NCBI GenBank assembly: GCA_965224085.1
Contig: CBDCYI010000004.1
Span: 480,001 to 544,000 of the forward strand
Direction: 5' to 3'
DNA length: 64,000 bases
Origin: Candidatus Marinacidobacterales bacterium
GTDB taxonomy: Bacteria; Acidobacteriota; Vicinamibacteria; Marinacidobacterales; SMYC01
Shown here: positions 1-64,000 of the stretch, piece after piece
How positions within the stretch are numbered: the stretch's first letter is position 1
Layout: each line of letters opens with the position of its first letter
Translations under genes and position numbers: made by a program
The notes under the pieces: model-generated
Seen by the model: only the letters and a program-made list of their open reading frames with translations
What the model was told of the DNA's origin: nothing
Database searches by the model: none

Positions 1-215
1 ACTTGGGCGCAGGCGAGAAGCTCGTGCTGGGGCACCCGCTCGCCGCCACTATAGGTGATTCTGCACGGTGTATGCAGAACCTGGAAAAGGTGCTATTCAC
101 GGGGCCAAAGACCTCAGACACGGTGACGTTTATTTGCGATTAGGGTTAATGCCCCGACGACACGCCGGGCGAGCTCGGCGCAAGGTCAAGAGAGAGCGAG
201 CATTGAGCAGTAACG

Positions 216-1577
216 TTAACGGCTCGCAATCTCTATCTTCGATTGGATCTTCGCGATGAGATTGGCGCACTGCGTCAAGAAGATGTGAAAGACTCGGTCG
301 CCACGCAAATCTTCGTGAGAAAGCTCCTCGAGCGCCTTCAGCTTGATGGTCGTGACTGCGTCCAAATAGTCCTTGAGCTCGGTCGAGCTCTCGGTATTCA
401 TCTGCGCCCGCTCGATTCGGATCGTCTCATCCAAGAGCCTATCGAGGCGCTCCTTGAGCTCTTGAAGCGCGCGCTCCTCCTCTTTTCGCTTGCTGTCGCG
501 ATAGCTGGACCAGAGCAAATAGAGCCCGGCCGCAAGTGCGAAAAGAAGCTCTTTCATCGCCGCGAGAGATTCCATGAAGCTCGCGAGCAGCTCGATGCCT
601 TCGTAAGGACGGAAATAGGCCCGCGCGAGGGGGTGCAATGGAATGAGGCGCCATTGCTCTGCCTCGCTCGCTTTGATCAACGTCACGAACTGGAAACGAA
701 GGTCGCTTTCGAAAAGCGTTTCGAGAGTGTGATAATGGACGAGGAGCTGCGAGGCGTCGTCGCGCACAACGAGTAGCGCCGTGGTGGCGATGGTCGTCGT
801 GTCGGCCGATGGGATCGACGGCCGCTCATGATAGAGACCACGCGGGATCTCGGCCTCGAAGAAAAAGGCGTGACGAAGCGACAACGCGGCAGCGTCCTCC
901 ACGGAGAGAAGGTCGAACGACGCATCGGACCATAGCGGCTCGAGCGTGCGGCTGAGGAGGCCAGTCGTTACCATCGCGGCGTCGATGGAGTCGTCGGCGA
1001 GAAGCGCTTCGACCGAGCCGTCCACAATGTCGGTGCTCTGCGCGTCGATTCGATAGTGATCGAGCACCCTCAGCGCGTCTTGCCGCATCGCCGATCCGGG
1101 CTCTCCGAGCGCAATACGTGCACCATCGAGATCCGCCACGGACGCAATACCTGAGCTGCGACGCACGACGACGTGCAAGAACTCGGAGAAGAGCGGCGAC
1201 AGCACACCAATACCATCCACCGGAAACGCGCTCGCTTCGATGATCGCGAGGTCCGCGTCACCTTCGACGAGAAGCTTCAAGTTGTCGAGCGAGCCCCCCG
1301 TTTGCACGATCTCGACAGGCCGTCGCACCGATTCTTCGAGATATCGTGAGAGAGCGTTTCCGATGTCGAAGTAAAAGCTCCCGCGCGACGCGGTCGCGAT
1401 CCGGATCGTATCGGGCAGCCTTTCGCGCGTCCAATACCACGTCGCAAGGCACGCCATCGCGATGAAAGCAGCAATAGCACCGACGGACTTATCAGAGTTT
1501 GTGTCTTCACACCCTAAACCTATCGCGGCCATGACCGCGTGAAAAGCGCAAAACAAATCCGTTGACAATGACGGCAC
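216..1577 (-). CDS. TAXI-family TRAP solute-binding protein with C-terminal TM and helical extension; true N-terminus uncertain
   Basis: IRIATASRGSFY, TGGSLDNLKLL, EFLHVVVR, LHPLARAYF are TAXI-type motifs. Sequence above ~1480 is AT-richer and may be foreign. Confidence 0.75.
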   Translation of the reverse strand: MPSLSTDLFCAFHAVMAAIGLGCEDTNSDKSVGAIAAFIAMACLATWYWTRERLPDTIRIATASRGSFYFDIGNALSRYLEESVRRPVEIVQTGGSLDNLKLLVEGDADLAIIEASAFPVDGIGVLSPLFSEFLHVVVRRSSGIASVADLDGARIALGEPGSAMRQDALRVLDHYRIDAQSTDIVDGSVEALLADDSIDAAMVTTGLLSRTLEPLWSDASFDLLSVEDAAALSLRHAFFFEAEIPRGLYHERPSIPSADTTTIATTALLVVRDDASQLLVHYHTLETLFESDLRFQFVTLIKASEAEQWRLIPLHPLARAYFRPYEGIELLASFMESLAAMKELLFALAAGLYLLWSSYRDSKRKEEERALQELKERLDRLLDETIRIERAQMNTESSTELKDYLDAVTTIKLKALEELSHEDLRGDRVFHIFLTQCANLIAKIQSKIEIASR

Positions 1578-1816
1578 AAAGATTTATACAACTTGGTATA
1601 GCTGCGATGTTGCAGCTCAGCTAGGAGGCACTGAGTGACGTCTCCACCTGACGGGCCACGGCCCGCGGAACGCTAGAGAGTCGAAAGATTTTCCGGCTTC
1701 CGACGGGCCCATCCTACGACCGGGCTTGCGTAGGTTCCGTAAGAACGCGCCCACTCGCACGACGCCGCGCGGCGTAGTCAGAGGGCCAAGAGCCCTAAAG
1801 GCTCCAGGGAACTTTA

Positions 1817-2506
1817 CTAGCCCACTCCATCGAACTGCCACCGGCATTGCCGAGTCGGTGACTGCACAGCTTGGTGCAGCGCTTCGAGATATACACGGCG
1901 CGGCCATGCTCTTGCGCCGAAGCGCGCGAGGTGCTCGGTGTAGATTTGGCAGTCGATAAGTGTGAGACCCCAGGCATCGAGCTGTTCGACGAGGGCGACG
2001 AAGCCGACTTTCGATGCATCGCTCGCACTCGTGAACATCGACTCGCCGAAATAGGCGGCTCCAATCGAAACGCCGTAGAGTCCCCCAACGAGCTCTCCTT
2101 GACTCCACACTTCGACGGAGTGCGCGAACCCGAGTCGGTGTAGCTCACCATACGCAATTTTCATTTCCTCCGTGATCCACGTGCCGCCGTGTCCGGCGCG
2201 CGCAACGGTAGCACAGCCTTCCATTACTCGAGCGAAAGCTTCGTCCATCGTGAGCTCGAACCGACCGCTCTTGACCGTGCGCCGGAGACTTCGAGGCATA
2301 CGGAACTGGTCGCTCGTGAGGACGAATCTTGGGTCCGGAGAGTGCCAAAGGATCGGCTCCCCTTCCGAGTACCACGGAAAAATGCCTTCGGCGTAGGCGC
2401 GCAAAAGCCGCGCCGGCCTAAGATCGCCCCCGACCGCGAGAAGGCCGTCCTCGGCTTCCTCGACCGGAGGGAATACAATGTCGCTCCCGAGCCGGTAGAC
2501 GGTCAT
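1817..2506 (-). CDS. aat: Leucyl/phenylalanyl-tRNA--protein transferase
   Basis: GLLAVGGDL, AYAEGIFPW, HSVEVW, GGLYGVSIGAAYFGESMF, DASK motifs; downstream of clpA. Confidence 0.95.
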   Translation of the reverse strand: MTVYRLGSDIVFPPVEEAEDGLLAVGGDLRPARLLRAYAEGIFPWYSEGEPILWHSPDPRFVLTSDQFRMPRSLRRTVKSGRFELTMDEAFARVMEGCATVARAGHGGTWITEEMKIAYGELHRLGFAHSVEVWSQGELVGGLYGVSIGAAYFGESMFTSASDASKVGFVALVEQLDAWGLTLIDCQIYTEHLARFGARAWPRRVYLEALHQAVQSPTRQCRWQFDGVG

Positions 2507-2520
2507 GCGCGACGCGCGCC

Positions 2521-4821
<2,301 letters not shown>

Positions 4822-4827
4822 AAGTGT

Positions 4828-5142
4828 TTATTCCGGCTCCATGCTGCAGCGGAGAGGATGCCCCGCCTCGTTCGCGGTATCGTGGGTCATGGCGACCTTG
4901 GTCTCCGCGACATCATAAGGATAGACGCCCGCTACACCGATTCCTCCAATGTGGACATTCATCATCACCCGATAGGCTTCCGCGGGCGATTTGTTGAAAA
5001 TCATCTCCAAGATCACTACAACGAAATCCATCGTTGTGTAATCGTCATTGTGGATGAGAACTTTATAGAGCTTCGGCTTGTCGGTTCTCTGGCGCATCTT
5101 CTCGAGAACTTCGCCTTGCCGCTTTTTGTCGGTCTCACCCAT
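4828..5142 (-). CDS. clpS: Clp protease adaptor ClpS
   Basis: YKVLIHNDDYTTMDFVV and HPLRCSME motifs; ATG at 5142 chosen as start. Confidence 0.95.
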   Translation of the reverse strand: MGETDKKRQGEVLEKMRQRTDKPKLYKVLIHNDDYTTMDFVVVILEMIFNKSPAEAYRVMMNVHIGGIGVAGVYPYDVAETKVAMTHDTANEAGHPLRCSMEPE

Positions 5143-5197
5143 CACCCTATTGTAGAGCCAGGCTAGCGGAGGCACCAACCTCGTGGCGGGCGCGCGG

Positions 5198-5310
5198 CTA
5201 GCGTGTGTGCGGCTGCCATCTCTCCGTCAATCCGTCGCCCATCAAGTTAATCGTGATCGCGATGGCGAAAATAGCGAGGTCGGGAAACGCGGTCGCCCAC
5301 GCATGGTTAC
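5198..5310 (-). pseudogene. C-terminal remnant of an OppC/DppC-type ABC permease
   Basis: WATAFPDLAIFAIAITINLMGDGLTE resembles the DppC C-terminal FPGLA...NLLGDGL motif; no N-terminus present. Confidence 0.6.
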
Positions 5311-5439
5311 TGGGCCACGTGTCACTGACATGACGCTCGGCTATCTTATCCGGAATCGTGCGTAACTTCTGAGCCGTTGTTTGGGCGAGAACTTGCCTCC
5401 AAGGCGAGGGTGAGACGACAGCGTCGGCTGACGGTCGAG

Positions 5440-5490
5440 TTGCACAACGTGTCAGATTAACACATAATACGTGCACACAGTCTATGTGTT
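5440..5490 (+). promoter_or_regulatory. Sigma70-like promoter with inverted-repeat operator for the TA pair
   Basis: TTGCAC (5440) -17 nt- CATAAT (5463); inverted repeat AACACATA (5459-5466) / TATGTGTT (5483-5490). Confidence 0.55.
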
Positions 5491-5500
5491 CGAGGTTTAC

Positions 5501-5728
5501 ATGAACATCACGCTATCGGCAGACGAAGCCGTGATCAAACAGGCCCGCAAGAGAGCGGAGGCCATGGGCAAGAGCCTCAATCAGCTGGTTCGAGAGTACT
5601 TACAACAGCTCGCGGGCGGGACCGACGTCGATGATGACATCAAGGCGTTACGTCGGCTGACGGAGGAGGGTCGCGGACGCTCGGCTGGTTGGCGTTTCAA
5701 CCGAGAAGAAATCCATGAGCGATCGTAG
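5501..5728 (+). CDS. Antitoxin (DUF6364/RHH-like)
   Basis: MNITLSADEAVIKQARKRA...SLNQLVREYL...FNREEIHER; overlaps the downstream PIN gene. Confidence 0.8.
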   Translation: MNITLSADEAVIKQARKRAEAMGKSLNQLVREYLQQLAGGTDVDDDIKALRRLTEEGRGRSAGWRFNREEIHERS

Positions 5729-6128
5729 TTTCTTCGACACCAATGTCCTGACCTACTCGGACGACCACGACGCTCCTGACAAGCAGGCAACCGCTCTCAA
5801 CCTCATAGAGCAATCCCGCCGGGCCAAAAGCGGAGTACTCTCGACACAAGTTCTGCAGGAGTATTTTGTGACGGCGACGAGGAAGCTCGGCGTACCCGCT
5901 CCGGTAGCAAAGGAAAAGGTGCGTATTTTTTCGCATTTTGCAGTCGTGTTCGTCAGCGTGGACGACGTTCTCGCCGCCATCGATCTTCACCAACTTCACA
6001 AACTCAATTTCTGGGATGGCCTTATCGTCCGCGCCGCTTTGTCGAGCGGCTGCAGTGTTGTCTTCACGGAGGATATGCAGCACGGCCGTCGCTTCGACGG
6101 CCTTCAGATCGTGAATCCTTTTATCTGA
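5715..6128 (+). CDS. PIN-domain (VapC-like) toxin
   Basis: FFDTNVL, STQVLQE, FWDGLIV, TEDMQHG, IVNPF PIN motifs. Confidence 0.9.
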   Translation: MSDRSFFDTNVLTYSDDHDAPDKQATALNLIEQSRRAKSGVLSTQVLQEYFVTATRKLGVPAPVAKEKVRIFSHFAVVFVSVDDVLAAIDLHQLHKLNFWDGLIVRAALSSGCSVVFTEDMQHGRRFDGLQIVNPFI

Positions 6129-6197
6129 CGTTGGCGCTCGAGGTGACGGGTGTCCAACAACGGCAACCCGGATCCGGTTGGGGAATCCGCGTGCTTC

Positions 6198-6423
6198 CTA
6201 GTCCGCGTAGTCCGGCTCTTCGCGATCGAGAATGCGCATCGCCATCGACGACGAGAAGGCGGCTCGCGCGGACTTCAGACCAGTGGAGGCCGTGGAGGTT
6301 CGCGAGGAAGCGTTCCGATTCCCCTGGCACGCGTAGCGTGAAGTGATTCGATATGCCTTCGTTTAAACCGAAGCGCTCACCGAGCCAATAGGCGGCCGCG
6401 CGCTCACGTCGCGCGGTGTTCAA
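6198..6423 (-). pseudogene. Class II aldolase/adducin family gene with a large internal deletion
   Basis: N-terminal EGISNHFTLRVPG...GLHWSEVRASRLLVVDG is joined out of frame to the family-typical C-terminus RILDREEPDYAD*. Confidence 0.7.
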
Positions 6424-9400
6424 GGGAAGCTTTTCCGGAACGCAGGCACGTCTTCCTCTAATAGCTTCCGATACTCTTCGCGGACTTCGTCGAGGCGTTT
6501 CGTCAAAATCGCGTGCACTTCGAGCTGTTGATCGGTCGGGCGAAAATCGGCGCTGTCGTGGCCGACGTCGTTTCCGAGCGCGCCGAGCCTTCCGTAGAGC
6601 TTCATCGGGGCGCGAAACGCGTCTTCACGCGCCCCGGTCAAGTTGACGTCGAAGAGCTTCCCTTCCACCGACACGGCATAAGTCGAAAGCTCCTCCGCAT
6701 TGCTCACGATGGTCGTCATCCCCTCGCGCTCGCCGTAGCGCTCCACGAGGTCGAGAAGCTCTTTGCGCGTCCATTCGAGCTCGTCGATCATGTCGACAAC
6801 ATCGTTCAACTGGTTTCGGATCTCGAGTGACAGCGCCGCTTGCGCTTCGAGATCCGCTTGGGTTCCGGTCGAGTGCGGGTCTTTACGCACCTCGAGCGGT
6901 ACCTGCGTCACATCGTCTCCGACCAACAGACGCACGGTGTACATGCCCGGCACCGCGAGCGGACCCCGGTAGCCCGGGAAGAGATCTAGGTCCCACGTGC
7001 GCAGACGTCGCCAGCCTTCTTCACCAATCGGAACCCAGTCGTGATCGGGTGGCGGCGTCCGGAGCTTCGCCTCACGCGATTTTTCGTGACGCAGGTCCCA
7101 CCATACACGCTGAAGTCCTTCCGACCCGCTCGTGTCGAGCTTGCGAATCGTTTCTCCCGCAGCGTTGACGATCTCGATTTTCACGCCGTCATCCTCCACC
7201 TTCTCGGCAAGGTGGTAGTGGATGGAAGCCCCGTACGGGGGGTTGCGCCCTGATACCTGACTCCCGCTCTCCGTCTTGATGCCTTTCGTCGCGCGGAAGC
7301 GGTACGCGGGCCGCGGCTCGAAAAGATGCACGTCTTTTTCGAGAAAAGACGGCTCGAGCGCTCTGAGCGGCGTGAGGTCGTCGAGGATGTAGAAGCCCCG
7401 GCCATAAGTCGCGACGACGAGATCCGCGAAGTGCTCTTGGACCGTCAACCAGTAGATCGGCGCGGGAGGCATGTTCGTCCGCAGCGACGTCCAGTGCTCC
7501 CCGTCATCCAAAGTGACATAAACCTGGTTGTCCGTCCCCGCATAGAGCATGCCGCGGCGCTCAGGATCTTCACGAACGACGTGAACGAAGCTGAAGACCG
7601 ACTCGGGAATGCCATCGCTGATGCGCTCGAAGCTCTCGCCGTAATCGGTCGTCTTATAGATGTAGGGCGCGAAGTCGCCATCTTGGTGGTTGCTGAAAGC
7701 GACATAGGCCGCCCCGCCGTCGTAGCGTGAAGGCTCGATCGCTTTCACCCAGCTCTCGACATACAAGCTCTCGATGTTCTTCGACACGTTCGTCCAGCTT
7801 TCGCCGCCATTGTGCGATACGTGCACTTGCCCGTCGACGCTCCCCGTCCAAATCACACCTTCCTCGACGGGCGATTCCGCGATCGAAAAGAGAACGGAGC
7901 CGTCGAACGTATAGAGGTTGTCGATCGTCAGGCCGCCGCCCGAGTCCTCCTGACGTGTCTTGTCGTTCGTTGTCAGGTCAGGGCTGAACTCACGCCAACT
8001 TTGTCCCGCATCCGTAGTGACGTGAACGTGCTGGCTTCCAACGTAGACCTTCTCGTGATTGTGCGGCGAGATATGAAGCGGAAAATTCCAGTGCCACCGA
8101 TACTTCACTTCAGCGGGCGCCCAGCCGTAGGACGCTTCCGGCCACACCCGTACGTCGCGCCACTGGCCGCTGCGCCGGTCGTAACGCTCGAGCCCGCCGT
8201 CGTAGCAGCCTGACCAAACGATGTTGTCGTCTTCGGGGTCGGGCGTGGCCCAACCGCTTTCGCAGCCCGCCACATCGTGCCACATCCCGAGCGGGATGCT
8301 CCCGCCGGCACGGCTATTGCTCGGCCCTCGATAGGAGTAGCCGTCCTGGCGGTTGCCGTAGACGTAATAGGGCACCTGGTCGTCGACGCTCACGTGATAC
8401 ATCTGCGCGACCGGGAGCACGATGCGCTGAAACGTCTTTCCCCGGTTCAAGCTGATGCTCGCGCCGCCATCATGCGCGACAAGGATGCGGTCCGCGTTCA
8501 GCGGATCGATCCACACGTCGTGATTGTCGCCGCCGCCGCGCGGTGGATTGTCGACGATACTCTCCCCACCATCCACCGACATGCTGAATCGGACCGATGC
8601 GATATAAAGTCTATCGGCGTCGTCCGGCGAGACGGCAAAGCGGGTGTAATAGGGCGCGCGCTCGTTGAGCGTGTGGTTGTTGCTGACGAGCTTCCAGTCG
8701 TCACCGCCATTCGTCGAGCGGTAGAAGCCGGGGCTCGTGTCCTCGGTCAGAACGTACCAACGATCCGGTTCCGACTGCGCGATGGCGACGGCAATCTTTC
8801 CGAGTGGATGGCTCTCGCCCCCGGGAAGACCTTTGTCTTCGCCGGAAAGTTTCTCCCACGTGGTGCCGCCGTCTTTCGAGCGATAGATACCGCTCCCTGG
8901 CCCGCCACTCACGAGACCCGACGTGTTGATCTGCATCTGCCACATCCCCGCGAGCAGGATGCGCGGGTTCGTCGGGTCCATCGCGATATCGGAGCACCCC
9001 GTCTTCTCGTCCACGAAGAGCACTTGCTCCCACGTCGCACCGCCATCCGTGGTGCGGTAGACGCCGCGCTCGGGCTGCGGCGCATAGAGGTGACCCGCCG
9101 CGCAAGCGACGGCGACGTCAGGATCCGTCGGGCTCACGACGAGACGGCCGATACGGCCCGTTTTCCCGAGCCCGACATGGGCCCATGTTTCACCCGCATC
9201 GGTCGAACGGTACACGCCGTTTCCCATCGCAAGCGCCGGGCGAATGACGAAGGTCTCGCCGGTGCCCGCCCACACGACGTTCGGGTCCGAAGGTGCCATC
9301 GCGATCGAGCCGACCGAAGCAACATCGACATCATCGAAGATAGGCGACCAACGCAAGCCGCCATCGGTCGTCTTCCAAATGCCACCCGAAGCCGCGCCGA

Positions 9401-9542
9401 TATACACGACGGCGTTGTTTCCCGGCTCGCCGGCAATCGCGATCGTGCGGTTGCCGTCAGGTCCGATATAGCGATAGGAGAGCTCCGAGAGAAGCTCGGG
9501 ATCCAGAGCTTGAGTAAGAATCATCACGGCGAGTAGGTGCAT
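6420..9542 (-). CDS. VPS10/sortilin-like BNR-repeat beta-propeller protein (glycosyl hydrolase-like)
   Basis: YRYIGP at the N-terminus, many S/T-x-D-G-G-x-T-W Asp-box repeats, LVVATYGRGFYILD; 1040 aa. Confidence 0.85.
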   Translation of the reverse strand: MHLLAVMILTQALDPELLSELSYRYIGPDGNRTIAIAGEPGNNAVVYIGAASGGIWKTTDGGLRWSPIFDDVDVASVGSIAMAPSDPNVVWAGTGETFVIRPALAMGNGVYRSTDAGETWAHVGLGKTGRIGRLVVSPTDPDVAVACAAGHLYAPQPERGVYRTTDGGATWEQVLFVDEKTGCSDIAMDPTNPRILLAGMWQMQINTSGLVSGGPGSGIYRSKDGGTTWEKLSGEDKGLPGGESHPLGKIAVAIAQSEPDRWYVLTEDTSPGFYRSTNGGDDWKLVSNNHTLNERAPYYTRFAVSPDDADRLYIASVRFSMSVDGGESIVDNPPRGGGDNHDVWIDPLNADRILVAHDGGASISLNRGKTFQRIVLPVAQMYHVSVDDQVPYYVYGNRQDGYSYRGPSNSRAGGSIPLGMWHDVAGCESGWATPDPEDDNIVWSGCYDGGLERYDRRSGQWRDVRVWPEASYGWAPAEVKYRWHWNFPLHISPHNHEKVYVGSQHVHVTTDAGQSWREFSPDLTTNDKTRQEDSGGGLTIDNLYTFDGSVLFSIAESPVEEGVIWTGSVDGQVHVSHNGGESWTNVSKNIESLYVESWVKAIEPSRYDGGAAYVAFSNHQDGDFAPYIYKTTDYGESFERISDGIPESVFSFVHVVREDPERRGMLYAGTDNQVYVTLDDGEHWTSLRTNMPPAPIYWLTVQEHFADLVVATYGRGFYILDDLTPLRALEPSFLEKDVHLFEPRPAYRFRATKGIKTESGSQVSGRNPPYGASIHYHLAEKVEDDGVKIEIVNAAGETIRKLDTSGSEGLQRVWWDLRHEKSREAKLRTPPPDHDWVPIGEEGWRRLRTWDLDLFPGYRGPLAVPGMYTVRLLVGDDVTQVPLEVRKDPHSTGTQADLEAQAALSLEIRNQLNDVVDMIDELEWTRKELLDLVERYGEREGMTTIVSNAEELSTYAVSVEGKLFDVNLTGAREDAFRAPMKLYGRLGALGNDVGHDSADFRPTDQQLEVHAILTKRLDEVREEYRKLLEEDVPAFRKSFP

Positions 9543-11036
9543 TCATTCGTCTCCGAAAAGCGCTCGGTACTCTTTCTCGAGCGCTTTGGCTTTCTTCGTC
9601 GAGAGCCCGCCGAGAACCTCGATCGCTTGGCGCAAGCGTACGCGGGTCAAGTCCAGTCCGAGGAGCGCCATCGAGCTAAAGAGCGGCGTCGACGCTTTCG
9701 AGCCTGTGACGGCGACGTAGAAAGGCCGCGTCAGGTCGCGAAGCTTGATGTCCAGCTTCTCCGATAGCGAGCGCAAAACGCTTTCGATGGCTCCCTCGTT
9801 GAACTCTGGGAGGGCTTCGAAAAGCCAGATCGCCATCTGAAAAACACGCGCCAATTCCAACGGCTCTTTCCCCTTCAGCGTCAAATCCTCCGACCGGATC
9901 GGCACTCGATCCGCGAAGAAGAACGCGGTGAGAAAGCCCCAATCGGCGAGTGTTTCGAGACGGGGCTGGGCGAGCGGCACGATCTTTGCGAGATAGTCGG
10001 CGCCGAGCGCCCAATCCTGGAGCAGATTCAAGAGCCGTGCGCCGTCATAGTCCTCACGGATGTAGCGCGCGTTCAGCCAACGTAGCTTGTCGACATCGAA
10101 AACCGGACCGCCTAGCGATAACTTCTCGATGTCGAAATGTTCGATGAACTCCGCGAGCGTAAACTTCTCTTCTCCTTCCGCACGCGTCCAACCGATCATG
10201 CCCATGAAGTTCACGATGGCCTCGGGGAGAAAACCAGCACGACGGTAATAGTTGATGGAGGTCGGGTTCTTCCGTTTCGAAAGCTTGGACTTGTTCGCGT
10301 CGTTATTCCTGAGAAGCGGCAGATGGCAAAAGACCGGCGGCTCCCATCCGAAATAGTCGTAGAGCTTCAAGTGTTTCGGAACCGAACTGATCCACTCCTC
10401 TCCCCGGATTACGTGACTGATCTCCATCAAGTGATCGTCGACGACGTTGGCGAGATGATAAGTCGGAAAACCGTCGGACTTCATCACGATCTGGTCGTCG
10501 ATGGACGCCCAGTCTTTCTGTATGTCTTCGCGAAGAAGATCGTGCATCACGCAATAGCCTTCGGTGGGAATCTTCATGCGCACGACAAAAGGTTCATCGG
10601 ATTCGTCTCGCGCGAGATCGCGACAGTGCCGGTCATAGCCAGGGAAGACTTTCTGCTCGCGGTGCTCGGCGCGCATCGCCTCCAAACGTTGCTTCGTGCA
10701 AAAACACCGATAGGCATGGCCGTCCGCGAGCAGCCGATCGACATGCTCCTTGTAAATCAATAAGCGCTCGCTCTGGCGATACGGCGCGTGGGGTCCCGAG
10801 ACATCCGGACCCTCGTCCCAAGTGAGCCCGAGCCAAAGCAGCGAGTCCAGGATCAGTTGCTCGGACTCACGCGTGGAGCGCGCTTGGTCCGTATCCTCGA
10901 TGCGCAAAATGAACCGCCCGTCATGTTGCCGCGCGAAAGCGTGGTTGAGGAGCGCCTGATAAGCCGTTCCGACATGAGGATCGCCCGTCGGGGACGGCGC
11001 GACACGAACACGAACCTTTGAATCTGCCGGCGTCAT
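9543..11036 (-). CDS. gltX: Glutamate--tRNA ligase
   Basis: RVAPSPTGDPHVG (HIGH), RIEDTD, PYRQSER, HVIRGEEW, KLSKR (KMSKS). Confidence 0.95.
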   Translation of the reverse strand: MTPADSKVRVRVAPSPTGDPHVGTAYQALLNHAFARQHDGRFILRIEDTDQARSTRESEQLILDSLLWLGLTWDEGPDVSGPHAPYRQSERLLIYKEHVDRLLADGHAYRCFCTKQRLEAMRAEHREQKVFPGYDRHCRDLARDESDEPFVVRMKIPTEGYCVMHDLLREDIQKDWASIDDQIVMKSDGFPTYHLANVVDDHLMEISHVIRGEEWISSVPKHLKLYDYFGWEPPVFCHLPLLRNNDANKSKLSKRKNPTSINYYRRAGFLPEAIVNFMGMIGWTRAEGEEKFTLAEFIEHFDIEKLSLGGPVFDVDKLRWLNARYIREDYDGARLLNLLQDWALGADYLAKIVPLAQPRLETLADWGFLTAFFFADRVPIRSEDLTLKGKEPLELARVFQMAIWLFEALPEFNEGAIESVLRSLSEKLDIKLRDLTRPFYVAVTGSKASTPLFSSMALLGLDLTRVRLRQAIEVLGGLSTKKAKALEKEYRALFGDE

Positions 11037-11139
11037 AACGTCGCGCATTGTACCTCTCGAACGGGCCACTGTCGTAGGCATCGTCGGCCATGTGCGACAT
11101 TCGTGTCTCCACGCGCTCGCGCGCCCGCAGACCTATTCG

Positions 11140-11400
11140 CATCACGCACAAGCCAAGGACGCGTCGATGGAAGTCGTTCTCCGGACGAGCGGCGCGCCGC
11201 TCGGTCTGGTCCGCACCGCTCGCGAAAGCGTGCACGCGATGGACCCAGCACAGGCACTCTAGAACGTGCAGCCTCTAGAGGAGCTCGTCGACCGCTCCAC
11301 GGCTACGCCCCTCGTGCCGGGGAAGCGCGCGACGCTGGTCGACCCGAAGGTCGCTTTGAGATCGGAGGAAACGCTCATCCGTCCTACCCAAGTGATATAG
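11140..11400 (+). pseudogene. Remnant of an ADOP/MacB-like ABC permease C-terminus
   Basis: My translation SMEVVLRTSGAPLGLVRTARESVHAMDPAQAL*NVQPLEELVDRS...VPGKRATLVDPKVALRSE contains a stop and lacks the TM block. Confidence 0.65.
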
Positions 11401-11439
11401 TCTTCGCGCCTTCGACGCCGAGTTGAAGAGGAGGAGACG

Positions 11440-13476
11440 ATGAAGAGGATCCTTTTCGCCATGAGCCTCATCCTCGCCGCAATGATTTCGGCCGCCGTCC
11501 AAGACGACGGCGATAGAGATGGCGAGTGGCGCTACATCGGTGGGGACGCGGGGCACACCCGGTACTCGCCGCTCGACCAGATCAACAAAGACAACTTCGA
11601 GGATCTGGAGACCGCTTGGGTCTTTCGGGGGGACAACTACGGCTCGACTGTTGATTACCTCTTCCGCTCGACGCCGATCTATGTCGAAGGGCTCTTGTAC
11701 ACCGTGGCCGGCCGCCGCCGCACCGTCATCGCCATCGATCCGGCCACGGGCGAGACGATCTGGACGTACCGCGAGCCCCACACGACACGCTACGAGCGAG
11801 GCATGCGGAACAATTATGGGAAAGGAGTGGCCTACGCCGACGTGGACGGCCGTGGAGTGATCTTTACCAGCAGCCCCGGCTTTTTCCTCCACGCCCTCGA
11901 TGCGAAAACAGGCCTACCGCTTCCGAACTGGGGAAAGCCGGTACCTCTCCTTGGCTTTTCTCAGACGGGAGTCGTGGACTTATTGCCAGACCTCGTGAGG
12001 GACTGGGACCCCTGGCTCACCTCCGGCTACGCCTACGATCCGGATCACGGGGTCCCGCGCGACCTCGGAAATCTCAGCAGCTCGTCGCCTCCTATCGTCG
12101 TAAACGGCGTCGTGATCGTCAGCAACGTTCACGAGCAGGGTTACTACCAGACCCGCACCGAGAACATCCCGGGCGACATCCTCGCCTATGACGCGCGCAC
12201 CGGGAAACACCTTTGGAAGTTTCATGTCATCCCTCGCCCCGGTGAGCTCGGTCACGAAACGTGGGAGAACGACGCATGGAAGACCACGGGCGATGTCTCT
12301 TCGTGGGCGCCGATGTCGGCCGACCCCGAGCGCGGGATCGTCTACATCCCCACCAACCCGCCGACGATCGACTTCTACGGCGGCTTCCGTCCCGGCGACA
12401 ATCTCTTCGGCACTAGCCTCATCGCACTCGATGTCAAGACGGGTGAGCGGGTGTGGCACTTCCAGTTGGTGCACCACGACATCTGGAACTTCGACAATCC
12501 CACGGCGCCGGTCGTGCTGAACGTCACTGTCGACGGGCGCCCGATGCCTATTGTGGTTCAGACAACGAAACAAGCTTGGGCCTTCGCCTTCAACCGGGAG
12601 ACCGGCGAGCCGGTTTGGCCGATCGAGGAGCGCGAAGTTCCGCAGTCGGACCTTCCCGGCGAGAAGCTTTCGCCGACCCAGCCTTTCCCCACGTGGCCGC
12701 TCGCCTACGACATGCAAGGGCTCACCGAGGACGATCTCATCGACTACACACCCGAGCTCCGGCAAGAGGCCTTGGACATTATTAAGAACTACAAGATCGG
12801 ACCGATCTTCAACCCACCCATCCAGGTGGACCACCCTTCGGGTCTGCGCTCGTTCGTCAGCTGCCCGAGCGGTGCGACGAACATCCACGGTCCAGCCTCC
12901 GCGGACCCGGAGGCCGGGATCTTGTACGTGTCCTCGCGAACCGGGTGCCGATCCGAGAACATCGTGCCCGGCCGCGTCATGGACGAGCCCGATGACCGCA
13001 TGACCACGGGTAAGACGATCTCGGACTGGGTCGTCGCGAATCGCGGTGACTTTCGCGGCCCACAAGGTCTTCCGATCTACAAGCCGCCCTACAGCCGGAT
13101 CACGGCGATCGACATGAACACGGGCGAGCAACTTTGGCAGATCCCGAACGGAGACACGCCCGCTCGCATCAAGAACCACCCGGCACTTCAGGGGGTGGAC
13201 TTGCCGAATACGGGGGTAACCACTATGCCCGTGACACTCGCCACAGTAAGCTTGCTCGTCCATGCGGAAGGCTCCGGCGGGCAACCGCTCCTCCGAGCGA
13301 TCGACAAGAAGACCGGTGAGCGTCTGGGAGTCGTCGACCTGCCCGCACCGGGCCAGTACGGAATGATGACCTATTTGCACGACGGGAAGCAGTACATCGT
13401 GGTGCAGATCATGAGCCCGACCCACCCCGGTTCGCTGGTGGCGCTACGGCTCCCCGACGATTCTAACGATTCGTGA
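11440..13476 (+). CDS. Secreted PQQ-dependent (glucose/quinate-type) dehydrogenase
   Basis: Signal peptide, EWRYIGGD, TRYSPLDQINKDN, WHFQLVHHDIWNFD, GKQYIVV; RBS GAGGAG. Confidence 0.85.
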   Translation: MKRILFAMSLILAAMISAAVQDDGDRDGEWRYIGGDAGHTRYSPLDQINKDNFEDLETAWVFRGDNYGSTVDYLFRSTPIYVEGLLYTVAGRRRTVIAIDPATGETIWTYREPHTTRYERGMRNNYGKGVAYADVDGRGVIFTSSPGFFLHALDAKTGLPLPNWGKPVPLLGFSQTGVVDLLPDLVRDWDPWLTSGYAYDPDHGVPRDLGNLSSSSPPIVVNGVVIVSNVHEQGYYQTRTENIPGDILAYDARTGKHLWKFHVIPRPGELGHETWENDAWKTTGDVSSWAPMSADPERGIVYIPTNPPTIDFYGGFRPGDNLFGTSLIALDVKTGERVWHFQLVHHDIWNFDNPTAPVVLNVTVDGRPMPIVVQTTKQAWAFAFNRETGEPVWPIEEREVPQSDLPGEKLSPTQPFPTWPLAYDMQGLTEDDLIDYTPELRQEALDIIKNYKIGPIFNPPIQVDHPSGLRSFVSCPSGATNIHGPASADPEAGILYVSSRTGCRSENIVPGRVMDEPDDRMTTGKTISDWVVANRGDFRGPQGLPIYKPPYSRITAIDMNTGEQLWQIPNGDTPARIKNHPALQGVDLPNTGVTTMPVTLATVSLLVHAEGSGGQPLLRAIDKKTGERLGVVDLPAPGQYGMMTYLHDGKQYIVVQIMSPTHPGSLVALRLPDDSNDS

Positions 13477-13496
13477 CCGTGCAGAAGTTTTGAGAG

Positions 13497-14555
13497 GTGC
13501 TCGAGATGTCTGATTCCCGTCGCGTCGGCTCGATCGTGGCATTTTGCTTGGCGGCGTTGCTCGTGACGTGGGGTGCGAGCTCACACGCTCAATCGGTAGC
13601 CAACAATCCGTATCATGCGGTACACGGGTGGGAGAAGATGCCCAACGGTTGGCGACTCGGCGTGCCGAGCGGGGTCTTCCCCGATCCCGACGGCGAGCAC
13701 ATTTGGATCTTGGCCCGCTGCGGTGCCAACCACTGTGCGAGCTCGGACCAGGACGCGATCTTCAAGTTCGATTTGGACGGGAACGTTGTGAAGAGCTTTG
13801 GCGCCCGCATGTTCTCGTTCCCTCACGGCTTCTTTCTCGACCATGAAGGCTATTTGTGGGTCACCGAAGGCGCGCCCGCCGGAGACCGTCGAGAGGTCGA
13901 GGGGCTCGAACGCGGCCTCGGGCACAACGTGTTCAAGCTCGACCAGGATGGCGAAGTGGTGATGACCCTCGGTGAAGCGGGGGTCGCGGGCTACGGCGCG
14001 AAACACTTCAACGGTCCGTCGGGTGTTGTGGTCGCGAAAAACGGCAACATCTGGATCGCGGACGGGCATCGCGGCGGAAACAACCGCATCGTCAAGTTCT
14101 CGAGCGACGGAACGTTCCTACTAGAGGTCGGCGGCGATGTCGCCGGGAAGAGCGGTGACCCGGGGAAGTTCAACGACCCGCATGACCTCGCCATGGATGC
14201 CGAAGGCCGACTCATCGTGGCGGATCGAGGCAACAATCGGGTCCAGATCTTCGATGAGGACGGAACCCTGCTCGCGGTGTGGACGCAATTCGGTCGGCCG
14301 AGCACGGTGTTCGTCGACCCGCACGGCGTCATCTATACGGGAGATGGGATGTCGAACGACCAGTGGAACCCCGGTTGGGAGCGCGGGATCCGAATCGGAG
14401 ACGTCAAGACCGGTTGGGTCACAGCCTTCATTCCCGATTCGGAAGCGCCCGACGGCACCGGAGTCGAGTTCCTCGGTGTAGATTTCCAGGGCAACATTTA
14501 CGCTGGGGAAGTTGGCCGCCAGCGATTGGTGAAGTACGTTCGATTCAGGCCGTAA
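13497..14555 (+). CDS. NHL-repeat protein, peptidyl-alpha-hydroxyglycine alpha-amidating lyase family
   Basis: Signal peptide, FSFPHG, FNGPSGV, ADGHRGGNNRIVKF, FNDPHDL, ADRGNNRVQIFD. Confidence 0.8.
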   Translation: MLEMSDSRRVGSIVAFCLAALLVTWGASSHAQSVANNPYHAVHGWEKMPNGWRLGVPSGVFPDPDGEHIWILARCGANHCASSDQDAIFKFDLDGNVVKSFGARMFSFPHGFFLDHEGYLWVTEGAPAGDRREVEGLERGLGHNVFKLDQDGEVVMTLGEAGVAGYGAKHFNGPSGVVVAKNGNIWIADGHRGGNNRIVKFSSDGTFLLEVGGDVAGKSGDPGKFNDPHDLAMDAEGRLIVADRGNNRVQIFDEDGTLLAVWTQFGRPSTVFVDPHGVIYTGDGMSNDQWNPGWERGIRIGDVKTGWVTAFIPDSEAPDGTGVEFLGVDFQGNIYAGEVGRQRLVKYVRFRP

Positions 14556-14764
14556 GGCATGTTCGAATCGCGGGCGTTGTTGCAGCTAGAAAGCGCCGAG
14601 CCGCTCCTCGAGCCATTCGTTGCTCACCTGGGCCACGCTCCTTTCCTCCTAGGCTGAGACTACACAGAAGGACACTTTTTTCTAAACGGTGGGAGCTGAG
14701 ACTACCGCGTAGCGGTTTCGTTCAACGTTGCTTTAACAGGCTGAAGCGGACCAATAGCGGACGC

Positions 14765-15406
14765 CTAGAGCCAAAATAGGTGAAGTGCTTCATCTTCATC
14801 GACGAATATTCTGAAGTACTTACCTGCTACGATCCAAGCAAATCCGAATGTGCCCAGTGCTATTGCTTCTACCCAATATAAGACGCTCCACGCGTCCATT
14901 GTCTCTCTAGTCAAAGTGAACTTCGCAATCAATCCCGACAACATGCATACAACCATTACGCAACCGCATGCAAAATAGATTCTACTTCGTCGCCCCTTCT
15001 TACCGTGTCGACCTTTCGTATTCTGCCTAAAGGGTCCGAAACAAAAGTACGCCAGTGTTGCAAACAGAATAATTGCAGCAACAGTATGGACGATTGATGT
15101 TGGGTCAGATTTACAAGTGGGACAGGATGTCGGGCAGAGTGCAACGAGTATTGCTGCGACCGATGCTCCCTTGCTCGCTAGGGCCTCTTTTACGGTATGT
15201 CCGTTGTAGGCCCACAACAATGCACTTACAACAAATAGCATGCCAATAAAAACATCGCGCGCCTCCGTATGGTACGAAGCACTAACGGACGAGAGTGACA
15301 TCGAGGAAATAATGGTAACGATGGGCGCTAGCGAAAACGCGATGATCCCCATAAGTAGGCGAAGTGCTCTATAGTCAAATATCGGACTGGTATTTTTGGC
15401 TGTCAT
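14765..15406 (-). CDS. AT-rich multi-TM hypothetical membrane protein
   Basis: About 6 hydrophobic segments, SSVSASYHT motif; visibly lower GC than neighbours. Confidence 0.7.
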   Translation of the reverse strand: MTAKNTSPIFDYRALRLLMGIIAFSLAPIVTIISSMSLSSVSASYHTEARDVFIGMLFVVSALLWAYNGHTVKEALASKGASVAAILVALCPTSCPTCKSDPTSIVHTVAAIILFATLAYFCFGPFRQNTKGRHGKKGRRSRIYFACGCVMVVCMLSGLIAKFTLTRETMDAWSVLYWVEAIALGTFGFAWIVAGKYFRIFVDEDEALHLFWL

Positions 15407-15582
15407 ACGTCTCGCCCCAAGAAACTTTACATTGTATCGGCCGCTCTGGGTCGATACCCGTCTGTCGCAATCATAGCATTCGAGGGGTATTGTCAAGTTG
15501 AGGGCTTCAAGGCCGATTCGACCCCAAGATATGGCTGACGGCGCATCCTCGAGCCCCTCGATATTGGGGCGCGATTCACCAA

Positions 15583-16117
15583 GTGAACAACCACCGCCTA
15601 GAAGGCGGTGGCTTCAAGGGCTGTCAATTGGAAATTGACTGTCGTCGTGAAGAGGCTCGCCATCCTGGGAGTCTATGTACTCCTTTACCATCTCGTCCGT
15701 TATGCTTCCTGAACTCACCGCCAGATATCCTCGGGCCCAGAAGTGCCGGCCCCAAAACTTCTTCCTCAGGTGAGCAAACTCCTGAAGGAGTACTCGGGAG
15801 CTTATTCCTTTTAGCCACTGCACGATCGTACTCGTCCTGGTGTGGTCGGTAGGATACGAACACGTGGACGTGGTCGCGTGCAACCTTACCCGAGATTATG
15901 TGCAGCTCATGTTCCATCGCGATCTGACGAATCAGATCGCGCACACGAACCGCTACTGGACCGATCAAAACCTTTTTACGATATTTCGGTATCCAAACGC
16001 TTTTAGGTCCGTTTTCGTGTGCGCTCCGTGCCTGTAGTGACGCACGCGACCACAATACCACGATCTTCTCTTCGCCTAAAGGCGAGGGGTTTCGACCATC
16101 CCCGGAAGAGACACTAA
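15583..16117 (-). mobile_element. tnpA: IS200/IS605-family element with frameshifted tnpA (Y1 HuH transposase)
   Basis: VWIPKYRKKVL, DHVH, LKGISS, FWARGY are spread over several frames; subterminal hairpins CCACCGCCT-AGA-AGGCGGTGG (15591-15611) and TCGCCT-AA-AGGCGA (~16072-16085). Confidence 0.9.
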
Positions 16118-16137
16118 TAAGAAACTCGTTTGGGGGC

Positions 16138-16370
16138 AGTGACGTCAAAACCGAGCTCCCTCAGGCGTCGTGTTGAGCCGGTGCCATCCAAGACTACCGC
16201 GTTTCATTCATTCGGGGTGGCCGTCAGGCCGTGTAAGAAACTCAGGGTGTAGCGTTGGCAAGAGGTGCGAGAGTGACGTCAAAACCGAGCTCCCTCAGGC
16301 GTCGTGTTGAGCCGGTGCCACCTCCAGAGACTACCGCGTTTCATTCATTCGGGGTGGCCGTCAGGCCGTG
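16138..16370. repeat. Two near-identical ~96-bp direct repeats (16138-16233 and 16272-16370)
   Basis: AGTGACGTCAAAACCGAGCTCCCTCAGGCG...CAGGCCGTG occurs twice with a 134-bp offset. Confidence 0.9.
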
Positions 16371-16483
16371 GAAAACTTGACAGAACCCAGCTCTCCTTTC
16401 AATTCCTCCAGCTCATTTCGGATCTCTTTGGCAGACTGATACCGACGTTCCGTATCTTTGGCCAAACACCGTCTGGTGATTCT
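16361..16483 (-). pseudogene. Fragment of a Ser/Thr protein kinase (end of catalytic domain)
   Basis: ITRRCLAKDTERRYQSAKEIRNELEELK resembles subdomain XI; cut by the adjacent IS5 end. Confidence 0.7.
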
Positions 16484-17572
16484 CTGCCTTGGTGCACAAC
16501 TCCGCTTGCGGCCAAGAGCTCGCTTCGCCCCGACTTCCATCATCCGATCATCTCGCTATCAGGTAATCCGAGCGCCGTCATGGTGTTCAGAATCTTGCTC
16601 CCGATCCCTGCCTCAACTCCATGTGCCGCCAACCCTCTCGCTCGCATCGCTGAGCCCACGATGGCCTTGTAGCGATGGAACGTTGTCTCGACTTTGCTCC
16701 GTTTGCTGTAGCCCGATTCTGTGTGCCACTTTCGTTTGCCGAGCCGAGTTCGTGCTGAAATGTTTCGATTGCGCTGTCGGCTGCTCGCCGGCCCCGATGC
16801 AAGCTGAGCGCCTTTTCGTGGCGGTATCAGCACCCTCGGCGAGCGATGAGCGCGGTGACTCTTGTCATTTTTCGAGCGCCTCATAGACGCCGCTGGCGTC
16901 GTATGCGGTGTCAGCTCTGGCCGATGAGATGGGACTGTCGCTCTGTCCGACAAGCGATGCAACCCGCGATGAATCGCGGGCTCTTTTGCTCGTCAGCTCG
17001 CCGGCGACGACTTCGCCACTCTGCTCGTCGACACACAGATGGAGCTTGCGATAGTCCCTGCTATTTGGTGCTCTGCGCAGCTGGCCGGCGTGGACAGCGA
17101 GACCGCTGCTGTCGATCAAGATGTGCAACGGCGTCTTCTGCTTGTCTTGGTAGAAGGGGACCTTACCCAGCTTCGCCTTGCGCCTCGAGATCGTGGTGTG
17201 ATCGGGCACATCATTGTCTAGCTTCATCAGAGCGAACAACGATCGCAGCAATCCCTCGCTCTGCCTAGACGACAGATGAAAACACCATGCCCAGGGTGAC
17301 AGCCGTCTCGATGGCGTGGTTCGACTACTTGCGTTGACGGCCCGGTTTCCTCCTCCTCGGCCGGGGCGCGTCCCAGTTCACAAGCTTGCCGGCGGTGAGC
17401 GAGATCCAGACGGTCAGGCTGCCGCGCTCGCGTAGACTCGCCTCATATTCACGCCAATTCCTCACGCGATAGGCCTTGTTCACATACTTCCGCTGAGTGC
17501 GTTTGAAAATGCTCATCGCGAACCTCGAATCCGCCATTATGGGCCGTGATCGCGAGTTGTGCACCAAGGCAG
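16484..17572 (-). mobile_element. IS5-family (IS903-like) element with degenerate transposase (16540-17516)
   Basis: Perfect 19-bp terminal inverted repeat CTGCCTTGGTGCACAACTC; YRVRNWREYEASLRERGSLT, IDSSG, RKLHL, ADTAYD motifs; stops and frameshifts; no TSD. Confidence 0.9.
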
Positions 17573-17673
17573 CGTGGCGGTGCCGATCCCGATCCCGAGG
17601 AGGGCCAGCACACTCGAGGCCAATACCGCGCGCGAATTCTTTTTTCGCATCGTTTCGCCGACGAAATGGAAGC

Positions 17674-18270
17674 TCATCGCTCATAGAGAATCGGACGGGT
17701 GGGCAGGGTCTTCTGATCGATCCTCTGACCTTCCTTCATGACCCAACGCAACTGGCGAAGGTTCGAGATGTCCGCGATCGGGTCGGCATCCAGAACGAGC
17801 AGATCCGCAAATTTGCCGACCTCGAGTGTGCCGATATCCTCGAGGGCTTTCGAGGCGATGGCGCCGTTCCAGGTTCCAGCCACGATGGCCTCTTCGGCGC
17901 TCATGCCGAGCTCCACCAGATTCTCGATGGCGGAGATGGTCCCGTAGCCCGGCTCGCGGTAGACGGACCGCAGGGCGGTCGGCGTCCTGGCGAATTCCGG
18001 CGCGGCCACCGGAGCATTATCCGTCCCCACCGTCACGATGCAGCCGCCCTCGATCAGTTTCTTCGCGTTTCGCCGGTTCATCTCCGTGTCGAGACCGAGG
18101 AGCGCCCGCTCTCGCCGCCGCTCGGCGGAGGTCTTCGCCCTCTTCACGGCCCTTTTGAGTCCGCGCTTCTGGGCCATGGAGGCCTCCGATGCCAACCGGG
18201 CTTCGGCCCCTTTCCGGGCTTCGAGATGCTCCTGATAGCCTTGCCCCGCCCAGCGGTTGACCAGCATACG
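17674..18270 (-). pseudogene. Amidohydrolase C-terminal fragment
   Basis: VGTD, LVELGMSAEEAIVAGTWNGA, IGTLEVGKFADLLVLDADPIADISNL; N-terminal part replaced by IS5 sequence. Confidence 0.8.
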
Positions 18271-18708
18271 TTGTGTCGGCGGTCGAGGCTGCTCCGCAAG
18301 AAGCTGCGGATTGGGAAAGCCGCAAGCAATCAACCAATCCACCTGATGATCGATAGCACGGGCTTGAGGATTCATGTTGGAACCACCCGCAAACCGCCAA
18401 AGCAGCGCGCCTGGCGCAAGTTGCACATCGCCGTTGATCGCAAGACCGGCAACATTGTTGCGTCCGAACTGACGGCGTCACGAGTTCGCGACGCAACGCG
18501 AGTCCCCCCTTTGCTAACACAGATTCAAGCACCTCTAGCGTGGGCGGCGGCAGACAGTGCATACGACAAGGAAACGGTCTACAAAGCCATCGAAGCACAC
18601 AGTCCTGGACGAAGGACGCGCGTGGTGATTCCGCCGCAACGAAAGGGAATTATCCGCTTGACTTTCTTCTGAATCGAGACTAATACTCGCCGCTTCCAGG
18701 AGAACGAT

Positions 18709-18867
18709 TATGCCTAGACCCACCAAAGACAACGAAATTGAGGACCTTGAAGAACTCAGGGAAATCGCCGAGCGCGACCCGCTCAAGGCTCTCGAAGAAT
18801 TCGTGGGTAAGGTCGTCAAAGACCAGCCGCCCACAAATAAGCCAGTTGACTTTCTAGAGCAGACCTA
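18709..18867 (+). CDS. Small acidic passenger ORF (~52 aa) inside IS1595
   Basis: My translation MPRPTKDNEIEDLEELREIAERDPLKALEEFVGKVVKDQPPTNKPVDFLEQT*, preceded by CAGGAG; coordinates approximate. Confidence 0.5.
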
Positions 18868-19115
18868 AGACAATCCTCCCCGCAAGCGTTTTTCTGTAAT
18901 CCCGCTCCGTCGGGTTACCCGCTGAATACAATAGCCTCGACCCGGCTTTGGGTAGCTCCCAAGGCCCGGCAAATAGGCGGGAGCTTTCCTCCTTACAGAG
19001 AAACGCTTGCAATGGCCCGGCTCCAATTTCGGGCCCGGGCAAAACGGGAGGTTAGAAACATGCTTAGGCTTTTGTTCGTCATCCCCATTCTGCTTTGGGC
19101 TTTTACCGCTAGCGC

Positions 19116-19934
19116 TCAACCAGCAGAAAGACGGCTGGCGCGTGTCAAGACAGAATTCACGGGGTGCTTCGACCCCCAGGACGTGCCGACGATGCCGCGT
19201 TTTAGAAGTGCCCACACGCTCTCTATTCCGTTGGTATGTACGTCGCCGCGCACCCATTCCTCGGCGCTGTGATTGACCGTCTCGTGCCGGTAGAGGCGGT
19301 CCTTCAAACCTGCATAGGCTTTGTGCTCGTCGGTGTGAAGGGTTGAGCCTGCTTCGACGTTCTGCTCGATAACCTGTTGCACCCTGTACTTGTCGGTCGT
19401 TTCGATGGGAATGGCCACGACGTTGCCGCCGCGTTCGCGCATTCCCAAGACGGCTTGTTTGCCGACAGGACCGCGGCCGGCCCGGAGCTTCTTGTGGGCG
19501 TGCTTATTCTTTTCCTTGCCGCCGATGTAGGTCTCGTCAATTTCGACAATGCCCGAAAGGGGCCATCCGTTACCCTTGCAGGCTTCGCGGAGCCGCTGAA
19601 GCATGAACCACGCGGAAGCCTGCCGGATGCCGAGCTCCTTGGCGAGCTGCATGGACGAAATGCTCTTCCGGGCGGTGACTAGCAGGTACATCCCGTAGAT
19701 CCATTTGTGGAGCGGAATGTGTGACCGTTCCATGACGGTTTTCGTTCGGACGGTGAAAACCTCCATGCAGGCGTTGCAGCGGTAGTAGCCGCCCTTGCGG
19801 GTGCCGATGCGTTTACGCTCGTGGCAGTGCGGGCAGCTCACTCCATCCGGCCACCGCCGTTGCTCGATGTAGAGTCTAGCTGTATCCTGGTCTGGAAATA
19901 ACTTGATGATTTCGAGAAAGCTTATGGTTGACAC
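19116..19934 (-). pseudogene. IS1595 transposase, C-terminally truncated
   Basis: Zn ribbon CPHC...CNAC, VEIDETYIGG, HTDE, VNHS, HTNGIESVWALLKR; homology is lost after KRGIVGT. Confidence 0.85.
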
Positions 19935-20725
19935 TTGCTCATCGGTAGCTCCTTGTGAGCCAAATGTAGCAAGCCCAAATTAGAAAGTCAAGCGGATAAT
20001 TCCCCAACGAAACGCGACGCTCAGTCAGAATTCGAACACCGCCATGCAGGAGCGCGATCGCCATATTCGTGCAATCGAAAGACACGGCCGACGTGAATGG
20101 TACAAGCTCTCAGGCTGCACCAAGCGAAGCATCGGTGGAGAACGCGGTCTATCGTTACAAAGCGATCGTCGGGCCCGAGATGCGGGCTCGAACGCTGGCG
20201 AGGCAACGAGTTGAACACCGAATTGGGTGCGGGATACTCAACAAGATGACCGCGCTCGGGATGCCCGATACGTACTGCGCCGGGTGACTCTACGACCGGC
20301 ACAGGGAGTTCAGCGATTTGCTCCGGGCCGTGCAACAACGCCGCCGTCGGTCGCAAAACCGACGAGTGAAGCCAGGCTGGCTATTCCCACGGCCGCAACC
20401 GTTACAGTCATTCCCTTCACGGTTCCCTCCTTGGGGCGACACCCCCGAAATGCGCTCGTACAAACGTCGCACATCCCTACTATCATCGTGTAACGAACGA
20501 GGGCAAACGCGGCGCCGTGTCAGGATTCGGATCGCGTCGAGAACCGGGAGCCGGGTGACCACTGCGACTGCCAGGTGGCCCGAGCACCGTACGGGTTCAG
20601 GCGGAAGCGCGCTCCATCTTCACGCTGTACGAGCCCGAGCAATTGGTTGGCGCGGATCGTCTCCTTGCATCTGCCGTGGGCGCGGTGAGAAGATCTCCCG
20701 TCTACGTCGGACGAGGGAGGAAACC

Positions 20726-22570
20726 ATGAGCCGCATTCGCGTTCTCGTCGTTGCCATATGCGCTCTCGCCGCAATCTGGGCTTCGGTTGGCTCCGGTTGG
20801 GCGCAGAGAACCCAGAAGCCCGTGCTCCACGCCAAGCATTGGATGGCCATCACCGGCAAGCCCCTGGGAGCCACCGCTGGCGCAATGATGTTCCAGAAAG
20901 GTGGAAACGCCGTCGATGCCGCCTGCGCCATGCTCGGGGCCACGGCGACCATGTTCGACGTGCTCAGCTGGGGAGGCGAGACGCAGGCGCTCATCTACCA
21001 TCCCGGACAGAAGAAAGTCATCGGGATTAATGCCCTCGGTGTCGCACCGAGCGGCGCGACCCCGAGCTTTTTCAAGGACAGGGGCATGGAATATCCACCC
21101 CAGTACGGCCCTTTGGCAGCGGTCACGCCCGGGACACCGGGCGGCCTCCTCGTCATGCTGGCTGAGTACGGAACGCTCAGCCTGGAGGACGTCCTCGAGC
21201 CCGCGATTCAGATGGCCGAGGGCTATCCCATCGAGAAGGACACCGCAGACAGAATCGAGCGGGACAAGGAGCACATCAAAAAGTGGCCGTACTCGCGGCA
21301 AGTCCTGTTGCCTCACCTTGGTGAAGAGCGCGAGGCACCCCAGCCGGGGGAGATCTTCCGCCAACCGGAGCTCGCCGAGACCCTGCGAAAGCTCGTGACC
21401 GCGGAGCAGGAAGCTCTTGCCGGCGGCGCCAGCCGGAAAGAAGCGATCTACGCCGCCTACGATCGTTTCTACAAAGGAGATATCGCGCAGGAGTTCGTGC
21501 GCGGCTCGCAGGAGCAGGGTGGCCTCCACACACTGGACGATCTCGCCAACTGGCAGGTGCACATCGAAGAACCGGTCAGGACCACCTACAAGGGTGTCGA
21601 AGTCTACAAGCTCACGCACTGGGTGCAAGGTCCGGTGCTGCTTCAGACGCTGAACATTCTCGAGAACATCGATGTGAAGTCAATGGGCTACAACACCGCC
21701 CGATACATCCATACGCTCTACCAGGCGATGAACCTGGCCTACGCAGATCGGGACTTCTACTACGGGGACCCTTACTTTCCTCCCGAGGAGCCCTTAGCCG
21801 GTTTGCTATCGAAGGATTACGCGAGGGAGCGGGCGAAGCTCATCGACTGGGACAAGAACGATCCCGACGTCGGGCCGGGCGACCCCTATCCGTACCAGGA
21901 CGGCAACAATCCTTATCTCGACTACATCGAGAAATGGAACGAGCGCGAGACGACCGAAAACGACCAGCAGTTCGAAGCGGGTTTCTACGCTGGAACCACC
22001 TCGATCCAGGCGGCGGACGAAGAAGGATGGGTCGTTTCGATCACGCCCAGTGGCGGGTGGATTCCCGCCTGCCTTGCCGGACGCATTGGCATCGGCATGA
22101 GCCAGCGGATGCAAAGCTTCGTACTGGACGCGTCGAGCAACCCGTTCAACGTGCTCGAGCCGGGAAAGCGGCCGCGTGCGACGCTCACTCCCAGTCTCGC
22201 TCTCAAGGATGGAAAGCCGTTTCTCTCGTTCGCGGTTCAAGGTGGGGATGCCCAGGATCAGAACCTCCTTCAGTTCTTCCTGAACGTCGTGGAGTTCGAA
22301 ATGAACGTTCAGCAGGCGGCGGAAGCAGACAACATCAACAGCAACCAGATGAGAAGCTCGTTCGGGGCCCACGAATCGCGACCCGGCCGGCTGTTGCTGA
22401 ACACCGCTGTGTCGCCCTGGGTGCGAGCGAAGCTCCAGGACATGGGCTACGAGCTCACGTTCCGTGACCGGACTTCCGGGCCGATCAACGCCATCTTCTT
22501 CGACTGGAATCACGGCTCGATGTGGGGTGGATCGAGCCATCACGGCGACGACTACGGGATCGCGTGGTAA
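20726..22570 (+). CDS. ggt: Gamma-glutamyltransferase family protein
   Basis: RBS GGAGG, signal peptide, GGNAVDAA, catalytic GTTSIQAAD, PGKRPRATLTP, VQGGD. Confidence 0.9.
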   Translation: MSRIRVLVVAICALAAIWASVGSGWAQRTQKPVLHAKHWMAITGKPLGATAGAMMFQKGGNAVDAACAMLGATATMFDVLSWGGETQALIYHPGQKKVIGINALGVAPSGATPSFFKDRGMEYPPQYGPLAAVTPGTPGGLLVMLAEYGTLSLEDVLEPAIQMAEGYPIEKDTADRIERDKEHIKKWPYSRQVLLPHLGEEREAPQPGEIFRQPELAETLRKLVTAEQEALAGGASRKEAIYAAYDRFYKGDIAQEFVRGSQEQGGLHTLDDLANWQVHIEEPVRTTYKGVEVYKLTHWVQGPVLLQTLNILENIDVKSMGYNTARYIHTLYQAMNLAYADRDFYYGDPYFPPEEPLAGLLSKDYARERAKLIDWDKNDPDVGPGDPYPYQDGNNPYLDYIEKWNERETTENDQQFEAGFYAGTTSIQAADEEGWVVSITPSGGWIPACLAGRIGIGMSQRMQSFVLDASSNPFNVLEPGKRPRATLTPSLALKDGKPFLSFAVQGGDAQDQNLLQFFLNVVEFEMNVQQAAEADNINSNQMRSSFGAHESRPGRLLLNTAVSPWVRAKLQDMGYELTFRDRTSGPINAIFFDWNHGSMWGGSSHHGDDYGIAW

Positions 22571-22582
22571 GGAGGTGGCCAC

Positions 22583-25087
22583 ATGAGTGCCGGCGCACTG
22601 CGATGCTCGATCTTGCTGTCCTCGATGATCGTACTGGCTTCCGAGGCCTTTCCGCACAGCCAAGCGGTCTACCCCGGTGCCATCGGCTACATGGAAATGA
22701 TCTTCCTGCCACCAGTCACGACCGGGCCGTGGTCGCCCGCCTGGTCGCCCGACGGCCGCCAGATCGCGTTCTCGATGCAGGGGAGCCTGTGGACGGTCCC
22801 GGCGGAAGGCGGCGAAGCAAAGCAGCTCACAGCCGGTTCCCACTACGACTCCGAGCCTTCGTGGTCTCCCGACGGTCGACGGATCGTTTTCACGCGGGAC
22901 GACGACGCTTCGATTCATCTCTGGCTGGTCGACTCCGACGGGACCAACCCCCGTCAGCTCACCCGCGCCGGTGACATCAACGTCAATCCGGCCTGGTCTC
23001 CGGCAGGTGAGCGCATCGTCTACACCTCCCTGTCCGTGGGACAGAGTCTGAACCTGTGGTCGATCGCACCGTCCGGAGAAGAGCCCACGGCCCTGGTGCA
23101 GGACGAGCACCAGAACCTCGAGCCGAGCTGGTCTCCGGATGGAAGCAAGATTGCCTTTCTCAGCAGTCGAGAGGCACGTTACGGGACGGGCGACATCTGG
23201 ATCCTGAGCGTGGCCGATCGGACGCCGAAGCTGCTGTTGAAAGAGGAATCCCTCTACCACGCTCGACCGCAATGGTCCCCGGACGGGAACACACTCGCTT
23301 TCGTGTCCCATCGCACCGGGCGCAACCAGATCTGGTTGCTTCACGCGGAGTCCGGCATTCCGATGCAGCTGACGCGGCAGACGGCGGAGGTCTTTACGCC
23401 TCGGTGGTCCCCCGATGGTCGCCAGCTCGCCTTCGTTTCCAACGCCGATCACCACTTTTCCTTGTGGACGATGCCCGCGCGGGGGGGTCCGGCTTCGGAG
23501 GTAAACATCACGTCTTTCGCGCATAAAAATCCAGTCGGCACCCTTGGGATCGTTGTTCGCGATCGCGCGACCGGAGAGACGACATCGGCCAGAGCCTACG
23601 TCAAAGCTTCCGACGGCAGGAGCTACGCGCCGCTCGGAGCGTTTCACAAGGTCAACAACGCCGGGGACGACCGCCTGCCCGGCAACATCGCGCACTATTT
23701 CCATACAATGGGCGAGTTCACCATCGACCTCCCTCCGGGACGTGCTTCCATCGAGCTGACAAAAGGCTTCGAGTACCGACTCTTCTCGGCGGAAGTCGAG
23801 ATCGTCGCAGGCGAGACCAGGACGCTGGAGCTCGAGCTCGAGCATCTCATGGACATGGCCGCGAGAGGCTGGTACTCGGGAGACAACCACCTCCACATGA
23901 ACTATGGCGGGATTTTCGGCCAGACCCCCGAATCCTTGATGCGGGAGGCGGCCGCGGAAGACGTGCGCGTGGTCAACGATCTGATCGCGAACCATCACAA
24001 CCGCATCATCGATCTCGAGTACTTCCAAGGCCGGCTGCACGAGCTGTCCGACGAAAACCGCGTTCTGTACTTCAACCAGGAGTTTCGCCCCAGTTTTCCC
24101 GGGCACCTTTCGCTCCTGAATCTGAAGCAGTACTTCTTTCCCTCGTACACGACCTACGTCGGCACGTCCAACCAGGCGTACTATCCGGCCAACACGCAGG
24201 TTCTCGAGGCGGTGCATGCCCAGGGCGCGGTGGGAGGCTACGTACACCCCTTCTACGGACCAGACCGGGGGCTTCCCCGGCGCTCGAAGGAGTTTCCGGT
24301 CAGCGTGGCACACGGCGTTCTCGATTACTACGACGTCATGTGCATCTGGACCGATGAGCGCGCCTCGGCCAGCGAGTGGTATCGGGCGCTGAACCTGGGT
24401 TTCCGAATCCCCGCCTCGGCGGGCACCGATGCCTTTCCCAACTTCTTCCGGAGCCCGGCGGTGGGAACGGTACGGGTGTACGTTCGAAGCGGGACGCCCC
24501 TGAATTACGGCGACTGGATCCGCGCCCTCATCGAGGGCCGAACGTTCGTGACGAACGGTCCGCTCTTGACCTTCAGCGTCGAAAATCAGGAGCCGGGAGG
24601 CGAGCTGCGGCTGCCGGGAGGTGACCCGAGCATGGTCCGGGTGCGGGCCGAAGCGCGCTCCATCTTCCCGATGGAAACGCTGGACATTCTTCGCAACGGG
24701 GAGGTCGTCCAGTCGATCACTCCCGACGATCCCTACTTCGTGGAGCTCGACGAGCCGATCGCCGTCGAGGAAAGCGGCTGGCTGGCGGCTCGTGTGAGTG
24801 GGCCGGAGCGGCAACACCTGATGATGGACGGATACGTCTATGCACACACCAGCCCGGTGTACGTCACCAAGGGAGGACGACCGACACGGTCGCCCGAGGA
24901 CGCCCGTTACTTCGTCAAGTGGATCGACGAGATTCTGCCAGCCCTCGAAGAGGCCACTTGTCGCCAGGAACTGGGCTCATCGACGCGGATCATCAACGCG
25001 TGCTTCGACAGCCCAGAGCAGAAACAGGAGGTGCTCGGGATCTGGCGAGAGGCCCGCCGCGTGTATGAGGGCCTGACCAAGGAGTGA
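22583..25087 (+). CDS. TolB-like PD40 repeats fused to a CehA/McbA-family metallohydrolase
   Basis: Repeated PxWSPDG motifs, then GWYSGDNHLH, GYVHP, ASAGTD, GRTFVTNGP, YAHTSPVYV. Confidence 0.85.
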   Translation: MSAGALRCSILLSSMIVLASEAFPHSQAVYPGAIGYMEMIFLPPVTTGPWSPAWSPDGRQIAFSMQGSLWTVPAEGGEAKQLTAGSHYDSEPSWSPDGRRIVFTRDDDASIHLWLVDSDGTNPRQLTRAGDINVNPAWSPAGERIVYTSLSVGQSLNLWSIAPSGEEPTALVQDEHQNLEPSWSPDGSKIAFLSSREARYGTGDIWILSVADRTPKLLLKEESLYHARPQWSPDGNTLAFVSHRTGRNQIWLLHAESGIPMQLTRQTAEVFTPRWSPDGRQLAFVSNADHHFSLWTMPARGGPASEVNITSFAHKNPVGTLGIVVRDRATGETTSARAYVKASDGRSYAPLGAFHKVNNAGDDRLPGNIAHYFHTMGEFTIDLPPGRASIELTKGFEYRLFSAEVEIVAGETRTLELELEHLMDMAARGWYSGDNHLHMNYGGIFGQTPESLMREAAAEDVRVVNDLIANHHNRIIDLEYFQGRLHELSDENRVLYFNQEFRPSFPGHLSLLNLKQYFFPSYTTYVGTSNQAYYPANTQVLEAVHAQGAVGGYVHPFYGPDRGLPRRSKEFPVSVAHGVLDYYDVMCIWTDERASASEWYRALNLGFRIPASAGTDAFPNFFRSPAVGTVRVYVRSGTPLNYGDWIRALIEGRTFVTNGPLLTFSVENQEPGGELRLPGGDPSMVRVRAEARSIFPMETLDILRNGEVVQSITPDDPYFVELDEPIAVEESGWLAARVSGPERQHLMMDGYVYAHTSPVYVTKGGRPTRSPEDARYFVKWIDEILPALEEATCRQELGSSTRIINACFDSPEQKQEVLGIWREARRVYEGLTKE

Positions 25088-25268
25088 GCCCCGATCCCAA
25101 ACGTGCGTAGGGAACGAGACGGCCGTGGCAGCAGAGAGCGATTTCCAGGCGGGCGTCCGCTACGCGCGAGATCGCTTCGCGCGTCGGGCATCCGGCCCGG
25201 CGGTTCCCAGGAGCCCGTCTCCCCCGCCCTATCGTCGGGTTCCTGTGATGTCGGTCTGGATCTTGAAC

Positions 25269-26475
25269 GGTGCTTCCGCAATCAAGTGTTGGTGGCCAGG
25301 CGATAACCCATCTGCGTGCTAGAGTTTGAGCCCGATTTCGAGAGACGCAGTTGTTTCGTCGACAAGGGCCAAGCCGAATTGAAGAATCATAGATGTCTCA
25401 ATCCCGCATGTAAGTTCCACGGAACAGTCGGTTCCGGGAACATCGTCCGCCACTGCTTCTACAGAACGAGAGCCGGGAAACGGCGTCGATACCGCTGCGT
25501 CAGGTGCGGAAAGACGTTCTCTTCAACCAAGGGCACGCCCTACTACCGGCTCCAGCATCGAAGAGCTGCTTTCGACACGGTCGTCGCTCTCAGAGTCGAG
25601 GGTGTCAGCATTTCCGCGATTGCTCGGGTCGAGAGAATTGCCTGGAACACTGTCGTGCGCTGGCTCGAGAAGGCGGCGGACGTTTGCCGTGACTTCAACC
25701 AGAGACGGACTGCCGGATTCGGCGTCGTGGAGCTCCAGGCCGACGAAATTCGCTCCTTCGCCGGCAGCAAGACGCGGCTGACGTGGATATTCGTCGCGAT
25801 CGAAGTCTGGTCTCGTCTCTGGCCATCGACGGTCGTCGGGCGACGAAGCTATCGAAACACACTCGCCCTCGTGCGCGACGTCGCTGACCGGATGGATTTC
25901 GAGGGTCTTCCACTGATCGTTACCGACGGTTTCGATTTCTACGAGAAGGTCGTCCGTCACGTTTTTGGACCGGCGGCGCTCTACGCTCAGGTCCTGAAGA
26001 CACGACGGAACGATCGCATCGTGAAGGTCGAACGAAGAGCGCTGATGGGAGCTGCGTGGCGATTCGAAGAAGCGCTCAAAAACTCGGAAGACTCGTCGAC
26101 ATTGAACACGTCGTTCATCGAGCGGTTGAATCTGACCATCCGGCAAAGCTTGGCGTACCTGGCGCGACGAACGCTTTCCCACGCTCGGTCGAAGGAAAAG
26201 CTCGAAGAGCACCTGGAATTGGTCCGCTGTTACTACAACTTCGCCAGGCCCCACGGCGCGCTGAAGTTCGGACACGAGATCCGGACTCCGGCGATGCAGG
26301 CTGGGCTCGTCAAAGCGGCGCCTGACGCTCAGGGAGATCTTCGTGTGCGCGCCGACATCCGTATCAATATTAATAGAGTACGACGTGATCGCGTTCGGTG
26401 GCGCTCGTACGCAGGCAACTGACAGGAGCATCAAATGCCTTTAGCGGCGTAGCAACAATCGATGGCGGAAGCACC
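25269..26475 (+). mobile_element. IS1-family-like element (single-ORF transposase 25316-26422)
   Basis: Imperfect TIRs GGTGCTTCCGCAATCAAGTGTTG / CAACAATCGATGGCGGAAGCACC; Zn finger, HTH, QADE, TDG, IERLNLTIR; no TSD. Confidence 0.8.
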
Positions 26476-26585
26476 AGACGATCCCCGTATCACCCACGAG
26501 CCCGATATCCCTGTGGCACTCTCATCAGTGGACTTCTTTGACGGCCACGACCCGATCCTCCGGGCCGCGATCGTCTACGAGCCCG
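26476..26585 (+). pseudogene. Short C-terminal fragment resembling an S41-like peptidase tail
   Basis: DDPRITHEPDIPVALSSVDFFDGHDPILRAAI. Confidence 0.4.
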
Positions 26586-26734
26586 TCTCGTCAAGAAGCA
26601 GTATGCTAGAGGCATCAAAATCCCAGACGCAGCAATGAATGAACTCAAACATCACGCAACCCACTTCGCTGCCAAAGTGGAACTACACGTTCCGTCCATC
26701 TAAGAATGGGAAATAATTCTTGCCCGGGGCCCTT
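26586..26734 (+). mobile_element. ISAzo13-family transposase 3' remnant and element end
   Basis: KQYARGIKIPDAAMNEL...LPKWNYTFRP followed by an AT-rich terminal segment. Confidence 0.65.
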
Positions 26735-26749
26735 AGGCTTAGCGCCCGG

Positions 26750-28537
26750 CTAGGTTGATGCGGCCAGAGGCAACGTCAGTCGCACGACGAAGCCGCCGTC
26801 AGCCCCGTTCTCGCCGCGTACCGAGCCGCCCATCGACTCGATGAGACCGCGAACGAGGGCGAGGCCGATCCCTGTGCCCTGTGAGCCGCGGGTGAGCTCC
26901 GCTTCCACCCGGTAGAAAGGCTCGAAGACGTGCTTTAGGTGCGCCTCGCTCACTCCTGGACCTCGATCGCTGACGCTGATCTCGACGACGTTGTCTTTCT
27001 GGCGAGCGCAGAGGAGGATCTCTCGCGTCTGGGCTGATCGGGAGTACTTGACTGCGTTGTCGATCAAGTTGAAGAGCACTTGCAACAGCGCGTCTCGGTC
27101 ATAGATCGCGTCGGGCAAATCGGCGGCGACGTCGAGACCGATCGCGAAGCCCTCACCGGCGGCGTGGGGCGTCACGACCTCCCGGGCCTCCTCGAGGACC
27201 GGGAGCAGTGGGCCTGCCACCGGGCTCGCGGACCGATCGCGTCGCTCGAGCTTCGAGAGTTCGAGAACGTTGTTCACGAGCCGGGTCAATCGCTCCGACT
27301 CGTTGGTGATGACCTCATAATATTGATGGCGCTTCTCCTCATTGGAGACGAGCCCGTCGCGGAGCATCTCCGCGTACATCCGGATCGCCGTCAGCGGAGT
27401 TTTGAGCTCGTGGGAGACGGCGGAGACGAAGTTCTGACGCCGCTCGGCATAAGCGAGCCGTACCGTGACCATACGATAGATCCCAACGAGGCCCGCTGTA
27501 CCCATGAGAAGCGTGAGCGCGGAGAGAAGGTAGACGAAGCTCACGCCTTCCGCCTCCGGCAGTGGGGCCAGTGTGATCAAGCTCGCGAAGCTACCGAAAG
27601 GCTCGGCGAACTGATGCCGGTAGCGAAAGCCGCCATAGTGGTTATCGTAAGAAGTCTCTTCGCTGGGTGCGAGTATGACCTCCACACGGGTGGCGAGCTC
27701 GCTCCCCGCGAGCACCTGCGTCGCCAACCATTGGACGAGCCGGTTGGCATCGACGACGAAACCTTGCCGATAAGTCACCGCGTCGATGACCGCCGACCGG
27801 TAGACAACGAGGCGGCTCTCGTCCAACCGTTGCCCGACGAGCGACTCCAAGACTACGTCAAGAGCCTCCCAAACTACCTCGCTCGCCTCATCCACCTCGA
27901 TCTCTTGACGGTAGACCTCCTGCTCCTCCCCCTCTGAGTAGGGCATAACATTGCGGGCCACGCTCTGGGAAAGTTTCGAAGCGCGATCGATCCGTGAGGA
28001 AGCGCCTCGATTGAGCTCGCTCAAGTAGCTGTCGGAGGCAGCGTTCTCTTTGGAGAACTCATCTTGCTGCCTTGTCTTCGAGAGGGCCCGTGTGGTGCCG
28101 GGAACCTGCTGCTGCTGTTTTTCCGCAACCGGCTGCGAGCCTCCCCTTAATCCGCTCGCGAGGAGAGGTTGCACGAGGGCGAGGGTAACTTGGGCGCCGT
28201 CGTCGAGCCGCGGGCTCGTGAGGGTGCCGTCCGGGCTCTCGAGGAAGTAATCGAGGATGAAAGGCTCAAAAGAAGGGTCAGCCAGCGGCGATCGGATCGA
28301 CGAGCCGCTCGACTCGGAGACGTAATAAGAGCGGTAGTGCTCGAAGGGGCGGTCCTCTTCGCGTCGAACGAGAGCGGTGAGCTCGCGCTCCATCTCGTCG
28401 AAGATACGCTCCGCCACGATCTGGTGCCGCAGCTCGCGCTCGCTGGCAAAGCTCACGAGGGCTCGGCTTACAAGAAGACCGAGAGGCAGGAGCAGCAGTA
28501 AAGCAAGTGCTAGAAAAGTGACTCGAAGCCGCGTCAT
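26750..28537 (-). CDS. Sensor histidine kinase
   Basis: Two TM segments, VSHELKTPLTAI H-box, NLIDNAVKY, DRGPG, GTGIGL. Confidence 0.92.
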   Translation of the reverse strand: MTRLRVTFLALALLLLLPLGLLVSRALVSFASERELRHQIVAERIFDEMERELTALVRREEDRPFEHYRSYYVSESSGSSIRSPLADPSFEPFILDYFLESPDGTLTSPRLDDGAQVTLALVQPLLASGLRGGSQPVAEKQQQQVPGTTRALSKTRQQDEFSKENAASDSYLSELNRGASSRIDRASKLSQSVARNVMPYSEGEEQEVYRQEIEVDEASEVVWEALDVVLESLVGQRLDESRLVVYRSAVIDAVTYRQGFVVDANRLVQWLATQVLAGSELATRVEVILAPSEETSYDNHYGGFRYRHQFAEPFGSFASLITLAPLPEAEGVSFVYLLSALTLLMGTAGLVGIYRMVTVRLAYAERRQNFVSAVSHELKTPLTAIRMYAEMLRDGLVSNEEKRHQYYEVITNESERLTRLVNNVLELSKLERRDRSASPVAGPLLPVLEEAREVVTPHAAGEGFAIGLDVAADLPDAIYDRDALLQVLFNLIDNAVKYSRSAQTREILLCARQKDNVVEISVSDRGPGVSEAHLKHVFEPFYRVEAELTRGSQGTGIGLALVRGLIESMGGSVRGENGADGGFVVRLTLPLAAST

Positions 28538-28540
28538 GGC

Positions 28541-28979
28541 TCAACCTCGATAGCGATAGCCGGTCCACGGTCCACTCGCCGAACCGGAACGATTTCTCGC
28601 TTCGGGCGCTCGTCCGCCGCAGGAGCGCTTCCACCCTAGCGGTGAGCTCTCGGATCGAGAAAGGCTTGGTCACGTAATCATCGGCGCCGCAGGAGAGGCC
28701 CTCGACGATGTCGTCTTCCGAGCCCTTCGCCGTAAGCATGAGGACCGCGACGCTGGCACCCGATTCGCGTACCTGCCGGCAAACGTCGAAGCCATTGAGC
28801 CCTGGAAGCATGACGTCCAGGAGCACCAGCTCGAAGCGACCGCGAAGGATCGACTCGAGCCCCGCCTCGCCGCTCGCAACAACCTCGACGTCGTATCCGT
28901 GGAAGGTGAGCACGTCGCGAAGCGCCTCGCGAATGCTCTTCTCGTCTTCCACGACGAGGACTCTTGCGCTTTTGCTCAT
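28541..28979 (-). pseudogene. OmpR-family response regulator lacking most of its winged-helix domain
   Basis: Intact receiver (LLDVMLPG, TAKG, KPF), then FRFGEWTVD joined out of frame to terminal TGYRYRG*. Confidence 0.8.
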
Positions 28980-29137
28980 GACCCCTTCCATTGTACGGGT
29001 CGAGCCGCCCACCTCGTGTAAATCGATTGTAAAACGTTTGCCCTTTTGCTTTTACGGTTCTTTTGCATTCGATCGGGCCGTAACGCGGTACAACAGATAG
29101 AACCCCGACGAATCGAATCGAAGCAAAAGGAGACGTC

Positions 29138-30321
29138 ATGAAGAACGAAGCACAAGCGAGCAACCGACGCGGTCGGCTCATCCTGACGGCCGGGCTGCTA
29201 CTCGGCACGATCACCATCGGGCTCATCATGAAGCTTCAAGCTGCGGACAAAACGCCTGCGCATGGGTGGAGCCGTGCTGGGAGCGGGCACGTCACGCTGA
29301 GGGCGCGCGCCGATCGCAAGGCGGTGCTTCAGGGAGGTGACGGGAACGTGCGGCTCGAGCTGATCCTAAAAGCGGCGGATGTCGAGGGCCGAAAGGTGTC
29401 GGTGCCGACCGACTTGCTCGTCGTTTTAGATCGCTCCGGCTCGATGCAAGGCGAGAAGCTCGAGCAAGGGCGCGCCGCGATCCGTGAGCTGATCCGGCAG
29501 CTAGCCCATGTTTCCCTTTTAGGTCTCTAAGTCATCATAAACAAAGGACTGAGATCCGCGGTTTGTCTCTACGCTGACAGCACCTCCTCGGAGAAGGCTG
29601 GCGGGTCGCGTTCAACGATTCCGAGTGCAGTCAGGATCGAGTTGGCGCGAGCGGTGCCGCGCGTGACGACGCGCTTGGTCCGCCCAGAACCCAGCTGTAA
29701 GTCGACGAGCCGGACCGAGCGTAGCGCTTGTAGTGCCTCGGTTGCGGACAGGTCGAGTTCGGCGACCTTGAGCTTTTTCTCAAGAGCCCGATGCACAAGG
29801 AAGGCCAGCGTAGCTACGAAAAGATGTGCCTCCACACGCTCATCGGTCTGGTGGTAAACGGGACGCATCTCAATGACATCCTTAAGGCATGAGAAGGCTC
29901 GCTCGACCTCGTTTAGGTCCTTGTAAAGGCGCACGGCGTCGACCGGAGAGAGGTTTTGCTCCTCGGTTTGAATAACGTACTTACCCTCGTAGGCTTGCTC
30001 GCGCTTGAGGTTGACCGGGTGCTCGAAGAAGCGGAAGCGAGCGTTTTTGTACTCCCAGTCGTAGTAACGGTGACCGTGGTGGCGTGCCTACGTCGTGACG
30101 AGGCCAAGGCAGAGATCGATGCCTATCGGCAACAGCAGGAGCGGATGAACGAGAAGCTCGAGAGCACGCTCGTCGAGCAGAATCTCGTAGAGGTCGGAGA
30201 GCTGGAAGCCCAAGTCGACGACTCCTTTCAGGGAGCCGATCAAGCCCTCAAGCAGAACCGCTTCAGCAAGACCACTCAAGCCGATGCTTTGAAGACGCGC
30301 CGCAGCGGCAGCAAGAAGTAG
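29138..30321 (+). pseudogene. VWA-domain membrane protein split by an IS1634 remnant
   Basis: N-terminal TM and MIDAS VLDRSGSM end at ~29500; helical C-terminus (~30086-30321) ends just before pspA. Confidence 0.7.
29501..30085 (-). mobile_element. IS1634-family transposase 3' fragment
   Basis: EGKYVIQT, YKDLNEVERAFSCLK, RPVYHQTDERVEAHLFV. Confidence 0.85.
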
Positions 30322-30330
30322 GAGTAGATA

Positions 30331-30881
30331 ATGGGACTAATGACACGCATAGCCACGTTGTTCAAAGCCGACGCTCACGGAGTGGTCGACTCTATCGAGG
30401 ATCGCTCGCTCCTGCTGAAACAGCACCTTCGCGAGGCCGGCCGAGCTCGTACACCGAGCTCGTACACAAGCGAGCTCGTCTCGAGGCGGTGGTGGCGGAG
30501 GAAAAGCAAAGCCGCGAGGCATCGAAGCAGTTGGCGACCGAGATGAAGCGCCTCGAAGGGGACGTTTCTCTCGCGATCGACGGCGATAAGGAGGAGCTCG
30601 CGCGTTTCGCCGTCAAGAAACTTCTGGGGCTGAAGCGTCGCTCGGAGCAAGTGGAACGTCGCGGGAAGCAGCTCCGAGAGGAGTGCACGGAGGTGGAAAA
30701 GGAGCTCGAGCGGCAGGAGCAAGAGCTCTCCGAGCTGCGCGTCCAAGTCAAAGCGTTTTTCGCGAGGGCCCAAGCCGGTGAAGAGGATTTCCGTTTCATC
30801 GAGCCTGTTGTCGAAGACGAGGAGATCGAGATCGAGCTCCTACGGCGCCGGCAAGGGCGTAGCGAGAAGGAGGCGTCGTGA
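30331..30881 (+). pseudogene. PspA/IM30-family protein, frameshifted
   Basis: MGLMTRIATLFKADAHGVVDSIED...LLKQHLREA and LAIDGDKEELAR lie in different frames; tandem CCGAGCTCGTACA x2 at 30441-30466. Confidence 0.8.
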
Positions 30882-31342
30882 TGCGCGCCCGGAAGTTTAG
30901 CTCGAGTCTCATCTTCGCCGCCATTGCCGGGCTCGTCGCGGTGCCCTATCTGCTCGTGGCTCTGCCAGCGTTTGGGCTCATCCGCACGCTCTCGATCGGA
31001 AGCATCGTGGGCGTTGCCGCCTACATCGTCGCCCTCAGCCCATCTCTCGTGCGCGGCCTGCGCTACGGAGCTTTGACCCTCGCAGTGGGGGTCGGACTCT
31101 TCGCGCTAGCGCCTGGGGTCGTGGTGCTCTTCGGGAGTGCTACCCTACTCGGCATCGTGCGAAGTGGCCTTCTCTATCGCGCGAAGATCGGTCGCGCCCT
31201 CGCCATCGAGGGGATGCTCTTTCTACTGGCGACGAGCGTCGCTCAGCTCTTGGCGGGCTCGGCGGTTCAGAGCTACGGCCTCGCCGTTTGGGGTTTCTTT
31301 CTCGTTCAGAGCGCTTTTTTTCTCTTCGAGGGAGCGCGCTAG
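30878..31342 (+). CDS. Multi-TM hypothetical membrane protein
   Basis: Hydrophobic throughout; start overlaps the pspA stop. Confidence 0.7.
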   Translation: MMRARKFSSSLIFAAIAGLVAVPYLLVALPAFGLIRTLSIGSIVGVAAYIVALSPSLVRGLRYGALTLAVGVGLFALAPGVVVLFGSATLLGIVRSGLLYRAKIGRALAIEGMLFLLATSVAQLLAGSAVQSYGLAVWGFFLVQSAFFLFEGAR

Positions 31343-31626
31343 CACGCGAGCCGAACCGCTCGTCTAAGCTCGAATTTGTGTCCGACGGCGCGAGCGCGAT
31401 CATGGGCACAGAAATAAATCGTCCCACACATTACCACAACGGGATGCTCGAGTGCCAGGAAATTTACTTGTCGCGTCTGCTTGCCCGAGCGAAAGCCAGG
31501 TTCTCGGTGACCCGATACAGGCGTGTTGAGCGCCGGAGCGGATCCTCGAGTAGAGGCCTATGCGTGAGCCGGGTAGCTGACGCCGCCTCGGCTCATTGAC
31601 TCACGCGACTCAGCCAGCAGAAATGG

Positions 31627-32640
31627 CTACGCCTGGGTGAACGGAATGACCCCCGGGAGGAGCCACTTCTCCCACATCTCATCAATCTTCGCCTGGAAGT
31701 ACTCGATATCTTCGTCAACGAAGTGGGCGAAGCGACCCTGCCGCATCAGGTACTCGCGAACCGGCTTGCGCTTGACGGTTCCCTTTGCGATATGTTTGGA
31801 CTTGCCGTACATCTTGAGCCTATGCTCTTCGACCTCATAGAGCGGCCAGATGCCGGTCTCCACAGCAAGCTCACCGAGCTCATGGGAGTACATCGGATCG
31901 TAGTCCCAGCCTTTGGGGCAAGGATCGAGCGAGTGGATGAACGTCGGCCCGCCGATGGCCAACGCCTTGCGCACCATGTTCATCGTCGCAACCGCATTGC
32001 CGGCGCCAACGGTCGCCACGTACTTACAGTCGGGATGACCGGCCGCCAACATCGCCGCCGTGTTCTTTTTCCAGCGCCGGTGCATGATGCGATGCAGCTT
32101 GCCCGGCGGGCTGAAAGTGGAGTTCGCACCATACGGAGAGGACCCCGACACCTGGATGTCGGTGTTGGCGTACGACTCGTTGTCGTACATCAAGATCAGC
32201 AAGTTGTAATGGGTGTGCTGGAGTGCGGCCGAAATGGCCGAGAGCCCCATGTCGGCGCCACCGCCATCGCCGCAAAAGGAGATGACGTTGATCGGCTCCT
32301 GCTCCATCTTACCCTTGCGCATCATTGCCCTCAGACCGGCGACCGTGCCGGTGGCAGCGGAGCCCGCCGATCCGAGCTGTGTGTGCATCCAGGGCACCAC
32401 CCACGGCGTGGAGTAATACGTGGTGTTGGCGACGTACATGCAGCCGGTGGCGCCGAGGATGATCGAGCGCGGGCCGGCCGCCTTGGCCATGAGCTTCATG
32501 AGCAGCGCCGACTCGCACCCTTGACAGGTGCGGTGACCCGAGGTGAAATACTCCTCGCGGGCGACTTTCTTGATGCCCTTCCAAGGTTCAAGGACCTGCG
32601 TTGAAACGAACTCGTCGAAAGCTACAGTATTTTCTGGCAT
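31627..32640 (-). CDS. 2-oxoacid:ferredoxin oxidoreductase beta subunit, oxalate oxidoreductase-like
   Basis: GHRTCQGC, TGCMYVANT, GDGG, YDNESYANT (TPP binding), PCPKGW. Confidence 0.9.
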   Translation of the reverse strand: MPENTVAFDEFVSTQVLEPWKGIKKVAREEYFTSGHRTCQGCESALLMKLMAKAAGPRSIILGATGCMYVANTTYYSTPWVVPWMHTQLGSAGSAATGTVAGLRAMMRKGKMEQEPINVISFCGDGGGADMGLSAISAALQHTHYNLLILMYDNESYANTDIQVSGSSPYGANSTFSPPGKLHRIMHRRWKKNTAAMLAAGHPDCKYVATVGAGNAVATMNMVRKALAIGGPTFIHSLDPCPKGWDYDPMYSHELGELAVETGIWPLYEVEEHRLKMYGKSKHIAKGTVKRKPVREYLMRQGRFAHFVDEDIEYFQAKIDEMWEKWLLPGVIPFTQA

Positions 32641-32645
32641 GATGG

Positions 32646-33902
32646 CTACTCCCTCACTCCTATCCAGTGAGTATCTTGATCATCAATGTCACCGCCGCTG
32701 GCGGCGTCGAACACGTTGCTGGCTATATCGATGACGTTGTCGGTGCTTACTTCACGTCCGCCCAGACCGGCGATGAATGAAATAATCCCGGGCCGGTTCG
32801 CCGCTGGATAGAGGGCGGCGCGCAGCTCGTTGGCCAGCACGCCGCTGAAGAAGCTGGAGCCGAAACCGTAGTCGCGATCGATCACACCGACGGCTTGCAC
32901 CCCCGACAGCGCGTCCTGCAGCTCGATGGTGGGGAACGGGCGGAACCATCGGACTCGGACAAAGCCGACCTTTTTGCCTTGCGCGCGCATCTTGCGGACA
33001 GCGACTTTCACCGGCATCGCCAGCGTCCCCATTCCGACAAGGGCGACCTCGGCGTCCTCCATCATGTAGCGCTCGATGAAGGGCTCGCCGCCGCGCCCGA
33101 ACTGGGCGTTGAAATCGTCGTACGCCTCGATAATGACGTCCCGGGCACGGCGCGCCGCCATGTCGTTTTGCCGGCGGACCTCCATCACCCAATCCTCGTT
33201 CGCCTGGGGGGCGATGGTGATCGGGTTGTCCGGATGCAACTGCTTTTCTGCCCGGTCATAGGGCGGCAGGAAACTGTTGACCATGTCCTGGCTGGGCACG
33301 TTGACGATCGCCTGCGAGTGGGTGAGAAACGCACCGTCGCAGCTGATCGCGCAGGGAAGGAAAACGCGCTTGTCTTCGGCCACACGGTAGGCGATCAGTG
33401 CCGTGTCCAACGCCTCCTGCGCCGTAGCCACCCAGCAGAGCATCCAGCCGAGGTCGCGCACCGTGAGCGCATCGTTGTGCTCGACCCCAAAGGCACCAGG
33501 ATCGTCGAGCGCTCGGTTGCCGACCATGGCAATCATCGGCAGGCGCAACCCGGCGGTGACTGCCAACGCCTCGTAGGCGTAGAGCCAACCGACGCCACTG
33601 GAGCCACAGAAAACCCGGGCCCCCACCGCCGAAGCGTGCTTGACGATCTCAAACTGCGAGTGCTCGCTCTCCGCAACGATGTATTCGCAGTCGAAGTCTC
33701 CGTTGGCGATCAGTTGCGATACGTATTGCATGACTGTGTCGTACGGCCGGATCGGGTAAGCCGTGATCACGTCGACGTCGGCGAGCCGGACCGCATGCGC
33801 GATCGCTTCGCTGCCACTGATCAGCTCCTCTGAACCACGCCCCGGAACGAGCGAGGCTGCGATATCTGCCTTCTTCGCGGTAGCTGCATTAGGTGGGCTC
33901 AT
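32646..33902 (-). CDS. 2-oxoacid:ferredoxin oxidoreductase alpha subunit, oxalate oxidoreductase-like
   Basis: VRLADVDVITAYPIRPY, ESEH, GSSGVG, NRALD, FRPFP, AGLGGRE. Confidence 0.9.
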   Translation of the reverse strand: MSPPNAATAKKADIAASLVPGRGSEELISGSEAIAHAVRLADVDVITAYPIRPYDTVMQYVSQLIANGDFDCEYIVAESEHSQFEIVKHASAVGARVFCGSSGVGWLYAYEALAVTAGLRLPMIAMVGNRALDDPGAFGVEHNDALTVRDLGWMLCWVATAQEALDTALIAYRVAEDKRVFLPCAISCDGAFLTHSQAIVNVPSQDMVNSFLPPYDRAEKQLHPDNPITIAPQANEDWVMEVRRQNDMAARRARDVIIEAYDDFNAQFGRGGEPFIERYMMEDAEVALVGMGTLAMPVKVAVRKMRAQGKKVGFVRVRWFRPFPTIELQDALSGVQAVGVIDRDYGFGSSFFSGVLANELRAALYPAANRPGIISFIAGLGGREVSTDNVIDIASNVFDAASGGDIDDQDTHWIGVRE

Positions 33903-35016
33903 CGGCTATCTCCTCGGCGTACTGGCCTACGTGGTGAAACCCGTGGCTACGGGGGGGCGGCTCCGAAATTTTTTTGGACAACCACCCAGAGTAGCTTTCC
34001 TTGTCCTTGGTCCACATTTCCCACTGGCTGTCGTTGTCTGTGAAGGCTTCCTCGTTGACCATGGTGATGCAATGGCTTACCGGGCAAACGTCCTCGCACA
34101 CGCCGCAACCACAGCAAGCTTCCATGTTGGCGTCGTAGAAGCCGTCGGGCGAGATGTCGAAGCAAGAGTCCGGACATTGCAGCCAACAGACTTTGCACTG
34201 GGTACAGGTTTCGAAGTTAACCACCGGCCGCATGGTGCGCGTCGAGAACTTCTTGAAGGTCGGGTTGCGGGTGGGAACGTAGCCGCCATCCCAGCCGGGG
34301 ACCTCTTGCTGCCCGGCGATGCCGCGAATCACCAGCCCCTCTTCCATCGTCTTCCAGCCTGGCATTTCGAACTCGTACGGGATCTCGTCGTTGCCCTGAT
34401 CGGCGCCAACCGACAGCGACTCGACCCGATCATAGGCCTTCTTCGCAGAAGCCGCCTTCAGGGGATCGCTGATCGTCGCCACGATGGAGTCCAGGCTCAC
34501 GAGGTGGGGGGCGACCTTGGCCAGCGCCCCAAGTAAGCGCATATCGGTGTGATCGTCCTTGTACACCCACAGCCCTGAGAAACTAGCGATGCCTTTGATG
34601 ATGGCGAGATTGTAAGGCTTGGTGCGGTGGATGTTGTTGATCAGCTTATTGTGTGAGTGGATCGAGGGGACCAAAACCGTGCCGCCCTCCCGGAGCAGCT
34701 TGTTGATCGGTTGCAGGCCATACCAGGCCCAGGACTCGACGCCCTTGCACAGGGTGTCGTCGCAGGCAATGGTCACGTCATTGTTGTTGGGCTCGTACCG
34801 CGAGAGGTGCTCTTCCATCTCCTCTTCGGTGTCAGCAACGACGGCGAACTGCTTGGCGGGGATCCCATTACGTTCCGGCGAGTCACTGTAGCGCCCGAAC
34901 GCGATACCGATCTTGCCTTCTTTTTTGGCGGCAAAGACAATGCTGCGGCAGATGTTTTTGGCTAAAGTCTTCTGAAAAATGCCGCGGTATACGACTTCCA
35001 CGGATCCGGTGCTCAT
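33889..35016 (-). CDS. Fused gamma/delta subunit with 2x[4Fe-4S] ferredoxin domain
   Basis: CTQCKVCWLQCP and CCGCGVCEDVCP; N-terminal VVYRG...YSDSPER; RBS GAGGAGG. Confidence 0.85.
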   Translation of the reverse strand: MSTGSVEVVYRGIFQKTLAKNICRSIVFAAKKEGKIGIAFGRYSDSPERNGIPAKQFAVVADTEEEMEEHLSRYEPNNNDVTIACDDTLCKGVESWAWYGLQPINKLLREGGTVLVPSIHSHNKLINNIHRTKPYNLAIIKGIASFSGLWVYKDDHTDMRLLGALAKVAPHLVSLDSIVATISDPLKAASAKKAYDRVESLSVGADQGNDEIPYEFEMPGWKTMEEGLVIRGIAGQQEVPGWDGGYVPTRNPTFKKFSTRTMRPVVNFETCTQCKVCWLQCPDSCFDISPDGFYDANMEACCGCGVCEDVCPVSHCITMVNEEAFTDNDSQWEMWTKDKESYSGWLSKKISEPPPRSHGFHHVGQYAEEIADEPT

Positions 35017-35560
35017 AGCTCGTACCTCCTCGCCGTCTAAGAAGAAGGCCAAACAGTATCAAATCCCAGCCGTTTCTGGCAACCTAGAAGCGCCCTGCGC
35101 ACACGAGCCCACAGAAAAGAAGGGCCTAACGCCTATTTCTGCGCAAAAGCTACCGAACATACCGTGACACAGTCGGTAAAACGGCAACGTCGACAATTGT
35201 CGGTTACGATGGTGTCACTTACCTCGGGCTTGCGTAAGGGGTAAAGAGCAAATTGTCACGACTGTCCAGGTCCGCTGAACAGCCGCGCCACGGTCGATAT
35301 TCTCTATTCACATGGCTCTCGTAAATGCCAACCGTAGTCCTACACCGCAATGCAGAAGTCTTGTCAACTTTCACACATGCCGACACCTTGCCAGCCAACG
35401 TCGAATCGCAACTCATAGCCGGCGCAAGTGCGCGCCCCGAGCCTACCCGGGATGACTTGTGGAAGGATAGATCGGATAGGTATATTAAGCGGGATTTAAA
35501 GATGGTCGTGGTGGCGTGCAGTTTCGGCAGGCGAACTGAACTCGCTACTAGGAGAAAACC

Positions 35561-35770
35561 ATGAGTGACGTAATTTCGTACCCTATCAACTTCGACACCA
35601 AAGGAATCACCGGCCGTGATGGTTACATCGTTGCCGAAGCCCTCTATTATGCCACCAAGTGGATTGACGAGATGCCAGACAACGTGCGGCCATCATCCGA
35701 CGAGCGCGACATCTTACGCATCTTGAATGCCGCCTTTCCGGATTGGGAAGATGTTTTCGGGCCCGCCTAG
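35561..35770 (+). CDS. Small hypothetical protein (69 aa)
   Basis: RBS AGGAGA, ATG start, protein-like composition. Confidence 0.55.
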   Translation: MSDVISYPINFDTKGITGRDGYIVAEALYYATKWIDEMPDNVRPSSDERDILRILNAAFPDWEDVFGPA

Positions 35771-36149
35771 ACAACCTGCAAATTGTCCACAACATCGGTG
35801 CACCAAATTTGTGCCGCGGCACGATGTCTTGATTGAAAATCAACGACTTACGCCACGCTTGCAGAACCCCATAAGCTCCACCTGCAGGGTATAGCTCCCT
35901 CCTTGGATCCCCAAGAGGGAGATTTGCGTGAGAACGGCTCCGTCACGCACCTGGCCTACGGCGGTCTCACGCTCGAGAAGCAACTCCTCATTCCGATTCG
36001 AAGGTGTCCAGCTTCACCCTACAGCGGAAGCGGTCTTTACCATCGGCGACAACGTCGAGGTTCTGACTCAGCTGGAGTGAGCGGACGGCGCCCATCGTCT
36101 CCGGATCGAGCTCCTTTCCGATGGAACGTTCCTGCTCGCTCGAACGTGT

Positions 36150-36470
36150 CACGGGTCGGACGACGAGGGTCGTGGAGAGAACACGCGAGATCGGTATCCG
36201 CATGGCGATCGGCGGCGCGCCGCGGGACATCGCGCGCGGCGAAGTGTCGCGCAACATGCGGCCCGTTCTCGTCGGGCTCGCGAGCGGACTCGTCGCGTCG
36301 TTCTTCGTGACGCGTTTGGCCTCGAGCTTTCTCTTGGCGTGAGCCCGTGGGACGGCGTGAGCTTCTTGTCAGCGCTCGGGCTATTGCTCATCGCCGCGCT
36401 CGTCGCAAGCTACGTCCCTGCAACGCGGGCCGCCGCGCTGGACCCGGTGCAAGCGCTCCGCCGGGATTGA
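36150..36470 (+). pseudogene. ADOP/FtsX-like ABC permease C-terminal remnant
   Basis: ERTREIGIRMAIGGAP...VSPWDG...VPATRAAALDPVQALR with a frameshift near 36340. Confidence 0.8.
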
Positions 36471-36658
36471 TGATGGATGCGCGGTCTACGGCGTAAAGTC
36501 GGTTGGATGAAAGACCGAGCCCGTCGCCAGCAATGCCTCGCCGGAAGGCGTTCAGAACCGACGCGTCGTCATCAAAACGAAAGCTGACGGCTCATGAAGT
36601 TGGGGAGCGCCGGACGGAAGGTTCGATAAAGTCCTCGTGCTCGTTTACACTTCCGTCC

Positions 36659-37762
36659 ATGATTACTGCCCGCGCCGATGTCATAGGCAGCTTGCTTCGC
36701 CCTCGTGAGCTTCTAAAAGCTCGGGAAGCCCGGGCCGCAGGCCAACTGTCTCAGATCGAGTTCAAAAAGATCGAAGATCGCGCTGTGGACGGGGCGGTAG
36801 CCCTTCAAGAGGGGCTCGGCCTCGAAGTCGTGACGGACGGTGAGATGCGCAGGAGCTCCTTCCAAAGCCAGATGACCGACGCCGTGTCGGGTTTCGCCGA
36901 GCATGGTCTGGACGCCTTTCTCTGGGGAAAGTGGCGGAGTAACGAGCTCGAAGAATGGAACGTCGAGAGGCCGGAGCTTGCCGTCATCAGAAAGCTCGAG
37001 CGTCGCCGTTCTCTCTCAGCGGAAGAGCTCGTCTATCTCAGCGCCCGTGCCAAGGCGACCCCGAAGATCACGCTGCCGAGCCCAACCCTCTTCATCAACT
37101 TCTGGTCGCCCGAAAGGTCGCGCCACGTCTACCCGACCCTTGACGCCTACTTGGCCGATGTCGTCGAAGTGTTACGCGAAGAAGTGGCGGAGCTCTCGCG
37201 CCTGGGCGCCACCTACATTCAACTGGACGCTCCGCACTACACCTCCCTGCTAAACGCCACGAACCGCGAATTCTACGAGGGCCACGGATGGACCATCGAG
37301 GGCTGGCTCGATCGTGGGATCGAGCTCGAGAATGCGGTGATGGAAGGCCTTCCGGAGTTGACCTTTGGCTTTCACCTCTGACGAGGCAACCAAAACAGCC
37401 GGTGGCTGTCCGAAGGAGACTACGAGCCGATCGCCCGAGCGTTGTTCTCGAGAATCCAGGCCGACCGACTTATTCTCGAATACGACGACGAGCGCTCGGG
37501 CTCTTTCGCACCTCTTGGCCACGTCAACGAGAAAGCCATCGTCGTTCTGGGATTGGTGGGGACCAAGACGCCTGCCACTCCTTCCACGGACGCGCTCGAA
37601 AGACGGATTCGAGAAGCCAGCAAAGTGTTACCCAAAGAGCGGCTCGCCGTTTCGACGCAATGCGGTTTCTCGACCTCGATCGTGGGAAATCGTATCTCCA
37701 TCGCTGACCAGGAAGCCAAGCTGCGCCGAGTCGTGGAAACGGCAAAAAGTATCTGGGGGTGA
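36659..37762 (+). CDS. Cobalamin-independent methionine synthase II (MetE C-terminal-like) family protein with in-frame TGA at the zinc-ligand Cys; probable selenoprotein (367 aa)
   Basis: RADVIGSLLRP, VVTDGEMRR, YIQLDAP, FHL[TGA 37379-37381]RGN, LEYDDERSG, VLGLV, STQCGF are all in one frame. Confidence 0.8.
37395..37409 (+). promoter_or_regulatory. Candidate bacterial SECIS hairpin
   Basis: ACAGCC-GGT-GGCTGT: 6-bp stem with a G-first loop, 19 nt after the TGA. Confidence 0.6.
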
Positions 37763-37781
37763 CGTCGTCCCCCGAAAACCC

Positions 37782-38291
37782 TCACTCGAGCTCGAGGGGC
37801 TCGCTTTGGGAGGCGGGCGCGGGCACGATGTCTGGATGGCCGTCGATGATGCGGGCGCAAGTGTTCCAGCGCAGCACTGCATCATCTTTGCCCTCGGGGC
37901 TGAGTTTCTGCGCTTTCTCGTAGTGATCCATCGCCTCACCGAGTCCCTCATAGGCGAGGTGCCCGCAGCCCGGAATCCCTTTGTCATACTGGGACTTCGC
38001 GCGGCGCTCCGCGATGAGACCAGCGTAATATTCTTTCTCGTAGTCGCTCGTAAGCGACTTGGCTAGCTCGCGCGATTCACGGACTCGCTGCCCGAGCCCG
38101 CGTGCAAATTGGTCGGTGAGCGCAAGAAGAAGCGTTGCTGTGGCTAGCTGGTGGCCCGGGTCTACTTCGAGCACGTCTCGGCAAATGCTCTCTGCTTCCA
38201 AAGGCTCGTTCAACGCGCGATACCAAACCGCTTTCTCGAGTGCCGAGTCGATGGCGTTTTCGGAAATCGACTTGAGCTCGAATTTCTTCAA
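37782..38291 (-). CDS. Conserved-looking helical/TPR-like protein coupled to frdD
   Basis: TTG start overlaps the frdD stop; AESICRDVLEVDP, YYAGLIAERRAK, LRWNTCAR. Confidence 0.75.
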   Translation of the reverse strand: MKKFELKSISENAIDSALEKAVWYRALNEPLEAESICRDVLEVDPGHQLATATLLLALTDQFARGLGQRVRESRELAKSLTSDYEKEYYAGLIAERRAKSQYDKGIPGCGHLAYEGLGEAMDHYEKAQKLSPEGKDDAVLRWNTCARIIDGHPDIVPAPASQSEPLELE

Positions 38292-38638
38292 GAGAAATTC
38301 CAGAGAAAAAACGCTGCCGCGACGGTTCCGGTGAGAGCACTGCCGTAACAGACAAGGACGATCGGAACGTGCAAGTGCTTCAACTTCAATCCGTCATACA
38401 GAGTGTAGCGGAAGCGATGCGCCCCGTGGAACAAGGGGAGCGAGATCAGAACGAAGAGATATAGCCGCGCTAAAGGATGGCTTAACAAGCTCACTACAGA
38501 ATCGTAACCCGGAATGTCGATCCATCCCAACGGGATGAGGAGCCCGGTTACGAGCACGTGTAGAGGGAAAAGTAGCGCGGCAACCGTGCCTCCGGCACTG
38601 AAGAGTAACCAAAGAAGGGGTGTCATTTTCTTTAGCAT
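38288..38638 (-). CDS. frdD: Fumarate reductase subunit D
   Basis: WLLFSAGG, LPLFHGAHRFRYTLYD, CYG. Confidence 0.88.
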   Translation of the reverse strand: MLKKMTPLLWLLFSAGGTVAALLFPLHVLVTGLLIPLGWIDIPGYDSVVSLLSHPLARLYLFVLISLPLFHGAHRFRYTLYDGLKLKHLHVPIVLVCYGSALTGTVAAAFFLWNFS

Positions 38639-38640
38639 GG

Positions 38641-39057
38641 CTACCTTACGAGCCAGAACCACGCCACGACGGCGGAGACAACGAGCCAACCGATATAGTT
38701 CGACACGATGATCAAGAGATCGGGAACGCGTTTCCCCGAGAGACGAACTTCCATCGCCTTGGGGGCCAGATGAAACCACGTCTGCGCGTGAAACAAGACG
38801 GCGACGAAGATCAGAACGTTGAGTGCTACGGCGAGAGGAGACGACATCCACGTCTCGAAACGGGCGTAAGCTTCGGGCCCGTTCGCGAGAGAGCGGACCT
38901 GCCACAAAGTCAAGAGAGAGAAAATCGCGACGGGCACGCTCGTCAGCTCGCGCAGAACGAACTTCATGTAGCGCCAGCGCGAAAGCCACCACCAGACAGA
39001 CACGGAACGCCGATACCATTTCGGGTGATACAGCGTGTAGCGCGCCTCACTCGTCAT
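38641..39057 (-). CDS. frdC: Fumarate reductase subunit C
   Basis: WWWL...[25 protein letters not shown]. Confidence 0.88.
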
Positions 39058-39800
39058 TTCGAGGCCCAGGGGAGAATGGTCTTGAACCAATTCGCCGCTC
39101 CCGTCAGTTTGTAGCGCTGTATCGCGCCGGCGGGGTCGACATCCTTGGGGCAGACTTCCGAGCATTCGCCGACGAACGTACACTGCCACATGCCATCATC
39201 CTGCGATAGAATCGAAAGACGCTCCGAAGCGCCTTCGTCGCGCGAGTCCATGTTGTAGCGCTGGGCGAGGGCGGTAGCCGCCGGGCCGATGAAGCTCGGC
39301 TCGAGCCCGATCACCGGACAGGCGGAATAGCACAGAAGACAGTTGATACACATGCTGTAGCGCTTATAGGCGTCGAGCTCGTCTGGGCTCTGCCGGTACT
39401 CTCCTTCAGAGAGAGGTTTTTCCTCTTCGCGGACGATCCACGGTTTCACTTTCTTGAGCTTCGTCATGAACGACGTGATGTCCACCACGAGGTCGCGGAC
39501 CACCGGGAAGTAGCGCAGGGGCTCGATCCGAACCGGGCCGGGCGCGTACTGACTCAGAAACGCCGCGCACGTGAGCGTGGGCTCGCCGTTCACCATCATC
39601 CCGCAGCTGCCGCACACGCCCATCCGGCACGACCACCGGTGCGAGAGCGAGCCATCGAGCGTATCTTTGATGTAGTTGATCGCATCGAGGATGGCCCAAT
39701 CGTCGCGGAGCGGTACCTGGTAGTCCTGGACAGTGGGCTCCGATTCCTGCTCCGGCCGATAGCGGCTGACGCTTACGGTGATGGTATCGGCCATGCTCAC
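39054..39800 (-). CDS. frdB: Fumarate reductase iron-sulfur subunit
   Basis: [42 protein letters not shown]. Confidence 0.92.
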
Positions 39801-41546
39801 CTACTTTCCATAGACCCGTTTGCCGGGCGGCCAGCGAGTTATACTGACCGGCGCGTATTCGATTCGGGGCGCGTTCGATTCTGTTCGGTACACGAGCGAG
39901 TGTTGCAGGAACTTGTCGTCGTCCCGCTCCGGGAAATCTGTTCTCTGGTGAGACCCCCGGGACTCGTGGCGCGCCTTGGCGGAATGGATGATGGCTTCGG
40001 CGGCATCCATCATGTAGCCGAGCTCGAGCGCAGCGGTGAGCTCGGTGTTGAACGTGCGGCTATCGTCATCGAGAGCGATGTTATCGAGTCTCTCGCGAAG
40101 CTTCGCTAACTGCTCCGCACCTCGCTCCAGCTCCTTCCCGTTGCGGTAGATGCCGACGCACTTCTCCATGGTCGTCTGCATTTCTTCGCGAACGGTAGCG
40201 ATGCGCTCCGTGCCACCAAGCTTTTCGAGAAAATCTTTCTCGAGGCGCCTCTGCTCGTCTCGGGCCTGAGCGGAAATAGCAGAGCTTCCATTGCCTTCTA
40301 CCTCGAGCGCGAACTTGGCGGCGGCATCACCCGCTCGTGCGCCGAACACGAGGAGCTCAGTAAGCGAGTTGGAGCCGAGGCGATTCGCGCCGTTGATGCT
40401 GACACATGCGGCCTCGCCCGCCGAGTAGAGTCCGGCAAGCGGCGTGGCGCCGTTTAAATCCGTATGAACGCCTCCCATGATGTAGTGCACCACGGGGCGC
40501 ACGGGGATCATTTCGTGAACGGGATCGATGTTCACGTATTTGCGACAAAGCTCACGGACAAAGGGGATGCTCTTGTCGATCTTCGCTTCGCCGAGATGAC
40601 GGATGTCTAGATGGACGAAGTTGCCATACGGGCCTTCGAAGGTTCGGCCTTTGTCCTGCTCCTTCACGAACGCTTGGGAGAGCCGGTCCCTCGGACCTAG
40701 CTCCATCGAGCGCAGAACCGGGTGGGGCTCAGGTTTGCCTAGATCATAGTCCTGCAGGTAACGGTAGCCGTCTTTATTCAAGAGCCAGCCGCCTTCGGCG
40801 CGCGAGGCTTCGGTTATCAAGATGCCGGTGAATGGGAGTCCGGTCGGGTGGTATTGCACGAACTCCATGTCTTTGAGAGGCGCGCCGGCGCGGTAGGCGA
40901 GCGACATACCATCGCCGTTCTTGATGTTGGCGTTGGTGGTGAACTGGAATACTTTCCCACAGCCGCCGGTGCACAGCAGCACCGACTTGGCCAAGATCGT
41001 GACGATCCTACCGGTAGCGAGCTCGATGGCGACCACGCCGCGACAGCGACCCTCGTCCACCAGTAGCCGGGTCACGAAATACTCGTCGTAGCGTTCTATC
41101 GGATCGTGTTTGAGGGTCGTTTGAAAAAGCGCGTGGAGCATATGGAAGCCGGTCTTGTCGGCGGCGAACCACGTGCGTTTGGTCTTCATCCCTCCGAACG
41201 GGCGGACGGCAACGGAGCCATCAGGAAGCCGACTCCACGGGCAACCCCAGTGCTCGAGCTGCAACATTTCACGGGGCGCCTCGTTAACGAAGAGTTCGAC
41301 GGCGTCTTGGTCGCAAAGCCAGTCCGCTCCCGAAATCGTGTCATAGGCGTGATCGTCGAGACTGTCGTCGTCTTTGATGACGGCGGCCGCGCCACCTTCC
41401 GCAGAAACGGTGTGACTGCGCATTGGGTAGACCTTGGAGGCCACGGCGAGACTGAGCTTGGGGTTGGTTTCCGCGACGGCGATGGCCGCGCGCAAACCAG
41501 CGCCGCCACCCCCGACGATGAGCACATCGTGGGAGAAAACGTCCAT
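39801..41546 (-). CDS. frdA: Fumarate reductase flavoprotein subunit
   Basis: [20 protein letters not shown] (covalent FAD His), [22 protein letters not shown]. Confidence 0.93.
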
Positions 41547-41703
41547 CAGGGTCGAAAGGGTATGACGCGAGGTCGAATGGTGTCAACCTTTTATGTCGGA
41601 ACGGCTTGGAAGCGCCACACCTGAAAGGGTATGTACTATGGGCGATCGGAGCAACAGGTGAACCGATCGCAGGTGGGCGGCGTCTTGTGAGTAGAGAAGC
41701 CAG

Positions 41704-42264
41704 ATGGATGAATGGGCCTCGTGCTATGAAACCGGCGTGATGCTCGACGACGACCTGGAACAGGCGTTCGACGACGGGCTCGAAAACTCCTCCCATCTGG
41801 CCTTCCGGGTGGCTTACAGCGTGCTGCGGAATCGCGAGGATGCTGAGGAAGTAGCGCAGGAAGCCATGCTCAAGGCCCACCGCAAACTGCGATCACTCCG
41901 GCACCCGGATCGACTCCGTGCTTGGTTGGTGCGGATCGCCTGGCGCGTCGCCATCGATCGAAAGCGTTCGGACCGCCGCCGACAGCGACGCGAGCAAGCA
42001 GAGCCCGTCGCTGCCGAGGAGCCGAACCCGGAGGAGGTGGCCGCCCAGGTCGAGCTGCGCGCACACCTCTGGCAAGCCATCGACGAGCTGCCCGAGATCC
42101 ATCGAAAAACCTTGATTCTTGCGGCTATCGAAGGCCACGACTTGCAAACCGTCGCTCGGCTTCTGAACTTGCCACCGGGCACGGTGAAGTCACGACTTCA
42201 CAAGGCACGAAAGGGACTATTGGAGAAATTGAAATGGATTGCCGACGGATACAACCGGCGCTGA
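41704..42264 (+). CDS. ECF sigma factor (start may be 41737 or 41740)
   Basis: DAEEVAQEA, AWLVRIA, GTVKSRLHKAR. Confidence 0.9.
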   Translation: MDEWASCYETGVMLDDDLEQAFDDGLENSSHLAFRVAYSVLRNREDAEEVAQEAMLKAHRKLRSLRHPDRLRAWLVRIAWRVAIDRKRSDRRRQRREQAEPVAAEEPNPEEVAAQVELRAHLWQAIDELPEIHRKTLILAAIEGHDLQTVARLLNLPPGTVKSRLHKARKGLLEKLKWIADGYNRR

Positions 42265-42920
42265 TGGAAGCGGCGCTTCGCGACGGGCCGGATGCCAAGT
42301 TGGCCCGACATCTCGAGACTTGCGTGAGTTGCGCTGCGGAGCTCGACCGTGCTCGGACGAGCCTCTCGCTGCTCGAGCGGCAGCTCGAAGCGGAGCTCGC
42401 CGTCGAGGTCCCGCCTGAGCTTTCCGCTCGAGTCAGGCAAAAACTGGCCGAGGTCCCGCCGGGCCACGGAGTAAGCTTTGTTCGGGTGAGTGTCGCCGCA
42501 GGCTTGGCGCTCGCCATAGTTGTCGGCTTGGCCATGGTCGTGTCTCGATCCGGCGTACCCGTTCGGACCCCGGAAGTCACGTCGGCGCAAGTGGAGCGAC
42601 CGCCGGCGCCCGTCCCTCGCCCAGCAGAGAGAGAGCCTTCCGTCTCGCTACCGATTCCTCCCAGGGCGTCTTCACCGGCGCCGCCCGCCTCGACGAACGA
42701 GCCCAGGGTTCTCGTCCCGGAAGGACAGGAGGCTGCCATCCTCCTCTTTCACCAGAGATCCAAGGACGGGAAGCTGGTTCTCCCACTGAAGCGGAGTCCC
42801 GGGCCCCTCGCCGAGTTGCGCAGACTGCAAATTACGCCCCTTGAATCGACCCCACTCGAGGTGGAGCCGATCGAGATTTCCCCTCTTTCCGAGAACGTCG
42901 AACGTCTCGGCCACCGGTAA
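42234..42920 (+). CDS. Zinc-binding anti-sigma factor with TM helix and Pro-rich tail
   Basis: HLETCVSC (HxxxCxxC), one TM; overlaps the sigma gene. Confidence 0.8.
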   Translation: MDCRRIQPALMEAALRDGPDAKLARHLETCVSCAAELDRARTSLSLLERQLEAELAVEVPPELSARVRQKLAEVPPGHGVSFVRVSVAAGLALAIVVGLAMVVSRSGVPVRTPEVTSAQVERPPAPVPRPAEREPSVSLPIPPRASSPAPPASTNEPRVLVPEGQEAAILLFHQRSKDGKLVLPLKRSPGPLAELRRLQITPLESTPLEVEPIEISPLSENVERLGHR

Positions 42921-42931
42921 AGGAGATAGTA

Positions 42932-43435
42932 ATGCACACGTTAACGAAGGTACTGACCATCCTGTCGATTCTGTTAATGAGCCTTGCCGCCGCGTCGGGA
43001 TCTGCATGGACACCGTTGAGGGTGGAGCTGGTCTTCTCAAACTACGATGGTGAAAAGCTGACGTCGCGACTTCCCTACACCTTCGTGGTCAACGGCGCGA
43101 AAGAGCCGCGCTCGACGGAACTTCGTATGGGCATCGAAGTGCCCGTGACCGTGGCCGAAGGGGCCCAGCAATATCGCAATGTGGGAACGAATGTCGATTG
43201 TAGAGCTCACGACTTGGGCGATGGAAGTTTTCGGTTAGAGCTCTCCGTCGAGCAGTCCTCGATTTATCCGGCCGCCCCATCCGGAGGCGATGGCAACCCC
43301 CTCTTCCGCACTTTCAATTCCAACCTCATCGTCGTCCTCGCGGACGGCGAGTCGATGGAGGTCACCTCGGCCACCGATATGGTCAGCGGCGAGGTCTCGA
43401 AGGTAAGCGTCTCCTTGGAGGTCCTGAAAAACTAG
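42932..43435 (+). CDS. Secreted beta-rich hypothetical protein
   Basis: Signal peptide, RBS AAGGAG, QYRNVGTNVDC. Confidence 0.75.
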   Translation: MHTLTKVLTILSILLMSLAAASGSAWTPLRVELVFSNYDGEKLTSRLPYTFVVNGAKEPRSTELRMGIEVPVTVAEGAQQYRNVGTNVDCRAHDLGDGSFRLELSVEQSSIYPAAPSGGDGNPLFRTFNSNLIVVLADGESMEVTSATDMVSGEVSKVSVSLEVLKN

Positions 43436-43449
43436 CTCTGTGCCTAGCG

Positions 43450-44060
43450 TTACTTGGCTAGGGGATCGGGGCGCACTTGGAAGTGAACGACGATGGGCTT
43501 GCTGCCTTTGCCGGTCTCTTTCAACCAAGGCGTGCGATCCCCTTCCGGTACCCAAATCCCGCGGCCTTTCCAGCCCGCGTCGGGATCATCGATGCGGCCT
43601 TCGAGTCCCTTGGTATAGAAGCCAAGCGGATAAGGGACTCGCAGCGTGACGAAATCGCCGTTCACTAGAGCGTGTACACCGTCGAACAAGTTGCCGGTGG
43701 CGATAGGAATATTTGTGCCCAGCCCCAGCGAGTCGTGCTGGTCCACCCAAGTGTAGTAGCTGGATTACTGAATCCAGGCTCTTCCGGAAAGGCCGGTCCT
43801 GGCAAGTCGTGGAGGGTCCAGCCTTCGGGACAGTGATCGCCCGTCGCTTCAGGACCGTTCAAGGGCCCTTTGCATTTGCTGCGATCGAACTCTCCCAGGT
43901 GGCCACTGCCGAGAGACGCCCAGACGACGACGCGCATATCAATATCAGCACCGCGTACACCGAAACCACGCAGCGGAGGATTGTAGGTCTCCGCCAACCC
44001 AGTCTCCGGATCGTACCGCGTGATGGAGCCGGGAAAAAGCGAATGAATTGGAGCCCCATA
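43450..44060 (-). pseudogene. C-terminal remnant of a large secreted beta-propeller protein
   Basis: SGHLGEFDRSKCKGPLNGP, YYTWVDQH, RVPYPLGFY, VHFQVRPDPLA over two frames; no N-terminus. Confidence 0.7.
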
Positions 44061-44169
44061 CGGATCCGTCCACGGGATTCGGCATCACCGCATAGAACCC
44101 CTTGGAGACCACTCCACTCTTCGATCAACCGACGAATATCGTTACCCGAATCTCTCACTCAATGGTCGG

Positions 44170-44933
44170 CATCTGACTATGACCATTCGTGGGGTTAGCG
44201 GCATGGACGTCTGGGTTTATGAGCTCGATCGTGGCACGCGTTCCCGCCTCCCGGCCGACGGAGACGCCCTATTCCCCGTATGGCACCCGGATGGCGAGCG
44301 CGTCACGTTCGCTACGACCGCTGGCACTATCTTCGTTACCGCCGCCGATGCGAGCGCGGGCTAGAGAGCGTTGATCTCGATGGCCGGGGGAATGCACCGA
44401 ACTGGTCTCCCGACGGCCACACCCTCGTTTTTTTCGCAAGAAATGCCATCGGAAACTGGGACATCAAGGCACGGCGCGATGGGATCGTAACACCGGTGGT
44501 GGCGGGACCGTTCAACGAGACCGCTCCGCGGTTCTCCCCCGACGGTCGTTGGCTGGCCTATATATCCGACGAGTCGGGACGACTCGAGATTTACGCCCAG
44601 GCTTTTCCCGGTCCCGGCGAAAAGCGGACGCTTTCGAGTGAGGGCGGCAAGCAGCCCGTCTGGTCACACGACGGGAGGGAGATTTTCTATCGAGATGGCG
44701 ATCGAATAATGGTCGTCCCGCTTCAGATCGAGCCGGCTTTTCGTCCGGGAACGCCGCGGATGCTTTTTGCAGCGCGCTCCTTCGCGTCCACTCCGGGCGG
44801 TTATCCCAATTACGACGTTTCGCTGGATGGCACTCGCTTCATCATGATCGAAACGGACGCGACCGAGCGAAACGAGATCCACGTCGTGCTGAATTGGTCT
44901 GAAGAGCTGAAACGGCTCGCTCCACCCGACTGA
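44170..44933 (+). pseudogene. PD40/TolB-like C-terminal part of a kinase-type protein
   Basis: PVWHPDG, PNWSPDG, PRFSPDGRWLAY, NYDVSLDG, IHVVLNWSEELK; frame break near 44360. Confidence 0.75.
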
Positions 44934-44954
44934 CTAGTCTCTGGGAGTCGCCGA

Positions 44955-46772
44955 CTAAACCGTCATTCGCCGGTGGTACGTCCACCACTCGATGAGGATG
45001 AGCACGAGTGCGATGAGGATCAAGACGAGCCAGAGCTCGCCGCCGCCAACCGAGCCTGTGAGGTAGTCGACGAGACCGGCGTCGGTGCTCTCGCCCGCGA
45101 ACGCGGATGCGTTTACAGCCGAGACTTTGGGGCTCAAGAGGTTCGCCGACACCACCAGCTCGCCATCCGCGGTACGCACGGAGTACAGCCCCGGCGCTTC
45201 GGGATTGAATGCGGTGATGTCTCCGAGCGAGCGCGTCGCAACTTCATTGCCGCGTCCGTCGGTCACCGACGCCACGCGCGCCGGCACGGTGAAACGCCCG
45301 AGCGCCGCGGGCACGACATCCGTGCTCGTCAGCCAAGTCACGGCGTTGGCGAGAAAAATGGGAAAGCTCGCTTGGAGCGGGAAGCTCGAATCGGCGATAT
45401 CGAACGTGAGCTCGGCCCAACGCAAAGGATTCTCGCCAACGATGAGTACCGGCTCGGCCGAAGTTCCGGCGACGACTTCGTGCTCTCCCGGGTCGACGCG
45501 GGCCGCGCGCTCCACCACGACGTCCGCTAGCGACACGTGGCTCAGAATGGGATGATCGCTCGTCACACCCATCAGCGAAAAATCGCTCAGGTCCTCGCCA
45601 GCGGAAGCTGGCAGCCAGCCGCGCGCGGTCGGTCGAAACAAGAGGACCGGCGCCACGGGGCGCTCCTCGGGCGCGAAGCGATCGAAAACGTAAAGCCCGG
45701 GTAGGTCGTCATCGCCTTCAGGAACAGAGTAATCGTTGGGAGCCACGATCTCGAGAGCCACCCGCGGGTCGAGGTCCAATAGCGTCTCCAAGTAAGCATT
45801 TCCGCGCGTCACGAGCACCGTGTCGACGCGACGGGGCGCGGCGAGATAGGTATACGCAACATTATCTAGAGCGAAAGCATCGTCCGGTGCGTCGATGAGC
45901 ACTCGAATCGGGCCCGAGAGGAAGTTATCCACGTCAACGGGCTCGCCGAGCACTTGCCCGGGGGCGAGGGTAACCGCGCGCTGCACCGAAGCGCCTCCGG
46001 CCCCGTCGATTTGCATGGCGACGCGCTTCGACTCCGTGCTGTGATTCGAAAGCTCGAGAAAACCTTCGTAGCGCGTTGGCTCGGCAGGAACGGGCCGGAG
46101 AGCGAATGCGGTAATGCCCACGTTGTCGGACGGTTCGAACACCGAAATGGTCTGGACCGAGTCGGGAATGTCTCGAACCAGAACGCCGTCACCGATGAAG
46201 TAAACCTCCGCTTCGGCGTCCTCCTGATCGGTTGAGCCTATTGAAAAAGCGAAACCCTCTGGAAACTGACCCCGGTCTTCGAGACACGGCTCGAGCCCAT
46301 CGAGAAGCTCCAGCGCGCGGTGGCGACTGGCGAAACCGGTCGCCGGCACTTGCCCGCAAGCGTCGGTCACCATGAATTCGCTCGACGGGCTCCCTTCGTT
46401 CAGGAGGTCGTGGGCATGCGCAAGCGCGAGCTCCCACCGCGTGTCACCGGAAGACGTCGTCGCCATCATCGTTGGCGAGTTGTCGAGAATGACCGCGATG
46501 CGTCGGGCGCGCCCCGAGAGCGCTTCGATGACAGGCTTGCCCAGCGCGGCCGCGACGGCGAGGCCGATGGCGAGAGCCACGAGGAGCGATACGAGCCACC
46601 GCCAGAAATCGGAGCGCCTCTTCCGCTCTTGCATCACGCGCACCCAAATAAAGGTGGACGGTACGCTCACGCGCTGCGGCGGCGGCTTCAGCCAGTAGAG
46701 AAAGATCACGACCCCGATCGTGGCCGCGGCCAACAGAAACATTTGAAAAAACGTCAGCGCGACGAAGCTCAT
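44955..46772 (-). CDS. BatA/VWA domain membrane protein
   Basis: LYWLKPP...VPSTFIW BatA-type N-terminus, LDNSPTM, DNVGIT, LIEWW. Confidence 0.85.
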   Translation of the reverse strand: MSFVALTFFQMFLLAAATIGVVIFLYWLKPPPQRVSVPSTFIWVRVMQERKRRSDFWRWLVSLLVALAIGLAVAAALGKPVIEALSGRARRIAVILDNSPTMMATTSSGDTRWELALAHAHDLLNEGSPSSEFMVTDACGQVPATGFASRHRALELLDGLEPCLEDRGQFPEGFAFSIGSTDQEDAEAEVYFIGDGVLVRDIPDSVQTISVFEPSDNVGITAFALRPVPAEPTRYEGFLELSNHSTESKRVAMQIDGAGGASVQRAVTLAPGQVLGEPVDVDNFLSGPIRVLIDAPDDAFALDNVAYTYLAAPRRVDTVLVTRGNAYLETLLDLDPRVALEIVAPNDYSVPEGDDDLPGLYVFDRFAPEERPVAPVLLFRPTARGWLPASAGEDLSDFSLMGVTSDHPILSHVSLADVVVERAARVDPGEHEVVAGTSAEPVLIVGENPLRWAELTFDIADSSFPLQASFPIFLANAVTWLTSTDVVPAALGRFTVPARVASVTDGRGNEVATRSLGDITAFNPEAPGLYSVRTADGELVVSANLLSPKVSAVNASAFAGESTDAGLVDYLTGSVGGGELWLVLILIALVLILIEWWTYHRRMTV

Positions 46773-46779
46773 GGGGACG

Positions 46780-47667
46780 TCAGCGTATGAAACGGTCCTG
46801 TTTGAAGATTTGCATGATCAAGTCTTCGAAGGGTATCGGTGTCTGTGTCTGCACGTAGCCCCAGCCGTAACGGGAGCAATAAGACTCGATGCCCGTCTTG
46901 AGCTTGTCCATCTCCGCTTCGTAGGCCGCGATGAGCGTCGGCGACATTCTGAGTCTCTGCGACGTTCCATTCTCGGAGTCGACGAGCATCGCTTCGTCCG
47001 GCAATTGCGGTTTGAGCTCCTCGGGCGTAAGGATGTGCACGTTGAAAACGTCGTGGCGGAACATGCGAAGGAAGTCGAAGGCGGGCTCGTAGCCTTCCGG
47101 ATCCATGAAGTCCGACGCGATCACGACGAGGCCGCGCCGTCGCTTCGTGCTAAAAAAAGTCTTGAAAGCGCGCTCGAGAGACGTCTCCCCCGTCATCTCC
47201 ATACGATCGAGAAATCGGAAAATGCGCCAGATTTGATTGCGACCGCGCTTTGCGGCGATCTGCTCGGAGACACCGTTTGAAAAACCAACAACGCTGACGC
47301 GGTCGAGGTTCAAAAGCCCGATATAGCCGAGCGCCGCTGCGACTTTGCGGGCATAGTCGAACTTGGTCGGGTCGCCGAAGGCCATGGAGTTGCTGGCATC
47401 GACGAAGAAGTAGATCGGCAAATCCGCCTCTTCGTCAAAGATGCGCAGAATGAGCTTGTCGAGCCGGAGATAAGCTTTCCAGTCGACATCTTTGGTGTCG
47501 TCGCCGCTGACATAAGGCCGGTAATCCGCGAACTCGACGCCCGTGCCCTTCTTTCGAACCCGGTGCTCGCCGCGCAAGTGTCCTGGAACCATACGATTGG
47601 CGACGAGCTTGAGGTATTCGAGCTTCCGCAGAAACTCCTCGTCAAAAAGCGTGCTGACTTCACTCAT
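46780..47667 (-). CDS. DUF58 family protein
   Basis: GVEFADYRPYVSGDD, DWKAY, VDASNSM, ASDF. Confidence 0.9.
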   Translation of the reverse strand: MSEVSTLFDEEFLRKLEYLKLVANRMVPGHLRGEHRVRKKGTGVEFADYRPYVSGDDTKDVDWKAYLRLDKLILRIFDEEADLPIYFFVDASNSMAFGDPTKFDYARKVAAALGYIGLLNLDRVSVVGFSNGVSEQIAAKRGRNQIWRIFRFLDRMEMTGETSLERAFKTFFSTKRRRGLVVIASDFMDPEGYEPAFDFLRMFRHDVFNVHILTPEELKPQLPDEAMLVDSENGTSQRLRMSPTLIAAYEAEMDKLKTGIESYCSRYGWGYVQTQTPIPFEDLIMQIFKQDRFIR

Positions 47668-47957
47668 GTTGCGCAGCACGCATTATAGCTATAAATATTC
47701 TGCGGAACACCCGCGTCACAGCGTGGGATGACGGTTGTGGTGGTCGGTGGCGTCTTGGTAGGTTTTGGCTAGGCCAACATTTCGGCCTCGACATACAGCT
47801 TTCCTACGACATTTATCGCGGTGACCTCGTAAGCGACTCCGCCCGGACCCAAGTTGGACAGCCGCGCGCTTCCTTGTTCTCCCGCGACGGCGCGGACGAG
47901 TAGCTCGAATGGCTCAAACTTAATCTCATGATAACGGCATCGTGACGGCTCACGTTC

Positions 47958-47986
47958 TTGACGTTTTCCGATGTGCGTATTACAAT
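47958..47986 (+). promoter_or_regulatory. Sigma70 promoter for a probably leaderless TA transcript
   Basis: TTGACG -17 nt- TACAAT; GTG start 7 nt after the -10 box with no RBS. Confidence 0.6.
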
Positions 47987-47993
47987 GTCTTAC

Positions 47994-48212
47994 GTGAGTA
48001 CCACCATTACCATTCGCCTCCCCGACGACCTTCGCGCGGAGCTCGAGTCCATTTGTGACACTCAAGGTAGGCCGATGAGCGATCTCGTGCGCGAGTCGCT
48101 CCGACGCTACGTTGCCGTCCAACAATTTCGTCGGCTTCGTGGGAAAGCGCTTCCGATCGCAGAGTCACAAGGTTGGCTCACCGACGAGGATGTCTTCGAC
48201 GCATTGTCGTGA
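47994..48212 (+). CDS. Ribbon-helix-helix (CopG-like) antitoxin
   Basis: TITIRLPDDL...SDLVRESLRRY...LTDEDVF. Confidence 0.85.
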   Translation: MSTTITIRLPDDLRAELESICDTQGRPMSDLVRESLRRYVAVQQFRRLRGKALPIAESQGWLTDEDVFDALS

Positions 48213-48616
48213 AGTTGGTGGTGGACGCCAACGTCCTGATCGCCGCGTTCGCCGCGCACAGCCTCTGCGAGACGCTGTTGGAGTTCTGCCTCGAGAACCA
48301 CGAAATCGTAACCAGCTCAGAATTGTTGGATGAAGTTCGTGACAAGCTCGTCAGCAAGATCAAGCTGCCCGAAGAAACAGCAACCGCAATCCGCGACTTT
48401 CTCGCAACGCACTCGACGGTCGTAGAACCCGCCGAAGTTCCTCCGGACGCCTGCACGGACAAGAATGACTTGTTTGTGCTCGGGACCGCGGCCGCGGGAG
48501 CCGTCGCGCTTCTCATCACGGGAGATAAAGCTCTCCTATCCGTTGAGGAGTATGCGGAAATCCCGATCGTGAGCCCGCGCCGCTTTTGGGAAATCTCGAC
48601 GAGGACTCAATCGTAG
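48209..48616 (+). CDS. PIN-family toxin
   Basis: VVDANVLIAA, CTDKND, ITGDKALL; GTGA overlap with the antitoxin. Confidence 0.88.
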   Translation: MKLVVDANVLIAAFAAHSLCETLLEFCLENHEIVTSSELLDEVRDKLVSKIKLPEETATAIRDFLATHSTVVEPAEVPPDACTDKNDLFVLGTAAAGAVALLITGDKALLSVEEYAEIPIVSPRRFWEISTRTQS

Positions 48617-48841
48617 GTGTCTGAGCGTCACTGAACGCTCGGCTTCCTTTCTGGGTCGCGAGCAGCGCCATAGATGCTGGTCGTCTTGGTAGGAGCTTGT
48701 TATTCGGCCGCCTCGGGCTTGCGGATCACTCCGGTGACGCCGCGTCGAGTGGGATATGGATGGCGCCGTTCGAGACCTCGACCACTCAAGCCATGGCTGC
48801 GGCGTGCTCAGCCTGGCACGCCCGCGTGGCGGAGAGCAGCT

Positions 48842-48970
48842 TTAGAAAAAGGCCTGCATCGTCTCGTGAGGGCCCTCGCAGTTGATGAGATCGACACGCT
48901 TCATTTCGATTTTGTAGCTTCCGCCCGCCAGCTTCAGCTCGTGGATATAGAACCGCCGTAAAGTTGCTGT
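48842..48970 (-). pseudogene. C-terminal fragment of an aromatic-ring-hydroxylating dioxygenase beta subunit
   Basis: YIHELKL...YKIEMKRVDLINCEGPH. Confidence 0.5.
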
Positions 48971-49019
48971 TCGCGATATTGGAGCTCGAGCATTTGAACG
49001 GTCGAGTGCACCCAGCAGT

Positions 49020-49130
49020 CTCCACATGATCATCCTCGGCGAGCATCGCGTGAGGCGCATCCTGCGCGAATACGTGGACGACTATCACTCGTGCCGGACT
49101 CACTTGTCGCTCGAGAAGTACGCTCCGGAT
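49020..49130 (+). mobile_element. Integrase-core (rve) transposase remnant
   Basis: IILGEHRVRRILREYVDDYHSCRTHLSLEK. Confidence 0.65.
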
Positions 49131-49346
49131 ATATACTCTATGCGTCGTGTGCCCGTGAAGCCCTCGCAGCAAAGAAGAAACTACACGAGAGTGAATATCC
49201 AGATGCCCGACGAGTCGTGCATGCGCTTCGCACGAGGACGTCGCACGTCGGCCTCGAGAGATAAGCAGCCCCCTCTGTGCCAAAGATTCGTGTTCGTGTT
49301 GAGCGTCGAAGCTCCGCTCCGGGACTACCTGTAAGGAGGAATTGTT

Positions 49347-50213
49347 GTGATAAAAACTTCTTTGGGCCATTCGATGGCCGCGTTCGTACTCGTGGCGATC
49401 GCTGTCTCCTGTGAGCAAGCTCCGCCGCCCGAACCGTCGACTCCCGCGGCCACGCCGTCGGCTACTGCCCGTCCCGTCCCCCCTGGACCGGCCGAGCTTC
49501 ACTGGAGCTACGAAGGGGATTCAGGACCGAGTGCTTGGAGCGAGCTCAACCCGGCGTTCTCCACCTGTGGCGATGGACGCAGCCAGTCGCCGATCGACAT
49601 AACCGAGGCGGCGTCGGAGAGTCTCCCGGAGCTGAGCGCGAGTTTCCGCCCGGCATCGCTCCGCATCGCGCACCATGAGCACATAGCCGACGCGATCAAC
49701 AACGGGCACACGATTCAAGTCAACTATTCGGAGGGCGATACCCTCTCCGTCGGAGAGCAGAGCTACGAGCTCCTCCAGTATCACTTCCACAGCCCGAGCG
49801 AGCACACACTCGAGGGCAATCATTTCCCGATGGAGATGCACATGGTGCATAAAGATCCCGACGGGTCGCTAGCCGTGATAGGCGTCTTCATCGAAGAAGG
49901 CACGCACAACCCCGCCTTCGACCCAATCTGGGCGAACCTTCCCAGTGAAAAGGGCGTCGAGTCACACTTCGAATCCATCACGGTCGACATCGACGAACTG
50001 CTTCCCGAGAGCCGGACGACCTACCGCTACGACGGCTCACTGACCACACCTCCCTGTTCGGAAAGTGTGAAGTGGTTCATTGCGACGGAGCCGATAGAGC
50101 TTTCCTCGGAGCAGATCAAAGCATTCACGGCGCTCATCACAGGCAACAACCGTCCGGTGCAGCCGCTCAACGATCGGACGGTGGTTACCGATCGCGTCGG
50201 CGGTGAGTCGTGA
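49347..50213 (+). CDS. Alpha-class carbonic anhydrase, putative lipoprotein
   Basis: HWSYEG, QSPIDI, NNGHTIQ, QYHFHSPSEH, EMHMVH, GSLTTPPCSE; lipobox-like AVSC. Confidence 0.93.
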   Translation: MIKTSLGHSMAAFVLVAIAVSCEQAPPPEPSTPAATPSATARPVPPGPAELHWSYEGDSGPSAWSELNPAFSTCGDGRSQSPIDITEAASESLPELSASFRPASLRIAHHEHIADAINNGHTIQVNYSEGDTLSVGEQSYELLQYHFHSPSEHTLEGNHFPMEMHMVHKDPDGSLAVIGVFIEEGTHNPAFDPIWANLPSEKGVESHFESITVDIDELLPESRTTYRYDGSLTTPPCSESVKWFIATEPIELSSEQIKAFTALITGNNRPVQPLNDRTVVTDRVGGES

Positions 50214-50324
50214 GAGGTACGACACGACTCAAGGAATTGACCAAAACCCTCACAGGAAGAAATGTCAGGGGCGAATGAGAAACGGAACGAAAGCGCGACG
50301 ATGAGAAGGCGCGCGGATTCGGTG

Positions 50325-51591
50325 ATGCGCGAGACGTGGTTGTTGTTGGCACTCATGGTCGCTTCGCTGACCGCCAATCCGATGGAATTGGCGGCAGTGC
50401 AGGCAGCGGAGTCAGCCGAGCAGCAGGGTCAAAAGCCGCACCACGAGGCCGACTCCGAGCGGGATACGGGCAAGCAAGACGAAGAGAAGAGCTCGGAGCA
50501 GGGCGTGCTCAAGCTGATCCAGATCGGCAAAAGCGTCACGCTTCAGCTCGGTGGGTTCGCCAAGGTCGACTACATTCAGGACTTCGATCCCATCGGCAAC
50601 GCAGACCAGTTCAAGGCGAACTCGATTCCGGTGGAGGGAGACACCGATGCCGGCCTCGGAGGAAGCACCAACATCTCGGCCAAGCAGACCCGGTTGAGTT
50701 TCGACGTGCGCGCTGACGAATCGGCGGGCGGGCTTCGAGCCTACGTCGAGGGTGATTTCTTCGGAAGCGGGACCGCCTTTCGCCTCCGTCATGGCTACGG
50801 GGAATGGAAGGGGCTGCTCGGCGGACAGACTTGGACGACATTTCAGGATATCTCCGCTCGACCATTCACGTTGGACTACGAGGGTCCGGACTCCGAGATT
50901 TTCGTGCGCCAGCCGATGATCCGCTTCACCGGTACACCTTCGGACAGGCTCGAGTGGTCGGTGGCGGTGGAGGATCGGGACAGTCAGGTCACGGTGCCGA
51001 CAGACGTGTCCGGGAGCGGTCGCAGCGAGTTTCCCGATATCCCGGGACGCATCCGGTTCAAATCGAAACGCGGTCACCTTCAGGTCGCAGGAATGGTGCG
51101 GCAGCTGCGTTTCGTGAGTGATGGAGGGACGACGGAAGCGACCGTGACGGGTTGGGGTGTCAACTTGTCCGGCAAGACCTCGGTGCTGAAGCGCGACGCG
51201 ATCATGGGGCACGTCGGTTTCGGCTCGGGCGTCGGTCGCTATATCGAAGCGTTTGGCGGCGAGAACTCGGATGCCGTGTTGACGCCGGACGGGGAGCTCA
51301 TAGCTCTCGACGCGTGGTCTTTCGTGCTGGGCTACACCCGCCACTGGAGTGAACGGTTCAACTCCACGCTCAGCGGTGGAATGGCGAAGCTAGACAACGA
51401 CCCGAGCCAACCTGGCGGCGCCATCAGATTCATCCGGTCGGCGCACGCGAATCTCGTCTACGCTTCCAGCCGCCTCCTCACCATCTGCGGCGATCGGCGG
51501 CGAACTGATGTGGGGACTACGTGAGAACCAAGACGATGCTCGGGGAGACGCTCTCAGGTTGCAGTTTTCGATCCAGTACAAGTTCCGGTAG
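50325..51591 (+). pseudogene. DcaP-family outer-membrane porin, frameshifted near the C-terminus
   Basis: QTRLSF, YVEGDFFG, FRLRHGY, GQTWTTF, RQPMIRF; final strands GGELMWG...RLQFSIQYKF lie in another frame after ~51490. Confidence 0.75.
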
Positions 51592-51613
51592 AGAGCAATG
51601 AAATTCTATTTCG

Positions 51614-51910
51614 CTAGTACCCGTCCTCGATCCGCGATCGCGGTACGCGCTCGAAGTGCCTGAGGTTGTGCGTTACGAGTGTGAGGCGGCGCGGCCAGCC
51701 CCGCAAGCTTCCTCCCAGCTTCGCAGACGTCCGATGCAGTCGGGATCGGCCGCCGAAGCGCTTTGTTTCAACCTTCGCAAACTGAGGCTCGCGTGGGCGA
51801 GTCGAAACAGAAGCATCAGTGAAACGAAGAGCCATAGTGTGAGGACGTGGGACGACCATCCCGCCGGAAGCGTGAACTCTTTGGTGGGGAGCGGCGCGAC
51901 GTTCATGGCC
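51614..51910 (-). pseudogene. Abutting fragments: BlaR1/M56-like membrane segment and a PIN-toxin C-terminus
   Basis: LWLFVSLMLLFRLAHASLSLRRLKQSA, then LTLVTHNLRHFERVP. Confidence 0.55.
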
Positions 51911-51913
51911 GAG

Positions 51914-52825
51914 CTAGTCGCGAGGGAAGACGGAGGACAAGTAGGAAAAAACGCCGGCGTCTTCAACGGACGTTTCCATGAGAATGCGATACCGCAACAA
52001 GCCGTGCCTCTCGTGGATCGCTACCGCCCCCACCCGACTGTGAAACGAAGCTGGATAGACGCCTCGAACGGATTCCAAAGTCTCGATCTTTGTCAACTGG
52101 AGCCCGAAATAGCGATCGCTTAGGCGAATGCGCCGGGTGTCTCCCCGCAGGACAACCTCATCGCTGCGGGCGACTGCGCGGACCAGCACTCCCATCGAAA
52201 GCAGGCCGGCGCAGAGAATGAAGAAGAACATCAGCCCTTGGATGTCCTCGCCAGTAGGAGAGCCTAGCATCCAATACAGAGGTACGAAAAAAATCACTCC
52301 GACAAAGAGAATCAGCAACGGGACCACAACGAACCGAAACAGCGGGGACGGCGGCGCCGTTTCGATCCGTACCTCGTTAGGCGCGATCGCGAGCGTCTTC
52401 CGCCCAAGCGCGACTCGGCCAGCGCTGTCGGCTGGAGGAGGCGGCGGAAGGTCGACGCGTACGTCCCAGCTGACGCCCTCGCGCACGAGATAGACCGGAA
52501 AGCCAAGATGATTTTTCGGATCGGGGCAAGCAATGCTGTCTCCGGATTCGCCCCTCCGGACCGCGTAGGCATCACCGCTGATAGGACAAGCAAGGGTCGC
52601 CGGATCCGTACCTTCGGCGATCTTGTAAAAGTTGCCGATACATCGGGCCGAGCGTGTTTGGCCAGCCCGGATCATATTTCGGGCTATCACTGGGACGAGC
52701 ACCGCCATCGCCACGCCCATCAGTAGCACGATGATGAGGCAATCCGCCTGGCTTCCAAATCCCGCCTCGCTCCGGTAACGATGGCTCAAGGGCTTGTGCT
52801 CGGTGCCCGCTAAACTCGAGGTCAT
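51914..52825 (-). CDS. Hypothetical membrane protein with a pilin-like N-terminal segment
   Basis: AGF-hydrophobic helix...ARCIGN, several Cys, two further TMs; overlaps the permease stop. Confidence 0.55.
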   Translation of the reverse strand: MTSSLAGTEHKPLSHRYRSEAGFGSQADCLIIVLLMGVAMAVLVPVIARNMIRAGQTRSARCIGNFYKIAEGTDPATLACPISGDAYAVRRGESGDSIACPDPKNHLGFPVYLVREGVSWDVRVDLPPPPPADSAGRVALGRKTLAIAPNEVRIETAPPSPLFRFVVVPLLILFVGVIFFVPLYWMLGSPTGEDIQGLMFFFILCAGLLSMGVLVRAVARSDEVVLRGDTRRIRLSDRYFGLQLTKIETLESVRGVYPASFHSRVGAVAIHERHGLLRYRILMETSVEDAGVFSYLSSVFPRD

Positions 52826-55503
52826 TCCCACCGCAAGGTCGTTGTGGGGTCGATCTTGGTGGCGCGGCGCGCGGGTATTAGGCAGGCGATGGACGCGATT
52901 GTGAGAAACGTCGCGACGGTCGTTCCGATCGTCAAAGGATCCGCGGGGCGAACACCTACGAGAAAGCTTCGGAGCAAGGGCGCGGCCGCGAGGGACAACG
53001 TCGTGCCGAGCACCACGCCCCCGATCACGAGCTTCATCCCCGCATTCAACACCAAGCCAACCGCAGCCGTGGCGCTACTCCCCAGGGCCATCCGGATTCC
53101 GATCTCCTTCGTGCGGCGACTCACGGCATGGAGGACGATTCCGTAAACCCCGAGCGCGGCGAGCAGCAACCCGATGAGGCCGAGCGTTGCTGTCACCGAG
53201 GCGGCGACCCGCTGTGGTAAGAGCGACGCGTCGATCGTCTCCCGCGGCGTGACGAGATCGATAGGCGGCAAGTTTGGGTCGAGACCGTCGACCGCCTCCT
53301 GGATCTGGGACCGCAACGCCAAAGGATCGGCATCAGAGCGGACGAGCAGCTGCGCTCGCGGCGAATAGTTTTGCGCCAACGGAAGATAAAAGTGAGCCAT
53401 CGGCGCGTCGTCTTGAATCAAGTGCCGACTGTTGGCAGCGATGCCTATGACCTGTACAGCATCACCGTCCATGAAGAATTGCTGACCGACGGCGTTTCTA
53501 CCGCGCCAGAACCGTTCCGCCATCGTCCGGTTCACGATCGACACTGGTGGCCCTCGATCGTCAGAGCGCAAGAAGTCCCGGCCTCTGAGGATCGGGATGT
53601 CCACCGTGGCGAGATACGTCGTGTCGATCGCGTTGGCGTCGACCAAGAGCTCGGGTTGATCCGCTGGCGGTTCGAAGCCGGGAACGTCGATACGCCGTGG
53701 GTTCAGCGAAACGCCGATTGGCCGCCGCATCGCGAACGACGCGGAAGCTACTTCTGGAAGTAACGTCACGTCATCGAGGAGCTGCGCGAAAAGCAAACGG
53801 CCGCGCTCCTCCGTGTAATCCGTCTCGGGTAGGTTAATCGTGGTGCCGGCTACGAGATCGGCTTCGAAGCCCGGATCGATGCGCGCGCCCTCCCACAAGG
53901 ACCGTACGAACAATCCCGCTCCGGTCAAAAGCATCACCGCGCCCGCGATCTGGGCGACGACGAATGCGCTTCGCAAGCGACCTGGCTGCGTGTGTGTCTT
54001 GATTTCCGCCCACGCGCAGCGCGCGAATGGGATCTTGTCGAAGCGCCTCTCGCGCCGGAAAGAGCCCGGCGAGCAACGCGGCGCCGAGTGCTGTGATGGC
54101 CGTGAAACTGAGCACGCGCCAATCGAGGTCGAGGCTGAAGCCCAAAGGCCACTGGGTGGAGCTGAAGCGAAGCAGTGCCCGGACGGATCGCTCGGCGACG
54201 AGCGCGCCGCCGAGCCCGCCAAGGGTGAACAAGAGGAGCGCTTCGGTGAGCAGTTGACGTACGAGACGACCGCGTCTCGCACCCATCGCGACGCGAATGG
54301 CCATCTCTTTCTGCCGCGCGGTGGCGCGCGCGAGCAACATATTGCCGACGTTCAAGCAGGTGATCAGCAGAACGAGGCCTGTTACCGTCATCAAAATACC
54401 GAGGAATCCCATCACCCACCCCGCATCGAATGATCGATGCCCGTCGTGGGAACGATGCCGACCCGATGCCCTCTCTTCTCGGCGGGGTGCTCGGACTCGA
54501 GCTCTCTTGCGATGAGAGAGAAAGCCGCTTGTGCTTGGGATACGGAGACGTTCGGTTTGAGCCGCCCCATCAACTCGAAGCCTTGCGAGGCCCGATCGGA
54601 CAAATCGAAGTTAGGCAGGATCGACTCCGCGGTCGCGAGCGGCGCCCAGATCTCCATCGGGAATCCGATGAACGTTCCCTGAAATCCCTCCGCCGTTATG
54701 CCGATGACGGTGAACGGCGTTTCGTTCAAGAGAATCGTCGAACCGAGAAGCGATGGGTCGCCGCCCGCGCGACGTTGCCAGTAACCGTGACTCACGACCG
54801 CCACGGTAGATGCATTGCCCCGCATCCCCTCTTCCGGCCGAAACCCGCGACCCATAGCGGGCCGGATAGAAAGCAAATCGAAATAGTTGGCGGTTGCGAA
54901 TTGCACCCGGATCGCTTCGCCGCTACCGGCGGCGCCCAGCCGGACGAACCGACCGGTGAACACGACGAGCTCGGTCAACACGTCGTTGCGCTCGTCGTAG
55001 TCGATGTAGTCAGGATAGGAAAACCCGGAAAAGCTATTCCCACCCGGAACGTCGGCGAAGATGTCAACGACGGTGGACGGATTACCGATCGGCAAGGGGC
55101 GCAGGATAATCTCGTTGGCGAGCGTGAAGATAGCCGTATTGGCCCCGATGCCGAGCGACAGTGTCATCACAATCACGACCGTGAAACCGGGCCGCTTGAT
55201 GAGAGTCCGAAAAGCGTAGCGCACGTCTTGGCGCGAGCGATCGAGCCCCCCGCGCCATCCGCGTCGGTCCCTCGCCTCAGGCGGTGTCACGTTTCTACGC
55301 ATGAGCACAGACAGCCACGCGCGGCTGGCCGTCACGACGAAATCACGAAGGACCTTCCAGGTGAATCGAGCGCGGCCGAACCGCGTGTCGAGCTTCGCGT
55401 GCGAGCGAATCTCGTTGAATAGCTCGATCATGAGATCGCCGAACTCGTGTCGGAACGAAGACGGGTAGAGACGTAGGAGGCGCCGGAACCACTGCTCAGC
55501 CAT
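52822..55503 (-). pseudogene. ADOP-family duplicated ABC permease, broken into three frames
   Basis: QDVRYAFRTL, LGIGANTAIF, CLNVGNMLLAR, RRTKEIGIRMALG, PARRATKIDP; breaks near 54412 and 54010. Confidence 0.85.
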
Positions 55504-55887
55504 TCAGACAACCTTGGCGCGCCGGATCAGTTTTTGGGATTCAGCGTAACCGACAATCGCCGCGAGAACCTCGACCTCTTGCTTCAACACCTCGCGGCCG
55601 AAAACGGTGAGAGCGTAGAATCGGCGGCGCTCATCTTGAGAATCGGCCGAATCAGCAGACGGAGCGGACACTTCCTTCAACAGGTCGGCATCGACGAGTC
55701 GCTTGATGGCCCAATAGAGAGAGCCCGGACCGAGCTTGACGGCGCCACCGGTGCGCTGCTGGACCGTCTGCATGATTGCGTAGCCATGACTGGCTTCATT
55801 GGCGACCGCGAGGAGGATATGAAAAAAAGCCGGCGTCAGACGAATGGGCGTCGCGACCTTTGGGCTCGAACGTGTTTTCTTAGTCAT
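55504..55887 (-). CDS. PadR-family regulator
   Basis: HGYAIMQ, GPGSLYWAIKRL, RRFYALT; directly upstream of the ADOP permease. Confidence 0.9.
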   Translation of the reverse strand: MTKKTRSSPKVATPIRLTPAFFHILLAVANEASHGYAIMQTVQQRTGGAVKLGPGSLYWAIKRLVDADLLKEVSAPSADSADSQDERRRFYALTVFGREVLKQEVEVLAAIVGYAESQKLIRRAKVV

Positions 55888-55939
55888 AGCATAGCCTTCG
55901 TTATATCGAAAACTATTATAGTACGCTACACGGACGCGA

Positions 55940-57442
55940 TCAAGCTTTTCCCGGCACGCCGACCGCGGCAAGAAACATCACGGCCTTTCCAGCGGCGTGC
56001 GGCGAGAAGAACTCCGTGACCGCGTCATCGAAGAACGTTAGCCCGGAGGCGCCAAGGCCGAGCGCGTAGCTCGCCAAGTAGACCCTGCCGCCAACGATCC
56101 CTCCTTCCAGCTGAGCGACGCGATAGCCGCGCTCGCCCAGTCGTTCCAACAGCGGCTCCAAAGCGACGAGCACGTAGATGTTCGCGCTTGCATCGCCCGC
56201 GAGGTCTTGCTCGAGGTCGAGATAGCGAGCTTCGCTCCGAAACGAACCCTTCTTCAGAAGAGTCAGCGCCCCCTCCGCGGGATCGTAGAAGTAGGTTCCT
56301 GGCGCAAGGTCGTCGACGTCGTTCGCGATGACATAGAGATCCGTCAAAATCGATCCCGAGTCGAATACGTCTCCGTCGACACCGCGGCTCGCGGTCGTGA
56401 GAATCGTCGAGAGAGCGTCGTAAGAGATGGACGCTCGCTCGAAACGTCGCGACGAGCCTCTCCGGCGAATCACCGTTTCGACGGGTGCCGTTTCGTCGTC
56501 CGTCGGCCAGGCGGCCTCCGCGCGCGGTCGGGAAAAAACCACGCCTTGCTCCCGCCAAGCACGCGCCCGGTCCCCGTCTCGCAGGATCGAGGCACCATGG
56601 GTCTCACGAATGAGCGGGTAATCGACCTCCGCGCGCGAAAGTGGGACCGTCTCGTGACCCATTGGCTCGACGGCGCCTGGCGCTTGTGGGATCTCTAGAG
56701 CACCGCCTCCGAGCGAAACGATCGCCACCGCCGCTTCTTTGTTGCTATCGACATCGAGCAGGCGGTTGACGTCCTCGTCCGCGAAACCGAGCACGAGATG
56801 GGCCGGCACCTCGAGCGCAGACGTCATCGCGAGCAGGTTGGCCAGCATCGTGCCGCTATCCCAAAACGTATGGCGATAGGCCCGTGCCCGGTACTTCCAC
56901 GCGTTTCTCCAATAGGTGCTCGTAAGAACGATCGCTGCTTGGGCTTCCCGGAGGCCCGGCCCTCCGCCTGACGCTTCGACGAGGCTTCCCCGCCAGTCTC
57001 CGTCGCGGAGTACTTCGAGCACCCCGCGCTTCGGCCCGTAATGGTACACGCCCGCATCCAGACCAACGACCGAGCCCGAAACCAAATAGAGCTCGACGTG
57101 GTACAGCGCTCCCGTGCATGCGGCGGCGCGGAAAAGCATCTGACCGCCTGGATAGTCGCGTTTCTTGGTGATGCCGGCGGTGTAAAAGAGGATTCGAGCG
57201 AGCGCCTGGAGGTCGAGCCCTTTTTTTGAGATGCGCGGGCTCGCATTCATGACGGTGAGGGCCGACACTTTGCCGGTTTCGCTCACGTCCGGCAATGGGA
57301 TTTCGCGCAGATGTCGATAGAGCTTGAACGGACGAGGCTGGTTGTCCCAATCCAGAAAATGCGGAACGTGTCGCACGCTCTGATAGCTGTGCTTCGTTGC
57401 GTCGTGGAATCGGCGGGCAGCTTCTCCGCGGTCGCCCTCCAT
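55940..57442 (-). CDS. SagB/ThcOx-type duplicated nitroreductase-fold dehydrogenase
   Basis: FHDATKHS, LDWDNQP, RAAACTGALY, WKYRARAYR, RRGSSRRF, GLTFFD. Confidence 0.85.
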   Translation of the reverse strand: MEGDRGEAARRFHDATKHSYQSVRHVPHFLDWDNQPRPFKLYRHLREIPLPDVSETGKVSALTVMNASPRISKKGLDLQALARILFYTAGITKKRDYPGGQMLFRAAACTGALYHVELYLVSGSVVGLDAGVYHYGPKRGVLEVLRDGDWRGSLVEASGGGPGLREAQAAIVLTSTYWRNAWKYRARAYRHTFWDSGTMLANLLAMTSALEVPAHLVLGFADEDVNRLLDVDSNKEAAVAIVSLGGGALEIPQAPGAVEPMGHETVPLSRAEVDYPLIRETHGASILRDGDRARAWREQGVVFSRPRAEAAWPTDDETAPVETVIRRRGSSRRFERASISYDALSTILTTASRGVDGDVFDSGSILTDLYVIANDVDDLAPGTYFYDPAEGALTLLKKGSFRSEARYLDLEQDLAGDASANIYVLVALEPLLERLGERGYRVAQLEGGIVGGRVYLASYALGLGASGLTFFDDAVTEFFSPHAAGKAVMFLAAVGVPGKA

Positions 57443-57521
57443 GGCGGAGGATGGTACCACCTTGTCCCCTGCATCGCTGGGCTTTTGCGGCGATTTCACC
57501 GATGCAAGTACAATCGACCAC

Positions 57522-58232
57522 ATGGGCCTGTCATCGGTACATGATGTGATGAAGCGCTTCCAGCAGTTGGCGACGCCTCTAGTTGCGGATGCCGTGATCC
57601 GATTGGGGTTGCCTGCGACGATCGCGGCGAGCGGCATACGGCCCGTCGTCGCGGGCTCGAAGTTCGCCGGGCCGGCCTCTCCTGTCGTCCTCAACGGCTT
57701 CGCCGACCGCATACTCGAGTGCATCTACAGGAGCGACGCGGGAGACGTCCTGGTGTTGGACAACAAAGGTCGTTCCGACGAGGCCTGCTTCGGAGACCTC
57801 GCGGCCTATGAGGCGCGTTCGCAAGGTCTGGTTGGCATCGTCATCTGGGGCCGGTATCGTGATAGCGCGGAGGTCGAGGAGATCGGTGTTCCCCTATTTT
57901 CGTACGGAACGTACCCGTTGGGTATGCAGCGCGCGTTCGCCCCCGTCGAAGAACCCCTCGCCCGCTGCCAGTTCGACGAAGCGAACGTCGAGCGAGGCGA
58001 CTACGTGTTCGCAGACGACGACGGCGTCTTGTTCGTCCCAAAAGACCATATCGAGAGCGTTGTGGACACGGCCGAGGAGATCCGGGGCGCGGAGCAAGCA
58101 CAAGTAGAGAAGATTCGCGCGGGCACGACGCTGAGAGAGCAACTCCAATTCGATCTTTATCTACGCGAGAAGAAGAACAACCCATCGCTGACGCTCGGCG
58201 AGCACATGAAGAAGATCGGCCGGCATTTTTGA
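57522..58232 (+). CDS. RraA/HMG aldolase family protein
   Basis: TPLVADA, GDVLVLDN, ACFGDL, RD, GDYVFADDDGVLFVP. Confidence 0.85.
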   Translation: MGLSSVHDVMKRFQQLATPLVADAVIRLGLPATIAASGIRPVVAGSKFAGPASPVVLNGFADRILECIYRSDAGDVLVLDNKGRSDEACFGDLAAYEARSQGLVGIVIWGRYRDSAEVEEIGVPLFSYGTYPLGMQRAFAPVEEPLARCQFDEANVERGDYVFADDDGVLFVPKDHIESVVDTAEEIRGAEQAQVEKIRAGTTLREQLQFDLYLREKKNNPSLTLGEHMKKIGRHF

Positions 58233-58313
58233 TAGACGGAGAATTGCTGAGGGCTGCTTGGTCCAGACCAAGGACGTGAGAAACAATTGACGAACACGCT
58301 AGTGGGGTGCAAC

Positions 58314-58556
58314 GCAAAAAGTTCTCATTTTTTCTTGACAACTTCTGTGGGGCACGTTGCACGAAGTTGCAAGGCGATCGAGGATGCCCATGTGACACGT
58401 TGTAATCGCGTATAGAGACCAGAACTCTGACAGAAGATTTTCAACGTCGTCTCGGCGCGCGTTCCGTCGATTGCGCGCGACCCCATGAGGCGCAAAAAGT
58501 CCGTGCTATAAAGAAAGCATGGCAGATAAATTCAAGCTCGATTCGATTTCAGATGA
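58314..58556 (+). repeat. Copy A of a conserved leader plus gene start (inverted copy at 62623-62860)
   Basis: Shares CTTGACAA, GCGATCGAGG, TGTGAC, TCGCGTA, GAGAC, CGTGCTATAAAGAA, AAATTCAA and CTCGATTCGATTTCAGATGA colinearly with copy B. Confidence 0.85.
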
Positions 58557-59105
58557 ACGTCTAATTCGACGTCGGAGATACTGAATGAGTCGCGGCGCGT
58601 CGAGGTCGAGCTCGTCGCACACATTGGCGAAGTGGACCGCCGGCGGTTATTTGCAAACCTGGCGGCGCGATCGATGTTTGTCTATTGCACCGAGAGGTTG
58701 CATTTATCGGAGGCAGAGGCTTACCTGCGTATCCGCGTCGCACGCGCCTCTCGGAAGCATCCAACGCTCCTTCCGATGCTCGAGGACGGACGCCTTCACT
58801 TGAGCGGTATCGCCAAGCTCGCGCCGGTTCCTACCGAAGCTAATTGCGATGAGCTCTTGGCGCGGGCGGCGCACAAGAGCAAGTGGAAGATCGAAGAGTT
58901 GGTTGCCGAGATTGCGCCCAAGCCGGACGTCGCTTCGAGGATGCGCAAGCTTCCGGCAAAACGTGAACCTTCCAAGCCGGCGCCAGGCGTAGCGCTGCGC
59001 CCGGACGCAGTCGAAAACCCGGCGCCTGTCGTCGAGCTGCGCCCGGACGCAGTTGAAGCTCCGGCTCCAGTCGAGCCGCGTCCGGCTCCGGTAAAGCCGG
59101 CGGTA
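58519..59105 (+). pseudogene. DUF222/HNH-endonuclease-type gene: N-terminal part only, frameshifted
   Basis: VELVAHIGEVDRRRL, SMFVYCTERLHLSEAEAYLRIRVARA, GRLHLSGI, KSK.IEELVA; LRPDAVE repeats; no HNH domain remains. Confidence 0.65.
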
Positions 59106-59470
59106 GTACGAGCCACGTATCATCGGCGTCTTGGATTGGGAGCTCTCGACGCTCGGACATCCTCTCGCCGACCTTGCTTACTACTGCCAGACCTATCACA
59201 TCGACACCCACCACGCGCGACTCGCTTCTTTAGCGGGAACTGCGACCGGTATCCCAACCGAAGCGGAGACTATCCAGAGTTATTGCCGGCACACCGAACG
59301 CACCAAGATACCGGACTGGCCGTACTACATGGCGTTTTCGATGTTCCGGCTCGCTGGGATCGCACAAGGCGTCTACAAGCGCGGCTTGGACGGTAATGCG
59401 AGCTCGCCGCGCGCTCGAGATGGGAAAGAAGGTCGAAGCGCTCAGCAATACCGCGTGGGTGCTCATCGAA
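59106..59470 (+). pseudogene. APH-type phosphotransferase C-terminal fragment
   Basis: IIGVLDWELSTLGHPLADLAY, FRLAGIAQGVYKR. Confidence 0.8.
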
Positions 59471-59517
59471 TAACGGACTTCAGTGCTAACATCCTGCGCG
59501 AGCGGAGGAAGATGTCC

Positions 59518-62511
59518 ATGCGTTTTCGAGTTTGCTTTCTAATCGCTGGCCTAAGCGTCGTCGCGGCCTTCGCCTCGACCCAAGAGCTCACGACCGAGAT
59601 GCTTTCGGGGCTCGAGCTGCGCAACATCGGCCCGGCCAACATGAGCGGCCGATTCGTCGACCTCGCTGTCGTGGAATCGGACCCGTACATCTATTACGCG
59701 GCCTCGGCCACGGGCGGGGTGTTCAAGACCACGAATAACGGCGTCACCTTCGAGCCCGTCTTCGAGAAAGAAGCAACGCATTCTGTCGGCGATATCGCCG
59801 TCCATCAGAAAAACCCCGACATCGTATGGGTCGGAACAGGAGAGCGCGCCAACCGGCAGAGCTCGTCTTGGGGCGACGGTGTCTATAAATCCACGGATGC
59901 GGGCGAGACGTGGACGAACATGGGCCTTCGTGAATCGCGCCACGTCGGGCGCATCGTGCTCCATCCCGAGAGCACCGACATCGTCTACGTCGCCGCGATG
60001 GGGCATCTCTTTGGCGACAACGAAGAGCGCGGCCTCTACAAATCCACCGATGGCGGCGCCACTTGGCAGAAGATGTTGCACATCGACGAGATGACCGGCG
60101 TCGTCGATGTGGCCATGGATCCGAGCGCCCCGAATATCCTTTACGCAGCGACCTATCAACGCCAGCGCAAGTCTTTCGGCTTCCACGGCGGCGGGCCTGG
60201 CAGCGGCTTGTATAAATCCACCGATGCAGGCGAGAGCTGGACGGAGCTTTCGCGCGGACTTCCCGAAGGGGATTACGGGCGCATCGGGATTTCGATCTAT
60301 CGCAAAGACCCGAACATCGTTTATGTCTGTATCGAGCAAGGGCTGCGCTACACCGCCTCCACCTCTTACGAGGAGCGCCTCGCAGGCATCTACCGCTCGG
60401 AAGACAAAGGCGAAAGCTGGACGTTCATGAGCGATTGGAATCCGCGGCCGATGTATGCGAGTCAGATTCTCGTCGACCCAAACGACGACCAGCGTATCTA
60501 TATGGAGAACGCTTTCAGCTGGTCCGACGACGGCGGCAAGACCTTCAAGGTTCCTCGCCAATCGATTCACTCCGACGATCGCCATCTATGGGTCAACCCG
60601 GACGACTCGCGCCATCTCATCAAAGCTAGCGACGGCGCGCTCGCGACTTCCTACGATCGCGGCGAGACGTGGCTCTTCGTCCCCTCGCTTCCCATCAGCC
60701 AGTACTACCACGTGCGCATCGACATGGAGAACCCGTACAACGTGTATGGCGGACTTCAAGACAACGGCAGCTGGAAAGGACCGAGCGCGACTTACCGATC
60801 CGAAGGCATTTTGAACGAAGACTGGACACGACTCGGGGGCGGCGACGGCTTTCTGAGCGAAGTCGACCCGGCAGAACCGCATATGGTCTATGCCGAATCG
60901 CAATATCTCGGTCTCACACGCGTCGACACCCGCACGAACGAAAAGCGCCAGATCCGTCCGGGCACGACAATGGGCTGGATCGAATCCCGGCGAAACTGGG
61001 ATGTGTGGGGTACGGGCAAAGCCGATCCGTTTCTCGGAAACGCCATCCCTCCCGCCAACTGGGACGGACCGTTTTTGATCTCGCCCCACAATCCGTCGAC
61101 CGTTTATGCGGGGACCAACGAGCTTTGGAGAACGACGGACCGCGGACAGTCGTGGGAGTCTCTCGGCGATTTGACGACCGGCGTCGAACGCAGCGAGCTA
61201 TCGATCATGGGGCAAGAACCGACGTCGACGACGACGTCTCTCGACGACGGTATCCCGTTTTATCCGACGATGACGGCGATCGCGGAGTCCCCTCTCGTCG
61301 AAGGGCTTCTCTACGCAGGGACCGATGATGGCAACGTCGCCGTTTCGCATGATGCCGGCGCGAGTTGGACGCAAGTCGGCGACCGCTTACCGGGCGTTCC
61401 CAGCTCGGCATGGGTAAATGCCATCGCGCCCTCGCACTTCGACGAGAACACGGTCTATGTCGTCGTCAATAACTACCGTAACGACGACTACAGAAACTAT
61501 CTCTATTTCTCGCGAGACGCGGGCACTTCGTGGGCCTCCATCGCCTCGAACATCCCGCACGGGCGCGTGCTGCGTACCGTTCGCGAAGATACGCGCAACG
61601 CGAATCTTCTCTATGTCGGCGCCGAGATTGGACTCTTCGTTAGCATCGACGCTGGAGAAAGATGGGTAGAACACAAGAGCAACATGCCGACGCTTGCTAT
61701 CAACGACCTCGTCATTCATCCGCGCGACAACGATCTCGTTCTCGCCACACACGGCCGCGGCATCTGGATTCTCGACAACGTGAACGCGCTTCAAGAGATG
61801 ACCGACGAAGTGCTCGCGAGCTACGCGCACCTATTCACCATCGAGCCCGCCGAGATGCTCCGTTTGATTCGCGTGAAGGCGCAGCCGGGCGACATGGTCT
61901 TCAGCGGGAAGAATCCACCTGCGGGCGCCATCATCGACTACTACATGAAGGACGATGCCGACGAAGACAGTATCTCGCTGCGCGTGCTCGATGGCGCAGG
62001 GAGCGAAGTGCAGTCACTCGAGGCGAAACACGCACGCGGTGTCCATCGCGTCGTATGGAACTTGCGCCATGAGAAACTCCCCGACCCCGCAGGTGAGGAG
62101 CCCGATCAATTCGGCGAGCCGCGCGAGGGCGCGGCAGGGCCGCGCGTCGTTCCCGGAGATTACACGGTGAGGCTCGAACTGTCTGGAACGGCTTACGAGC
62201 AGGCCGTCCGCGTCGACGAGGACGCGCGCATCCAAGTCACGCCGGCGGCACGGCGTTCGTGGACCAAAACGCTCCTCGAGCTCGCGTCTATGTACCGCGA
62301 GACGAATGGATGGGTCGAGACATTTTTTACCGGTCGCTCCGAAGACGATGAGCCGGAAGACGACGAGAAGCTCGTACGCGAGCTGCGCCGCCGCATCGGA
62401 ATTCTTTACGGACAGCTCTCGGGCTGGACAGGAAGCCCGACGGCAGACCAAAAGACCCAAGTGCAGTTTCTCGCGGACGCGATGGACAGGTTGTCGCCGG
62501 AGGCCCCCTGA
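59518..62511 (+). CDS. Second VPS10/BNR-repeat beta-propeller protein
   Basis: RBS GGAGGA, signal peptide, LRNIGPANMSGR, Asp-box repeats, GGLQDNGSW, LATHGRGIWILD. Confidence 0.85.
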   Translation: MRFRVCFLIAGLSVVAAFASTQELTTEMLSGLELRNIGPANMSGRFVDLAVVESDPYIYYAASATGGVFKTTNNGVTFEPVFEKEATHSVGDIAVHQKNPDIVWVGTGERANRQSSSWGDGVYKSTDAGETWTNMGLRESRHVGRIVLHPESTDIVYVAAMGHLFGDNEERGLYKSTDGGATWQKMLHIDEMTGVVDVAMDPSAPNILYAATYQRQRKSFGFHGGGPGSGLYKSTDAGESWTELSRGLPEGDYGRIGISIYRKDPNIVYVCIEQGLRYTASTSYEERLAGIYRSEDKGESWTFMSDWNPRPMYASQILVDPNDDQRIYMENAFSWSDDGGKTFKVPRQSIHSDDRHLWVNPDDSRHLIKASDGALATSYDRGETWLFVPSLPISQYYHVRIDMENPYNVYGGLQDNGSWKGPSATYRSEGILNEDWTRLGGGDGFLSEVDPAEPHMVYAESQYLGLTRVDTRTNEKRQIRPGTTMGWIESRRNWDVWGTGKADPFLGNAIPPANWDGPFLISPHNPSTVYAGTNELWRTTDRGQSWESLGDLTTGVERSELSIMGQEPTSTTTSLDDGIPFYPTMTAIAESPLVEGLLYAGTDDGNVAVSHDAGASWTQVGDRLPGVPSSAWVNAIAPSHFDENTVYVVVNNYRNDDYRNYLYFSRDAGTSWASIASNIPHGRVLRTVREDTRNANLLYVGAEIGLFVSIDAGERWVEHKSNMPTLAINDLVIHPRDNDLVLATHGRGIWILDNVNALQEMTDEVLASYAHLFTIEPAEMLRLIRVKAQPGDMVFSGKNPPAGAIIDYYMKDDADEDSISLRVLDGAGSEVQSLEAKHARGVHRVVWNLRHEKLPDPAGEEPDQFGEPREGAAGPRVVPGDYTVRLELSGTAYEQAVRVDEDARIQVTPAARRSWTKTLLELASMYRETNGWVETFFTGRSEDDEPEDDEKLVRELRRRIGILYGQLSGWTGSPTADQKTQVQFLADAMDRLSPEAP

Positions 62512-62622
62512 GAATCACCTTGGTCTCGGGCCTCACTTTGCCGTGGTCCGACACTGCTCGGTCACTTGGCCTCGGGGTCGTCCAAACCGAAAACGATCGC
62601 GGCGACTATGGTTGTCGGAATC

Positions 62623-62860
62623 TCATCTGAAATCGAATCGAGATTGAATTTGTTGGCCATGCTTCTTTATAGCACGCGTTTTTTCGACGTCGGGAGCTCC
62701 CGCCCAATGGACGATCGCGAGTCGTGATCACGTTCGAAACTCTTTTTGCGAGATTGCGTCTCGGTACGCGACACGCACGCGTCACACGCGCACCCTCGAT
62801 CGCACTTCCAAGTTGCACAAATAGCTTGCAAAAACTTGTCAAGCACATTCGATCTTTTTC
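62623..62860 (-). repeat. Copy B of the conserved leader with only ~13 codons of the gene (MANKFNLDSISDE)
   Basis: Reverse complement aligns by eye with 58314-58556. Confidence 0.85.
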
Positions 62861-63150
62861 TTAGGCGAAAGTGCTCGCAGTACTTGGTCCGGACAAAATT
62901 GTCAGCCGACGACGTTCAGAGCAGGGACTCCTGATCCATCGCTTCCTTGCCGTAACCGCGCTCGGCCCTGACACCGTTGTGATGGACGCCATCGCGTACC
63001 GTATCCGGTACTTGGGACAGGGTTGTTTACTCCGAGTGTCCCGCTGACCTGATTCCAGGACACCGACGGGGCCGTTGGCCTGGTTCCGCCGGAACCCTGA
63101 CTGGCACGGCGATTGCAAATTCTTCCACTGTTCAAGAGAGGAGGTGTCTA

Positions 63151-63170
63151 ACGTTAGGTTATACTAACGT
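63151..63170. promoter_or_regulatory. Palindromic operator upstream of the ArsR gene
   Basis: ACGTTAG-GTTATA-CTAACGT, a perfect 7-6-7 inverted repeat 6 nt before the ATG. Confidence 0.6.
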
Positions 63171-63176
63171 AACAGA

Positions 63177-63503
63177 ATGGAAACTATGTTTCAAGTGCTC
63201 GCCCAGCCACGGCGCGTGGAGATTCTCCGGCTGGTCAAGGACGACGAGCTCGCCGCGGGCGAGATCGCACAACGATTTGATGTCACTCGCCCGGCCATAT
63301 CGCAACACCTTCGAGTGCTACTGGATGCCGGGTTGATTTCTGTGCGCCGTGAAGGAACGAAGCGTTTGTATCGACTTCGCCCGGATGGTCTTGAACAGCT
63401 AGGCGACTTCCTGCGCGAATTCTGGTCTGGTCGTCTCGCCAAATTGAAGCGCGAAGCAGAAAGAGCCCATCGCCATGCCCGAAAACGACGCCGACAGCGT
63501 TGA
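63177..63503 (+). CDS. ArsR/SmtB-family regulator
   Basis: FQVLAQPRRVEIL, RPAISQHLRVL, RLYRL. Confidence 0.9.
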   Translation: METMFQVLAQPRRVEILRLVKDDELAAGEIAQRFDVTRPAISQHLRVLLDAGLISVRREGTKRLYRLRPDGLEQLGDFLREFWSGRLAKLKREAERAHRHARKRRRQR

Positions 63504-63891
63504 GATCTCCGTTCACGTCGAGGCGCCGCGCGACATCGTGTTTAGCTTCCTCACTGATAGCGAAAAGCTAGTTCGCTGGTTGGCGGACAGTGTCCATGCG
63601 ACGGCTCAACCCGGGGGCACGCTTCGCATAGAGGCATCGGGCGGCGAAGTCATCTCGGGCGAGTTCGTCGAGATCGTTCCCATGGAAAAGGTCGTCTTTA
63701 CGTGGGGCTGGCAGTCCTCCTTCCCCAAAATCCCGCCCGGATCCACGACGGTGGAAATCACGCTGGAGCCAGACGGCGACGGGACTGTCATGCACCTGCG
63801 CCACTTTGGTCTCCCGACGGATACGACCGACAAACACAAGCAGGGTTGGATCAAGGCGTTCGAGCGACTGTCGGGGTGCTTTTCCGACTAA
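63475..63891 (+). CDS. SRPBCC (Aha1-like) domain protein
   Basis: EAPRDIVFSFLTD, GEFVEIVP, VFTWGW, HKQGW. Confidence 0.88.
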   Translation: MPENDADSVEISVHVEAPRDIVFSFLTDSEKLVRWLADSVHATAQPGGTLRIEASGGEVISGEFVEIVPMEKVVFTWGWQSSFPKIPPGSTTVEITLEPDGDGTVMHLRHFGLPTDTTDKHKQGWIKAFERLSGCFSD

Positions 63892-63903
63892 GCGGTACGC
63901 CTT

Positions 63904-63923
63904 GCCGGGCCTCCCGGCTTTCT
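63904..63923 (+). terminator. Possible intrinsic terminator
   Basis: GCCGGG-CCT-CCCGGC followed by TTTCT. Confidence 0.4.
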
Positions 63924-64000
63924 GCAAGACTCTGGTAGACTGTCGCGGTTCCACATCGACACACACGCTGCGGAATTTCTGTTTCGGGAGAAAGTCTTTC

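Follow-up and report, generated by a model that had tools for sequence, protein, structure and literature searches.

The window analysed here (the whole 64,000-nt stretch of contig CBDCYI010000004.1, from a Candidatus Marinacidobacterales bacterium) carries on its forward strand a gene of 367 codons plus a stop, whose frame (36659-37762) contains a TGA at 37379-37381 as its sole internal stop. The two ORFs listed for this region (36503..37381 and 37442..37762) lie in this same frame. Our frame check agrees with the initial annotation, which had described a single frame with a lone TGA at codon 241, and the motifs F-G-F-H-L-U-R-G-N, L-E-Y-D (E274) and S-T-Q-C-G-F (C335) were found in the translation as reported there. 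The features of the gene are:

36659..37762, + strand: whole gene for a PF01717-type protein with predicted selenocysteine (Sec) codon 241; 367 codons plus TGA stop in one frame
36659..36661, + strand: ATG start; the N-terminus M-I-T-A-R-A-D-V-I-G-S-L-L-R-P lines up with the first residue of both orthologues and Cys-type homologues
37373..37375, + strand: His239 codon, predicted zinc ligand (His618 of T. maritima MetE), from invariance, profile alignment and model
37379..37381, + strand: in-frame TGA, predicted Sec241 (Cys620, a zinc ligand, in T. maritima MetE), from the conserved column and alignment
37395..37409, + strand: SECIS-like hairpin within the gene; arms 37395-37400 and 37404-37409 pair around a GGT loop (37401-37403)
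37478..37480, + strand: Glu274 codon (L-E-Y-D), predicted zinc ligand (Glu642), from invariance, profile alignment and model
37661..37663, + strand: Cys335 codon (S-T-Q-C-G-F), predicted zinc ligand (Cys704), from invariance, profile alignment and model
37760..37762, + strand: terminal TGA, a genuine stop, from orthologue ends

Orthologues that reach a stop near the aligned end finish in W-G or W-R followed by the stop, and the L031 orthologue, a translated stretch without a stop, ends in W-S-E-G. Since the terminal codon of the gene is itself a TGA used as a stop, recoding of TGA would be local and the genetic code unchanged. As to the surroundings, the 'many nearby pseudogenes' mentioned previously are partly borne out: a remnant of an FtsX permease lies directly upstream of the gene (36121-36470), and a piece of a broken paralogue, interrupted by a TAG, is situated outside the window, ~35 kb away.

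The internal TGA is conserved well beyond this genome. Protein searches, which introduce no bias toward TGA, recovered it in 9/9 orthologues of 65-100% identity among 41 relatives, and further TGA orthologues came from other classes (G171 and G349, in 401 genomes of the phylum) and from a set of 78 genomes (G842); altogether, 12 Acidobacteriota reference genomes have TGA at the same column of H-L-U-R-G-N. A pattern scan of metagenome DNA, in which the pattern itself demanded the conserved Ser(AGY)-Arg-Trp-Leu codons, returned at least 119 stretches, and 80 loci among the matches listed carry TGA at this column. Among these listed matches, the frame following the TGA remains open for 115-136 codons (mode 126) and then meets a stop in 76 of the 80 loci, and runs off the contig in the remaining four. 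Full-length genes were obtained from 66 of 91 loci (among the matches listed), with 49.5-100% identity to the window protein; as each frame was built outward from the TGA until a stop was reached on either side, the 'one internal stop' of these 66 genes is present by construction, and the informative part of the set is the length and the alignability of both halves. Contigs assembled from runs of three studies, one of which may be the source of the assembly, span the TGA without difference, and the base-call error considered by the initial annotation is therefore excluded.

This distribution bears directly on the alternative of a pseudogene, in which a MetE-like gene would have been knocked out by a plain TGC->TGA nonsense change. 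Such decay would suit a locus with an FtsX remnant directly upstream and a broken paralogue with TAG some 35 kb away, and the G002 orthologue, which contains an additional in-frame TAG, indicates that the gene may be decaying in individual genomes. Over the divergence observed here (12 reference genomes and at least 80 contigs from metagenomes, with protein identity falling to 49.5%), however, a nonsense mutation would not last at one column, nor would it leave the frame open for the full protein length with a downstream dN/dS of 0.205, and we regard inactivation as vanishingly improbable.

Outside the TGA-bearing group, the column is occupied by cysteine. The best 120 full-length database matches (61-67% identity) read HLCRGN in 119 cases and HICRGN in one, and the codon is TGC in 6/6 Cys-form DNAs (a control of six sequences from three lineages) and TGC or TGT in paralogues. 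The tally of TGA versus TGY proposed earlier comes out in favour of Sec, as do the other refuting checks named there: close orthologues at 65% identity or above have TGA (9/9), more distant homologues Cys. A sample of 300 more Pseudomonadota genomes gave no additional orthologue at E <= 1e-100, hence no more Cys-form DNA, and a scan of viral_contigs with the Cys-form pattern gave 0 matches. Among 81 further matches to the N-terminal part, 76 are proteins of 235-259 aa that end exactly in F-H-[LVI]; judging by this end point, these 76 short proteins are gene calls cut off at the Sec codon.

The part before the TGA has a pooled dN/dS of 0.163 and the part after it one of 0.205, so that the comparison suggested by the initial annotation discloses no relaxation 3' of the TGA. 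For codons +1 to +10 after the TGA, dN/dS is 0.142, with a dS of 0.184 versus 0.325 for the remaining downstream part. By these substitution estimates, for which 43 of the 2145 pairs were divergent enough to be used, purifying selection persists past the TGA. The same values weigh against a split gene, in which translation would end at the TGA and a separate C-terminal polypeptide, starting for example from the TTG at 37442, would join a 240-residue N-terminal piece. Gene callers do give exactly these two ORFs, and many database entries are 240-242 residues long. Yet nowhere is the family more conserved than in the 20 codons that separate the TGA from the following start codon (R242, G243, N244, G253 and Y255 are invariant), and their dN/dS of 0.142 argues that they are translated. 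Moreover, the N- and C-terminal parts share one frame in every case, the stop falls precisely at the column of the Cys ligand, and a split would remove one of the zinc ligands. A two-polypeptide arrangement thus seems highly improbable, and we favour a single full-length product.

The genome encodes the equipment for reading UGA as Sec. The initial annotation had correctly stated that no selABCD genes are in the window; selA (550 bits, cut-off 268), selB (365, cut-off 242), selD (280, cut-off 125) and a tRNA-Sec (74 bits; anticodon tca according to ARAGORN) are all present elsewhere in the genome (G000). Two formate-dehydrogenase-type genes also occur there, FdhA (1339 bits) and another that is fdh-like, each with a single in-frame TGA. 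Furthermore, selA scores above its cut-off in all seven other Sec-form genomes tested, that is, in 8/8 with the present one.

Downstream of the TGA, the hairpin ACAGCC/GGT/GGCTGT is present at 37395-37409 as previously described, except that the 19 nt given as its distance is that of the loop, the stem starting 13 nt after the TGA. The published bSECIS model specifies a loop of 3-9 nt, a stem of at least 4 bp, a G in the first two loop positions, a spacing of 16-37 nt and an MFE of -7.5 or lower (PMC13188914). The window hairpin agrees with this model, having a 3-nt GGU loop, a 6-bp stem and a 19-nt spacing; its MFE is -7.9 kcal/mol with two flanking bases and -7.2 bare. The apical loops of the genome's own fdhA and fdh2, GUU and GGUCU, start 19 and 18 nt after their UGA, so that the spacing and the loop of the hairpin match those of the resident fdh genes.

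Taken by itself as a single sequence, the hairpin is not above chance: the 62 nt after the UGA have an MFE of -14.2 kcal/mol, which 134 of 200 shuffled sequences equal or better (z = 0.35). An Rfam scan of 37340-37480 gave chance-level matches and no family, and the RNAalifold consensus of nine close orthologues, a nearly invariant region, contained no compensatory changes. Across an alignment of 73 distinct Sec forms, 88.3% of cells are paired, two of the seven pairs change on both sides, and pair 17-31 is unpaired in 37 of the 73 sequences; the covariation score of 0.113, against a shuffle mean of 0.097, is reached by 12 of 500 shuffles, the inner pairs being forced by coding. The four inner pairs are set by the conserved Ser(AGY)-Arg-Trp-Leu codons, and Cys forms can make the same stem. 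What rises above chance, in comparison with relatives, is the conserved TGA column together with the constrained loop codon. Among the 73 Sec forms, the loop Arg codon is CGG in 63, AGG in 5 and CGT in 5, and never CGC, CGA or AGA, while the Arg codon right after the UGA varies in the same sequences (CGC 28, CGG 24, CGA 10, AGA 6, CGT 5). The loop codon is CGC in 6/6 Cys-form DNAs, and on these alignments it is the feature separating Sec from Cys forms. As to the check for a conserved hairpin in homologues suggested earlier, the loop keeps G-[G/U] in 73/73, and the stem has weak covariation (2/7 pairs) and an inner part that Cys forms have too.

A third alternative concerns the identity of the inserted residue, since the UGA might be read through by near-cognate insertion of Trp or Cys, or by a suppressor tRNA. 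The hairpin is small, its covariation is weak, and Sec is predicted here from the sequence, all of which would be compatible with such read-through. On the other hand, the gene ends with TGA, which therefore acts as a stop in this genome, selA was detected in 8/8 Sec-form genomes tested, every homologue examined has Cys in this column (the classical Sec/Cys pair), and the loop has G followed by G/U, as in SelB-binding loops, at the spacing found in the genome's fdh genes. Decoding other than by Sec is thus considered very unlikely. We conclude that the window gene is very probably an intact selenoprotein gene in which UGA-241 is decoded as Sec, selenium incorporation itself being predicted. 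SelB and tRNA-Sec would decode UGA-241 under the direction of the coding-sequence stem-loop, whose apical GGU begins at 19 nt and is a putative binding site for SelB, to yield a full-length selenoprotein of ~41 kDa. Within the MetE catalytic-domain family, the protein falls in the branch called 'cobalamin-independent methionine synthase II'.

The assignment to this family derives from profile and structure comparisons. PF01717 (Meth_synt_2) matches residues 8-341, i.e. across the TGA, with 75.1 bits (cut-off 21; E 7.8e-21; profile positions 5-307 of 324). The AlphaFold model (pLDDT 94.2, pTM 0.93) is a (beta/alpha)8 barrel of the MetE C-terminal type, and T. maritima MetE and 1YPX lead the Foldseek matches (1xr2_B, E 6.1e-21, TMq 0.76; 1ypx, E 6.5e-21). 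Scores for PRK06520 (231.2 versus a cut-off of 313 bits) and PRK06233 (217 versus 576 bits) fall below threshold, and by these scores the window protein is a related but separate branch from this YxjG/YxjH-type B12-independent methionine synthase group; there is no dedicated NCBIfam model for the Sec family. The canonical MetE model TIGR01371 gives 49.2 bits against a cut-off of 929.95, and PF08267, the N-terminal folate barrel, was not found anywhere in the genome (95% complete). The genome carries a complete MetH.

His239, the Cys241 column, Glu274 and Cys335 are invariant in 39/39 sequences. A profile of these 39 sequences puts them on residues 650, 652, 674 and 736 of the T. maritima MetE chain (1T7L/1XPG), which become His618, Cys620, Glu642 and Cys704 after subtraction of an inferred 32-residue offset; these are the zinc ligands of T. 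maritima MetE named in PMC539065. E274 is aligned with the strand-end Glu of MetE and C335 with the MetE P-D-C-G motif, so that the four ligands of the MetE family (His-x-Cys, strand-end Glu and distal Cys) all find a counterpart in the alignment, as a predicted site. A single-sequence phmmer alignment to C. albicans Met6 placed the Glu ligand locally otherwise, and the profile alignment was preferred. In the model, His239 ends strand 235-240, Glu274 ends strand 270-274 and Cys335 lies on the loop after strand 329-333, positions that agree with the description in PMC539065. The TGA is accordingly placed on MetE Cys620, in line with the zinc-ligand position claimed by the initial annotation, and Sec241 is likely to be a zinc ligand.

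The site so predicted would be Zn(His239, Sec241, Glu274, Cys335), with Sec241 replacing the first Cys ligand of the His-x-Cys motif. By analogy with MetE, the zinc would bind and deprotonate a thiol substrate, and the thiol would then attack an alkyl, probably methyl, donor. Given that the protein is without the folate-binding N-terminal barrel and that the genome has MetH, it is probably an accessory thiol alkyltransferase rather than the main methionine synthase. The benefit of Sec may lie in a softer, always deprotonated ligand; alternatively, Sec and Cys335 might form a selenenyl-sulfide, a bond easier to reduce than the Cys-Cys disulfide of oxidised MetE. In zinc-depleted MetE crystals, the two ligand cysteines are disulfide-linked (PMC539065). 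A Sec ligand might also shield an oxidation-prone site. Sec itself could even be transiently methylated, in a methyl relay making up for the missing folate/corrinoid domain.

The nearest relatives are the Cys-type proteins of the 'cobalamin-independent methionine synthase II family', which have ~369 residues, the same fold, PF01717 alone and invariant H-x-C-R-G-N, L-E-Y-D and Q-C-G-F motifs (nearest metagenomic/MAG homologues at 61-67% identity), and differ in that the first Cys zinc ligand of the window protein is UGA (Sec). 1YPX, from Listeria, is the closest solved structure, and PRK06520/PRK06233-like models of NCBIfam describe this Cys-type group. The window protein resembles canonical MetE (1T7L/1XPG/1XDJ) in its catalytic barrel and in where all four zinc ligands are placed, and zinc-activated thiolate alkylation is therefore probably the same chemistry; unlike MetE, it lacks the N-terminal folate barrel and would have Sec instead of Cys620. 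The core methionine synthases MesA-MesD are also single-barrel, MetE-type enzymes without the folate domain, and need other methyl donors (PMC7857596, in the part available, where selenocysteine is mentioned 0 times). Models related to them match the window protein weakly, however (PRK09121 38, PRK04326 80 and PRK00957 30 bits).

To our knowledge, selenoproteins are overwhelmingly redox enzymes, and the metals bound by Sec are redox-active (Mo, W, Ni). Formate dehydrogenase (Mo/W-Se) and [NiFeSe] hydrogenase both have Sec as a metal ligand and a SECIS just after the UGA (PMC13188914). The substitution of Sec for a Cys metal ligand, predicted here, is of the same kind, and the loop and spacing of the genome's own fdhA are similar; nevertheless, the predicted metal of the window protein is redox-inert zinc, in a group-transfer enzyme and not a redox centre. 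The initial annotation had called Sec in non-redox group transfer unusual, which is right in so far as most selenoproteins are redox enzymes, but precedents exist: Table 1 of PMC13188914 contains arsenite methyltransferase and methylated-DNA-protein-cysteine methyltransferase, both non-redox alkyl-transfer selenoproteins. These two resemble the window protein in having Sec in methyl transfer and not in classical thiol-disulfide redox, and differ in having unrelated folds (SAM-dependent and Ada/Ogt type, respectively) and in the role of Sec, which is an acceptor or substrate-binding residue and not a catalytic-zinc ligand. The present family is not in the 119-family catalogue of bacterial selenoproteins in that 2026 review (PMC13188914), the deep-Sep paper (PMC12013277) has 0 mentions of methionine synthase, MetE, methyltransferase or zinc, and no selenocysteine-containing methionine synthase was encountered in the literature searched, although survey supplements might still list one. 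PMC10418091 was set aside, as it concerns MtaA-like proteins tied to methyl-selenium metabolism and not this family.

We consider it an evenly balanced question whether this is the first natural enzyme family with Sec on a catalytic zinc, whose Zn(His, Sec, Cys, Glu) site would alkylate thiols, and with repeated Sec/Cys swaps. Such swaps would be repeated because the conserved S-R-W-L codons already give a near-SECIS hairpin at the right distance, and two point changes would toggle the S and Se forms, one in the ligand codon (TGC->TGA) and a synonymous one in the loop (CGC->CGG). The latent hairpin of the Cys forms would offer a concrete model for the origin of new selenoprotein genes. If Sec does bind a zinc that acts as a Lewis acid in group transfer, the family would represent a natural experiment on selenolate tuning of zinc-thiolate alkylation. 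The family is common in metagenomes yet annotated as truncated 'hypothetical' or 'MetE' fragments.

Gene-neighbourhood clustering of 90 Sec-form loci revealed no universally conserved operon partner. A TauE/SafE-like gene lies convergently downstream in 11 Sec-form loci, and an EgtD-like histidine methyltransferase gene (PF10017) lies upstream in 6 loci of one clade.

Translating 36659-37762 bore out the proposal of the initial annotation that two entries of the mechanical ORF list (36503..37381 and 37442..37762) belong to one frame broken solely by a TGA at codon 241. The features concerned are:

36659-37762, plus strand: MetE-like gene, candidate for selenocysteine (Sec); single frame of 367 codons, ATG at 36659, terminal TGA at 37760-37762
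37379-37381, plus strand: in-frame TGA at codon 241, the sole internal stop of the 367-codon frame
37395-37400 paired with 37404-37409, plus strand: SECIS-like hairpin, loop GGT; stem starting 13 nt and loop 19 nt past the TGA

The read-through product matches the MetE catalytic domain (Pfam PF01717) across the TGA, over residues 8-341 (E 7.8e-21; 75 bits versus a cut-off of 21). NCBIfam PRK06520 and PRK06233 describe related proteins, but its scores fall under both cut-offs. From the comparative evidence set out below, it is very probable that UGA codon 241 encodes Sec, and the reading of the gene as a Sec-containing MetE-like zinc enzyme is supported as a real finding. Such genes appear to form a selenoprotein family that is widespread and systematically mis-annotated, and in which selenium would play an unusual part.

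Sec decoding is possible in the source genome (G000; assembly of 6.87 Mb, 95% complete; window at C4:480001-544000), because the machinery for which a genome-wide search had been advised is present: selA (550 bits), selB (365 bits) and selD (280 bits), each above its curated cut-off, and a tRNA-Sec (74 bits; anticodon tca per ARAGORN), together with two fdh-type genes. Each of the latter has one in-frame TGA, and one of the pair is the formate dehydrogenase alpha subunit gene fdhA (1339 bits):

G000:C5:2096968-2099964, minus strand: fdh-type gene with in-frame TGA, ...N-Q-A-R-L-U-H-G-P...
G000:C4:1100993-1101556, plus strand: fdh-type gene with in-frame TGA, ...S-C-N-R-T-U-H-A-P...

The selD match (L012, G000:C5:1545162-1546073, minus strand) sits in a 774-aa open frame, far beyond the usual SelD length, and may be fused to another domain.

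Since the protein searches were translated through stops, they did not favour TGA. Nine of 41 related genomes hold an orthologue at 65-100% identity, each with one TGA. Sampling the phylum (401 genomes) added TGA forms from two further classes (G171 and G349) as well as Cys orthologues (57-58% identity) in two genomes; the order of one Cys-form genome yielded one more TGA form (G842) and one more Cys form. In every translated TGA form the column reads H-L-U-R-G-N, and paralogues at 49% identity or less read H-x-C-R-G-N. The count of TGA against Cys codons suggested at the outset also includes the best 120 full-length database proteins (367-409 aa, 61-67% identity), all of which have Cys at this column (HLCRGN in 119, HICRGN in 1); some of these entries, from Gammaproteobacteria, Alphaproteobacteria, Anaerolineae and Nitrospinota MAGs, are labelled 'cobalamin-independent methionine synthase II family protein'. 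When the N-terminal 240 residues served as query, 81 proteins were added, the few named entries being from Nitrospinota and Acidobacteria MAGs. Since 76 of the 81 (235-259 aa) terminate precisely at ...F-H-[L/V/I], these 76 are evidently gene predictions that stopped at the Sec codon.

In metagenome DNA, the pattern H-L-TGA-R-G-N-Q-x-S-R-W-L matched at least 119 stretches, of which 80 loci were examined. In 76 of the 80 loci listed, 115-136 open codons (mode 126) separate the TGA from the next stop, and in the remaining four the frame reaches the contig end. Across all 91 loci, the full homologous length is open in 66 (49.5-100% identity to the window protein); the other 25 are ended by a contig edge or, in L027, by an extra TAG. 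The latter is the orthologue of G002 (L027/L046; same genus, chromosome-level MAG), where an in-frame TAG besides the Sec TGA replaces a conserved Trp (T-I-K-G-stop-L-D-R-G); either the gene is decaying in G002 or the assembly is wrong at this point.

A sequencing error, a pseudogene or a split gene could each leave a TGA in this position. Contigs from runs of three studies, one of which may be the assembly source, span 37379-37381 with no difference, the sole one listed across them being A>C at 37472 in one run, which answers the base-call concern. In runs X1 and X3, several short, deeply covered contigs (depth reaching about 480) match solely the core 37350-37389 around the TGA, at 90-95% likeness, and are probably relatives of the gene in other organisms of the same samples. 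Pooled over the 43 pairs of usable divergence among 2145, which are not independent, dN/dS was 0.163 upstream and 0.205 downstream of the TGA, so that the relaxed selection feared at the outset was not seen. Over the first ten codons past the TGA it was 0.142, and dS was lower there, at 0.184 versus 0.325 in the remaining downstream codons. These values argue that the downstream part is translated, including the 20 codons ahead of the next possible start codon; a pseudogene is therefore excluded by the constraint past the TGA, and a split gene by translation of those 20 codons.

The hairpin reported by the initial annotation is present, but its distance of 19 nt applies to the loop, the stem starting at 13 nt. 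It agrees with the bacterial SECIS model in the Fig. 2 legend of PMC13188914 (3-nt loop starting G-G, 6-bp stem, UGA-loop distance of 19 nt), with an energy of -7.9 kcal/mol with two flanking bases and -7.2 bare. As for the two fdh genes of G000, in fdhA an 8-bp stem is capped by GUU, a loop beginning 19 nt past the UGA, and in the second gene the loop GGUCU begins at 18 nt. The four inner stem pairs (AGCC with GGCU) are dictated by conserved Ser(AGY)-Arg-Trp-Leu codons, which the metagenome pattern itself demanded, and Cys forms possess the same stem. Among 73 distinct Sec forms, pairing is seen in 88.3% of cells, but both-side changes in only 2 of 7 pairs, and the pair at positions 17-31 is open in 37 sequences. 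The loop Arg codon is CGG in 63, AGG in 5 and CGT in 5 of these, never CGC, CGA or AGA, which fixes G at the first loop position and G or U at the second. In the same genes, the Arg codon immediately past the UGA is CGC (28), CGG (24), CGA (10), AGA (6) or CGT (5). In 6/6 Cys-form DNAs from three lineages the loop codon is CGC, giving loop GCU. It is the loop, not the stem, that tells these Sec forms from the Cys forms.

Sec and Cys forms intermingle in our FastTree phylogeny, where the label takes 11 changes and at least three are forced by well-supported branches. Its tips are 61 distinct Sec sequences and 71 Cys sequences; the Cys set was made up of alternate entries among the 120 database hits, 5 orthologues from genomes and, to serve as the outgroup, 6 paralogues. 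Loss of the machinery does not by itself account for Cys forms, as selA persists in the two Acidobacteriota Cys-form genomes that were tested, and the hairpin already present in Cys forms suggests that switching takes few changes. A distant paralogue (L196, G012:C4:226500-229000; about 30% identity) keeps Cys at H-V-C-R-G-N, and its in-frame TGA aligns with a Cys of L040/L041-type paralogues (...K-F-F-stop-A-A... versus ...T-F-M-C-A-S...). Its halves differ in frame; either the TGA marks another Sec site within the wider family, or the gene is decaying.

H239, C/U241, E274 and C335 are invariant in a profile of 39 family members, which aligns them with T. maritima MetE chain residues 650, 652, 674 and 736. 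Subtracting an inferred 32-residue chain offset gives His618, Cys620, Glu642 and Cys704, the zinc ligands named in PMC539065. In the AlphaFold model (pLDDT 94.2, pTM 0.93), H239 ends strand 235-240 with U241 on the next loop, E274 ends strand 270-274, and C335 lies on a loop past strand 329-333, the same topology as that described there for MetE; the best Foldseek matches are T. maritima MetE and 1YPX (E about 6e-21, TMq 0.75-0.76). On this alignment, topology and structural match, Sec241 is probably a zinc ligand, in place of the Cys ligand of the catalytic zinc. By analogy with MetE, the zinc likely helps to deprotonate a thiol substrate, and the thiolate would then be alkylated. Unlike MetE, the window protein lacks the folate-binding barrel (PF08267), which was not found in the 95% complete G000, and that genome encodes a complete MetH (1649 bits); for these reasons we read the protein as a putative accessory thiol alkyltransferase. 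Sec might offer a softer, fully deprotonated ligand, or a Se-S bond with Cys335 that is more easily reduced after oxidation; zinc-depleted MetE crystals are described as having a Cys620-Cys704 disulfide (PMC539065).

Of the 119 prokaryotic selenoprotein families and subfamilies tabulated in a 2026 review (Table 1 of PMC13188914), none is a methionine synthase or a PF01717 protein, and the paper nowhere uses 'methionine synthase', 'MetE' or 'PF01717'. The Sec form lacks a model of its own in NCBIfam release 20.0, and our literature searches found no report of such a selenoprotein, though an earlier mention may exist. The same review gives precedents for Sec on a metal, which is Mo/W in FDH and Ni in hydrogenase but predicted to be zinc here, and for alkyl transfer (arsenite methyltransferase and methylated-DNA-protein-cysteine methyltransferase). 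Sec as a zinc ligand therefore appears new within kinds of selenoprotein already known.

Directly upstream of the gene, two short adjoining ORFs (36121-36470, plus strand), the first matching the C-terminal FtsX-like permease domain PF02687 (E 7e-6), look like a pseudogene fragment of a much larger ABC permease gene. About 35 kb downstream, outside the window, lies a MetE-like paralogue fragment (L197, G000:C4:552000-554000), apparently a pseudogene remnant since its match is limited to query residues 9-173 (35% identity) and it has an in-frame TAG. Three 2-oxoacid:ferredoxin oxidoreductase-type genes (31627-35052, minus strand) encode a 4Fe-4S ferredoxin-domain protein, POR_N/PFOR_II and a TPP-binding subunit. 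Convergent with the Sec gene is a fumarate reductase/succinate dehydrogenase operon (38288-41546, minus strand), and a 169-aa ORF without a Pfam match (37782-38291, minus strand) lies between them:

39801-41546, minus strand: frdA
39054-39800, minus strand: frdB
38641-39189, minus strand: frdC
38288-39019, minus strand: frdD

In one Sec-form clade (L053, L069, L082, L104, L111, L134), a gene for an EgtD-like SAM-dependent histidine methyltransferase (PF10017; E 6e-113 for L134) stands directly upstream on the same strand, at a gap of 20-96 nt, and in another clade (11 loci) a TauE/SafE-like transporter gene is convergent downstream; both neighbours are possible hints to the substrate.
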